Part shown: positions 1-9,319 of the stretch, in pieces
How the letters are laid out: every line of letters starts with the position of its first letter
Position numbering within the stretch: position 1 is the stretch's first letter
Source of the DNA: a virus
Taxonomy: Duplodnaviria; Heunggongvirae; Uroviricota; Caudoviricetes
Virus record (IMG/VR): IMGVR_UViG_2547132488_000013
DNA length: 9,319 nucleotides
Strand: one strand, 5' to 3'
The notes under the pieces: model-generated
What the model saw: only the letters and a program-made list of their open reading frames with translations
Told to the model about the DNA's origin: nothing
The model's database searches: none
Made by a program: the position numbers and the translations under genes

Positions 1-126
1 CTGCAGTTCTCTGGAGTCACAGGCCCATTTCAGATCCTGTACCGCCTTAACTTTCTTGATCATCCATTCGTAAATTTCATCATCGGTATAACCTGGCGCG
101 ATGATGACGGGTTCTGGTTTCTGCAT
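1..126 (-). CDS. Partial leftward ORF (N-terminal 42 codons; continues past window start), product unknown
   Basis: Reverse complement of 124-126 is ATG, preceded on the minus strand by GAGGA (plus 133-137) at 6-nt spacing. Frame is open to position 1, translating MQKPEPVIIAPGYTDDEIYEWMIKKVKAVQDLKWACDSRELQ. Absent from the ORF track because it is truncated. No arginine-rich N-terminus, so not an obvious N-type antiterminator. Confidence 0.45.
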   Translation of the reverse strand, partial: MQKPEPVIIAPGYTDDEIYEWMIKKVKAVQDLKWACDSRELQ

Positions 127-314
127 ATTGATTCCTCGCAGTACTGTTTCCCCTTAACGCCGGGGTGGCGGAACAAAAACCTGCTGCATAGTTAAAGTTG
201 AACCCTGCCGTCATGTTCTTACGCCTCGGGCTGGCTACTTAACCCCTGACCACTGCCTGGTAACTCGAAGTATTGCCCTGCGTTCTGTGGGGCGGGGTGG
301 GCTGGCATGCAATA

Positions 315-343
315 AATCTAAAAGTATTTAGTTTTATAGTCAA
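315..343 (-). promoter_or_regulatory. Candidate leftward promoter (PL-like) with operator-like motif over the -10
   Basis: Minus strand reads TTGACT (plus 338-343), 17-nt spacer, TAGATT (plus 315-320), in an AT-rich stretch just downstream of the repressor terminator. The -10 overlaps an AATCTAA motif that also occurs in the repressor/cro intergenic region. Confidence 0.3.
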
Positions 344-361
344 GAAAAATATAAATTAATT

Positions 362-388
362 TAAAAAAAGGTCGGCATAACCGACCTT
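362..388 (-). terminator. Rho-independent terminator after the repressor gene
   Basis: 8-bp stem AAGGTCGG (368-375) / CCGACCTT (381-388) with 5-nt loop; plus-strand A-run 363-369 gives a U-tract on the minus strand right after the stem. It lies 22 nt past the repressor stop codon (410-412). Confidence 0.65.
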
Positions 389-409
389 AAGTTCAAGGAA
401 GTGGTAGAG

Positions 410-1057
410 CTATAGGTTGAACTGTACACCTTTTGCTACGGCAACAATTTTACACTCTGGCGTAAGCAAGGATGATTGATAGCGCGGATTAAGAGGACTT
501 AAATACACAAGTTTTCCATCAATAACTAATTTTTTTATAGTCATAGACGGTTCATTTGTAAGTGGATCCGGAACTATTACAGCGACGATACTGCCATTTT
601 TATAACTTTCTCCTGGTCTTAGGATCACTGTGGCACCAACCGGGATACTCGGCGACCCTGATGGGTTATGCATAGTGTCATCAGGCATTGAAACGGCAAA
701 ATCACCTTCCACTACATCAAAAAATGTGGTGATCCTATCGACATTTCCCATTGTTTTCTCTCCTTCTAAGATTAGGAAAGAAATCGCGTCACCCCACGAA
801 AAGTAGGGGATCTTGGTGCCTGGATTGCTCTGCACAAAAGATAGTTCAGGAGATGATACTCCATACAGGAGATAGGACTCAGTAGTTCCTAATGCTTGGG
901 CTAACTTACTTAGAGCTTTGCTGCCGGGTTCGTTTAGATCTTTCTCCCAGTACCCTATAGTAACTCCAGTCACGCCTGAAAGCTTACCCAGTTCTACTTG
1001 AGTGAGCCCCTTATCTTTTCTGAGTCTCTTAAGCCTGATGCCAAGGCTTTCCATCAT
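410..1057 (-). CDS. CI-like prophage repressor, N-terminal HTH (XRE-type) plus C-terminal LexA/S24 peptidase-like autocleavage domain
   Basis: 215-aa ORF. N-terminus LKRLRKDKGLTQVELGKLSGVTGVTIGYWE is a typical HTH. C-terminal half has an S24-like serine context (GDFAVSMPDDTM) and a downstream lysine (TIKKLVIDGKLVYL). Divergent from a cro-like gene across a 96-bp operator region. Confidence 0.85.
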   Translation of the reverse strand: MMESLGIRLKRLRKDKGLTQVELGKLSGVTGVTIGYWEKDLNEPGSKALSKLAQALGTTESYLLYGVSSPELSFVQSNPGTKIPYFSWGDAISFLILEGEKTMGNVDRITTFFDVVEGDFAVSMPDDTMHNPSGSPSIPVGATVILRPGESYKNGSIVAVIVPDPLTNEPSMTIKKLVIDGKLVYLSPLNPRYQSSLLTPECKIVAVAKGVQFNL

Positions 1058-1086
1058 TTTCTCCCGTGAGTTGAATATAAATTATT

Positions 1087-1127
1087 TTAGATTGCATTGA
1101 CCTAAAAAAAATTATCTTGTAATCTAA
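1087..1127 (+). promoter_or_regulatory. Rightward PR-like promoter bracketed by an inverted repeat (candidate operator)
   Basis: TTGACC (1097-1102), 17-bp spacer, TAATCT (1120-1125), upstream of SD AGGAGG (1143-1148) and the cro-like ATG at 1154. Inverted repeat TTAGATTGCA (1087-1096) and TGTAATCTAA (1118-1127, reverse complement TTAGATTACA) abuts the -35 and overlaps the -10. Confidence 0.5.
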
Positions 1128-1153
1128 AAATACTTATATTTTAGGAGGGTGAA

Positions 1154-1381
1154 ATGCGAGTTGATGAACTTGTTCAGTTTTTTGGCTCTGTTCAGAGGGT
1201 CGCTGATTTTTATGGGATAACCCGCGAAGCTATTTACATGTGGCGTAAGCGTCCTGGTGAAATAGTTCCGAAAGGGAGAGCTGCGGAAGCTGCTGCATGC
1301 TCCAAGGGGAAACTATCTTTGAACCCAGAACTTTACAAAAAGAAGGATACCACTCAGAGCGAAAGGAAGAGTGATTCATGA
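1154..1381 (+). CDS. Cro/YdaS-family small DNA-binding regulator
   Basis: 75-aa ORF with strong SD, divergent from the repressor. HTH-like segment GSVQRVADFYGITREAIYMWRKRPGEIVP fits the YdaS/Cro-type pattern. Stop overlaps the next start (ATGA at 1378-1381). Confidence 0.75.
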   Translation: MRVDELVQFFGSVQRVADFYGITREAIYMWRKRPGEIVPKGRAAEAAACSKGKLSLNPELYKKKDTTQSERKSDS

Positions 1382-1803
1382 AAATCAAGCATGAACACAT
1401 CCGCATGGCGATGAATGCCTGGGCGCATCCGGACGGCGAGAAAGTACCGGCTGCGAAAATTACCAAAGCGTATTTCGAACTGGGTATGACGTTCCCGGAA
1501 TTGTACGACGACAGCCATCCGGAAGCCCTGGCCCGCAATACTCAGAAAATTTTCCGCTGGGTAGAGAAAGACACCCCTGATGCTGTTGAAAAAATTCAGG
1601 CGTTGTTACCAGCGATCGAAAAAGCAATGCCGCCTCTGCTGGTGGCCCGAATGCGCAGCCACAGTTCAGCCTTTTTTCGGGAACTGGTGGAGACGCGGGA
1701 ACGACTGGTGAGAGACGCTGATGATTTTGTCGCAGTGGCGATCGCTGGTTTCAATCAGATGAATCGTGGTGGCCCGGCGGGAAATGCCGTGGTCGTTCAT
1801 TAA
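1378..1803 (+). CDS. YdaT-like protein (proposed CII functional analog in Rac-type prophages)
   Basis: 141-aa ORF translationally coupled to the cro-like gene. N-terminus MKIKHEHI and the position immediately after a YdaS-like gene match my recollection of Rac-type ydaS-ydaT pairs. Family assignment is from memory, not a search. Confidence 0.5.
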   Translation: MKIKHEHIRMAMNAWAHPDGEKVPAAKITKAYFELGMTFPELYDDSHPEALARNTQKIFRWVEKDTPDAVEKIQALLPAIEKAMPPLLVARMRSHSSAFFRELVETRERLVRDADDFVAVAIAGFNQMNRGGPAGNAVVVH

Positions 1804-1824
1804 GAATAGTACAGGAGAAAATGG

Positions 1825-2118
1825 ATGACATTTACAAATGAAGGTCGAATTGTTTTTGATTTTGAGTACGAAACACCATTGCAGAGATTGATTATGTTAA
1901 GAATTTTCTGCTCTGGGAGTGGTGATGGTGGGCGCGAAAAGCGTTTTGAAGATCAGGAATTCCGACGTTTTTGTTGTTGTACGTTTGATGAGTTTGAGCA
2001 GGCTATCGCGAAACTTATCGAGATGGGAGTGATTCATAAAATAAGTTATGGATATCAATACGGAAAGCCATCAAGCGGTTACATCATCAAAGATCCGGGT
2101 GAAATTATTCAGTTATGA
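1825..2118 (+). CDS. Hypothetical protein (97 aa)
   Basis: ORF with SD AGGAG (1813-1817); stop overlaps the start of the replication gene (ATGA 2115-2118), indicating co-translation in the early-right operon. Confidence 0.65.
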   Translation: MTFTNEGRIVFDFEYETPLQRLIMLRIFCSGSGDGGREKRFEDQEFRRFCCCTFDEFEQAIAKLIEMGVIHKISYGYQYGKPSSGYIIKDPGEIIQL

Positions 2119-3080
2119 GTCTTCTTTTTGCTGAACGTCCGCTGGTTATTAACACGCATCTGGCGATGAAAATTGGCCTGAACGAAGCCATCGTGTTGCA
2201 GCAGCTGCATTACTGGTTGAGAGATACCGGTTCCGGCATGGAATGTGATGGTGTTCGCTGGATTTATAACACAACAGAACAATGGCTGGAACAGTTCCCG
2301 TTCTGGTCAGAGTCAACGTTAAAACGCGCATTTGCAAGTCTGAAAACGCTGGGGCTTTTGCGTTGCGAAAAGCTCAACAAATCAAAGCGTGACATGACTA
2401 ATTTTTACACGATTAATTACGAGAGCGAGCTTTTAGATGGTGGCAAAGTGAGCGAATCCATCAGGTCAAAATGCGCTGCTCCATCAGGTCAAAATGACAC
2501 GATGGAAGAGGTCAAAATGAAACGCTCCATTGGTTCAAAACGACCCAATGTCATCGGGTCAAAATGGCCCGATGATCTTACAGAGAATACAACAGAGATT
2601 ACTACAGAGAATAAAAATACTTCTCGTCCGGAAGCTTCGCAACCGGACCCGCAGACGGCTGAACAGGATTTTTTAACCCGACACTCTGACGCGGTTGTGT
2701 TCAGTGCGAAAAAACGCCAGTGGGGCAGCCAGGAAGATTTAGCGTGTGCGCAGTGGATCTGGGGACGAATCGTGAGTCTTTACGAACAGGCTGCCAGCGA
2801 TGATGGTGAGATCACGCGACCGAAAGAACCCAACTGGACTGCATGGGCCAATGACGTGCGCACAATGCGGATGCTTGATGGCAGAACTCACAGGCAAATT
2901 TGCGAAATGTTTGGTCGGGTACAGCGGGATCCCTTTTGGGTAAAAAATATCATGAGTCCGTCAAAGCTTCGTGAAAAATGGGACGAACTGGTCATCCGCC
3001 TGGGGCGTTCGCCTGTACAGCGTTGTGTGAATCACATTTCTGAACCGGACACCGAAATTCCGCCTGGGTTCAGGGGGTGA
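2115..3080 (+). CDS. Phage replication initiator (O-like organisation: N-terminal DNA-binding domain, low-complexity linker encoded by iterons, C-terminal domain)
   Basis: 321-aa ORF in the position of a lambdoid replication gene. An iteron array and AT-rich repeats lie inside its linker-coding region, as in lambda O. The C-terminal domain (FWVKNIMSPSKLREKWDELV) may be DnaT-like; unverified. Confidence 0.7.
   Translation: MSLLFAERPLVINTHLAMKIGLNEAIVLQQLHYWLRDTGSGMECDGVRWIYNTTEQWLEQFPFWSESTLKRAFASLKTLGLLRCEKLNKSKRDMTNFYTINYESELLDGGKVSESIRSKCAAPSGQNDTMEEVKMKRSIGSKRPNVIGSKWPDDLTENTTEITTENKNTSRPEASQPDPQTAEQDFLTRHSDAVVFSAKKRQWGSQEDLACAQWIWGRIVSLYEQAASDDGEITRPKEPNWTAWANDVRTMRMLDGRTHRQICEMFGRVQRDPFWVKNIMSPSKLREKWDELVIRLGRSPVQRCVNHISEPDTEIPPGFRG
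2457..2620 (+). repeat. Candidate origin of replication: five iterons plus three AT-rich 12-bp repeats
   Basis: GGT(C/T)AAAA(T/C)G cores at 2464, 2487, 2510, 2532 and 2557 (spacing 23, 23, 22, 25 bp). The first two share the 17-mer TCCATCAGGTCAAAATG. Followed by ACAGAGA(A/T)TA at 2580, 2592 and 2604. Confidence 0.6.
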
Positions 3081-3120
3081 GTGTTTATTTCAGGTCATGA
3101 GATAATTTTCAGGAGGAGTT

Positions 3121-3543
3121 GTGGCAAAAGTTTTTACACAGGAAGAGCGAGAAAAAATTAAAGGGCAGGTTGTTGAACTTGTACGCCAGAGTGGGCGCGA
3201 GACGTTACGGCAACTGGAAGCCAAGACAGGTGCGACAAGATATCTGATGAGCGTTCTCGCAAGAGAGCTGGTTGCCAGTGGCGATGTATACAACTCTGGT
3301 TACGGGTTATTCCCGTCTGAACAGGCTCGTAAGGACTGGCAAAACGCCCGCAAAAAACTCTCGAGAGCAAAGCTGAAGAAAACATCTGTAGTTGATCCGG
3401 ACCTTATCTGGTCGTTACCAGACGGAGAAATACGCCGCTACGACAGGCGTCAGAACATAATCTGTCGCGAGTGCCGGAAGAGTGAGGTTATGCAGCGAGT
3501 GCTGGCGTTTTATCAGGGGAAATTTCAGGAGGTGATGCTGTGA
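3121..3543 (+). CDS. Hypothetical protein (140 aa), basic, with C-terminal CxxC
   Basis: GTG start 4 nt after SD AGGAGG (3111-3116). Contains CRECRK. Stop overlaps the next ORF start (GTGA at 3540-3543). Confidence 0.6.
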   Translation: MAKVFTQEEREKIKGQVVELVRQSGRETLRQLEAKTGATRYLMSVLARELVASGDVYNSGYGLFPSEQARKDWQNARKKLSRAKLKKTSVVDPDLIWSLPDGEIRRYDRRQNIICRECRKSEVMQRVLAFYQGKFQEVML

Positions 3544-3794
3544 GCGAATCAAAATGTCAGGTTAATGGTAATCAGATAGAACCATGTGCGGCACTGGCAA
3601 AGTCCCTTGAGCATGATGCTGAATACACGACGCGAAAAGGTCTGCTGATATACAAAATCTGGAATGAGAGTTTAACTCGCGGTCCTGATTTGGTGATGTT
3701 GCGTTCCGGTGAATTTTCTAAATTACCAGTGCGGGTTTCATTTTGTCCGTTCTGTGGTGAAAGTCTGAAAACGTGGGAGAACAGAAATGAATGA
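3540..3794 (+). CDS. Hypothetical protein (84 aa) with zinc-ribbon-like cysteines
   Basis: GTG start with SD AGGAGG (3527-3532). Cysteines at C6 and C16 plus CPFCGE near the C-terminus. Overlaps the next ORF by 8 nt. Confidence 0.6.
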   Translation: MSESKCQVNGNQIEPCAALAKSLEHDAEYTTRKGLLIYKIWNESLTRGPDLVMLRSGEFSKLPVRVSFCPFCGESLKTWENRNE

Positions 3795-4092
3795 AATTAG
3801 AGAAATACCAGTAGTACGTGATGAATATGGCTACTGGACACATCCGGAGTATGAAAAGTTTTGTGATGGTAGAGAACATATTTCAACGGAAGAGTTTAAC
3901 GCCTGGATGGAGGAAAATAATCTTCAATGGACCATCATAACTATGGATGAAGATGATTTTAATCTGGACGCAGATGGTCCCGATATTGCCTCCTGGAAAC
4001 CGGAGCGCCCGGAAGGTGAAGGCTGGTTCATTGGTTCCATTCATGACACTGAAGATGGTCCTGTTTGTGTATGGCTGAGAAATAAGGCTTAA
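3787..4092 (+). CDS. Hypothetical highly acidic small protein (101 aa)
   Basis: ATG 3787 with SD GGGAGA (3775-3780). About 23 Asp/Glu versus 8 Lys/Arg counted by eye, including the run MDEDDFNLDADGPD. Confidence 0.65.
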   Translation: MNEIREIPVVRDEYGYWTHPEYEKFCDGREHISTEEFNAWMEENNLQWTIITMDEDDFNLDADGPDIASWKPERPEGEGWFIGSIHDTEDGPVCVWLRNKA

Positions 4093-4225
4093 GCATAAAG
4101 GCGATAAACCACCTGACAACAAAACACTGAAAATTTAAATCAGAAGTGATTTTTATTAAATCCTTAACCGGAGGGATTTCTGCACCCTCAGAACATCAGG
4201 AGGCCGCCCGGAAGGGCGGTAATGA

Positions 4226-4444
4226 ATGGTCACATTATTCAGAAAAAAATATCCGCGAAAGAGTAGAACAACAGAATTCCTGTTTCTCATTCTGTTTGTC
4301 GTGTTGATGATACCGATATCCCCGTTAATCCTGGTCTGGATAATCGGAAAAATAATTGAGCCAGTTATTGAATTGTATAACGACGTGGTATGGGCGTCGT
4401 TCAACACACTGCACAATAAAATTAATCCGTATAAGGAAGGTTGA
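4226..4444 (+). CDS. Small single-pass membrane protein (72 aa), AT-rich moron-like ORF
   Basis: Hydrophobic core FLFLILFVVLMIPISPLILVWIIGKII after a basic N-terminus (RKKYPRKSR). Codon usage visibly more AT-rich than neighbours. Stop is 1 nt before the next gene's ATG. SD CAGGAGG (4197-4203) is separated from the ATG by a GNRA-looped hairpin. Confidence 0.5.
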   Translation: MVTLFRKKYPRKSRTTEFLFLILFVVLMIPISPLILVWIIGKIIEPVIELYNDVVWASFNTLHNKINPYKEG

Positions 4445-4445
4445 A

Positions 4446-4733
4446 ATGGCAACTTTGCAGGAATTAATCGACCTGACGCCAGAACAGGAAAAAGCGTGGA
4501 ATCGCCTTGTGAAGGCTGTAAAGGATTTCAGAGCAGCCGGAGGAAAGTTTTATAGTGTCCTGGACACGCTGAGCGCATACAACGGCGAGCACGTTGCCAG
4601 CATTGATAACGATAAGGGCTACCACACTGCAAGCGTCTATATGCCTAGCATTGATGCGCCAGGGCTAACCAGTTGGGCTGATGATTGGCACGGCATCACG
4701 CTGAAAGATGGCGTTGAAGTGGATGAGGACTAA
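4446..4733 (+). CDS. Hypothetical protein (95 aa)
   Basis: ATG 4446 with SD AGGAAGG (4434-4440). The track ORF starting at 4356 is an upstream in-frame extension lacking an SD; 4446 is the likely true start. Confidence 0.65.
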   Translation: MATLQELIDLTPEQEKAWNRLVKAVKDFRAAGGKFYSVLDTLSAYNGEHVASIDNDKGYHTASVYMPSIDAPGLTSWADDWHGITLKDGVEVDED

Positions 4734-4736
4734 CAC

Positions 4737-5159
4737 ATGACCACTATTACCAAAGAACGCGCGGAGATTAAATCATTCATCACTGGTTTCCTGAGCGACC
4801 CGGCGCACGATAACCAATCCTCAGACAGCCTGCTTGCCAATGTGTTTCGTATCGCCCTGGCATCACTGGAAGCAGAACCAGTTGCATGGACTGATGACGA
4901 GGAACTGCGAGATGTTGAGCGAATTGGTTTAGGTTATTTATTACCTTGTCCTCCAGATAAATACGCAGACCCGCGTCGTGTAATTCCGCTGTATCGTGTG
5001 CCGCCAGCTCCTACAGTGCAGGCACAGGGCATTGAGATCGCAATAAACGAACTGGCGTCTCTGTCCCCACAGCTGGATAAACGAGCGGTGGAAACTCTTT
5101 CCATGGCTGTGGCACATCTACGCAAACTGGTTAAGAAGCAGTTGCAGGCTAAGGAATGA
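4737..5159 (+). CDS. Hypothetical protein (140 aa); N-terminal module paralogous to the next gene
   Basis: ATG 4737 with SD GAGGA (4725-4729). Shares ITKER...RIALASLEAEPVA with the downstream ORF. Confidence 0.7.
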   Translation: MTTITKERAEIKSFITGFLSDPAHDNQSSDSLLANVFRIALASLEAEPVAWTDDEELRDVERIGLGYLLPCPPDKYADPRRVIPLYRVPPAPTVQAQGIEIAINELASLSPQLDKRAVETLSMAVAHLRKLVKKQLQAKE

Positions 5160-5162
5160 CAC

Positions 5163-5957
5163 ATGAACGCTATCACCAAAGAACGTATTGAATTGTTCAT
5201 TAAAAATTCGCTTGAAAACGGGTTTACTCGTAGCGAACAAATGGAAGTGGCACGGATTGCTTTGGCATCGCTGGAAGCAGAACCGGTTGCAGTAAACGAC
5301 GACATGGCTTACGCATTCCATCACGCATTGTCAGATTCATCGCTAGGCGCTGATGAAGTAGAGGAAATTAAGGCCGGTTTGCGTGCTGCCTTTGCCAACG
5401 TCACTATCCAACCAGAGCCGGTAGTGCCGGATGAAATCGAGCCAGACGATAGCAATACGTTTGATTATGTTGATGGCTGGAACGCCTGCCGCGCCGCCAT
5501 GCTTCAGAGTCAGAGGGAAGGCAACCCTCATGTAACCCCGGCTCGCCTGCCTGGTGGTTTCACTATTGAGGATGCGAAGGAGTTACATGAAGACCTGGTA
5601 CGCAGCCACATAAGCCAGGCTTTAAGTGGCGAGAAGATGAAAAAGAAAGATCGTGATGCTGATTTGCGCTGGATTCATGGCGTTATAGTACAGGCAGCGT
5701 GGTTTGTGAAAGCTTCACTGGATGCGTTGCCTGAACCGCTGCGGGAGGAGAAGGGAGGAAGTGCCAACTGTACTGCCAGTCATGGTACAACCGACAATCC
5801 ACCAGTACCAGGCAAACAGACTGACGAATTAACCATGCTGGTTAAGCAATTGGTCAGTCAACTGAAGAAAGTGAAGCCGGACTGTAAATTGCCGGATAAG
5901 GCGATGGACTACCTGAAGCGGAACGAACTGATAAGTGCGGAGGATGTTTTGCGATGA
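5163..5957 (+). CDS. Hypothetical protein (264 aa); N-terminal module paralogous to the preceding gene
   Basis: ATG 5163 with SD AAGGA (5151-5155). N-terminus MNAITKERIELFIKNSLENGFTRSEQMEVARIALASLEAEPVA. Acidic central region. Confidence 0.75.
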   Translation: MNAITKERIELFIKNSLENGFTRSEQMEVARIALASLEAEPVAVNDDMAYAFHHALSDSSLGADEVEEIKAGLRAAFANVTIQPEPVVPDEIEPDDSNTFDYVDGWNACRAAMLQSQREGNPHVTPARLPGGFTIEDAKELHEDLVRSHISQALSGEKMKKKDRDADLRWIHGVIVQAAWFVKASLDALPEPLREEKGGSANCTASHGTTDNPPVPGKQTDELTMLVKQLVSQLKKVKPDCKLPDKAMDYLKRNELISAEDVLR

Positions 5958-6037
5958 CCTGGCCTGAAGCATTCACAACGGTAGGAATTGCGATGGCGGT
6001 GGCGCTGGTGGTGTATTCGATTTGCCGTTGGGGATAA
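5954..6037 (+). CDS. Unannotated 27-codon hydrophobic peptide, translationally coupled to the 264-aa gene
   Basis: ATG 5954 overlaps the upstream stop (ATGA 5954-5957). Translation MTWPEAFTTVGIAMAVALVVYSICRWG, stop TAA 6035-6037, directly followed by a strong terminator. Below the ORF-track length cutoff. Confidence 0.35.
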   Translation: MTWPEAFTTVGIAMAVALVVYSICRWG

Positions 6038-6042
6038 CAAAC

Positions 6043-6073
6043 AAAAACCCCGGATTGATGGTCCGGGGTTTTT
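6043..6073 (+). terminator. Rho-independent terminator (potentially bidirectional) ending the early-right gene block
   Basis: 7-bp GC stem CCCCGGA (6048-6054) / TCCGGGG (6062-6068), loop TTGATGG, A5 upstream (6043-6047) and T5 downstream (6069-6073). Confidence 0.75.
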
Positions 6074-6294
6074 GAAGGAAACAAAACAGAAACAACAATT
6101 GCCGTTACCTGTTGTTACCATGGCAAGTAAACGTATCTCAGGCGAGCGCATTGCACCGTTCTGACGCAGATAAATTAGCCATGGATAGATGGTGCTGGCA
6201 ATAAAAAATAGCGTTTTCTTATCGGTGTCGGTAAGATTGCTGCGGGTGCTTGAGGCTGTCTGCCTCGGGCATGCCACTGTAAGGCAGGCAGAGA

Positions 6295-6397
6295 AAAGCC
6301 CCAGTTAACATTACGCGTCCGGCAAGACGCTTAACATTAATCTGAGGCTCCCTATGCATGACAACATCAGGTTAGCCTCTTACGTGCCGAAAGGCAA
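6295..6397 (-). ncRNA. sok: Candidate Sok-like antisense RNA locus (promoter plus expected transcript over the mok start)
   Basis: Minus strand reads TTGCCT (plus 6392-6397), 17-nt spacer, TAACCT (plus 6369-6374), predicting a leftward transcript from about 6362 across the mok start (6354-6356). This is where Sok maps in hok/sok loci. Transcript 3' end not identified. Confidence 0.3.
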
Positions 6398-6566
6398 GGA
6401 GAAGCAGGCTATGAAGCAGCAAAAGGCGATGTTAATCGCCCTGATCGTCATCTGTTTAACCGTCATAGTGACGGCACTGGTAACGAGGAAAGACCTCTGC
6501 GAGGTACGAATCCGAACCGGCCAGACGGAGGTCGCTGTCTTCACAGCTTACGAACCTGAGGAGTAA
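6354..6566 (+). CDS. mok: Mok-like in-frame N-terminal extension of hok (overlapping regulatory reading frame)
   Basis: ATG 6354 opens a 70-codon frame whose last 51 codons are hok. This matches the layout I recall for chromosomal mok/hok pairs such as mokC/hokC. Confidence 0.4.
   Translation: MHDNIRLASYVPKGKEKQAMKQQKAMLIALIVICLTVIVTALVTRKDLCEVRIRTGQTEVAVFTAYEPEE
6411..6566 (+). CDS. hok: Hok/Gef-family type I toxin (small membrane-depolarising peptide)
   Basis: 51 aa: MKQQKAMLIALIVICLTVIVTALVTRKDLCEVRIRTGQTEVAVFTAYEPEE. N-terminal TM helix and conserved RKDLCEVRIRTGQTEVAVFTAYE signature of Hok/Gef/RelF. SD AAGGAG (6396-6401) 9 nt upstream. Confidence 0.85.
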   Translation: MKQQKAMLIALIVICLTVIVTALVTRKDLCEVRIRTGQTEVAVFTAYEPEE

Positions 6567-6633
6567 GAGACCAGGCGGGGGAGAAATCCCTCGCCACCTC
6601 TGATGTGTCAGGCATCCTCAACGCACCCGCACT

Positions 6634-6654
6634 TAACCCGCTTCGGCGGGTTTT
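6634..6654 (+). terminator. Rho-independent terminator downstream of hok
   Basis: AACCCGC-TTCG-GCGGGTTTTT: 6-bp stem (6635-6640 / 6645-6650), TTCG tetraloop, T-tract 6650-6654. Confidence 0.7.
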
Positions 6655-6781
6655 TCGTCGCATTATGAGGTTGTAATTTTAGCTACCATTAGACTATCCT
6701 AAGGATCTCAAACAGATCTATTTTGCATCAAATTTGGTGCATGGCTTTGCCAATAATCGGAAAACAAAAGGACTCATTAGT

Positions 6782-6961
6782 ATGAGCTGCCCACTCAAAA
6801 AACACACGCGGTTGAGTATTCCGCCTCGCGATAAAAGCGTTGTGGCAGTCCCTCGCCCAGCGATTGATGAAAACTGCGCACATCGTGAACAAGTGAAAAA
6901 TGCTTTTGATTTCGGTTTTTCTCGTTATGAGAAAGCCATGGAAGACCTCTCTAAAGTGTAA
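6782..6961 (+). CDS. Small ORF upstream of the Doc-family toxin; putative cognate antitoxin
   Basis: ATG 6782 with SD AAGGA (6768-6772), 59 aa. Ends 20 nt before the Doc-like gene, the usual antitoxin-first layout. The track start at 6734 is a TTG with no SD. No recognisable Phd signature; role inferred from position only. Confidence 0.5.
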   Translation: MSCPLKKHTRLSIPPRDKSVVAVPRPAIDENCAHREQVKNAFDFGFSRYEKAMEDLSKV

Positions 6962-6981
6962 TAGATGGGGGGCTGTACTCC

Positions 6982-7467
6982 ATGGCTGAGATTGTTGAAG
7001 GTGTGCATTACCTTACGGTTGATGATCTTGTTGAAATCAATCGTTCCCTAATTGAATTACAGACGCCAGATGAGCCCGTTGGTGTTCTGAGTCCAGATAA
7101 CTTAAGTTCTTCTCAGGCCCGTCCCAGCATGGTTCGATGGTATGAACAGATCAATGACATGTTTGTACTGGCATCGGTATTGATTGAAAGTCTGATTCAG
7201 AATCATCCGTTTGCTAATGCGAACAAACGAACAGCTATGATGGCTGGTTACGTCTTCTTGTTGTTGAATGGCTATGAGTTAACAGCACCAGGCGATGAAA
7301 TCGTGGAAATGGCAGAGGGACTGGCCTGCAAAACCTATACTCGAGAAGATCTCGAGAACTGGTTGTGTTATTGGTCTCGTGCGTATGACAGCCGGGAATT
7401 ATGTAAAACAGGCGCAACTATTGTTTTGTATGAAACTATCAAGCTTAAAATAGAACAGCAAAACTAA
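6982..7467 (+). CDS. doc: Doc (death-on-curing) / Fic-fold family toxin
   Basis: 161-aa ORF containing HPFANANKRTAMMAGYVFLLLNGYEL, which matches the Doc-type catalytic motif (compare P1 Doc HIFNDANKRTA). Confidence 0.8.
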   Translation: MAEIVEGVHYLTVDDLVEINRSLIELQTPDEPVGVLSPDNLSSSQARPSMVRWYEQINDMFVLASVLIESLIQNHPFANANKRTAMMAGYVFLLLNGYELTAPGDEIVEMAEGLACKTYTREDLENWLCYWSRAYDSRELCKTGATIVLYETIKLKIEQQN

Positions 7468-7483
7468 AGGTGCTTCCAATGAA

Positions 7484-7505
7484 AACCCGCTTCGGCGGGT
7501 TTTTT
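7484..7505 (+). terminator. Rho-independent terminator downstream of doc (same hairpin as the hok terminator)
   Basis: AACCCGC-TTCG-GCGGGTTTTTT: stem 7485-7490 / 7495-7500, T-tract 7500-7505; begins 17 nt after the doc stop. Confidence 0.7.
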
Positions 7506-7580
7506 GTTTTACGTATTCTGGTTTACAATCCACAGGCCAGCCTGAACAACTGGCACCTGCTGCGCCAGCAGAGAAAACCG

Positions 7581-7853
7581 ATGGCGCACAATACCAAACA
7601 TCACAATTCTGATACCGACCTTGCCAGCAGGCACGGGCGGCGTTCTCATACATTCAAATATGACTGGTACCAGCATGACCCATGCACTGAAGAACAGGCC
7701 GAATGGCTGATTCAGAACTACCGCAGGCGTGGGTACGAGTTTCAGAAAGACCTCAGCCCTGACTTCCGACACTGGATAATTTCTGTCAGGCTCCCTTATT
7801 CCGAACGCCCACCGCGTCCATCCCGCACATACCAGCAACGGATCTGGAGGTAA
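7581..7853 (+). CDS. Small basic protein in the position of Qin-prophage Rem (90 aa)
   Basis: ATG 7581 chosen because the track ORF from 7470 reads through the terminator hairpin. Lies immediately upstream of the YdfU-like gene, as rem does in Qin. Weak SD; start codon uncertain. Confidence 0.5.
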   Translation: MAHNTKHHNSDTDLASRHGRRSHTFKYDWYQHDPCTEEQAEWLIQNYRRRGYEFQKDLSPDFRHWIISVRLPYSERPPRPSRTYQQRIWR

Positions 7854-7854
7854 C

Positions 7855-8904
7855 GTGCGGGTATTAGTTCGACCTGCCCTGGTACCGGAACTCGGACTGG
7901 TGGTGCTAAAGCCGGGCCGCGAATCCATGCAGGTATTTCATAGCCCTCGAGTGCTGGTGGAGCCGGAACCGAAAAGTATGCGCGGTCTGCCGTCCGGAGC
8001 CGTCCCTGCCGTTCGCCAGCCGCTGGCGGAAGATAAATCATTACTGCCATTTTTCAGCAATGAGCGGGTAATTCGTGCTGCCGGTGGCACTGGTGCACTG
8101 TCTGACTGGCTCCTGCGTCATGTTAAATCCTGCCAGTGGCCTCATGGTGACTATCATCACAGTGAAATCGTCATACATCGTTACGGTACCGGCGCTATTG
8201 TGTTGTGCTGGCACTGCGACAACCAGCTGCGTGACCAGACCTCAGAATCACTTGAGCAACTTGCTCAACAAAACCTGGCAGCATGGATGATTGACGTCAT
8301 CCGTCACGCAATAAGCGGTGCGCAGGAGCGTGAATTATCGCTGGCTGAATTATCCTGGTGGGCTGTCTGCAATCAGGTGGCGGACGCACTACCGGAGGTA
8401 GTATTACGTCGTTCTCTGGGGTTACGTGCGGAAAAAATTCGCTCGGTGTACCGCGAAAGCGACATCATACCGGGAGAGCAGACAGCCACCAGCATACTGA
8501 AGCAGCGCACAAAAAATATTGTGCTATCGCCTCACGTCCACCAGCAACAGAACTCACCGCAGGAAAAGGCGGTGGTCAGCATTGCCGTTGATCCGGAGTC
8601 TCCGGAATCTTTCATGAAGCGACCTAAACGTCGCCGTTGGATAAATGAGAAATACACACGCTGGGTGAAGACACAGCCGTGTGCGTGTTGTGGTAAGCCA
8701 GCCGACGATCCCCATCACCTGATTGGTCATGGTCAGGGCGGAATGGGAACAAAATCCCACGATATTTTCACGCTACCGCTGTGTCGGGAGCATCACAACG
8801 AACTTCATGCGGATCCGCTGGCGTTCGAAGAAAAGCATGGTTCTCAGGTTGATTTAATTTTTCGTTTTCTTGATCACGCCTTTGCAACCGGTGTGCTTGG
8901 GTAA
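7855..8904 (+). CDS. YdfU-like prophage protein (DUF968-type) with C-terminal Cys/His-rich putative metal-binding nuclease-like motif
   Basis: 349-aa ORF, GTG start 4 nt after SD GGAGG (7846-7850). C-terminus CACCGKPADDPHHLIGHGQGGMGTKSHDIFTLPLCREHHNELH. Length and position (between a rem-like gene and rusA) fit Qin-type YdfU. Confidence 0.75.
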   Translation: MRVLVRPALVPELGLVVLKPGRESMQVFHSPRVLVEPEPKSMRGLPSGAVPAVRQPLAEDKSLLPFFSNERVIRAAGGTGALSDWLLRHVKSCQWPHGDYHHSEIVIHRYGTGAIVLCWHCDNQLRDQTSESLEQLAQQNLAAWMIDVIRHAISGAQERELSLAELSWWAVCNQVADALPEVVLRRSLGLRAEKIRSVYRESDIIPGEQTATSILKQRTKNIVLSPHVHQQQNSPQEKAVVSIAVDPESPESFMKRPKRRRWINEKYTRWVKTQPCACCGKPADDPHHLIGHGQGGMGTKSHDIFTLPLCREHHNELHADPLAFEEKHGSQVDLIFRFLDHAFATGVLG

Positions 8905-8916
8905 AAGGGGGTATTG

Positions 8917-9276
8917 ATGTGTATAGAGTTTGTTTTGCCTTACCCGCCGACGGTGAACACCTACTGGCGTCGTCGTGGCAGCACATATTTTGTATCAAAA
9001 GCCGGTGAGCGTTATCGCCGTGATGTGGCGCTTATTGTTCGCCAGCAGCGGCTGAAATTAACCCTGTCCGGAAGGCTGGCGATAAAGATCATTGCAGAGC
9101 CGCCGGATAAGCGCCGTCGTGACCTGGACAATATTCTGAAAGCACCACTGGATGCGCTGACGCATGCCGGACTTCTCATAGACGACGAGCAGTTTGATGA
9201 AATCAATATTGTGCGCGGTCAGCGCGTTCCTGGGGGGCGGCTGGGCGTGAAGATTTACAAAATTGAGAGTGAGTGA
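8917..9276 (+). CDS. rusA: RusA-family Holliday junction resolvase
   Basis: 119 aa from ATG 8917 (the track's 8914 is an in-frame TTG), SD GGGGG (8907-8911). Contains the RusA acidic catalytic signature RRRDLDN...LDAL...IDDEQ. Confidence 0.85.
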   Translation: MCIEFVLPYPPTVNTYWRRRGSTYFVSKAGERYRRDVALIVRQQRLKLTLSGRLAIKIIAEPPDKRRRDLDNILKAPLDALTHAGLLIDDEQFDEINIVRGQRVPGGRLGVKIYKIESE

Positions 9277-9284
9277 TCGTAAAT

Positions 9285-9319
9285 ATGATATACCCGGAAA
9301 TTACAGGCAAAAGCGGCGA
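9285..9319 (+). CDS. Possible start of next gene (partial, 11 codons), product unknown
   Basis: ATG 9285 eight nt after the rusA stop; open to window end (MIYPEITGKSG). Too short to assess. Confidence 0.2.
   Translation, partial: MIYPEITGKSG

Follow-up and report, generated by a model that had tools for sequence, protein, structure and literature searches.

Iterons and conserved 12-mers form a probable replication origin inside the initiator gene of a lambdoid prophage

Here, we place the origin from which a lambdoid prophage replicates at positions 2436-2622 of a 9,319-nucleotide stretch of viral DNA (hereafter the window), within the very gene that encodes its initiator, and we assign this reading a probability of about 0.85. 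An origin inside the initiator gene is a textbook arrangement. The gene forms part of a cro / cII-like early-right operon, and its 321-aa product matches PHROG 391 ("replication initiation O-like") at 9e-96. In addition, its C-terminal domain aligns with lambda O in BLASTP over 148 aa (34% identity, E 2e-26), with the alignment beginning at the last iteron. These matches uphold the initial annotation, which had called the open reading frame a replication gene from the letters alone. Every close homologue of the protein is named "hypothetical protein", and a Pfam search with the 321-aa sequence returned no family at or above threshold and none even at E values up to 10. The features of the locus are collected in Table 1.

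Table 1. Features of the initiator gene and the origin within it (window coordinates)
Feature	Positions	Strand	Basis
O-like replication initiator gene, 321 aa, origin inside	2115-3080	+	ORF; PHROG 391 match
N-terminal domain, aa 1-108, presumed iteron-binding winged-helix	2115-2438	+	conservation; weak fold match
Iteron 0, degenerate, GATGGTGGCAAAGTGAGCGAATC	2436-2458	+	in register, 23 nt before iteron 1
Linker-coding segment, aa 109-174, predicted disordered, coincides with origin	2439-2636	+	AF2 pLDDT <30
Iteron 1, CATCAGGTCAAAATGCGCTGCTC	2459-2481	+	repeat search
Iteron 2, CATCAGGTCAAAATGACACGATG, dyad-symmetric arms	2482-2504	+	repeat search; folding
Iteron 3, GAAGAGGTCAAAATGAAACGCTC	2505-2527	+	repeat search
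Iteron 4, CATTGGTTCAAAACGACCCAATG, variant core, dyad-symmetric arms	2528-2550	+	repeat search; folding
Iteron 5, CATCGGGTCAAAATGGCCCGATG, best dyad symmetry, 11-nt arms	2552-2574	+	repeat search; folding
Minimum-stability AT-rich segment, A/purine-rich on coding strand	2572-2622	.	GC 27.5%, AT skew +0.59
Three tandem 12-mers, ACAGAGAATACA, ACAGAGATTACT, ACAGAGAATAAA; presumed DNA-unwinding element	2580-2615	+	repeat search; codon tests; stability
Mosaic joint, N-domain/origin module vs C-domain module	2611-2649	.	phage match boundaries; alignment
C-terminal domain, aa 183-295, lambda O C-domain homologue	2661-2999	+	BLASTP; AF2 pLDDT 70-85
C-terminal 21-aa tail, VQRCVNHISEPDTEIPPGFRG	3015-3077	+	near-identical to E. 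coli DnaT 159-179

The repeat search resolved six 23-bp iterons at 2436-2574, five of them clear and one degenerate, with the design CATCGGGT-CAAAATG-GCCCGATG, in which inverted arms flank the CAAAATG core. The core GGTCAAAATG is exact in four iterons and reads GTTCAAAACG in one, and the five clear iterons start 23, 23, 23 and 24 nt apart. Four exact copies of the GGTCAAAATG 10-mer compare with about 0.02 expected (4^-10 arithmetic over 2 x 9319 nt), and all four lie inside 103 bp in a single phase. When up to two mismatches are allowed, 11 matches are found where 12 are expected, which is not significant alone; the signal comes from the exact, phased core copies. Tandem Repeats Finder likewise reports a period-23 array (score 73), together with a period-12 array at 2580-2613 (score 54). 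The five direct repeats described in the initial annotation are thus borne out (copies at 2459-2574, four with exact cores), but their proposed spacing of roughly two helical turns has to be corrected to a period of 23-24 bp, or about 2.2 turns. Moreover, the array, which had been taken to start at 2457, is real but begins some 20 nt earlier, because a sixth, degenerate copy occupies 2436-2458; at this position the orthologues L003 and L004 carry a good iteron.

The iterons are followed immediately by the three tandem ACAGAGA(A/T)TA units that had been noted at the outset, which are exact at 2580, 2592 and 2604 and have the 12-mer form ACAGAGAWTAC. With one mismatch allowed, ACAGAGAWTA matches four times in the window, where 0.94 matches would be expected and a count of four was reached in 3 of 200 shuffled sequences. 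By nearest-neighbour stability the AT-rich segment that contains these units is the lowest of the gene (z = 2.6), while in the whole window the 12-mer block is no extreme despite its AT-richness and ranks fifth to seventh, intergenic control regions being less stable. The earlier suggestion that the 12-mers are a candidate unwinding element is strengthened, as they form the least stable duplex of the gene and resemble the AT-rich region of lambda in position, stability, GC content and purine skew.

The comparison with lambda can be made in some detail. Both origins lie inside the initiator gene, between the parts encoding the N- and C-domains and at the same relative position, with the iterons at nt 322-460 of 966 here and 349-433 of 900 in lambda. 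Both comprise four to six dyad-symmetric iterons with a CAAAAyG-type centre and a spacing of 20-24 bp, and directly after these the duplex is weakest, in an A-rich stretch skewed towards purines: in both genes the least stable 40 bp come after the last iteron (-44.8 versus -44.4 kcal/mol in lambda), at a GC content of 0.28 versus 0.26 and a purine content of 0.63 versus 0.67. The C-domains are homologous, and both genes sit in a cro / cII-like early-right operon. The parallel to the lambda ori that had been drawn initially therefore stands for architecture and C-domain, but it does not extend to the N-domain family, a P-like gene or the system as a whole. The window has six iterons of 23 bp, whereas lambda has four of about 19 bp, and its AT-rich region, unlike that of lambda, is built from a conserved 12-mer. 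The C-terminus of lambda O is replaced by the DnaT-like tail, and the P gene that follows O in lambda has no counterpart after this initiator. The next gene is DUF977 / Ren-like, and none of the open reading frames from the initiator up to RusA matched a P-, DnaC- or DnaB-type loader or helicase family. Membership of the N-domain in the lambda O family was rejected, with no match to Pfam PF04492 (Phage_rep_O) and an hhalign probability of 0.1.

The N-domain is nevertheless widespread, with identities of 45-60% from Enterobacterales through Firmicutes and matches to 10,083 representatives of 50%-identity clusters. Its AF2 model has the order H-H-b-b-H-H-b at pLDDT 65-78, and with this model the top Foldseek matches are the N-terminal domains of plasmid RepA proteins (4pql, 5kbj and 4pt7), which are weak (E 5e-3, TM 0.52-0.56); a profile search of PDB sequences with the N-domain found no related solved structure. 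Across residues 109-174 the AF2 pLDDT falls below 30, which predicts a disordered linker. Both the weak fold match of the modelled N-domain and the design of the iterons appear to resemble the RepA_N replicon of plasmid pSK41, whose origin is located centrally in rep and encodes a dispensable linker, while the N-terminal domain binds four Rep boxes and the C-terminal domain is host-specific (PMC5703833). In the RepA_N iterons, inverted repeats converge on an A-tract (PMC7145576), and the pSK41 sequence contains four 22-bp GTGTCAAAAGGACAC boxes, with tandem AT-rich repeats coming after them. pSK41 RepA is a three-part protein of 319 aa, compared with 321 in the window, with an N-terminal part of about 110-120 aa, and in both cases the origin lies mid-gene and encodes the linker between the N- and C-terminal domains. 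The iterons are semi-palindromic around an A-tract in both systems (GTGTCAAAAGGACAC, 22 bp, in pSK41 and GGTCAAAATGACC, 23 bp, in the window), whereas the tandem repeats that follow them differ, being 15-mers (GATACTGATTTTATT) in pSK41 and ACAGAGAnTAC 12-mers here. The window also differs in its phage setting and its lambda-O-like C-domain, pSK41 being a plasmid. No sequence kinship between the N-domain and pSK41 RepA was detected: no Pfam RepA_N (PF06970) match was found, and the hhalign probability against the N-terminus of pSK41 RepA was 0.12.

Selection on the origin segment acts on the DNA. One iteron core is read in three frames through the 23-nt period, giving SGQN, VKM and GSK. Among 51 distinct close alleles, 49% of third-codon sites are polymorphic in the N-domain and 58% in the C-terminal part but 20% in the origin, and the third-codon excess of polymorphism vanishes within the repeat segment. 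In the TExT peptides of 29 non-redundant loci, threonine is encoded by ACA in 69 of 70 cases and glutamate by GAG in 69 of 70, whereas control codons in the same genes are mixed (threonine: ACG 57, ACC 65, ACA 37, ACT 33; glutamate: GAA 91, GAG 110). The middle codon of TExT varies as ANT and specifies Asn, Ile, Ser or Thr. This peptide-anchored codon test took over from a conservation table in which [A/C]CAGAGAnTAC was found in 102 of 123 distinct orthologous regions, a count that is partly circular because the units had been picked by pattern. The segment does encode a predicted disordered linker and TExT recurs in orthologues, so that the repeats might have been selected as a low-complexity or repeat linker peptide (TENT/TEIT) with no function of the DNA. 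We consider this extremely unlikely, since a peptide repeat would not be expected to use a single DNA core in three frames, nor to hold synonymous positions almost constant when the middle base of the third codon, a non-synonymous site, is free to vary, and the segment shows no third-codon excess of polymorphism. In addition, 12-mer units spaced at 11 nt fall in other frames in the loci L129, L131, L138 and L173. A protein-level repeat was accordingly rejected on reading frames and codon usage, and the initial claim that constraint on the DNA dominates now has firmer grounds than those first offered, namely the three-frame core, the fixation of ACA and GAG and the drop in third-codon polymorphism. 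Furthermore, the conservation of [A/C]CAGAGAnTAC across phyla, from E. coli to Staphylococcus phages, indicates that the 12-mer block is more than generic AT-rich DNA.

Orthologues that range from Enterobacterales to phages of Bacillus and Staphylococcus keep this layout, as do two small plasmids, and the repeats, whose absence from orthologous genes would have counted against an origin, are present across many genera. Nearly all proteobacterial orthologues show a 23-nt periodicity just after the part that encodes the N-domain, and Staphylococcus phage phiIPLA88 and Bacillus phage TP21-L have the same iteron design and a CAGAGAnTAC array. Between lineages the arms change symmetrically (GGT..ACC, GGG..CCC, GGA..TCC, GTG..CAC, GAT..ATC), as would be expected of a dimeric binder whose specificity changes. 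The N-domain, the iterons and the 12-mers are co-inherited as one module: at least three unrelated C-domains are found attached to them, with alignments showing the swaps and the joint lying just past the 12-mers. Klebsiella phages match nt 58-535 of the gene and SfII-type phages nt 497-875, and SfII itself shares the C-domain with the window gene but has another N-domain and other iterons.

Covariation that keeps the arms complementary across lineages is also what hairpins would produce, and the 23-mers could in principle act in single-stranded DNA or mRNA, as a primosome-assembly or single-strand initiation signal or as a translational or transcriptional pause, rather than as duplex sites. 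Segment 2436-2622 folds better than shuffles (z = -3.2 as DNA, -3.25 as RNA), and three iterons form hairpins. However, the arms are complementary in just three of the six iterons, and where the right arm diverges, core and left arm are still conserved; a dimeric DNA-binding protein would produce symmetric covariation just as well, and the iterons of lambda and pSK41, built on the same dyad plan, are bound as double-stranded DNA (PMC5703833; lambda annotation). Neither an Rfam family nor a tRNA was found at the repeats, the only Rfam match in the window being sok at 6244-6416. We therefore judge a hairpin function very unlikely. An internal promoter or terminator was likewise rejected as the cause of the repeats, as a scan of 1000-3300 gave no promoter-like site and terminator-like sites at chance level.

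Arrays of binding sites are by themselves no proof of initiation, and plasmid iterons have control roles too. The repeats might accordingly bind the same protein for autoregulation, copy-number control (handcuffing) or incompatibility, with replication starting elsewhere in the prophage. This appears quite unlikely to us, as the least stable and strand-asymmetric segment of the gene comes directly after the array, as in lambda, and the layout agrees with the experimentally mapped origin of pSK41 (PMC5703833). Moreover, the two small plasmids, in which the N-domain protein is the only Rep candidate, retain the same internal repeats, and Tandem Repeats Finder detected no second repeat array in the window.

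For an origin at 2436-2622 we infer the following steps, from expression to helicase recruitment. Rightward early transcription from the immunity region would lead to expression of the 321-aa O-like protein, whose N-terminal winged-helix domain would bind the six 23-bp semi-palindromic iterons, probably as dimers. The resulting nucleoprotein complex may strain the adjoining A-rich 12-mer block (2580-2615) and thereby cause it to melt. By analogy with plasmid 13-mers, the conserved 12-mer would probably provide the initiator with a sequence-specific single-strand contact: RepE and TrfA, two plasmid initiators, bind iterons as well as the unwinding element in single-stranded form, and Rep proteins hold the duplex iterons and the single-stranded element together (PMC10602881). 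The 13-mers of oriC, RK2 oriV and mini-F are similar in being tandem, AT-rich 12-13-nt repeats that adjoin initiator sites and in conserving a sequence and not composition alone, whereas the motif of the window 12-mers is unrelated to theirs. Finally, the lambda-O-like C-domain and the DnaT-like tail would recruit the helicase-loading machinery of the host, as the phage has no P, DnaC or DnaB-like protein of its own here; with no loader encoded nearby, this step is a conjecture.

A precedent for such a tail is DopC, a domesticated protein of the lambda-O-like type that bears the C-terminal motif of DnaT (PDB 2ru8), which its authors read as belonging to a helicase-matchmaking system (Brezellec et al., 2017; PMC5509034). 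DopC and the window protein are alike in joining an O-like protein to this motif, but DopC has a lambda-like N-terminus, no iterons and a P-like partner, DopE, whereas the window combines another N-domain with iterons and shows no P-like partner. Among family members the DnaT-like tail is confined to Enterobacterales, and the variable C-terminal tails include SSB-like acidic ones in Firmicutes. A 2026 preprimosome paper does not discuss the function of the DnaT C-terminal tail. We found no replication, footprinting or melting experiments on the initiator family in the open-access literature, where older phage work is mostly missing; a search for origin studies of mEp460, SfII, PEp14 or phiIPLA88 gave nothing relevant, and searches with the motif strings returned unrelated primer sequences only.

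The N-domain family, which is Pfam-less and very large (about 10,000 clusters at 50% identity), is accompanied by the [A/C]CAGAGAnTAC array. This array is present in phages and plasmids of Proteobacteria, Firmicutes, Bacteroidota and other phyla. We tentatively propose, at somewhat below even odds, that this array with its 11-12-nt spacing is a specific recognition element, most likely for an initiator that contacts one strand after melting, and that the variable tails plug a conserved origin core into the helicase loading of each host. If true, recognition of the 12-mer would be a phage counterpart of the DnaA-trio or plasmid 13-mer mechanism.

Taken together, our analysis places the origin of a prophage and identifies a gene that RefSeq lists as "hypothetical protein" as a replication initiator. 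Across phyla, thousands of phages and some plasmids carry the module of N-domain, iterons and 12-mers, and this type of origin is barely annotated to date. Since the module is widespread and Pfam offers no model for it, origins could be annotated in many temperate phages by a simple sequence rule: three to six repeats of 22-24 bp with a CAAAWTG core, then CAGAGAnTAC repeats, just past the N-domain. Moreover, whether phage winged-helix initiators recognize the unwinding element by its sequence could readily be tested on the fixed 12-mer, and the tails at the C-terminus, matched to the host, suggest how a single design of origin may fit different helicase-loading systems.

Our analyses support the view that 2436-2622 is the replication origin of the prophage, with a probability of about 0.85. 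Origins that lie within the initiator gene and consist of iterons and then an AT-rich block are textbook knowledge, and both arrays recognized in the initial annotation were recovered: a repeat search found the five direct repeats as 23-nt copies spaced by 23, 23, 23 and 24 nt and then three tandem 12-nt units, all carrying ACAGAGAWTA exactly, and Tandem Repeats Finder also reported both. The iteron core is GGTCAAAATG, exact in four copies, and GTTCAAAACG in one, with inverted arms flanking it in three copies; in phase with these is a sixth copy, degenerate here but well formed as an iteron in two orthologues. In the mechanism we envisage, the N-domain of the 321-aa protein would bind the iterons, the N-domain/iteron complex would melt the adjacent A-rich block, and the C-domain and C-terminal tail would recruit the host helicase-loading machinery.

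The proposed likeness to lambda ori also holds, in that iterons inside the initiator gene precede an AT-rich block of matching stability, GC and purine content. The lambda iterons, annotated at nt 349-433 of the O gene, have a centre of the TCAAAACGA type, and the least stable 40 bp of O begin two bases past iteron 4, compared with five bases past iteron 5 in the 321-aa gene, a position consistent with the suggested role of the 12-mers as an unwinding element. These lambda and 321-aa gene segments have stabilities of -44.4 versus -44.8 kcal/mol, GC contents of 0.26 versus 0.28 and coding-strand purine contents of 0.67 versus 0.63. In pSK41, the 319-aa Rep uses its N-terminal 120 residues to bind four Rep boxes in the centre of rep; its residues 121-199 form a dispensable, origin-encoded linker, and its C-domain shows host specificity and binds DnaG (reviewed in PMC5703833). 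The pSK41 sequence has the same plan as the window, boxes and then tandem AT-rich repeats, with four 22-bp GTGTCAAAAGGACAC boxes followed immediately by AT-rich 15-bp tandem repeats; at 13610-13745, the Rep boxes precede about 2.5 copies of the 15-mer GATACTGATTTTATT. The inverted repeats of RepA_N iterons likewise converge on a poly-A tract (PMC7145576). Moreover, in a 15-kb Paracaedibacter plasmid, where the N-domain gene adjoins parA, and a 16-kb Bacillus weihaiensis plasmid, an N-domain protein with the same internal repeats is the only Rep candidate visible in the incomplete gene tables, which we take as supportive only. If the iterons were purely regulatory sites, neither the adjacent unwinding block nor these small plasmids would be readily accounted for, and we consider this explanation unlikely.

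Selection on the repeat segment acts on the DNA and not on the peptide, and the initial proposal that DNA-level constraint dominates over the linker peptide was borne out by reading frames, polymorphism and codon usage. Because the period is 23 nt, the frame shifts with each copy and one core is read as SGQN, VKM and GSK. Across 51 distinct alleles of the 321-aa gene, 49% of third codon positions are polymorphic in the N-domain, 58% in the C part and 20% in the repeat segment, where overall polymorphism is similar to that of the other parts, so that the usual coding signature is lost in the repeats. The 12-mers of 29 non-redundant loci were found via the peptide TExT, and thus without pre-selection on DNA, yet Thr is ACA in 69/70 cases and Glu is GAG in 69/70; the second base of the codon after GAG varies (AAT, ATT, AGT, ACT) and the amino acid changes with it. 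As a control, the N-domains of the same genes use ACG 57, ACC 65, ACA 37 and ACT 33 times for Thr and GAA 91 and GAG 110 times for Glu, and where N-domain residues are conserved, the most frequent third base has a mean share of only 0.51. Several lineages have their first 12-mer unit 11 nt, not 12, from the next, which puts it in another frame (DRDY/TETT in L129 and L131; IPETTQRIPETT in Bacillus phage TP21-L). An explanation of the repeats at the protein level is contradicted by these codon data. The number of 12-mers differs among otherwise near-identical relatives (four in L019 and L093, one in L033, three in the window), and their gain or loss keeps the frame because the unit equals four codons.

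An [A/C]CAGAGAnTAC array follows the iterons at a distance of a few bases in 102 of 123 distinct regions, Firmicute, Bacteroidota and Thermomicrobiales loci included, and the sequence conservation of the 12-mers exceeds what easy melting needs. RepE and TrfA bind the iterons in duplex form and the unwinding element in single-stranded form and hold the two together (PMC10602881); by analogy, the initiator might read one strand of the 12-mers, to which we give slightly less than an even chance.

The 321-aa protein matches no Pfam family and its close homologs are 'hypothetical' in RefSeq; in PHROGs it belongs to family 391, 'replication initiation O-like' (9e-96). In BLASTP, residues 147-294 align to lambda O 135-270 (34% identity, E 2e-26), starting within the residues for which the last iteron and A-rich block code. 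An N-domain of lambda O type was rejected, its sequence being unrelated. The AlphaFold model has low overall confidence (mean pLDDT 56) and suggests that the repeats encode a disordered linker between two domains. By fold, the N-domain comes closest to the RepA N-terminal domains of staphylococcal plasmids (4pql, 5kbj, 4pt7), a lead only, given the weak scores (E 5e-3, TM about 0.55).

N-domain relatives at 45-60% identity occur in Enterobacterales, Pseudomonas, Acinetobacter, Campylobacterales, Comamonas, Bacillus, Staphylococcus, Lactobacillus and other groups, and an exhaustive search (E up to 1e-3) returned 10,083 representatives of 50%-identity clusters. The family is without a Pfam model, and many distant members are 400-880 aa long with two domain copies (P0125-P0127, P0134, P0148 and others). 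Comparison among relatives showed that the repeats are kept in orthologs from Gram-negative and Gram-positive hosts: over the 340 nt that follow the N-domain, nearly all proteobacterial loci have 23 nt as their strongest period, the common iteron form is (C/G)AT(C/G)nGG-n-CAAAWTG-n-CCn(C/G)AT(C/G) in 3-6 copies of 22-24 bp, and S. aureus phage phiIPLA88 has CATCGGGACAAAATGGCCCGA, compared with CATCGGGTCAAAATGGCCCGATG for iteron 5 of the window. The arms flanking the core vary symmetrically by lineage (GGT..ACC, GGG..CCC, GGA..TCC, GTG..CAC, GAT..ATC, GTAT..ATAC). Together with folding z-scores of about -3.2, hairpin function of the repeats is suggested, but only half of the iteron copies are symmetric, and a dimeric binder predicts symmetric arm covariation equally. 

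Nt 58-535 of the 321-aa gene are common to Klebsiella phages and nt 497-875 to SfII-type phages, which places a mosaic joint at 2611-2649, directly after the 12-mers. One N-domain family is joined to at least three unrelated C-domains in protein alignments, and SfII combines the lambda-like C-domain with another N-domain, has other iterons, of 15 bp, and lacks 12-mers. We therefore conclude that N-domain, iterons and 12-mers travel together, as initiator specificity modules of lambdoid phages classically do.

Helicase recruitment is the weakest part of the proposed mechanism: no P, DnaC or DnaB-like gene was found within the window. The 321-aa protein ends in 21 residues, VQRCVNHISEPDTEIPPGFRG, that differ little from the very C-terminus of E. 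coli DnaT (PDB 2ru8, 6aep, 9zbt), and this accounts for relatives being named 'Primosomal protein I' by RAST; our literature search found no binding partner of the DnaT tail. DopC was already noted as an O-like protein with the DnaT C-terminal motif (PMC5509034). The motif (I/V)PxGFRG terminates proteins with differing C-domains and, within the family, only Enterobacterales members. Firmicute members (L173, which is phage TP21-L, L160, L137-L165) have short acidic/aromatic C-termini (…EDIVLPF, …NKDDLPF, …EEDFRFDDET) similar to the SSB C-terminal tail, with DIVLPF or KDDLPF as examples. This initiator family seems to have host-matched short linear motifs at the C-terminus.

The window is the early-right region of a lambdoid prophage from an Escherichia-like host. 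Its best genome match is E. coli A8 (97% identical), the nearest protein cluster carries an E. albertii name, and the 321-aa gene also occurs, about 92% identical in DNA, in the cultivated phages mEp460_ev081, HannyBb and PhiR42_1. Downstream of the DUF977 / Ren-like gene follow several genes of unknown function, hok/sok, a Doc-like toxin, DUF968 / HNH and RusA. No promoter-like site emerged from a sigma-70 consensus scan of 1000-3300, for which shuffles gave an expectation of 2.6. A very AT-rich interval, 1070-1146, separates the repressor and cro genes and must nevertheless contain the rightward early promoter. The 97-aa ORF shares 4 nt (ATGA) with the beginning of the O-like gene and weakly matches PHROG 4617, 'replication initiation protein' (6e-8); relatives have a small ORF at the equivalent position. 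Two neighbouring ORFs look like a tandem partial duplication, with similar N-termini (M..ITKER.E…IALASLEAEPVA) and matches to the same unknown-function PHROGs (660, 60, 3323, 5117). The small ORF preceding the Fic/Doc toxin gene could encode its antitoxin.

Features of the window and domains of the 321-aa protein
Feature	Window position	Residues	Remarks
cI-type repressor	410-1057		minus strand
Cro	1154-1381		
cII/YdaT-like	1378-1803		
97-aa ORF	1825-2118		
321-aa ORF	2115-3080		
N-domain		14-108	pLDDT 65-78 (AlphaFold)
Linker	2439-2636	109-174	pLDDT below 30 (AlphaFold)
C-domain		183-295	pLDDT 70-85 (AlphaFold)
Degenerate iteron	2436-2458		
Five iterons	2459-2574		
Three 12-mers	2580-2615		
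DnaT-like tail	3015-3077	301-321	
DUF977 / Ren-like	3121-3543		
Adjacent similar ORFs	4737-5159, 5163-5957		
hok/sok locus	6244-6566		type I toxin-antitoxin
sok (Rfam RF01794)	6244-6416		109.6 bits; overlaps start of Hok-like ORF
70-aa Hok-like ORF	6354-6566		
Small ORF	6734-6961		phrog_2208, unknown function
Fic/Doc-family toxin	6982-7467		Pfam Fic; PHROG 'Doc-like toxin'

A search of open-access literature, sparse in older phage work, found no papers mentioning the iteron or 12-mer motifs, and we claim no priority. Less familiar than the arrangement of the origin itself are the size and phylogenetic reach of an N-domain family that has escaped modelling, an iteron core that is near-identical between Gram-negative and Gram-positive phages, and the fixed CAGAGAnTAC array.

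Follow-up and report, generated by a model that had tools for sequence, protein, structure and literature searches.

Organisation of the locus

The window, a stretch of 9,319 nucleotides analysed here in full, comprises the immunity, replication and nin-like region of a lambdoid (Rac/mEp460-like) prophage of E. coli type. The features which concern us, from the repressor gene to the end of the three open reading frames (ORFs) under study, are the following (positions are those of the window; Shine-Dalgarno-like sites were read from the sequence):

410-1057, minus strand: LexA/S24-type repressor gene
1154-1381, plus strand: cro-like gene, the first of the rightward operon
1378-1803, plus strand: YdaT/cII-like gene
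1825-2118, plus strand: small ORF
2115-3080, plus strand: O-like replisome organiser gene (phrog_391, "replication initiation O-like", E 9e-96)
3111-3116, plus strand: Shine-Dalgarno-like AGGAGG for ORF1
3121-3543, plus strand: ORF1 (423 nt, 140 aa), DUF977/LygF/Ren-like
3527-3532, plus strand: Shine-Dalgarno-like AGGAGG for ORF2, within the end of ORF1
3540-3794, plus strand: ORF2 (255 nt, 84 aa), four-cysteine protein, phrog_4030
3775-3779, plus strand: Shine-Dalgarno-like GGGAG for ORF3, within the end of ORF2
3787-4092, plus strand: ORF3 (306 nt, 101 aa), acidic alpha/beta domain, phrog_1372

ORF1 starts 40 nt past the end of the O-like gene. On the 3' side of the three ORFs lie a DUF4014 gene, several genes for modular early proteins, a hok/sok locus, DUF968, RusA and a gene of the Fic/DOC type. 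Among public sequences, an E. coli chromosome matches the window most closely (95.6% identical), with an identical gene order in its PGAP annotation, and parts of the region are present in related arrangements in phages Rac-SA53 and mEp460. The region is an ordinary lambdoid mosaic, carrying accessory genes of catalogued families.

Genes of the rightward operon are packed closely, the successive junctions within the window measuring -4, +21, -4, +40, -4, -8, +133, +1, +3 and +3 nt (negative values are overlaps). Between positions 2800 and 4600, a consensus scan detected no plus-strand terminator, and the only plus-strand promoter-like match (4527-4556) lies 3' of the three ORFs; promoter-like matches in this interval are at chance level (3 found, for 2.3 expected). 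The three ORFs would be reached by rightward transcription from the early promoter, past the cro-like, YdaT/cII-like and O-like genes. An initial annotation, made from the sequence alone, had regarded them as early genes, in agreement with their place among the early accessory genes of this operon. No RNA family was detected by Rfam inside 3121-4092, and no defence-system family by PADLOC for ORF1, ORF2 or ORF3 at E values up to 0.01.

Three genuine protein-coding genes

The three ORFs and their overlaps, as initially annotated, are confirmed in the sequence. ORF1 and ORF2 overlap by 4 nt at a GTGA (ORF1 stop TGA at 3541-3543, ORF2 start GTG at 3540-3542), and ORF2 and ORF3 overlap by 8 nt at ATGAATGA (ORF2 stop TGA at 3792-3794, ORF3 start ATG at 3787-3789). 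The RefSeq/PGAP annotation of the closest E. coli genome agrees, with three genes of equal lengths (423, 255 and 306 nt).

Comparison with homologous DNA (29 to 59 distinct homologous DNAs per frame) revealed differences at codon positions 1, 2 and 3 numbering 213, 162 and 808 in ORF1, 257, 187 and 700 in ORF2, and 483, 408 and 1345 in ORF3. As third-position differences are in excess in all frames, ORF1, ORF2 and ORF3 are under purifying selection as proteins. The small size of the ORFs, and the fact that neither ORF2 nor ORF3 has a curated family in Pfam or NCBIfam, might have suggested that one or more of them are open by chance and not real genes. Such an explanation is hardly credible, however, given the marked excess of third-position differences in each frame, homologue clusters numbering from hundreds to over a thousand, the confidently predicted fold of ORF3 and the annotation of the genes by PGAP. 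These results establish that ORF1 to ORF3 are three real early accessory genes, expressed in series and belonging to catalogued families.

ORF1, a relative of lambda Ren

ORF1 encodes a basic protein (pI 9.9), in which a K/R-rich linker joins a winged-helix-like domain at the N-terminus to a C-terminal motif, ECRxSExMQRVLAFY. It matches Pfam family DUF977 (PF06163) with 109.1 bits (gathering cut-off 22.1; E 2.3e-31), its residues 1-136 covering positions 1-134 of the 134-position profile, and PGAP names its homologue "DUF977 family protein". In addition, ORF1 falls in phrog_142, labelled "Ren-like exclusion protein" (E 1.9e-48), to which lambda Ren also belongs (E 1.6e-41). When a profile built from eleven ORF1 relatives was aligned to lambda Ren with hhalign, a probability of 96.4% was obtained (E 1.2e-9, 90 columns), the alignment extending over the N-terminal domain as well as the ECRxSxxMxRVLAxY motif at the C-terminus; BLASTP between ORF1 and lambda Ren recovered the C-terminal motif only (E 2e-6). 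As lambda Ren does not match Pfam DUF977 at E 0.01, the link between ORF1 and Ren rests on PHROG membership and on profile comparison. The N-terminal domain of ORF1 gives weak, borderline matches to winged-helix structures in the PDB (E about 1e-3), and DUF977 had earlier been predicted to be a winged-helix domain (PMC2686095). Phage records name ORF1 relatives LygF, which is a locus name only, derived from the Sdr I difference region of Salmonella Enteritidis.

None of the three ORFs was initially thought to resemble a recognised protein. Remote homology searches did place ORF2 and ORF3 only in uncharacterised families (phrog_4030 and phrog_1372, respectively), but the statement fails for ORF1, a DUF977/LygF protein and a relative of Ren.

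Genomic position points the same way. Among related loci, 22 distinct contexts have an ORF1 homologue directly 3' of the O-like gene; in the remaining contexts inspected, the homologue lies 3' of a replication module of the YdaU/YdaV/YdaW type. Similarly, lambda ren lies within the pR operon, immediately 3' of the replication genes (O-P-ren), although the module preceding it consists of O plus P in lambda and of a single O-like gene at the ORF1 locus. The two proteins are also laid out alike, with a winged-helix-like domain at the N-terminus and the ECRxSxxMxRVLAxY motif at the C-terminus, but Ren is 96 aa long and ORF1 140 aa, the latter carrying an extra K/R-rich insertion of about 45 residues between the two conserved parts. 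Judging from sequence comparison and gene order, ORF1 is a homologue and positional counterpart of lambda ren.

Ren is produced from the pR transcript, is likely to be involved in replication and, in two-hybrid assays, interacts with the Rex proteins (bioRxiv 10.1101/2021.04.19.439022). Lambda grows and forms plaques without it, and the lambda nin5 deletion removes ren. Sensitivity of ren mutants to Rex exclusion was reportedly observed by Toothman and Herskowitz in 1980, and escape from Rex exclusion is named in the title of a 2022 article by Thomason and Court. Because Ren is named for this escape, the anti-defence idea put forward for the three ORFs has indirect family support for ORF1 only, and an anti-defence role for ORF1 is plausible by analogy, through its family history.

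Under the reading we favour, ORF1 would be a small winged-helix protein that accompanies the 3' end of the replication module. The analogy with Ren suggests that it most likely acts on, or together with, the replication complex of the phage, through which it might let the phage avoid Rex-type exclusion. Alternatively, ORF1 may serve chiefly to regulate prophage transcription or as an accessory factor of replication, binding DNA as a winged-helix protein at early promoters or the origin, and be devoid of any role against exclusion or defence. The winged-helix-like N-terminal domain and the basic character of the protein (pI 9.9) are consistent with such a function, as are the fact that it invariably closes the replication module, whatever the type of the latter, and the description of Ren as "likely involved in DNA replication". 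However, the sole named phenotype in the family (in the PHROG label and in an article title) is escape from Rex exclusion, and lambda can grow without Ren, which is missing from nin5. We consider a purely regulatory or replicative ORF1 to be a serious possibility, albeit one somewhat short of even chances. A replication role and an exclusion-escape role are not mutually exclusive.

ORF2, a widespread four-cysteine mini-protein

The ORF2 protein contains cysteines at positions 6, 16, 69 and 72, the last two within a CPFC sequence (motif FCPFCGE), and belongs to the uncharacterised family phrog_4030 (E 1.6e-39). Its homologue in phage P7, Upf87.4, is 83% identical. A first search for relatives returned 72 clusters, confined to E. 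coli, Salmonella and Citrobacter, while a full profile search retrieved 300 cluster representatives (50% clustering level) from several phyla, most of them 80-110 aa long and matched end to end. Among 69 diverse members, all of which fall in phrog_4030, C6, C16, C69 and P70 are invariant, and C72, G73, G34 and G57 are conserved in at least 90%. The family is therefore much larger and taxonomically wider than the first search suggested, and its four-cysteine site is strictly conserved.

Prophage-like regions of Xenorhabdus, Edwardsiella and other Gammaproteobacteria contain ORF2 relatives, as do those of one Limnochordia and one Treponema genome. Around the distant relatives (six loci obtained from a profile search with a smaller alignment), we found tightly packed small genes, which are unrelated and vary from case to case. 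Likewise, phrog_4030 members, which share with ORF2 the C-x9-C ... CPFCG pattern (as do P7 Upf87.4 and D6 orf99), differ from phage to phage in their neighbouring genes.

The initial annotation described ORF2 as a zinc-ribbon protein with an N-terminal cysteine pair. Some resemblance to zinc-ribbon proteins (RNA polymerase subunit M/TFIIS type) is indeed apparent: both have four conserved cysteines and a C-terminal CPxCG knuckle, which in ORF2 follows a predicted strand-rich segment, and the ORF2 profile gives weak local matches to zinc-ribbon CPxCG knuckles. However, a zinc ribbon consists of two CxxC/CPxC knuckles carried on beta-hairpins, and ORF2 has just one (the C-terminal CPFC). Thus, all four cysteines are present and conserved in the 69 members, but the supposed N-terminal pair is spaced C-x9-C and does not form a CxxC knuckle. 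Moreover, only one of the 69 family members matches Zn_ribbon_11 (E 0.002), with no Pfam zinc-ribbon family above threshold, and the AlphaFold2 (AF2) model of ORF2, built from a 29-sequence alignment, is too low in confidence for use (mean pLDDT 47.2). Assignment to the zinc ribbons is consequently not upheld. More generally, no relative of ORF2 was found above threshold in Pfam, NCBIfam or the PDB. We also considered the small cysteine-rich nin proteins NinD and NinF of lambda, which are unrelated to ORF2 by its profile.

As the cysteines are conserved family-wide, a four-cysteine metal site in ORF2 is well supported, and the protein likely binds metal, to judge from its sequence. The ligand would most likely be one metal ion, probably zinc, held by the four conserved cysteines. 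Such a zinc-stabilised mini-protein probably acts by binding another macromolecule.

ORF3, a conserved acidic domain

ORF3 was initially described as highly acidic, and this is fully borne out: with a pI of 4.19 and a net charge of -17, it is the most acidic among the nine plus-strand ORFs for which these values were computed (2115-5957). Acidity is a property of the whole family, as 34 members range from -12 to -22 in net charge and from 4.05 to 4.42 in pI, and in homologues only 30-40% identical, from Burkholderia, Vibrio and Yersinia phages, the matched domain still has a net charge of -13 to -15.

ORF3 matches the core of phrog_1372, an uncharacterised family. Its own core motifs are RDxYGYWTHP and W-PE-P-G-GWF-GSIHDTEDG-VC-W-R. 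Residues invariant in the family are mostly aromatic residues, histidine, proline, glycine and cysteine, and are located in RDxYGYWTHP and W-P-x-x-P-x-G-x-GWF-GSIHDTEDG-VC-W-R. A profile search returned 1091 clusters, and tblastn detected ORF3 in 61 phage records, including Burkholderia, Vibrio, Pseudomonas, Yersinia, Klebsiella and Erwinia phages, none of these 61 records giving the homologue a functional name. Temperate phages and P1-like phages carry the family widely.

The AF2 model of ORF3 is confident (pLDDT 84.9, pTM 0.74) and shows a pair of helices packed against a sheet of three strands; an acidic loop is modelled with less confidence. We found nothing above threshold in Pfam or NCBIfam, and no significant similarity to solved structures in the PDB, either in sequence or in modelled fold. 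Structure prediction, suggested along with the initial annotation, was thus informative for ORF3, whose confident model has no solved counterpart, and not for ORF2.

In addition to standing alone, the ORF3 domain is found as the C-terminal module of proteins of 190-300 aa; in pairwise comparisons, the N-terminal parts of these proteins match the Rac-SA53 "ead" protein (E 2e-9 and 8e-4). These long proteins contain no domain named in Pfam or NCBIfam, the link to Ead being pairwise only. Their organisation parallels that of lambda Ea22, which comprises an N-terminal part, a coiled-coil and a C-terminal domain (PMC10834534). ORF3 itself stands alone, unlike the C-terminal modules of Ead/Ea22-type proteins, and the solved C-terminal domain of Ea22 shows no significant similarity to it. 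A relationship with DUF551 was also considered, and comparison of the ORF3 profile with a DUF551 protein showed the two to be unrelated. From its composition and conservation, we propose that ORF3 would be a folded acidic domain, elsewhere borne as C-terminal "cargo" by modular Ead-like proteins, which most likely binds a basic surface of a host or phage protein.

Could ORF3 alone be an inhibitor of the DNA-mimic type, that is, an anti-restriction protein, or a decoy whose negative surface attracts a DNA-binding defence or host protein? Like T7 Ocr and ArdA, it is small, early-expressed and very acidic; its acidity (pI 4.19, net charge -17) is matched across the 34 members (-12 to -22) and is kept in the homologues of 30-40% identity as well, and the family has spread widely among temperate phages and P1-like phages. 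However, Ocr and ArdA show no similarity to ORF3 in sequence or fold, and the conserved core of ORF3 is rich in aromatic residues and histidine, which is another difference from these mimics. DNA mimicry by ORF3 is possible but rather improbable in our opinion, and an anti-defence role for this protein is speculative.

One functional unit or three exchangeable genes?

From the overlaps at the two junctions, it had initially been concluded that the three ORFs are co-expressed stoichiometrically, as a candidate anti-defence or host-takeover unit. To evaluate how tightly the genes are associated, we used the 80 closest viral loci per query, 77 of which have room on both sides, a sample which is not an unbiased census. 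Around ORF2 homologues, ORF3 is adjacent in 55 of these 77 loci and ORF1 in 44, all three genes being adjacent in 38 and an adjacent ORF3 being absent from 22. When loci are anchored on ORF3 instead, ORF2 is adjacent in only 36 of 77 and not adjacent in 41, with no ORF2 anywhere in the locus in 38. As for ORF1, its constant neighbour is the upstream replication module and not ORF2.

Individual phages provide further examples. In Rac-SA53, lygF is parted from the ORF2 and ORF3 homologues by two other genes. In D6, the ORF3 homologue is located 1.8 kb upstream of the ORF2 homologue, so that the order is reversed. In P7, the gene located 3' of the ORF2 homologue (Upf87.6) exhibits the same 8-nt overlap; considered as a possible ORF3 homologue, Upf87.6 proved unrelated on comparison.

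The junctions themselves are well preserved in relatives, with the 4-nt overlap kept in 23 of 24 pairs and the 8-nt overlap between ORF2 and ORF3 in 46 of 49. Tight overlap is nevertheless not peculiar to these partners, as the upstream gene overlaps the ORF3 start in 29 of 31 ORF3 contexts devoid of ORF2 (by 4 nt in 26 and by 8 nt in 3). In addition, alleles reassort: ORF2 homologues about 95% identical are paired with ORF3 homologues about 80% identical in 12 contexts, and about 95% identical in 8.

These observations bear on the possibility that the three proteins are made in a fixed ratio by translational coupling and act as one early anti-defence or host-takeover complex. The 4- and 8-nt overlaps with internal Shine-Dalgarno sites, the adjacency of all three genes in 38 of 77 ORF2-anchored loci and the conservation of the two junctions (23/24 and 46/49 pairs) are all consistent with it. 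However, each gene is often present without the others, unrelated upstream genes overlap the ORF3 start just as tightly, alleles reassort across the ORF2/ORF3 junction, overlaps are the norm in this operon, and ORF1 keeps company with the replication module instead of ORF2. A single complex is thus very improbable. Because overlaps and tight junctions recur along the operon and before ORF3, we consider them a packing habit and not the mark of a stoichiometric complex; with overlapping or abutting junctions the rule in this operon, and with genes which assort independently, the initial deduction does not hold. The start/stop overlaps would reflect general operon compaction, probably with translational coupling, and not a dedicated complex. 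The stretch probably represents the start of a lambdoid "nin-like" accessory region, in which three separate genes are exchanged independently of one another. Within the present lineage, ORF2 and ORF3 may nonetheless interact functionally, as they are adjacent in most close relatives and their 8-nt overlap is kept in 46 of 49 pairs.

Implications

Our results chiefly correct an over-interpretation, while giving ORF1 a name (Ren/DUF977). They also illustrate that, in lambdoid early operons, overlapping stop and start codons are a packing habit and should not be taken as evidence for a protein complex.

A more adventurous scenario, to which we attach a low probability, is that ORF3 represents a new and widespread class of acidic phage inhibitor domain and ORF2 a separate zinc inhibitor, their pairing resulting from the accumulation of counter-defence genes. 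Were this true, the ORF3 domain would work either alone or as cargo of oligomeric Ead-type scaffolds, neutralising a DNA-binding host defence protein or a host replication or repair protein. ORF2 and the remainder of phrog_4030 would then be zinc mini-protein inhibitors operating across phyla, and the ORF2-ORF3 pair, frequent in this lineage, would be two counter-defence genes that became neighbours in a hot spot for accessory genes.

Both families are reasonable and cheap candidates for anti-defence or host-interaction screens. That of ORF3, for which a fold without solved counterpart is confidently predicted, is common in phages of many Proteobacteria and has kept its extreme negative charge over a long evolutionary distance.

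Homologues of ORF2 and ORF3 in P1-like phages and modular early proteins

Homologues of the four-cysteine protein (ORF2) and of the acidic domain (ORF3) are also carried by P1-like phages (both by D6, that of ORF2 by P7), in the following features:

Phage D6 (locus L174), 3001-3312: orf96, homologue of ORF3
Phage D6 (locus L174), 5109-5408: orf99, homologue of ORF2
Phage P7 (locus L003), 2232-4572: operon with Upf87.4, homologue of ORF2

The order of the two genes in D6 is reversed relative to the window, as orf96 is located 1.8 kb upstream of orf99; orf96 is followed by a Ser/Thr phosphatase gene. In P7, Upf87.4 is flanked by Upf86.8 and a putative tyrosine phosphatase, an Ead-like gene adjoins, and Op(hea), a predicted C1 operator, lies ahead of the operon. 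The Upf87.4 region looks like an accessory cassette of lambdoid type within a P1-like phage.

The window itself carries two neighbouring modular early genes:

4737-5159: modular early gene
5163-5957: modular early gene

Their products belong to the type of modular early protein that elsewhere bears the ORF3 domain at its C-terminus. Both genes have an N-terminal module in common (phrog_660, 60, 3323 and 5117), while their downstream parts are unlike.

Genes surrounding the three ORFs

Upstream, the last 20 residues of the O-like replisome organiser (2115-3080) form a tail similar to the C-terminal end of the primosomal protein DnaT, although the match (NF002770, E = 0.005) falls well short of the cut-off. 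The window contains no helicase loader gene of P, DnaC or DnaB type. Downstream of ORF3 lie:

4093-4225: intergenic gap (133 nt)
4226-4444: DUF4014 gene
6244-6566: hok/sok-type post-segregational killing locus (Rfam sok and Hok-like ORF)

A consensus scan detected no terminator in the gap. A G+C-rich hairpin (GCCGCCC-GGAA-GGGCGG; fold z-score of -2.3) separates AGGAGG from the DUF4014 start codon (ATG) and could modulate translation of this gene.

The killing locus comprises an Rfam sok match (RF01794, 6244-6416, 109.6 bits) and an ORF encoding a Hok-like membrane peptide (6354-6566). Shortly 3' of it, a Fic/DOC-family protein is encoded at 6982-7467 (PF02661, E = 1e-11), for which PADLOC returned only weak candidate-system matches. 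Finally, a G+C-richer stretch (0.54-0.57) just 5' of the DUF968 gene contains a long ORF on the + strand (7470-7853) that overlaps another long ORF on the - strand (7509-7928). The predicted product of the + strand ORF weakly matches PADLOC entry PDC-M03A (E = 5.5e-4).

Follow-up and report, generated by a model that had tools for sequence, protein, structure and literature searches.

The window analyzed here, 9,319 nucleotides of viral (Caudoviricetes) DNA from IMG/VR record IMGVR_UViG_2547132488_000013, covers the immunity and early-right region of a Rac/Qin-like lambdoid prophage whose early region is of the YdaS/YdaT type. Its features are listed in Table 1. The subject of this analysis is a gene of the DUF4014 family, which lies in the rightward operon behind a long untranslated gap, and in particular the initiation region at the end of that gap.

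Table 1. Features of the window, with the start region of the DUF4014 gene shown in full.
Feature	Position	Strand	Remarks
S24/HTH repressor	410-1057	-	
P22_Cro-like protein	1154-1381	+	
YdaT-like protein	1378-1803	+	
321-aa ORF	2115-3080	+	no Pfam match
DUF977	3121-3543	+	
Run of small ORFs	3540-5957	+	
Untranslated spacer	4093-4225	+	133 nt, from the end of the upstream ORF (3787-4092) to the DUF4014 start codon
Antisense ORF	4156-4452	-	98 codons; rejected as a gene, shadow ORF
Upstream hairpin HP1	4170-4189	+	GAGGG 4171-4175 / CCCTC 4185-4189, 9-nt loop, -7.2 kcal/mol
Shine-Dalgarno (SD) CAGGAGG	4197-4203	+	core GGAGG 4199-4203; abuts the hairpin directly
Hairpin HP2	4204-4219	+	six G-C pairs, GNRA tetraloop; 5' arm CCGCCC 4204-4209, loop GGAA 4210-4213, 3' arm GGGCGG 4214-4219; optional seventh pair G4203.U4220
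Spacer UAAUGA	4220-4225	+	A/U-rich, 6 nt, two in-frame stop codons, no SD
DUF4014 gene (PF13198, phrog_1832)	4226-4444	+	72 codons, 72 aa
SD for next ORF, AAGGAAGG	4433-4440 (feature 4433-4448)	+	within the last DUF4014 codons
hok/sok	6244-6566	+	
Fic/Doc	6982-7467	+	
DUF968	7855-8904	+	
RusA	8914-9276	+	

Within the untranslated spacer, sequence blocks held in common with other prophages start near 4125, 4155 or 4195. In the window the spacer is not crossed by any ORF that has a start codon, and a consensus scan of 4093-4225 found neither a plus-strand promoter nor a terminator. The sole match of the window to Rfam 15 at the gathering threshold was sok (6244-6416), and between 4050 and 4300 nothing meaningful was returned even at E values up to 10.

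The product of ORF 4226-4444 is a full-length member of DUF4014 (E 3.7e-25, 88.6 bits against a cutoff of 23.2, residues 1-71 aligning with profile positions 1-71 of 72) and of PHROG 1832 (E 1.7e-44), and no feature sets it apart from the family. DUF4014 is a known family without a characterized function. All source-named members among the 139 homologues collected come from Escherichia, Shigella or Salmonella. The family is restricted to prophages of the Escherichia/Shigella type: among about 185,000 species representatives, just 2 have a member. Relatives from metagenomes show identities of 59% or more, and their leaders contain either the element described below or a canonical SD. In an alignment of 18 sequences the C-terminal motif LHNKINPYK was invariant, and prolines P30 and P33 of the transmembrane (TM) segment were conserved. 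As anticipated in a preliminary description made from the sequence, hydropathy and the positive-inside rule predict a single TM segment, with a hydrophobic core at residues ~17-41 (peak Kyte-Doolittle value 2.99) and a net N-terminal charge of +6. The AlphaFold model (mean pLDDT 80.7) has helices at 14-28 and 31-66, separated by a break at 29-30 that includes the invariant P30. The layout is thus a basic N-terminus, one proline-kinked TM helix, predicted to lie with its N-terminus inside, and a C-terminal helix ending in LHNKINPYK. The start at 4226 proposed in that description agrees with the RefSeq annotation in E. coli, where the start is identical, and with alleles lacking the hairpin (see below), which start at the same codon position. 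ORF 4226-4444 is therefore a genuine accessory gene of the early-right operon, encoding a small inner-membrane protein. The product had no match in PADLOC and nothing meaningful in NCBIfam, and we found no paper on the family in the literature searched, whose coverage was incomplete. Likewise, no paper was found in support of two descriptions given in databases, 'released from the phage upon host infection' and 'sugar acetyltransferase inhibitor'. That the protein might be toxic to the host or act in superinfection exclusion is entirely conjectural.

The gene had also been described as AT-richer than its neighbors, and its GC content is indeed low: 0.379, compared with 0.479 for the window as a whole, which puts it at the 2.6th percentile of windows of 219 nt. 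GC at third codon positions (GC3), at 0.479, equals the window mean, which indicates that the AT-richness reflects amino acid composition (I, L, F, K and N) rather than foreign base composition. The gene resembles morons, in the sense of Juhala and Hendrix, in being a small accessory gene of patchy distribution with a G+C content below that of its neighbors. It differs from them in its average GC3 and in being embedded in the early-right operon; no promoter was found in the spacer, and a scan for terminators after 4444 returned none. The ATG of the next ORF (4446) lies 1 nt past the DUF4014 stop codon (TGA, 4442-4444) and its SD is inside the DUF4014 coding sequence, an arrangement that suggests translational coupling of the two genes and again departs from that of a moron. 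The earlier proposal of a horizontally acquired moron is thus weakly founded.

A minus-strand ORF overlaps the leader and the whole gene, and the preliminary description had allowed that it might prove to be the real gene. It has no Pfam match and is interrupted by stop codons in 39 of 104 distinct homologous sequences; the plus-strand frame is intact in 103 of the same 104, and it is this frame that is real. Third codon positions of the two frames coincide, and this common wobble register accounts for the antisense frame being open in the window. Variability by codon position does not discriminate between the strands, since both frames share their wobble positions.

The coordinates given earlier for the SD, the hairpin and the ATG at 4226 proved exact, as did the distance of 22 nt between SD and AUG. 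The predicted duplex of the SD with the 3' end of 16S rRNA has an energy of -10.3 kcal/mol. HP2 is predicted by RNAfold at -12.4 kcal/mol, or -14.4 kcal/mol with the additional G.U pair, and was formed in every minimum free energy (MFE) and centroid fold. In some of the predicted folds the SD pairs alternatively with CCCUC (4185-4189) or with CCACCUG (4109-4115). Stems of six all-G/C pairs closing a 4-nt loop are rare: the window contains 1, against 0.03 expected from 300 dinucleotide shuffles. HP2 is not an intrinsic terminator, as it is followed by no U-tract on either strand (UAAUGAAUGG on the plus strand, CCUCCUGAUG on the minus strand), and a terminator scan did not report it. An upstream ORF or leader peptide reading through it was likewise rejected, for the frame that leads to the conserved TAA stays open over no more than 17-30 codons and lacks a start codon in most copies. 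The second hairpin, HP1, belongs to a common upstream context, here called U1, and is absent from another, U2, in which only a 9-codon ATG mini-ORF reads into HP2. Variants of HP1 are mixed, some keeping a wobble pair, one shifted in register (GAGUG/CACUC) and several recurrent ones breaking the pairing; these disruptive variants and the missing copy in U2 make HP1 a poor candidate for a conserved switch.

The same gene occurs with two types of start region. We fetched 153 DUF4014 loci by protein similarity, hence without bias as to leader. The SD-hairpin arrangement precedes the gene in 95 of these, and the other 58 have the sequence AAAGGAGAGTGAT(A/G)TG, in which a canonical SD (AAGGAG) stands 6 nt from the same start position. 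In the latter loci, for example L0067 of phage 933W, the TGA stop codon of the upstream gene abuts the start. Subtraction of the 16-nt hairpin from the 22-nt gap likewise leaves 6 nt, the spacing of the canonical-SD alleles. This agreement, together with the plus-sense conservation described next, supports the earlier view that the SD would be too distant to be used unless the hairpin bridged the gap.

Variation in the hairpin was examined in 194 protein-anchored instances, which represent 23 haplotypes. The GGAG core was kept in nearly all of the instances. Each of the six C positions of the stem was found as T in some instance, in every case with preservation of a G.U pair, and the seventh pair, G4203.U4220, is replaced by A-U in 5 haplotypes. 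One compensated double change from G:C to A:U (CCACCC/GGGTGG) was seen upstream of a MAELTK gene (locus L334). Only 3 disruptive stem changes were found, all of them singletons, and pair counting puts the share of paired cells at 97.5%. Nearly all loops are of the GNRA type, GGAA in the window and GAAA in most relatives, with GGCA or TAAA in a few copies. A formal test of covariation was not significant, the observed score being reached in 129 of 500 shuffles, an outcome that we attribute to the low divergence of the sequences. More divergent homologues were sought, and the family proved limited to Escherichia/Shigella-type prophages. The case for covariation consists, then, of one compensated pair and of an asymmetry between transitions.

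This asymmetry was examined by pattern scans of IMG/VR that demanded the canonical sequence in the rest of the element. Four scans, each demanding a change at one G of the 3' arm, returned no contigs for G2', G3' and G6' and 1 contig for G5', an uncompensated G>A in locus L364. The mirror scan, with a change demanded at stem position C4, the partner of G3', returned 52 contigs, all C>T and in at least 4 sequence backgrounds, although 42 of the 52 have one common flanking context and may be a single lineage. The C4 variants retain a U.G pair. The excess of C>T in the hairpin is not a matter of mutation bias, because C>T and G>A changes are about equally frequent in the adjacent coding sequence (21 and 20, respectively). 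The asymmetry is that expected of pairing in a plus-sense RNA and argues against a palindrome acting as DNA and against a minus-strand RNA. These sequence comparisons place HP2 under selection at the RNA level on the plus strand. Selection of this kind is equally compatible with a role in RNA stability or in protein binding.

The element is not restricted to DUF4014. An exact-pattern scan of IMG/VR for GGAG-N-CCGCCC-GNNA-GGGCGG, for which all figures refer to the matches listed, placed it before at least 6 unrelated families of ORFs. These include DUF4014 itself, in three subtypes (beginning MVTLF, MTTLF/MTALF and MKHYL; 72 aa, with 6 nt between hairpin and start), an acidic protein beginning MRKFKIIIE (60 aa, 7 nt), proteins beginning MTELTK, MAELTK or VTELTK (135-277 aa, 9 nt), MQDIKE or MQEIKE (158-196 aa, 9 nt) and MRKFRK (66 aa, 7 nt), and finally those beginning MGITKE or MEITKE (173-174 aa, 11 nt). 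The distance from hairpin to AUG is thus 6, 7 or 9 nt, and the sole family with 11 nt has a GGAG of its own. The spacers UAAUGA, UAAGAA, UAGUUAA, UAAUGAAAA and UAAUAAAUA are all A/U-rich and free of any SD, and each opens with a stop codon. A generic search of about 400 related loci for other arrangements of SD, hairpin and ATG found that only this one recurs. The SD-hairpin unit is therefore a recurrent cassette that stands before unrelated accessory genes.

The cassette is also widespread. The 66-nt leader at 4160-4225 occurs at 2884 places in 2295 of 5426 complete E. coli genomes (~42%), with up to 5 copies per genome; at the 10 E. coli matches listed, no annotated feature lay beneath it. 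It is found as well in 13 deposited phage genomes, including ArgO145 and Rac-SA53, where nothing is annotated. When positions 3900-4600 were compared by blastn with all of the fetched loci, the ends of matching blocks clustered at 4195-4199 on the left and at 4220-4229 on the right of the hairpin, with further left ends near 4155 and 4125. Upstream context U1 is paired with 11 types of downstream ORF, and U2 (...GATTAATGTCA) with 4. The cassette marks points of module exchange, being the sole conserved sequence at these junctions. HNH endonuclease genes are sometimes found near it.

These junctions raise the question of whether the palindrome acts as DNA, as a site for recombination, a nuclease or cruciform formation or as a patch of homology, or is a degenerate intrinsic terminator. 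The mosaic breakpoints that flank it, the combinatorial assortment of upstream and downstream modules and the occasional proximity of HNH genes would all suit a DNA-level role. However, C>T and G>A changes would damage a palindrome equally, and the two sides of one pair were changed in 52 contigs and in none, respectively, four G positions being practically invariant. The strand asymmetry points instead to the plus-sense RNA, and the lack of a U-tract on either strand rules out an intrinsic terminator. We regard these explanations as highly improbable.

We propose that positions 4197-4226 are probably a structure-bridged, or 'split', ribosome-binding site (RBS) in the form of a portable cassette. 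GGAGG (4199-4203) would pair with the 3' end of 16S rRNA while the GNRA-capped hairpin stays folded and loops out 16 nt, so that the AUG would effectively stand about 6 nt from the SD rather than 22 nt. SD, hairpin and A/U-rich spacer would then make up a self-contained initiation cassette, which would have been recombined before unrelated genes of E. coli lambdoid prophages. From spacing and conservation, on which the translational role is based, we infer that the hairpin may enhance or permit initiation. The arrangement has three of the properties by which split sites are recognized. With GGAGG ending at 4203 and the AUG at 4226, the linear distance exceeds the functional range (>~13 nt); the intervening structure is predicted to bring it within the effective range of ~5-11 nt, leaving 6 nt here and 6-9 nt elsewhere; and the structure is conserved among relatives, with variation limited to wobble pairs and one compensated pair.

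Split RBSs have been verified experimentally for T4 gene 38, in which structure reduces a distance of 22 nt to 5, and for gene 25 (27 nt to 11), and these two are the only ones cited as experimentally established split SD sites (Nivinskas et al. 1999; Malys & Nivinskas 2009; reviewed in PMC3014915). As in the cassette, the SD of each T4 gene is too far from the start, a stable local hairpin cuts the spacing to 5-11 nt and the structure is conserved in close relatives. The T4 genes have no other usable SD; in the cassette the spacer contains none, and the one further candidate is a weak AAGGG within the hairpin (see below). The T4 sites, however, are each tied to one gene and have been shown by experiment, whereas the cassette is a candidate recognized from sequence, stands before at least 6 unrelated families and lies at mosaic junctions. 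The cassette is further distinguished by its all-G-C stem with a GNRA tetraloop and by the coexistence in the population of ordinary-SD alleles of the same gene. The initiation region thus appears to be a new example, recognized from its sequence, of a rare but known mechanism, in front of a gene family that was already known; what sets it apart is its form, a portable cassette common to unrelated genes at recombination junctions. We know of no earlier split-SD element that is common to many unrelated genes, and in the literature searched, with incomplete coverage, no paper containing the hairpin sequence was found. If the proposal is correct, it adds a further natural split SD, from temperate coliphages. 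Gene callers and RBS models may then place the starts of these prophage genes wrongly or misestimate their expression, and the cassette, with its SD, 16-nt hairpin and 6-9-nt spacer, would be a compact natural part for studying how the 30S subunit accommodates a folded spacer.

The same hairpin could work in the opposite sense. The loop and 3' arm contain a weak SD-like sequence, AAGGG (4212-4216), 9 nt from the AUG, for which an anti-SD duplex of -8.4 kcal/mol is predicted. This sequence could be used only upon melting of the hairpin, which would then repress initiation rather than help it. As a translational brake or gate, the hairpin would hide AAGGG or block access of the 30S subunit, and the membrane protein would be made at a very low level, or upon opening of the structure by an upstream ribosome, a helicase or temperature. 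The high predicted stability of the stem (-12.4 kcal/mol) would suit such a brake, and the conserved stop codons right behind it would halt ribosomes reading through. Small TM proteins are often toxic, and tight repression would be plausible if this one were. Nevertheless, almost every instance keeps a strong GGAGG directly 5' of the stem, for which a brake has no use. The cassette also serves soluble acidic and large proteins, for which there is no reason to expect repression, and no ORF with a start codon leads into the hairpin in the window or in most U1 copies, the U2 context offering only its 9-codon mini-ORF. Finally, the 6-9 nt that follow the hairpin fit the optimal SD-AUG distance as measured from the upstream SD. 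We therefore consider a brake unlikely.

Plus-sense selection on pairing would suit any role of the RNA, among them that of an element for mRNA stability, processing or insulation. Here the hairpin would mainly be a barrier to exonuclease or RNase E, or its fold would keep the start region from pairing with neighbors placed beside it by recombination, and bridging of the SD would be incidental. The position of the cassette fits such a function, at the end of untranslated gaps of ~90-135 nt in a long polycistronic transcript and at junctions whose highly variable flanks would make insulation an advantage. Yet this explanation leaves unaccounted for the downstream genes without an SD of their own, the strong SD kept right against the 5' side of the stem and the confinement of the hairpin-AUG distance to 6-9 nt. 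We think it quite unlikely that stability or insulation is the main function, but an insulating role could coexist with a split RBS and is only partly an alternative to it.

The loop sequence, nearly always GNRA (GAAA or GGAA), invites comparison with sites for RNA-binding proteins, such as a boxB-like antitermination site or a translational operator through which the cassette genes would be co-regulated. The stem GCCC-GAAA-GGGC resembles the lambda boxB, GCCCU-GAAAA-AGGGC, and the presence of an identical element up to 5 times per genome would be regulon-like. HP2 shares with the nut boxB of lambda and P22 a short G/C stem, a GNRA-type loop and a place in an early phage transcript. It differs in having a true tetraloop rather than a pentaloop, in lying between an SD and an AUG and in occurring in many copies before accessory genes. 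No boxA-like GCTCTT is visible in 4093-4225, and the element lies ~3 kb downstream of the cro-side promoter rather than close to it. The early region is of the YdaS/YdaT type, and none of the 25 ORFs of the window has a Pfam match to an N-type antiterminator. A few copies, moreover, carry the non-GNRA loops GGCA or TAAA, and the data collected show no potential binding protein whose occurrence follows that of the cassette. A protein-binding site thus seems a very doubtful explanation.

The split RBS may have a further aspect. Tentatively, and with rather more doubt than attaches to the split RBS itself, the unit of 25-30 nt formed by the SD, the GNRA hairpin and the stop-rich A/U spacer could be both an insulated RBS and a linker for cassette exchange, which has so far gone unannotated. 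Its rigid fold would make initiation independent of whatever stands upstream. As the sole sequence common to unrelated accessory-gene modules, the cassette would also serve as a patch of micro-homology for accessory-gene swaps among lambdoid prophages, and we infer from its position at the junctions that it may promote the shuffling of modules. Conserved boundary or linker sequences have reportedly been described at the module junctions of lambdoid phages, together with relaxed homologous recombination carried out by Red/Rad52-like recombinases. Like such junction linkers, the cassette is a short conserved noncoding stretch between unrelated flanking modules, with breakpoints at its edges. Unlike them, it has a recognizable RNA function and is subject to strand-specific selection, and this selected RNA function would account for its very conservation. 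The cassette provides a defined sequence by which the shuffling of accessory genes can be followed in Stx and Rac-like prophages.

The DUF4014 gene is not always served by the cassette, the unit of SD, GNRA hairpin and A/U-rich spacer found before its ATG in the window. Hairpin-less alleles occur in phage 933W (L002, positions 2206-2713) and at 58 other loci; their start region reads AAAGGAGAGTGAT(A/G)TG, frequently with a GTG start, and abuts the stop codon of the gene upstream. At least 6 different upstream genes occupy this position, and thus the canonical SD unit of the hairpin-less alleles also travels with the DUF4014 gene. The cassette itself is interrupted by an internal junction (...GGGGATCCCTCAGGCCCGAAAGGGCGGTAGTGAAATG) 5' of the 60-amino-acid MRKFK gene at three loci (L204-L283 set), so that GGAGG is lost together with some of the 5' arm. 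This natural variant could reveal whether or not expression of the MRKFK gene persists without the SD.

Upstream of the cassette in the window, the sequence CCCUC (4185-4189) has two possible partners, GAGGG (4171-4175), with which it forms the upstream hairpin HP1, and GAGG (4200-4203) of the real SD. An anti-SD/anti-anti-SD arrangement is possible across positions 4170-4203. Natural variants give mixed support for the alternative pairing of CCCUC, and the CCCUC/HP1 element is absent in U2, the alternative upstream context of the cassette. In U2-context loci (e.g. L004, 1967-1996), an ATG located 6 nt 5' of GGAG begins a mini-ORF of 9 codons, MSGGRPKGR*, which spans the hairpin and ends at the conserved TAA, 3 nt 5' of the main ATG. 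This mini-ORF is not present in U1, the context found in the window.

At the other end of the gene, the final DUF4014 codons, AAG GAA GGT, form AAGGAAGG, the SD of the next ORF, whose ATG lies 1 nt beyond the DUF4014 stop (window 4433-4448). Because these codons double as an SD, selection on the nucleotide sequence may also constrain the conserved KE(G/N/S) of the C-terminus. One DUF4014 copy (L358, 601-816; 59% identity) retains the cassette and the C-terminus, with its TM segment scrambled by an internal frameshift-like change; the probable explanation is either a pseudogene or faulty assembly.

The 66-nt leader (98.5% identity) and a partial DUF4014 gene (93.7% identity) were also found in PP818812.1 (hits H8 and H71), deposited as "Actinobacillus phage vB_Apl-pPE4". 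Their presence is surprising given a Pasteurellaceae host, and suggests either that the prophage is of E. coli type or that the host was mis-assigned. L125, L135, L141 and L143 likewise contain the string GGAGGCCGCCCG-GNRA-GGGCGG (loops GAAA, GCGA and GCAA), within or at the start of an ORF of approximately 216-219 codons; these loci represent a different phage context of higher GC, and no TAA follows the string.

Farther downstream, the window carries a complete type I toxin-antitoxin locus and a Fic/Doc-family ORF. The latter and the 75-amino-acid ORF 5' of it (together 6734-7467) may constitute a Phd/Doc-like toxin-antitoxin pair adjoining hok/sok.

Toxin-antitoxin and neighboring genes in the downstream part of the window
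Feature	Position	Evidence
hok/sok locus, complete	6244-6566	Rfam and Pfam
sok	6244-6416	Rfam, 109.6 bits
Hok/Gef ORF	6354-6566	Pfam, E 3e-23
75-amino-acid ORF	6734-6961	no family match
Fic/Doc-family ORF	6982-7467	Pfam, E 9.8e-12

Follow-up and report, generated by a model that had tools for sequence, protein, structure and literature searches.

The window, a 9,319-nucleotide stretch of DNA from a virus of the Caudoviricetes (IMG/VR record IMGVR_UViG_2547132488_000013), very probably contains, between about 6232 and 6656, a hok/mok/sok type I toxin-antitoxin cassette that is structurally intact and belongs to the hokW/hokD lineage; Table 1 collects its elements. The cassette forms part of the early, replication/nin-like, portion of a lambdoid prophage, with replication genes upstream and DUF968/RusA downstream; reading of the sequence and its open reading frames showed that nothing interrupts it, be it a frameshift, a stop or an IS element. 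Directly downstream of the cassette comes a Doc-family toxin module, and the surrounding region resembles an accessory or defence cargo cluster.

Table 1. Elements of the hok/mok/sok cassette (positions are those of the window; MFE, minimum free energy fold)
Element	Positions	Strand	Basis or remark
Putative hok/mok −10, TAAGAT; weak promoter without a good −35	6232-6237	+	reading of the sequence
hok mRNA, full-length, ~412 nt, probable +1 to terminator T-tract	6244-6655	+	Rfam start, homology boundaries
tac element, GGGTGCTTGAGG, 5′ partner of fbi	6244-6255	+	MFE, alignment of relatives
Metastable 5′ hairpin, tac paired with adjacent downstream sequence	6246-6272	+	fold, covariation
Sok antisense RNA gene, ~69 nt	6294-6362	−	probable ends, mapped from annotated 933W SokW via alignment
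ucb/anti-SD box, AAGCCCC	6296-6302	+	predicted partner of mok SD (closed full-length RNA) or tac (open form)
Long imperfect hairpin common to hok leader and Sok	6302-6344		folds, alignment of relatives
mok Shine-Dalgarno (SD), GAGG	6344-6347	+	invariant in 24 relatives
mok reading frame, 70 aa, ATG at 6354, in frame through hok	6354-6566	+	ORF reading, relatives
Sok promoter, −35 TTGCCT (6397-6392), 17-nt spacer, −10 TAACCT (6374-6369)	6369-6397	−	sequence, 933W/Sp5 homology
dcb box, AGCCTC; predicted to pair around the mok SD, giving the open form its Sok-target hairpin	6374-6379	+	local fold
hok Shine-Dalgarno, AGGAG	6397-6401	+	read from sequence; K-12 hokD identity starts here
hok toxin gene, 51 aa and stop	6411-6566	+	Pfam, PHROG, identity to K-12 hokD
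3′ stem-loop, 9-bp hairpin, presumed protector of the 3′ end of the processed, translatable mRNA	6574-6595	+	MFE
fbi element, CCTCAACGCACCC, 3′ partner of tac	6616-6628	+	MFE, alignment of relatives
Intrinsic terminator, AACCCGC-TTCG-GCGGGTT and short T-tract	6635-6655	+	MFE, K-12 hokD homology

The product of hok matched the Pfam HOK_GEF profile at 81.6 bits (cut-off 22 bits; E 3e-23) over 42 of its 42 positions, in agreement with an initial annotation of this DNA that had described a canonical Hok/Gef peptide at 6411–6566. It also matched PHROG 251, 'MokW-like host killing', at 113 bits, and the coding sequence is identical at the nucleotide level to that of hokD of Escherichia coli K-12, whose product is reported to be toxic when expressed (preprint 10.1101/2025.08.07.668861). 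The in-frame mok-like start previously noticed at 6354 does open a 70-codon frame running through hok, and this start is kept in 23 of 24 relatives. Its Shine-Dalgarno sequence is separated from the ATG by 6 nt in the window and by 8 nt in the relatives, indicating a 2-nt deletion in the window. Among close relatives mok is found either in the hok frame or in the +1 frame, a switch brought about by a single-nucleotide indel within the −35 element of Sok. For hokD, A-to-I editing has been reported that turns the Tyr47 codon (TAC; within 6549–6552 of the window) into one for Cys; here the local fold of 6536–6566 lacked a stable tRNA-like stem-loop at TACG (z = +0.5), and editing of the TadA type is not claimed.

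The structured leader of the hok mRNA was recognized by the Rfam sok model RF01794, which matched the plus strand from 6244 to 6416 and covered model positions 1 to 157 of 157. The match scored 109.6 bits, with a gathering score of 59 (E 7e-25); the locus, taken whole, is far beyond what chance would produce. When 55 fetched loci were compared with the window, the left boundary of homology fell between 6236 and 6244, with its mode at 6236, and the right boundaries clustered at 6628, the commonest, or at 6654–6655. The Rfam start together with these left boundaries places the 5′ end of the hok mRNA probably near 6244, so that 110 nt precede the mok ATG and 167 nt the hok ATG. The initial annotation's left edge of 6082 and its leader length of about 270 nt were therefore corrected, to about 6236–6244 and about 167 nt, respectively. 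The segment from 6076 to 6238 is a rare spacer with only weak structure (z = −2.1); we rejected it as part of the cassette, since only 30 of the 5426 E. coli genomes have it and both the homology and the Rfam model begin at 6236–6244. Several Rfam matches below their gathering scores were also set aside as products of terminator hairpins: isrK at 6575–6656 (26 bits compared with 50), rsmX and istR at 7416–7506, and STnc30, PsrR1 and a betaproteobacterial toxic sRNA at 6037–6144.

Consensus scans of 5900–6800 and 6560–6720 yielded a bidirectional terminator at 6042–6074 as their sole site. The σ70 scan of 5900–6800 did not call a hok/mok promoter; the putative −10 hexamer precedes the conserved 5′ end by 6 nt, at a place where phage 933W has TAGAAT. 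The hok terminator was likewise not called in the scan of 6560–6720, because its T-run is short, and was retained on the strength of its fold and homology.

Folding of the predicted full-length mRNA gave a minimum free energy of −179.1 kcal/mol (z = −7.9 relative to shuffled sequences), with the 5′ end closing on the 3′ end. Over the 24 relatives 87.8% of the pairs in this structure were kept; slid controls kept about 40%. Both sides had changed in 32 of the pairs. The long-range 5′/3′ interaction is present, tac pairing along its length with fbi, and the tac/fbi helix was 96.9% paired in the 24 relatives, two of its pairs showing compensatory GC-to-AU changes. The metastable hairpin (−20.7 kcal/mol, z = −4.8) was 98.5% paired and also had two compensatory pairs; positions 11 and 12 of tac covaried with both the fbi and the metastable partner. 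In the same full-length structure the AGCC of ucb (6297–6300) pairs with GGCT at 6346–6349. The 3′ stem-loop (helix 15) was paired in 96.4% of cells and had two compensatory pairs; its assignment as a protector follows the R1 model (PMC9841398).

The open form, in which tac would pair with ucb, was not obtained by unconstrained folding, either of the 3′-truncated mRNA, which gave the closed or metastable form, or of the leader alone; therefore, we compared constrained energies. Enforcing the tac/ucb helix cost 11.6 kcal/mol in the full-length RNA, whereas it cost 1.6 kcal/mol in the 3′-truncated RNA. This helix was 97.6% paired, yet invariant in the alignment of 24 relatives, making covariation uninformative. 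The same applies to the SD/dcb hairpin, formed in a local fold of 6340–6400 by pairing of GAGGCU with AGCCUC, whose five core pairs were invariant in 23–24 of the 24 relatives. Over the cassette as a whole the sequence and RNA elements are present, intact and conserved, with covariation in helices such as tac/fbi and the metastable hairpin.

Mapping of the annotated SokW of 933W onto the window placed the antisense gene on the minus strand at 6294–6362, close to the 6295–6365 expected earlier. In the fold of the predicted Sok RNA (−31.1 kcal/mol, z = −5.05) a single-stranded 5′ tail of about 10 nt is followed by a long hairpin and then by a tail rich in U. The minus-strand promoter TTGCCT-17-TAACCT proposed in the initial annotation is present exactly there, with the same hexamers in 933W/Sp5 sokW. 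Taken alone it is unremarkable, with 4/6 and 3/6 agreement with the consensus at −35 and −10, respectively, and a simple σ70 consensus scan of 5900–6800 did not call it. We kept it despite this because of its homology to sokW and an experiment with Sp5, in which the primer used for a promoter-less construct replaced exactly the AGGTTA/TAACCT element and toxicity was unmasked (Takada et al. 2021, PMC8621323). In 24 of 24 relatives the −35 retains its TTG and the −10 its A2 and T6. When this prophage region is cloned or deleted, toxicity would be expected if the Sok promoter at 6369–6397 were disrupted.

The stem GCGTC (6315–6319)/GACGC (6326–6330) and the two TTAACATTA copies (6305–6313 and 6331–6339), read earlier as a leader hairpin flanked by direct repeats, were confirmed in the sequence; they do not constitute a separate feature, however, but belong to the long hairpin at 6302–6344, of which they make up the apical portion. 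Both the hairpin 6315–6330 and the TTAACATTA repeats are invariant in 933W; an 18-nt apical extension of the Sok/leader hairpin is absent in some relatives, those of the hokC type. In the alignment of relatives (helix 3) seven pairs of the long hairpin changed on both sides and one on one side only, and the scarcity of G-U intermediates fits a hairpin that needs to fold on both strands. With the Rfam match, the Sok gene and promoter and the RNA elements all in place, the locus bears out its first description as complete-looking and provided with its own regulation, and that it is potentially active, as was also suggested, is plausible.

By analogy with the characterized members of the family, we infer that the cassette is transcribed, that its mRNA is processed at the 3′ end, that Sok is unstable and that Hok is toxic here. 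The weak promoter would produce the hok mRNA of about 412 nt, and in the nascent transcript the 5′ tac would be kept in the metastable hairpin. Once the transcript is completed, tac would pair with fbi and ucb would mask the mok Shine-Dalgarno sequence, giving a closed RNA that should be stable, untranslatable and unbound by Sok. Slow 3′ trimming to the stem-loop at 6574–6595 would remove fbi, after which tac would pair with ucb and the mok Shine-Dalgarno sequence would enter the hairpin with dcb; this open RNA would be translatable (mok, and hok via coupling) and at the same time a target for Sok. We propose that Sok, an unstable antisense RNA of about 69 nt made from the minus-strand TTGCCT-17-TAACCT promoter and covering the mok Shine-Dalgarno sequence and start codon, would block translation and leave a duplex marked for RNase III. 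Were Sok synthesis to stop, whether because the prophage is induced, the element is lost or transcription is shut off, the stable hok mRNA already accumulated would be translated, and the 51-residue Hok would insert in the inner membrane, whereupon the cell would be depolarized or killed.

Our best-supported guess for the physiological role, again by analogy, is the one described for Sp5 hokW-sokW, assistance of lysis at induction: in Sp5, Sok vanishes when the prophage is induced in a RecA-dependent manner, while Hok speeds up lysis and raises phage release about twofold (PMC8621323). As the cassette occupies a position different from that of 933W hokW, this induction-linked role may not transfer. 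The cassette may, in addition, stabilize the prophage and exclude other phages.

That addiction is the main role, with post-segregational killing stabilizing the prophage as it does plasmid R1 and without help to lysis as the chief benefit, seems to us not very likely. When the question was put directly to a lambdoid prophage, the sole case of this kind, deletion was without effect on growth of the lysogen, whereas at induction the locus favoured the release of phage (PMC8621323), and integrated prophages are seldom lost through mis-segregation; against these points stand the status of addiction as the function on which the family was founded (PMC9841398), the wording 'prophage maintenance' in the 933W annotation and the architecture of stable mRNA and unstable antisense RNA, which appears to be fully present here.

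It is also unlikely, in our judgment, that this is a complete but physiologically silent, 'domesticated' chromosomal hok, permanently repressed by Sok and causing no killing on loss of transcription. The precedent comes from intact chromosomal hokA, hokB and hokC, which, in the part of a survey preprint that concerns them (10.1101/2025.08.07.668861), are cited as giving neither post-segregational nor rifampicin-induced killing; thus an intact sequence is no guarantee of activity. The hok promoter of the window is very weak by consensus, and relatives of the leader number up to 8 per E. coli genome, so that related Sok RNAs could cross-repress. Against silence, all the regulatory elements are under evident purifying and compensatory selection; furthermore, hokW-sokW, with 92% identity, is active in the prophage to which it belongs (PMC8621323), and decayed copies, such as one relative with a mutated tac (L006) and the truncated K-12 hokD, look unlike the window.

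We regard as doubtful a main role in defence of the lysogen by abortive infection, in which shut-off of host transcription by an infecting phage would deplete Sok and free Hok. A passage in PMC8621323 describes lowered T4 plating efficiency and plaque size with R1 hok/sok on a high-copy plasmid, an effect that by the same passage was modest and dependent on copy number. The Doc-family module next to the cassette and its cargo-like surroundings would fit such a role, but hok was not enriched near defence systems in the survey preprint (10.1101/2025.08.07.668861), and nothing in the window bears on phage defence. Finally, the reading of in-frame mok as making the 51-residue Hok and a 70-residue Hok with a lysine/arginine-rich N-terminal extension into a holin/antiholin-like dual-start pair, which if true would time membrane permeabilization at prophage induction and connect a Sok-set ratio of isoforms with the lysis-assisting phenotype of hokW, is highly improbable; the sequence evidence argues against it, since the switching of close relatives between in-frame and +1-frame mok means that the fused mok-hok product is not conserved.

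The locus is an ordinary complete hok/sok cassette, of the hokW-sokW lineage that has been tested experimentally, and textbooks have treated the hok/sok family as a type I toxin-antitoxin example since the 1980s. Of 5426 complete E. coli genomes, 4125, or about three quarters, have homologues of the regulatory leader. RefSeq names near-identical intact loci 'hokD', and standard annotation gives the toxin coding sequence only, leaving mok, Sok and the RNA elements unmarked. The value of the locus lies in annotation and in teaching, one alignment showing K-12 hokD as it was before relBE replaced its 5′ half.

The founding member of the family, hok/mok/sok (parB) of plasmid R1, has the same gene layout as the window. 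Its mok is in the +1 frame, whereas that of the window is in the hok frame. The tac/fbi pairing, metastable hairpin, ucb, dcb, Sok target and 3′ stem-loop of R1 (PMC9841398) were all recovered in the window, ucb, dcb and the Sok target as predicted pairing elements. At the DNA level plasmid hok/sok loci align with the window only over the core at 6344–6420, with about 80% identity, which is too short for a useful full-length alignment. At the protein level HokW is 44% identical to R1 Hok (PMC8621323) and 90% identical to the Hok of the window. Loci of the hokC/mokC (gef) type (L019–L021) have an in-frame mok of 69–70 codons and the same cassette length and boundaries as the window. They differ in having about 74% nucleotide identity to it, no 18-nt apical hairpin segment, a −35 of TTGACC, a −10 of the CACTCT type and no shared terminator.

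Much closer is hokW-mokW-sokW of the Stx2 phage 933W and the Sakai prophage Sp5 (AF125520), shown to be a toxin-antitoxin system of type I (PMC8621323), with about 92% nucleotide identity over 6236–6638 of the window (92.1% over 407 aligned positions, the Sok gene and promoter included). Identical between the two are tac, ucb, the Sok hairpin including the repeats and stem at 6305–6339, dcb, the Sok −35 and −10 hexamers, the hok Shine-Dalgarno sequence and fbi, and sokW is annotated (as misc_RNA) on the strand opposite hokW/mokW. MokW is also in frame and has 70 residues, 89% identical to the Mok of the window, with the first five differing; the Hok proteins are identical at residues 1–44 and differ at the C-terminus (TAYEPEE in the window, VDYESEK in 933W). 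The 933W/Sp5 cassette lacks the 2-nt deletion between the mok Shine-Dalgarno sequence and ATG and has a different terminator, homology ending at 6638. Its genomic position is different too: from a conserved 27-residue reading frame to the hok 5′ end there are about 40 bp in 933W, and the window has about 200 bp more, made up of a terminator and the rare spacer.

The relation to hokD (relF) of the K-12 Qin prophage is of another kind. The two loci share the same hok coding sequence, fbi and terminator, a 3′ untranslated region with two substitutions and a downstream DUF968 (ydfU-like) gene; the K-12 sequence is identical to the window, however, only from about 6397, the hok Shine-Dalgarno sequence, to the terminator. 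It had been pointed out before that the Qin homologue follows relBE and presumably lacks its own regulation, and the alignment agrees, with relE sequence upstream in place of the leader: K-12 hokD, with relBE directly upstream, is without tac, ucb, the mok start, dcb and the Sok gene and promoter, all of which the window has. The K-12 definition of hokD, as a gene downstream of relBE without its own mok/sok, does not describe the window, and we conclude from the alignment that the locus in the window is the untruncated form of K-12 hokD.

The 51-aa product of the hok ORF covered the full Pfam HOK_GEF profile (81.6 bits, E 3e-23) and matched PHROG 251, 'MokW-like host killing', at 113 bits. In the same frame, as the initial annotation had noted, a 70-aa ORF, mok, starts from the ATG at 6354. 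The full length of the Rfam RF01794 (sok) model aligned to plus-strand positions 6244–6416, scoring 109.6 bits where the gathering score is 59 (E 7e-25), and by this match the locus as a whole exceeds chance. What this match describes in practice is the hok leader, since it falls on the hok-mRNA strand and stops at the hok start codon.

Boundaries were compared across 55 fetched loci from Escherichia, Shigella, Kluyvera, Citrobacter, Pseudocitrobacter, Pantoea, Erwinia, and Photorhabdus. Left homology ends clustered at 6236–6244, with the mode at 6236, and right ends fell at 6628, the end of the 3' element fbi, or at 6654–6655 where the terminator was in common. Of 5426 complete E. coli genomes, only 30 contained the unannotated spacer of ~160 bp that separates a bidirectional terminator from the hok 5' end. 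This spacer was missing from phage 933W, folded only weakly (z = −2.1), and may provide the hok promoter with its −35 or UP region. We concluded from the homology ends and the rarity of this spacer that the cassette begins well inside the left edge of 6082 first proposed; by the same boundaries the leader runs for ~167 nt before the hok ATG and for 110 nt before the mok ATG, rather than for ~270 nt.

Coordinates of the cassette, its elements, and the surrounding prophage genes
Feature	Position	Strand	Remark
cI-like repressor	410-1057	-	
cro/cII-like genes			
O-like replication gene	2115-3080		
Several small phage ORFs			
140-aa and 264-aa ORFs	4737-5957	+	adjacent
27-aa hydrophobic ORF	5954-6037	+	MTWPEAFTTVGIAMAVALVVYSICRWG; unannotated
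Bidirectional terminator	6042-6074		
Spacer	6076-6238		
hok/sok cassette	about 6232-6656		
tac	6244-6255		5' element
Metastable 5' hairpin	6246-6272		
ucb	6296-6302		anti-SD
Counterpart of annotated 71-nt SokW	6294-6362	-	
dcb	6374-6379		
Sok TAACCT	6374-6369	-	
Sok TTGCCT	6397-6392	-	
hok	6411-6566		
hok Tyr47 codon (TAC)	6549-6552	+	
fbi	6616-6628		3' partner of tac
Terminator core after hok	6637-6650	+	CCCGCTTCGGCGGG
Small ORF	6734-6961	+	PHROG 2208
Doc-family toxin gene	6982-7467	+	
Terminator core after Doc gene	7486-7499	+	CCCGCTTCGGCGGG
DUF968 gene, rusA			after hok region

The elements of a hok/sok system, named here after the description of R1 (Le Rhun et al. 2022, PMC9841398), are present, intact, and evolutionarily conserved. 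The full-length RNA (6244–6657) gave an MFE of −179.1 kcal/mol (z = −7.9 relative to shuffles), and in this predicted fold the 5' end GGGUGCUUGAGG pairs with the 3' end CCUCAACGCACCC as the tac/fbi stem, the kind of 5'/3' pairing anticipated in the initial annotation; ucb is predicted to pair through AGCC (6297–6300) with GGCU (6346–6349), masking the mok SD. When conservation was scored over 24 aligned relatives, 87.8% of cells at MFE pairs were paired, as compared to 37–44% in slid controls, and 32 pairs had two-sided changes. In the tac/fbi stem, with 96.9% of cells paired, two pairs had compensatory GC-to-AU changes, and the strong metastable 5' hairpin (−20.7 kcal/mol, z = −4.8) was 98.5% paired, also with 2 compensatory pairs. 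The same two tac positions co-varied with both their fbi and their metastable-hairpin partners: in Kluyvera-type loci and Citrobacter youngae, a G-to-A change in tac was accompanied by C-to-U changes in both partners, as alternative pairing predicts. Imposing the tac/ucb stem of the open form cost 11.6 kcal/mol in the full-length RNA but only 1.6 kcal/mol in RNA trimmed to 6600; folded without constraint, the trimmed RNA still had a closed MFE structure, not the open one. A mok-SD/dcb hairpin (GAGGCU, 6344–6349, with AGCCUC, 6374–6379) was predicted by local folding. This helix and tac/ucb were invariant in the aligned set, and hence covariation speaks neither for nor against them.

On the minus strand, the TTGCCT and TAACCT hexamers, separated by 17 nt, were found exactly where they had been placed as a Sok promoter. 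They match consensus at 4 of 6 and 3 of 6 positions, taken alone have no significance, and were missing from the output of a generic promoter scan. Mutation of the sokW −10 element unmasks toxicity, and the primer used, YO-421, swaps exactly the AGGTTA/TAACCT element (Takada et al. 2021, PMC8621323). The Sok strand from 6362 to 6290 folded with −31.1 kcal/mol (z = −5.05), with a predicted single-stranded 5' tail of ~10 nt over the mok start followed by a long hairpin and a U-rich tail. The hairpin shared by leader and Sok, helix 3 in the conservation scoring, had two-sided changes in 7 pairs and a one-sided change in only 1; G-U intermediates were few, as expected if folding is required on both strands. 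The stem at 6315–6319/6326–6330 and the two flanking TTAACATTA copies noted earlier do exist, not as a separate feature but as the apical part of this hairpin, whose 18-nt tip occurs in hokW/hokD and Kluyvera-type loci and is missing in hokC-type loci.

The mok frame was compared in an alignment of 6354–6411 with eight relative loci (L011, L012, L024, L026, and L029–L032). The mok ATG preceded the hok ATG by 57 nt when in frame and by 58 nt when in the +1 frame, and this spacing varied with a 1-nt indel by which the Sok −35 TTGCCT becomes TTGACC; hokC-type loci regain the frame by a second indel in the −10 region. In Kluyvera ascorbata (L031), mok starts with ATA. As the frame switches among close relatives, the downstream Mok sequence is not conserved as protein, which fits a role for the act of mok translation and not for its product; in-frame mok is a normal variant, not peculiar to this cassette. 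Within hok, the Tyr47 codon sits in an invariant CTTACGAA motif. According to a preprint, TadA A-to-I editing recodes the tyrosine at this codon to cysteine in hokC, hokD, and hokE; local folding gave no stable tRNA-like stem-loop around the codon, though the motif is retained.

No IS element, frameshift, or premature stop was found in the cassette, and its tac and fbi are complementary. An E. coli paralogue (L006, 533–560) has a mutated tac, GACTGCATGTGG, that has lost pairing with its own fbi, and so has probably been inactivated. Two hok cassettes lie in tandem (4–355 and 525–917) in one Enterobacteriaceae genome (L029). Of 5426 complete E. coli genomes, 4125 had homologues covering at least 80% of the regulatory leader (6244–6400), with a maximum of 8 per genome; no annotation lay under the eight matches listed.

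The window is a piece of lambdoid prophage. The 140-aa and 264-aa ORFs have an N-terminal module in common, both starting M..ITKERxE.., and both matched PHROGs 660, 60, 3323, and 5117. Both products seem to be phage paralogues with no assigned function, and 933W has the related L0139 and L0140 upstream of hokW. The ATG of the 27-aa ORF overlaps the stop of the 264-aa ORF (ATGA), suggesting translational coupling. This small ORF had no match in Pfam, PHROG, or NCBIfam but is kept just 5' of hok at 81–100% aa identity in 933W (L001 1384–1461, where it is without annotation) and in four other loci (L002, L005, L010, and L023), and may be a second small membrane peptide accompanying the cassette. 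On the 3' side lies a probable type II module (6734–7467): the Doc (death-on-curing) gene matched TIGR01550 (128 bits), PHROG 577, and Pfam Fic, and the preceding small ORF, whose PHROG has no assigned function and which probably starts at the internal ATG 6782, could be its antitoxin. Here the probable type II module is immediately 3' of hok/sok, and in K-12 Qin type II relBE lies immediately 5' of hokD; this site has the look of a TA-cargo hot-spot. The 14-nt terminator core is identical after hok and after the Doc gene, a repeat with a chance expectation of 0, and these terminators produced the weak Rfam matches to rsmX, istR, and isrK, which we rejected.

The canonical hok/sok mechanism is the best explanation of the cassette, and its interpretation as such a locus is supported once the boundaries are corrected. 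R1 hok/sok and hokW-sokW would be the models for its transcription and 3' processing, for Sok turnover, and for its toxicity in this setting and its physiological role. HokW is toxic and is neutralised by sokW expressed from its own promoter, with repression partially dependent on RNase III and Hfq; upon RecA-dependent induction sokW is lost, HokW builds up in the inner membrane, lysis is earlier, and phage release is approximately doubled (PMC8621323). By analogy we favour induction-linked lysis assistance as the role. That the locus is silent in practice is a real possibility, since such silence has been reported of other chromosomal hok loci that are intact (cited in 10.1101/2025.08.07.668861). 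The same recent survey reports hok to be enriched in prophages and HokD to be toxic. Prophage addiction and abortive infection are alternative roles to lysis assistance.

The 579-bp region first delimited matched E. coli chromosomes with up to 96% identity, at CDSs named 'hokD' or 'Hok/Gef family protein' in RefSeq, and 101 phage records, among them 933W and VT2-Sakai (Sp5), whose annotation includes mokW, hokW, and the antisense RNA SokW. DNA-level likeness to plasmid hok loci was limited to the 6344–6420 core. K-12 hokD, which comes after relBE in Qin, equals the window from ~6397 (AGGAGAAGCAGGCTATG...) through the CDS, 3' UTR (two substitutions), fbi, and terminator, whereas farther 5' K-12 has unrelated relE sequence; the hokD lineage is therefore represented in the window by its untruncated form, and the contrast with Qin drawn initially was correct. 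From 6236 to 6638 the window is ~92% identical to 933W, with identical tac, Sok hairpin (stem and repeats included), Sok promoter hexamers, hok SD, and fbi; it differs by the loss of 2 nt between the mok SD and its ATG, by a Mok 89% identical to MokW, and by a Hok whose differences from HokW are confined to the last seven residues. The element is an already known and very common system.

Follow-up and report, generated by a model that had tools for sequence, protein, structure and literature searches.

A terminator hairpin shared by hok and a Doc cassette at a probable cargo hotspot of lambdoid prophages

The intergenic point immediately after the hok terminator of Rac/Qin-type lambdoid prophages appears to be a hotspot for cargo (moron) insertion, which is either empty or filled by alternative toxin–antitoxin (TA), defence or lipoprotein cassettes. 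Judging from comparative anatomy, it is rather likely that the terminator hairpin shared by hok and by several of these cassettes has a second role as a short patch of homology through which cassettes are exchanged. What is new here is the example; the underlying ideas are already known. The analysis started from a window, the whole stretch of 9,319 nucleotides of viral DNA under study, whose source is a Rac/Qin-type lambdoid prophage. By itself the window is ordinary, consisting as it does of two terminators closing two toxin modules.

Two toxin modules closed by the same hairpin

The features of the window on which the argument depends are as follows.

6042–6074, no strand assigned: bidirectional terminator by sequence (A-tract, hairpin, T-tract; AAAAACCCCGGA...TCCGGGGTTTTTG), closing the early-gene block upstream of hok/sok
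6244–6416, + strand: hok mRNA leader and sok antisense region (Rfam RF01794 'sok')
6354–6566, + strand: mok frame, 70 aa, containing hok (6411–6566, 51 aa); Pfam HOK_GEF
6616–6628, + strand: fbi (fold-back inhibition) element CCTCAACGCACCC, complementary to the hok mRNA 5′ end, 6 nt before hairpin copy 1
6635–6655, + strand: hairpin copy 1, predicted hok mRNA terminator; stem 6637–6641/6646–6650, UUCG loop, 5 U
6656–6781, + strand: left end of the Doc cassette and leader, presumed promoter/operator; homology to phages without cargo ends at 6655
6782–6961, + strand: candidate Doc antitoxin, 59 aa (PHROG 2208)
6982–7467, + strand: Doc (death-on-curing, Fic-fold) toxin, 161 aa (TIGR01550 DOC_P1)
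7484–7504, + strand: hairpin copy 2, putative native terminator of the Doc cassette and in-register joint to the right-hand context; extended stem 7481–7504, then TGTTTT
7505–7580, + strand: right-hand context 'R15', with GTTTTACGTA and, at 7516–7529, TTCTGGTTTACAAT, preceding the 90-aa gene; also found after the hairpin where the cargo is RosmerTA (two cases, L008 and L157)
7581–7853, + strand: 90-aa PHROG 1212 protein, first conserved gene to the right of the hotspot
7855–8904, + strand: YdfU-like DUF968 protein with a weak HNH-like signal, conserved right flank (Pfam DUF968, 8.8e-77)

The 21-nt sequence AACCCGCTTCGGCGGGTTTTT occurs exactly twice in the window, at 6635–6655 and 7484–7504, both times on the + strand and with no mismatches, and there is no third copy in the window even when up to 3 mismatches are allowed. 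The original prediction had placed the repeat after hok and after doc, and both placements hold, save that the first copy had been noted at 6634–6654 and was therefore off by one. The flanks, as had also been claimed, differ on both sides: identity is limited to the 21-mer, which is preceded by T in copy 1 and A in copy 2, and followed by C and T, respectively. Copy 1 starts 68 nt past the hok stop codon and 6 nt past fbi, and copy 2 starts 16 nt past the doc stop codon. Intrinsic terminators consist of a G+C-rich stem-loop followed by a U-tract, located just past a stop codon or 3′ UTR. Both copies are predicted to fold as CCCGC-UUCG-GCGGG, with energies of −13.9 kcal/mol for copy 1 and −14.9 kcal/mol for copy 2 in 41-nt contexts. 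Copy 2 has the longer, A/U-extended stem and the longer U-tract (U6GU4, as against U5 only in copy 1); it passed a terminator consensus scan in which copy 1 was not listed. From their sequence, both are evidently Rho-independent terminators of one widespread design (CCCGC stem, UUCG tetraloop, U-tract), presumably active in termination. That the hairpin belongs to a small RNA was considered and rejected. Rfam matches to rsmX (32 bits), isrK (26 bits) and istR (22 bits) all fall below the respective gathering scores. The match to rsmX, for which the sole alignment was displayed, rests on the terminator hairpin, the 3′ end of the rsmX consensus matching it.

Two matches to AACCCGCTTCGGCGGGTTTTT were reached in none of 200 dinucleotide shuffles of the window, a significance which is overstated because the hairpin is a recurrent terminator design. 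A fairer null is the frequency of the exact core among the terminators of these prophages. Chance repetition was rejected both on the shuffles, too lenient a null, and on the terminator-repertoire counts that replaced them.

The first of the two modules is a complete hok/sok type I TA system, comprising toxin ORF, mok overlap, leader/sok and predicted tac–fbi pairing. The sok region at 6244–6416 gives a full-length match to RF01794 (109.6 bits against a gathering score of 59, E = 1.6e-25). The 70-aa mok ORF carries HOK_GEF at residues 25–66 (3e-23) and is a MokW-like member of PHROG 251, while matching E. coli genomes annotate the 6354–6566 frame as hokD. The fbi element is known to keep full-length hok mRNA inactive. 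Here the tac element, GGGTGCTTGAGGC, forms the hok mRNA 5′ end at 6244–6256, and in the predicted fold of 6244–6656 (z = −6.8) it pairs with fbi at 6616–6628, with the terminal hairpin unpaired with the rest. Copy 1 would end the hok mRNA right after fbi and protect hok regulation. It is conserved at the hok end in 196 hok-anchored loci and in the K-12 Qin hokD, and the homology of relatives past hok ends just beyond its T-run. Upstream of the module, the hairpin at 6042–6074 folds on both strands (−23.0 kcal/mol on +, −20.7 kcal/mol on −) and none of 200 shuffles folded as well, in agreement with the bidirectional terminator previously noted at 6043–6073.

The second module, the Doc cassette, is 849 bp long and holds an antitoxin candidate and doc. 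Doc proteins share the Fic motif HxFx(D/N)(A/G)NKR, and HPFANANKR is intact in the translation. The doc product, a kinase toxin, matches TIGR01550 DOC_P1 (1.6e-37), Pfam Fic, PHROG 577 and the Doc chains 9vzc, 3k33 and 3dd7 in the PDB. The 59-aa ORF, whose stop lies 20 nt ahead of doc, belongs to PHROG 2208 (1.4e-40), a family of unknown function. It has no match in Pfam, NCBIfam or PADLOC, and is neither a recognisable Phd/YefM antitoxin nor a member of a curated family. A homologous small ORF precedes doc at a Proteus locus, where it is intact, and at the Salmonella SW-37 locus, where the module has decayed. By gene arrangement the pair resembles a Doc TA system, with the 59-aa protein as a candidate antitoxin that is not recognisable as Phd. 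A scan of 5900–7900 found no sigma-70 promoter for the cassette with at least 9 of 12 consensus matches; a weak candidate, TTGTAA-18-TATCCT, was spotted by eye at about 6672–6701. The Doc leader exists as a second allele in O157, O104 and O103 strains. The G+C content is 43.0% in the cargo, 51.3% in the hok module and 53.0% in the right flank. Copy 2 would stop a constitutively expressed Doc cassette from reading into ydfU-rusA-Q.

The division into two separate units closed by hairpins, complete hok/sok and antitoxin–Doc, agrees with the original prediction, and the Doc unit is missing from many collinear phages. The right flank had been described as a rem/ydfU/rusA block, and this has to be corrected. 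No rem lies in the window, and the gene after copy 2 encodes the PHROG 1212 protein, which is 71% identical to the K-12 Qin protein encoded between rem and ydfU and does not align to Rem.

The second hairpin and the slot after hok

An orthologous hairpin follows doc in 8 genera, seven besides that of the window, and in other genomic contexts as well. Across these genera all cells of the aligned stem (100%) are paired, and 3 of the 7 pairs show compensatory changes on both sides. The orthologues with such changes come from Morganella, Providencia, Proteus, Serratia and Rosenbergiella, and the covariation score was reached in none of 500 shuffles. In Salmonella phage SW-37 the hairpin after doc is identical and the upstream terminator is different. 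On this comparative evidence copy 2 is the Doc cassette's own ancestral terminator, and the Doc moron may be regarded as a self-contained transcription unit travelling with the hairpin as its terminator. No plasmid copy of the cassette was found, the lone match among 'plasmids' being a 4.09-Mb Proteus record that is evidently a chromosome. The exact doc–hairpin–R15 junction was absent from 185,579 species-representative genomes, and among complete E. coli genomes the highest coverage of the window does not exceed 63%.

The slot after hok is frequently empty. The arrangement without cargo, in which hok, a single hairpin and the downstream region follow one another, is found in phage Evi and in at least about 42 viral loci. 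The hairpin is present in all 120 loci listed in a sample that was anchored on the right context only. Upstream of it in those 120 listed loci lies hok in 98, the lipoprotein cargo in 14, the HTH+M78 cargo in 5, and Doc in 3. E. coli prophages that are nearly identical to one another are numerous among the matches listed in such viral-contig scans, so the counts are not numbers of independent events. The alternative cargos seen in the slot are RmrT/RmrA (RosmerTA, three variants, with E values down to 6e-105), PDC-S42, HicAB, an HTH+Peptidase_M78 pair and a lipoprotein. The suggestion that tandem toxins at this site resemble a defence or addiction island fits these occupants. Gene content between the conserved flanks does vary across lambdoid prophages, the comparison proposed at the outset returning either no cargo or alternative ones.

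The junctions of the cargos are asymmetric. From the hairpin rightward the sequence is identical, in register, whether or not cargo is present, as seen for four cargos and five right contexts. The Doc cassette is paired with seven different right contexts, and R15 with three different cargos. The left junction is variable by 0–15 nt, that of the Doc cassette being an illegitimate one at 6655/6656, and the length of the repeat varies by cargo from 19 to about 30 nt. There are exceptions: a class with a BOF protein joins upstream of the hairpin and lacks it, the HicAB cargo ends in a different hairpin, and a class with rem has no second copy. A second site lies between the tape-measure and minor-tail genes, where a RosmerTA cassette (RmrT 87% and RmrA 91% identical at the amino acid level) has the exact hairpin at its end.

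A perfect 21-bp direct repeat around an 828-bp insert that is missing from related phages might suggest a target-site duplication, in which 21 bp of the hok terminator were doubled when a transposable element, either the Doc cassette itself or a carrier of it, inserted. Since Doc cassettes elsewhere, not beside hok, end in an orthologous hairpin, the pair of 21-mers is scarcely credible as such a duplication. The cargo consists of antitoxin and Doc genes only, lacking a transposase as well as terminal inverted repeats, and the differing repeat lengths of the other cargos argue in the same direction. The bases outside the repeat belong to the cargo at the right copy and to hok at the left. Transposition was rejected on the variable left junction, the lack of a transposase and the ancestry of the right copy.

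How far the hairpin is specific to this slot depends on the scale at which it is viewed. The 21-mer also terminates the core rplM-rpsI operon, every one of the 5426 E. coli genomes has 2–13 near-matches to it, and the first 120 viral loci listed for its 19-base core include about 75 unrelated contexts. Within 299 hok-bearing lambdoid prophage loci (2.4 Mb), by contrast, the exact core is found only after hok and at seven cargo tails, namely those of the Doc TA, the three RosmerTA variants, the HTH+M78 pair, the lipoprotein and PDC-S42. In these loci CCCGC is the commonest terminator stem (67 of 187 distinct contexts), many examples having other loops. The original prediction was to be abandoned if the 21-mer proved to be a common terminator with no association with module boundaries. 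The first part of that proviso describes the 21-mer well and the second does not, as in hok-bearing loci the exact core is confined to the hotspot. Part of the sharing of the hairpin could nevertheless be convergent because it is a generic terminator.

Cassette exchange and competing explanations

The hok gene and the cassettes share 19–21 terminal bases, which makes the hairpin the sole sequence common to the cassette tails and the alternative right contexts. Single unequal crossovers inside the hairpin, between co-resident collinear phages, could insert or delete cassettes or combine them anew with right arms, and would leave both terminators intact. The likely agents would be phage single-strand annealing recombinases, although no recombinase gene is visible in the window. 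Minimal efficient pairing segments of 23–27 bp for Red-beta and 31–34 bp for RecA have been reported (PMC3945230). As an identity of 19–21 bp is below these lengths, crossovers in the hairpin should be rare. The first capture of a cassette would require one illegitimate join on the left, and this requirement accounts for a left junction that varies by 0–15 nt. The idea that the hairpin marks boundaries used in recombinational shuffling thus stands as regards the boundary, which is exact and in register, while the shuffling itself is deduced from comparative anatomy.

A different explanation dispenses with recombination at the hairpin. The cassettes would have come by illegitimate recombination with their own terminators, the hairpins being alike since CCCGC-UUCG-GCGGG is an optimal terminator. 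The recombinants that survived would be those in which the hok terminator was intact and ydfU-rusA-Q insulated, so that junctions came to lie at hairpins. The emergence of the same 21-mer at rplM-rpsI and of its core in many unrelated phages, together with the predominance of the CCCGC stem in the 67 of 187 contexts, is in keeping with this. With fbi lying 6 nt upstream of the hairpin, the hok 3′ end could plausibly be under selection, the Doc cassette carried its hairpin before, or independently of, any hok neighbourhood, and exceptions with other hairpins exist. However, selection does not predict a base-for-base register into five right contexts for four unrelated cargos, nor the presence of the core at seven cargo tails when it is absent from all other terminators in 2.4 Mb. 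Convergence and selection alone are an unlikely, but by no means far-fetched, account of the hotspot.

It is also conceivable that ACCCGC-loop-GCGGGT is an attC-like site, folded from single-stranded DNA, at which a phage enzyme, with the DUF968/HNH-like protein and RusA next door as candidates, cuts cassettes out and inserts them at hairpin-bearing sites of several hotspots. Such dedicated exchange is very improbable. Hairpin-bounded cassettes do occur at two hotspots, after hok and at the tape-measure/minor-tail site; loops differ from cassette to cassette whereas the stem is conserved; and DUF968, with its weak HNH signal, and RusA lie directly to the right of the hotspot. Yet proximity alone ties these two proteins to the site, the position of the left junction is not fixed, and there is no integrase or transposase in or beside the cargos. 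Moreover, a hairpin is found on just one side of the RosmerTA cassette at the tail site and of the Doc cassette in Salmonella, and at core genes the hairpin serves as an ordinary terminator. A broader proposal would make ACCCGC-loop-GCGGGT a portable 'docking' element of cassette exchange in enterobacterial temperate phages, an analogue of attC without an integrase, by which TA and defence morons are moved between at least two hairpin-bearing hotspots. The hairpin might stimulate template switching, or a phage protein might act on its folded form; the proposal is very doubtful.

Exchange through the hairpin as a short homology patch, the preferred reading, bears on a wider debate. Most phage mosaic junctions show no shared sequence, and for this reason a short functional element that doubles as a homology patch is informative for the question of homologous versus illegitimate mosaicism. 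The locus illustrates, in a concrete case, how lambdoid prophages may come to shuffle accessory toxin and defence cassettes. It points to a hotspot in Rac/Qin-type prophages, right after hok, and probably to another between tape-measure and minor-tail genes, and it brings forward candidate defence genes among the cargos: the 130-aa lipoprotein, the 59-aa Doc partner and the HTH+M78 pair. In the literature searched, which covered few subscription journals, neither the hotspot downstream of hok nor the use of terminator hairpins as moron joints is described.

Comparison with known systems

A number of parallels can be drawn with systems already described. As in integrons, a recurring imperfect-palindrome element delimits the cargos and many alternative cargos are found at one site. 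Integron attC sites are 57–141 nt long, compared with 21 nt here. In contrast to integrons there is no integrase, the element is a terminator without the R''-L''/L'-R' architecture, and left junctions are not fixed. An integron attC-like cassette was rejected on the missing integrase and the wrong architecture, a 21-nt perfect hairpin; no attC-type family appeared in an Rfam scan at E ≤ 1, and an integrase is absent among the window ORFs scanned.

The defence hotspots of P2 and P4 (PMC9122126, PMC13586616) likewise have conserved flanks around rapidly swapped TA and defence cargos, represented here by RosmerTA, PDC-S42, HicAB and Doc. The present site belongs to a different phage family and lies in the early-right region after hok rather than beside cos. 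Its slot is empty in most sampled loci, whereas the P2/P4 hotspots are almost never empty (PMC9122126, PMC13586616), and a hairpin joint is not described for P2/P4 in these two papers.

Also comparable are hokD/relBE of K-12 Qin and hokW-sokW of Sakai Sp5 (PMC8621323), which have the same hok, 3′ UTR and 21-mer terminator, followed by the 90-aa gene, ydfU and rusA. K-12 Qin has relBE upstream of a truncated hok locus, rem downstream and one hairpin. In the window, by comparison, hok/sok is complete and is followed by the Doc cassette and a second hairpin, and rem is absent.

The morons of lambdoid phages (Juhala/Hendrix, reviewed in PMC3594210) provide a further model for the Doc cassette. Like them, it is a self-contained unit between two conserved genes, is present or absent among relatives, has a lower G+C content and its own factor-independent terminator, and apparently encodes an accessory function of the type expressed in lysogens. 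That several unrelated cassettes share one identical terminator, which equals that of the upstream resident gene, goes beyond the moron definition, and no sigma-70 promoter was identified for the Doc cassette.

Finally, the modular theory of phage evolution invokes short conserved boundary sequences, or linkers (Susskind & Botstein; Clark et al. 2001, as cited in PMC3029335). Unlike such linkers, the element described here is a functional terminator hairpin of 19–21 bp, whose conservation can be explained by RNA function alone. Like them, it is a short sequence common to unrelated modules, located at the precise points where mosaic segments meet, and it could allow homologous exchange there.

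Two toxin units closed by the same hairpin

The window corresponds to the immunity-to-nin region of a Rac/Qin-type lambdoid prophage. No complete E. coli genome covers more than 63% of it, which makes it a new mosaic put together from familiar parts.

Features of the window
410–1057, minus strand: LexA-like repressor
After the repressor and before hok/sok: Cro, YdaT and DUF977
6244–6416: sok/hok leader (Rfam model, 109.6 bits)
6354–6566: mok/hok open reading frame
6635–6655, plus strand: 21-mer, copy 1, after hok
6656–7504: unit 2, antitoxin candidate and Doc toxin
6782–6961: 59-aa ORF, the antitoxin candidate (sole match PHROG 2208, function unknown)
6982–7467: Doc toxin, 161 aa (TIGR01550, 1.6e-37; HPFANANKR motif intact; solved Doc structures match)
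7484–7504, plus strand: 21-mer, copy 2, after doc
Right of the Doc module, in this order: 90-aa PHROG 1212 protein, DUF968 (YdfU), RusA

As originally predicted, hok and doc are each followed by the same 21-mer, AACCCGCTTCGGCGGGTTTTT, which occurs exactly twice in the window and on the plus strand only. No third copy is found there with up to three mismatches allowed, and none of 200 dinucleotide shuffles contained two copies. The second copy lies where it had been placed; the first begins one nucleotide later than the predicted 6634. The terminator expected at 6043–6073 is present as an A-tract, hairpin and T-tract at 6042–6074, and the gene after copy 2, taken to be rem, proves to encode the 90-aa PHROG 1212 protein. 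Just before the 6042–6074 terminator lie a 264-aa ORF without a Pfam family (5163–5957) and, overlapping it, a 27-aa hydrophobic ORF, MTWPEAFTTVGIAMAVALVVYSICRWG (5954–6037).

Identity between the two copies stops at the edge of the 21-mer on both left and right. Both are terminator-type hairpins folding as CCCGC-UUCG-GCGGG (copy 1, -13.9 kcal/mol; copy 2, -14.9 kcal/mol), with the stem of copy 2 further extended by A4/U4 and its U-tract longer; copy 2 passes a simple terminator scan, which copy 1 does not. The hok/sok locus that forms unit 1 is complete. In the predicted full-length hok mRNA the 5′ end (6244–6256) pairs with 6616–6628 in the classical tac–fbi closure, and because in this fold copy 1 stays free as a hairpin at the end of the transcript, it would be the hok mRNA terminator. 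The hairpin of hokD in the K-12 Qin prophage is identical to it. A sub-threshold Rfam match to isrK, an sRNA of the Gifsy-1 prophage, covers the hok 3′ UTR and hairpin (6575–6656; 26.4 bits, gathering score 50, E = 0.004) and may rest on the hairpin; IsrK, too, is encoded in a lambdoid prophage, where it precedes an antiterminator region.

The 59-aa ORF matches no curated family in Pfam, NCBIfam or PADLOC. In the Proteus locus and the decayed Salmonella locus a small ORF homologous to it stands ahead of doc, and the Doc partner probably represents an antitoxin family that has no name as yet and differs from Phd/YefM. The G+C content of the cargo in this window, the Doc cassette occupying the slot after the hok hairpin, is 43%, against 51–53% on both flanks.

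A cargo slot after hok

Homology among relatives ends just past the T-run of the hok hairpin, beyond which 20 or more different sequences are found. The slot is polymorphic for the presence of cargo, and its commonest state is empty: hok, one hairpin, the 90-aa gene and ydfU, as in phage Evi and at least about 42 viral loci.

Cargo found after the hok hairpin
Doc toxin–antitoxin: two alleles; hairpin on both sides
RosmerTA: three diverged systems (RmrT/RmrA, E down to 6e-105); hairpin on both sides
HTH and Peptidase_M78 pair: hairpin on both sides
130-aa lipoprotein (PHROG 16082, function unknown): hairpin on both sides, the left one lacking 7 nt
PDC-S42: hairpin at the right side

There are exceptions: a HicAB cargo has another hairpin at its end, the BOF-protein class has its junction upstream of the hairpin, and in the rem class there is a single hairpin. 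In all lipoprotein-cargo loci (L003, L004, L155, L194 and ~60 more) the hok terminator, ~8 nt past the hok anchor, has lost 7 nt (GGTTTTG), leaving CCCGCTTCGGCG followed by T6. This loss should weaken the terminator, so that hok transcripts would read into the lipoprotein gene. Of 5426 E. coli genomes, 125 carry the Doc cassette; no copy was found on a true plasmid. In E. coli O104:H4 an HTH antitoxin and RelE/ParE toxin pair lies on the opposite strand directly after the right Doc hairpin (L230 2535–3113), so that hok, doc and relE/parE follow one another as three consecutive toxin systems. In E. coli M8 the IS66-family element ISEc23 has inserted ~240 bp right of the Doc hairpin (L006 3687–5949); transposon traffic therefore also reaches this intergenic zone.

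The 21-mer is a generic terminator. It ends the core rplM–rpsI operon exactly, near-matches number 2–13 (median 6) in every one of 5426 complete E. coli genomes, and the same hairpin closes the Rfam consensus of rsmX, a Pseudomonas sRNA. The 19-mer core occurs at 120 or more loci in viral contigs, where ~75 of the matches listed are in unrelated contexts. The reservation that the 21-mer might be a common terminator is thus borne out; that it might have no association with module boundaries is not. Among 299 prophage loci chosen by their hok 3′ UTR (2.4 Mb in all), the exact core CCCGCTTCGGCGGG follows hok in 196 and otherwise appears only at the right-hand ends of seven distinct cargo tails; it is absent from all other positions on either strand. 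By far the commonest terminator type in these loci has a CCCGC stem with other loops (67 of 187 distinct contexts). A second sample was anchored on one right-hand context only, with no selection for hok or hairpin; all 120 loci listed had the hairpin, preceded by hok (98), lipoprotein cargo (14), HTH+M78 (5) or Doc (3).

Elsewhere in these prophages, AACCCGC/GCGGGTT stems with loops CATTGA, TTTAT, TATAT and TACG end other modules (L146, ~2070 nt past the hok anchor; L113, ~2010; L429, 3622 and 3768). In many unrelated IMG/VR contigs (L010–L129) TT(A/T)TTGCC(C/T)GGAG-N5-8-ATG comes next after the hairpin, placing it directly before a ribosome-binding site and a start codon. This suggests that phages widely use it as a terminator or insulator between genes.

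The hairpin as a junction

Copy 2 might have been a duplicate of the hok terminator made at insertion, but this is ruled out by Doc cassettes elsewhere, which finish with this hairpin or an orthologue of it; copy 2 is thus the cassette's own terminator. In Salmonella phage SW-37 a decayed doc (71% nucleotide identity) has a different terminator before it and the identical 21-mer after it. Cassettes of Morganella, Providencia, Serratia, Kluyvera and Rosenbergiella encode Doc proteins 66–73% identical in amino acids to that of the window. Where found, the Doc-cassette hairpin reads AACCC[G/A]C-loop-G[C/T]GGGTT; across eight genera all pairs are kept, with compensatory changes in three of seven. 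The Proteus cassette sits in a tail-gene region. In Proteus mirabilis (L232 1590–1610, 2387–2404) its two flanking hairpins have the stem ACCCAC/GTGGGT in common, in the Proteus version, and loops TAAGAGT versus TCCG; the match could be coincidence or concerted evolution.

The Doc cassette occurs with seven different right contexts, several of them also found directly after hok without cargo; that of the window (7505–7580) also stands behind two RosmerTA variants. Each of five right contexts keeps its sequence, base for base and in register, from the hairpin onward with or without cargo, be it behind the hok 3′ UTR or behind the tail of Doc, lipoprotein, HTH+M78 or RosmerTA. The 19-mer ACCCGCTTCGGCGGGTTTT is the only sequence common to the junction partners. 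The left junction is variable: Doc begins right after T5, HTH+M78 ~12 nt and the lipoprotein ~15 nt further on. These alignments identify the hairpin as the joint between cargo and right-hand contexts.

Single unequal crossovers inside the hairpin, between collinear co-resident phages, would re-pair cassettes with right arms and gain or lose cassettes, whilst initial capture would require one illegitimate join at the left. Length is the weak point here: 19–21 bp falls short of the published minimal efficient pairing segments of Red-beta (23–27 bp) and RecA (31–34 bp) (PMC3945230), and such crossovers would therefore be rare. Template switching promoted by the hairpin could lead to the same products by another route. 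The placement of junctions is surely shaped by selection as well: a junction upstream of copy 1 would strip fbi or the terminator from hok mRNA, and transcription of a cassette with no terminator would run on into the ydfU–rusA–Q genes downstream (Q lies ~1.4 kb past the RusA start in the related locus L005). Selection alone, however, explains neither the register of the junctions nor the exclusivity of the exact core to the hotspot.

A second cargo hotspot may exist between the tape-measure and minor-tail genes of other enterobacterial siphoviruses (L436, hairpin at oriented ~3501; L049, L064, L073). It holds either a RosmerTA cassette (RmrT 87%, RmrA 91% identical to the one at hok) or a 267-aa lipoprotein, and both kinds of cargo end in the exact hairpin, directly before the ribosome-binding site of the minor-tail gene (MAIETFTWRT...).

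Comparison with known systems

Searches of the accessible literature, which excludes key subscription papers, turned up no account of the hok hotspot or of a terminator hairpin as a moron joint. An integron cassette and a transposon insertion were both rejected for the Doc unit. In the window alone the feature is ordinary, and the interest lies in the comparative pattern, in which already-known kinds are represented: moron, prophage hotspot and boundary-sequence exchange. The Doc unit has the properties of a moron, an added self-contained transcription unit, except for a demonstrable promoter. The proposed exchange follows the principle of the short conserved boundary sequences of modular phage evolution (PMC3029335), the linker here being a functional terminator. 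In its behaviour the locus resembles the P2/P4 defence hotspots; it belongs, however, to another phage family, occupies another position and is usually empty.

Follow-up and report, generated by a model that had tools for sequence, protein, structure and literature searches.

A Doc-family toxin with a putative minimal antitoxin in a cargo cassette of a lambdoid prophage

The window analysed in this study, the whole 9,319-nt stretch of the virus record IMGVR_UViG_2547132488_000013 (Caudoviricetes), carries a Doc-like gene preceded by a 59-aa open reading frame (ORF). The question raised by this locus is whether the small product is the antidote of the toxin, although it does not look like Phd. 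The initial annotation had located both ORFs, the HPFANANKR motif and a GATCT-N5-AGATC palindrome, and all of these were confirmed on the sequence (Table 1). It had also placed the pair immediately after hok, which agrees with our searches: the ORF at 6354-6566 matched Pfam HOK_GEF at 81.6 bits, and the Rfam sok model matched over 6244-6416 at 109.6 bits.

Table 1. Features of the toxin–antitoxin cassette and its borders (positions in the window)
Feature	Position	Strand	Basis or remark
Left 24-nt terminator hairpin (AACCCGCTTCGGCGGGTTTTTCGT)	6635..6658	+	Direct repeat D1; hok terminator, left junction of the cassette
Candidate weak promoter, TTGTAA (6671-6676), 18 nt, TATCCT (6695-6700)	6671..6700	+	Inference from sequence
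-10-like element CATTAGACT	6687-6695		Overlaps the candidate promoter; aligns with TATTA(A/G)A(C/T)T in related loci
Palindrome GATCT-N5-AGATC	6704..6718	.	Arms 6704-6708 and 6714-6718; possible operator or leader hairpin
Imperfect 18-bp palindrome TGCATCAAA/TTTGGTGCA	6724..6741	.	8 of 9 arm positions pair; alternative operator candidate
Shine-Dalgarno AAGGA of the 59-aa ORF	6768..6772	+	Sequence; 9 nt before the ATG
59-aa putative antitoxin (ATG 6782, TAA 6961)	6782..6961	+	phrog_2208, family alignments, AF2, hhalign, dN/dS, synteny, pI
G-rich ribosome-binding site of doc	6967..6972	+	Sequence; within the 20-nt intergenic gap
161-aa Doc-family toxin (ATG 6982, TAA 7467)	6982..7467	+	TIGR01550, Pfam Fic, phrog_577
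Doc catalytic motif HPFANANKR	7204-7230 (residues 75-83)	+	Read from sequence
Intrinsic terminator, right copy of the 24-nt hairpin	7481..7507	+	Terminator scan, repeat D1, junction alignment; right junction of the cassette

Judged by its profile matches, the 161-aa product is a Doc (death-on-curing) toxin of the Fic fold, as had been proposed. It scored 128.4 bits against TIGR01550 (cutoff 38.65) and 46 bits against Pfam Fic (PF02661, cutoff 24), and phrog_577, "Doc-like toxin", matched at 1.7e-51; these matches are far above chance. The Doc-specific motif HxFx(D/N)(A/G)NKR is intact (H75-P-F-A-N-A-N-K-R83), and H75, F77, N79, N81, K82 and R83 were invariant in an alignment of 22 Doc homologues. 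Among solved structures, the nearest was E. faecalis Doc (PDB 9VZC, E=2.5e-13). The AF2 monomer model of the toxin was poor (pLDDT 53, from a shallow 22-sequence alignment) and was left out of the analysis. From family membership and the intact HxFxNANKR motif, we infer that the protein would act as a kinase of the Fic fold and halt translation by phosphorylating EF-Tu. The toxin as such is routine and had been annotated before: its sequence is identical to an NCBI protein named Doc family toxin, and the PGAP Doc annotation is in place for 124 of 5,426 complete E. coli genomes.

The new element at this locus is the antitoxin family. The 59-aa ORF had a dN/dS of approximately 0.1-0.18 (dN 0.16-0.45, with dS saturated), and its C-terminal part evolved 3-5 times more slowly than its N-terminal part. 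This pattern of substitution marks it as a real gene under purifying selection. The profile search suggested for both ORFs, which returned Doc for the toxin, gave only phrog_2208 ("unknown function", 1.4e-40) for the partner, with no match in Pfam or NCBIfam; in the PDB, neither the 59-aa sequence nor its family rose above noise in sequence or profile searches. Pfam matches to Phd/YefM, AbrB/MazE, RHH and YhfG were absent from the window protein and 30 family members (E<=10). A profile search of 1.84 billion representatives gathered 32 clusters at 50% identity with a core of approximately 47-60 aa, all of them short family members, with AbrB-type proteins absent. The family is unnamed and has neither a Pfam nor an NCBIfam model, and literature searches by accession number and topic found no study of this pair.

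In each of 33 examined gammaproteobacterial loci with a Doc of this subfamily, which span Enterobacterales, Orbales, Pseudomonas, Halomonas, Kushneria and Marinobacter, a homologue of the partner was the gene directly before doc. Across these loci, the partner had a length of 54-59 aa and a conserved start, and it always ended at most approximately 50 nt (mostly 4-30 nt) upstream of doc; in the window, 20 nt separate the two genes, which share one orientation. The same gene pair was found in the Pseudomonas phages Sirocco and LPPA56, and copies are carried by Shiga-toxin and other lambdoid prophages and by Pseudomonas temperate phages. The copy in Salmonella phage SW-37 was excluded, both of its genes being frameshifted, probably by sequence errors. 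Beside an intact partner, doc was truncated in Proteus penneri (L028) and Arsenophonus nasoniae (L030), a decay pattern typical of toxin–antitoxin pairs. This synteny, together with the unmatched Phd/YefM profile, bears out the earlier view of the upstream ORF as antitoxin-like in position yet not Phd.

AF2 predicted for the 59-aa protein (pLDDT 81) a single C-terminal helix at residues 34-58 (nt 6881-6955, pLDDT 87-91), which is predicted to be amphipathic and is presumed to be the Doc-neutralising element. Residues 1-33 form a basic (pI 9.4), proline-rich arm with the conserved motif R-L-x-I-P-P-R-D-K, for which the prediction contained no secondary structure. A Foldseek search of the model against the PDB gave no match, and no known DNA-binding fold was detected by AF2, by Foldseek or by Pfam on 30 family members. 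A degenerate ribbon-helix-helix reading of "KKHTRLSIPPRDKSVVAV" was considered and set aside as no more than an idea, as an RHH profile match was absent and helix A was not predicted.

[quoted passage not shown] The informative runs were solely those against AbrB-type Doc antitoxin alignments: against single sequences, the family was not significant with EFPhd or with P1 Phd (1.4% probability). The resemblance between the two helices is moderate. Beside distant Docs in Streptococcus, Listeria and Symploca, an AbrB/MazE antitoxin occupies the same upstream position, and the Listeria and Symploca partners match PF04014. Because the profile comparison links residues 36-57, at this moderate level, to a Doc-binding helix, the 59-aa protein reads as a minimal, "Phd-C"-like antitoxin. 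On the basis of position, strict co-occurrence, predicted structure and profile similarity, we believe that the 59-aa product is very probably the antidote of Doc. The suggestion of a non-canonical antitoxin therefore holds for the N-terminal part and fails for the neutralising part, which looks conventional, its helix appearing similar to that of AbrB-type Doc antitoxins. Since the family appears to keep the toxin-binding helix and lacks the usual DNA-binding domains, we regard it as a modest variation on a well-known theme.

It might be supposed instead that the 59-aa ORF is an unrelated small phage protein or regulator and that Doc is non-toxic, self-limited or otherwise neutralised. The partner has no database annotation and its helix similarity is only moderate, both of which suit this supposition, but co-occurrence, spacing and orientation are kept in 33 of 33 distant loci and in phages, bona fide AbrB-type antitoxins stand at the same position beside more distant Docs, and no part of the partner is better conserved than the helix. 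We consider it very improbable. The partner family accompanies a whole gammaproteobacterial Doc subfamily. If the antidote reading is confirmed, thousands of "hypothetical protein" annotations could be named.

The nearest known system is EFPhd-EFDoc of E. faecalis. The window Doc is 31% identical to EFDoc over 112 aligned columns and shares with it (HCFYNANKR) the N-variant motif H-x-F-x-N-A-N-K-R, and in both systems the antitoxin gene lies immediately upstream. In Park et al. (NAR 2026, PMC13034048), EFDoc is treated as a kinase whose activity was quantified, and in the 9VZC structure only residues 52-79 of EFPhd are ordered, as a bent helix in the concave surface of EFDoc. Residues 34-59 of the window partner align without gaps to EFPhd 54-79, and this register is supported by the profile comparison that includes EFPhd. 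Unlike the window partner, EFPhd (79 aa) has in its residues 1-55 an AbrB-like "beta-dome" domain that binds DNA and recognises a palindromic operator. An AbrB-type swapped-hairpin domain was not found in the partner: a PF04014 match was absent, and 33 residues are too short for it. Unlike EFDoc, the window Doc has a C-terminal extension of approximately 30 aa, conserved to residue 141 in the homologue alignment.

In P1 Phd-Doc, EF-Tu is the target, and the antitoxin neutralises the toxin through a C-terminal helix that folds on binding. Phd also has a YefM-fold N-terminal DNA-binding domain and acts at two operators. Like this system (PDB 3K33, 3DD7), the window pair is a phage-borne two-gene operon with the antitoxin first and the same Doc motif. 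The match between P1 Doc and the window Doc was weak (E=1e-5, residues 50-115 only), and unlike P1 Phd, the window partner had no PF02604 match and no folded N-terminal domain in the AF2 model, so that it does not belong to Phd/YefM. P1 is moreover a plasmid prophage, whereas the window element is integrated. The Salmonella "Phd-Doc" of de Castro et al. was tried as a member of the partner family and rejected, being P1-like instead. The helix residues F42, F46, Y49, M53 and L56 can be overlaid on the Salmonella Phd hot spots F56, M60, H63, L67 and L70 (PMC9207808), an overlay made by eye and not statistical.

Ernits et al. (PNAS 2023, PMC10440598) have shown that a "Phd-C" element alone suffices to neutralise a Doc and that this short helical element occurs on interchangeable N-terminal modules, or alone. 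Their concept of a linear Phd-C element and of single-domain antitoxins fits the window partner, a likeness of concept. The Phd-C of that study is fused to a Panacea domain, whereas the window helix follows a conserved, unstructured, basic proline-rich arm. If confirmed, the partner would show the portable Phd-C neutralising element in a minimal form that occurs in nature. FicA-type antitoxins have the inhibitory motif (S/T)xxxE(G/N). The window pair also recalls YhfG-Fic (FicA/FicT) of Enterobacteria, where a small (approximately 55 aa), positively charged partner stands beside a Fic-fold protein and had no assigned domain at the time of that study (Makarova et al. 2009, PMC2701414). Unlike YhfG/FicA, the 59-aa sequence has no YhfG Pfam match and, on inspection, no (S/T)xxxE(G/N) motif, and the motif of the window toxin is that of Doc (NKR) and differs from the GNGR motif of AMPylating Fic.

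Taken together, we think it likely that this cargo cassette holds a type II toxin–antitoxin operon made of a Doc kinase and its 59-aa cognate antitoxin, held to the toxin by its helix. In the proposed mechanism, Doc would phosphorylate EF-Tu and arrest translation, and residues 34-58 of the partner would dock into the concave surface of Doc, as EFPhd 52-79 and the P1 Phd C-terminus do. An arm of approximately 33 residues would take the place of the folded N-terminal domain that is YefM in Phd, AbrB-like in EFPhd and Panacea in PanA. We speculate that this arm most likely either contacts DNA in autorepression or makes a further contact with the toxin, which is very acidic. A weak promoter of its own would drive the pair in a lysogen, and lytic growth would add expression by read-through from PR.

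Autoregulation was examined on the upstream sequence. GATCT-N5-AGATC, which contains two GATC Dam sites, had been proposed as an autoregulatory operator; the sequence is present, but its 5-bp arms are no better than chance here, as 74% of the shuffles made from the 110 nt upstream (dinucleotide-approximating) contained an equal or better palindrome. The imperfect palindrome lies 41-58 nt upstream of the partner start codon, with a roughly estimated chance expectation of approximately 0.1 per region. A sigma-70 consensus scan found no promoter at threshold, only sub-threshold hexamers and the conserved -10-like element. Since a sigma-70 promoter was not found and the palindrome is at chance level, autoregulation is only faintly suggested at this locus. 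For the family as a whole it is plausible from the upstream regions: perfect palindromes with arms of at least 7 bp occurred in 14 of 32 regions against 3.1 +/- 1.6 in shuffles, a count that takes in five closely related Providencia/Morganella loci and a few terminators of upstream genes. In Providencia/Morganella, this palindrome is flanked by a TTGACT -35 and the -10. A GGATGT-N4/5-ACATCC repeat in Citrobacter, Kluyvera and Salmonella-phage loci was considered as the counterpart of GATCT-N5-AGATC, an idea that had rested on compensatory changes, and was rejected as the alignment positions differ.

These results bear on a second explanation, in which the 59-aa protein is a pure neutraliser with no transcriptional role. 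Expression would then be set by PR read-through, a constitutive weak promoter or a leader RNA hairpin, and the N-terminal arm would be an additional toxin contact or a protease degron. The absence of a detected DNA-binding fold or family in the partner, the chance-level palindrome and the missing consensus promoter agree with this, as does the fit of a basic arm to the strongly acidic Doc (pI 4.5, net charge -12) as an electrostatic contact; antitoxins made of the neutralising element alone are also known (Ernits 2023, PMC10440598). However, palindromes are enriched upstream of the family and overlap good -35/-10 elements in several genera, and a third regulator gene is not conserved in the cassette. 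We therefore see pure neutralisation as possible but not favoured. Still less likely, in our judgement, is a distinct Doc antitoxin design in which a helix is joined to a foldless arm that acts on the operator or on the Doc active site. There, the conserved arm (R-L-x-I-P-P-R-D-K...P-R) would bind DNA sequence-specifically only when the Doc dimer holds two antitoxins together, and both autorepression and binding to the operator would depend strictly on the toxin as a scaffold. In the other version, the arm would extend to the active site of Doc and block it; in EFPhd-EFDoc, the helix by itself does not cover that site. Confirmation of the Doc–antitoxin pair would make regulation of an operon by an antitoxin without a recognisable DNA-binding domain a tractable question.

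The pair sits in a cargo cassette ("moron") at the terminator of hok, within the nin (early-right) region of a lambdoid prophage. The 24-nt hairpin pattern occurred exactly twice in the window, with 0 expected, and the duplicated hairpin flanks an insert of 849 bp (approximately 6656 to 7504). In E. coli TUM1880, the empty site is contiguous, with 98.6% identity over 281 nt, and in the alignment with the empty site the divergence starts directly after the hairpin. Sequenced phages matched the cassette flanks only. A discrete insertion with an empty site in relatives, one mark of a moron, was thus found. Of the promoter and terminator that a moron should also bring along, the terminator was located by the scan and the promoter is a candidate.

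For the Doc–antitoxin pair, a role in maintenance or defence is plausible. The payoff would be addiction, in which loss of the prophage or cassette is penalised, abortive infection, or both. The founding example of Doc, the P1 system, serves in maintenance, which stands against the suggestion that the cassette serves mainly in anti-phage abortive infection and not in prophage addiction; under that suggestion, the labile antitoxin would run out when another phage infects, leaving Doc free to shut down translation. The site does behave as a variable cargo slot of lambdoid prophages, holding HicAB (L084) or a different unknown gene (L093) elsewhere and adjoining hok/sok and BstA in some carriers (L085, L087), and prophage type II toxin–antitoxin modules are, in general statements, often defensive (PMC9207808, PMC10440598). 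In PADLOC-DB 2.0, however, Doc had only weak Fic-domain matches to the PDC-S23/S05 candidates (E>=0.0018), with none for the partner, and a literature search found no published test of Doc-based defence. We see a mainly defensive role, too, as possible but not favoured. With clean pairs of empty and filled sites in E. coli, it can be tested directly how the cassette affects prophage retention or phage defence, and the cassette was present in 124 of the 5,426 complete E. coli genomes.

The initial annotation had placed a Doc-type toxin with its active-site motif, and a small partner gene, at positions that proved exact when checked against the sequence. The 161-aa protein was matched by TIGR01550 (DOC_P1) with 128.4 bits (cutoff 38.65), by Pfam Fic with 46 bits and by phrog_577 "Doc-like toxin" with 1.7e-51, and the HPFANANKR motif was intact. 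By its sequence, this protein belongs to the Doc family, and it shares 100% identity with an NCBI protein (P0014) already called "type II toxin-antitoxin system death-on-curing family toxin"; PGAP gave the same Doc naming in E. coli chromosomes. Among 22 homologues (63-89% identity), H75, F77, N79, N81, K82 and R83 were invariant, and conservation ran to C141, past the ~126-aa length of P1 Doc. The nearest solved structure was E. faecalis Doc (9VZC_A; E=2.5e-13, 31% identity, 112 aligned columns), which has the same Asn-variant motif as the window Doc, whereas P1 Doc was a weak match (E=1e-5). The window Doc is very acidic (pI 4.5, net charge -12).

Features of the hok-doc interval, with positions in the window
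Feature	Position	Strand	Remark
24-nt hairpin AACCCGCTTCGGCGGGTTTTT(C/T)GT, left copy	6635-6658		hok terminator
Longer imperfect palindrome TGCATCAAA/TTTGGTGCA	6724-6741		
59-aa ORF	ATG 6782, TAA 6959-6961	+	59 codons, read from sequence
161-aa ORF (doc)	ATG 6982, end 7467	+	161 codons, read from sequence
HPFANANKR motif	7204-7230	+	Doc residues 75-83
24-nt hairpin AACCCGCTTCGGCGGGTTTTT(C/T)GT, right copy	7484-7507		terminator after doc

The two genes are separated by 20 bases, with a six-G run at 6967-6972. The pair does lie right after hok, as first described: the hok ORF (6354-6566; Pfam HOK_GEF, 81.6 bits) is directly upstream, and a sok/hok regulatory region was found at 6244-6416 (Rfam, 109.6 bits). 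Because this is a complete hok/sok type I toxin-antitoxin locus (6244-6566), two unrelated toxin-antitoxin systems stand back to back. A 14-nt inverted repeat (6846-6859 and 7310-7323, 86% complementary, 450 nt apart) connects the small ORF with doc and is probably due to chance.

The profile search of both ORFs that the initial annotation had proposed gave TIGR01550 and Pfam Fic for Doc; for the partner it gave only PHROG 2208 ("unknown function"), matched over the full length (1.4e-40), with no match in Pfam, NCBIfam, PADLOC or PDB. A scan with the Doc alignment, taking one genome per species, yielded 79 loci. In 33/33 of the gammaproteobacterial loci among them, a 54-59-aa homologue was found upstream of doc on the same strand, ending within ~50 nt of it (mostly 4-30 nt), which agrees with the antitoxin-like placement noticed at first. 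The partner-carrying loci came from Serratia, Providencia, Morganella, Yersinia, Citrobacter, Kluyvera, Hafnia, Xenorhabdus, Arsenophonus, Gilliamella and relatives, Pseudomonas, Stutzerimonas, Halomonas, Kushneria and Marinobacter. When 1.84 billion representatives were searched exhaustively with the family profile, only 32 clusters came up, all with a short core of ~47-60 aa and none with an extra domain. Against orthologues, dS was saturated and dN was 0.16-0.45, so dN/dS was ~0.1-0.18 where computable, and the C-terminal 26 codons evolved 3-5 times slower than the N-terminal 33. In Proteus penneri (L028 3977-4267) and Arsenophonus nasoniae (L030 3986-4249), the doc frame was truncated to ~97 and ~88 codons, respectively, and the 59-aa gene was intact; loss of the toxin with the antitoxin kept is the usual decay route of toxin-antitoxin pairs. 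The partner is a conserved, selected gene in strict synteny with this Doc.

The AlphaFold2 model of the 59-aa protein (30-sequence alignment, mean pLDDT 81) has one predicted helix, which spans residues 34-58 (pLDDT 87-91), while residues 1-33 lack secondary structure; Foldseek found no PDB analogue of the model. The N-terminal arm has a basic pI of 9.4 and five prolines, and its conserved motif in the family is R-L-x-I-P-P-R-D-K-(S)-x-V-A-x-P-R. More distant Docs from the same scan (Streptococcus, Listeria and Symploca; 31-35% identity) had an upstream antitoxin of 75-85 aa. Those of Listeria and Symploca matched PF04014 (AbrB/MazE/SpoVT), that of Streptococcus matched it weakly (E=0.11) and is named AbrB family by the sources, and the C-terminal helix of all of them has the form ...F-D-E-Y-D-D-V-F-K-A-L-V-E-K or ...R-Y-R-N-A-L-K-E-L-A-D-K. 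[quoted passage not shown] In the window protein, H34-V59 aligned gap-free with H54-K79 of EFPhd, a register that recurred in a single-sequence comparison, itself non-significant. At the profile level, the predicted helix is moderately similar to helices known to bind Doc, and homology to them is probable but not proven.

EFPhd carries in its N-terminal 55 residues an AbrB-like "beta-dome", which binds a palindromic operator (PMC13034048). Ernits et al. reported that such a C-terminal segment is a portable "Phd-C" neutralising element, which also neutralises as a fusion to unrelated domains or a SUMO tag, and that antitoxins made of the neutralising element alone exist (PMC10440598). On account of the helix likeness and this precedent, we read the 59-aa protein as a putative Doc antitoxin cut down to a Phd-C-like helix and a short arm. 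The comparisons of the family to single EFPhd and to single P1 Phd were not significant. A rival explanation, that the partner is not the antitoxin, is very unlikely. The first impression that the protein does not look like Phd was borne out, as it failed the Phd/YefM membership test and had no Pfam match. The suggestion of a non-canonical antitoxin held in part: it failed the AbrB/MazE and YhfG tests as well, but the neutralising helix, and only this, is probably shared with AbrB-type Doc antitoxins.

The pair probably works like Phd-Doc, its toxin belonging to the Doc family: Doc would phosphorylate EF-Tu and stop translation, and the partner's helix would dock into the Doc groove and neutralise it. 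In lysogens, a weak promoter of its own may drive the pair, which could stabilise the prophage, abort infections, or both; alternatively, and less probably, the cassette may serve defence and not addiction. Our literature search found no paper on this Doc/59-aa pair; the Salmonella Phd-Doc work was considered and rejected, as it concerns a P1-like pair. The pair is a useful annotation with a neat, putative minimal antitoxin, and would not surprise a specialist.

As for regulation, the proposed operator GATCT-N5-AGATC (6704-6718) is present, but when the 110 nt before the small gene were shuffled, 74% of the shuffles equalled or bettered it. A consensus scan found no promoter; by eye, TTGTAA-18-TATCCT is a candidate, as is the -10-like CATTAGACT, which lines up with TATTA(A/G)A(C/T)T of Citrobacter, Kluyvera, Hafnia, Izhakiella and a Salmonella phage. 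Across the family, palindromes with perfect arms of at least 7 bp were found upstream in 14/32 loci compared with 3.1 +/- 1.6 after shuffling (maximum 8), a count inflated by related loci and a few upstream terminators. This enrichment suggests widespread autorepression in the family, despite no recognisable DNA-binding fold; a less probable rival explanation is that the partner is a neutraliser without a regulatory role. The arm may bind DNA (perhaps only as a complex), contact Doc or act as a degron; that it is a toxin-scaffolded DNA-binding element or an active-site blocker seems to us unlikely. Providencia/Morganella loci carry an 8-9-bp-arm palindrome between a TTGACT -35 and the -10, and this strong promoter-overlapping palindrome is, as an operator candidate, clearly superior to any in the window. 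In these copies (L004, L006, L009, L010 and L017), it reads TTGACT-TAATGTAAC-TTAA-CTTACATTA-TAAC, with 7-9-bp arms, and precedes the small gene by ~90 nt. In Citrobacter, Kluyvera and Salmonella phage SW-37 (L008, L016, L092), GGATGT-N4/5-ACATCC is kept ~60 nt upstream, with identical arms and a spacer variable in sequence and length; it may act as an operator or form a hairpin in a leader RNA.

The two hairpin copies lie 849 nt apart, with 0 expected by chance. Sequenced phages matched only the two cassette flanks, and an artificial junction joining both flanks, used as query, matched E. coli TUM1880 contiguously (98.6% over 281 nt). In this strain (L094 1392-1985) the site is empty, hokD being followed directly by the downstream genes, and a three-way alignment placed the break exactly at the hairpin. 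The pair forms a discrete cassette: a terminator closes it on either side, and relatives exist in which the site is empty. The filled site was found in 124/5,426 complete E. coli genomes, always in the order hok, 59-aa gene, doc, (small ORF), DUF968, RusA and Q, in mosaic lambdoid prophages. Another prophage of one Doc-carrying genome has HicA/HicB after a second hok (L084 13708-14809), and an unrelated 130-aa hypothetical ORF fills the slot in another E. coli (L093 491-883); in lambdoid prophages, the position behind the hok terminator accommodates variable cargo. The downstream backbone genes in the window encode a small phrog_1212 protein of unknown function (7581-7853) and DUF968 (7855-8904), the C-terminus of the latter giving a weak HNH-like match (PF16784, E=1.2e-4).

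A Shiga-toxin prophage is among the carriers of the identical Doc cassette; its RIP and SLT_beta genes lie downstream of Q (L087 13147-14382). In this carrier and in L085, a KilA-N + BstA_C gene, which encodes an abortive-infection protein of the BstA type, is found just upstream of hok (L085 and L087 6155-6928, minus strand), and BstA, hok/sok and Doc are thus clustered in some carriers.

Plasmids essentially lacked the pair. In Pseudomonas phages Sirocco (Citexvirus) and LPPA56 (L090 2450-3181; L091 2501-3175), it lies directly downstream of a ~390-aa ORF annotated as tyrosine recombinase XerC in LPPA56 only and as "hypothetical protein" in Sirocco. Sirocco has the pair close to its genome end, beside a tRNA-Ser, and both genes are annotated "hypothetical" in LPPA56. 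In SW-37 (L092 1393-2191), the small gene and doc are each split over several frames, which probably reflects homopolymer sequencing errors and not biology.
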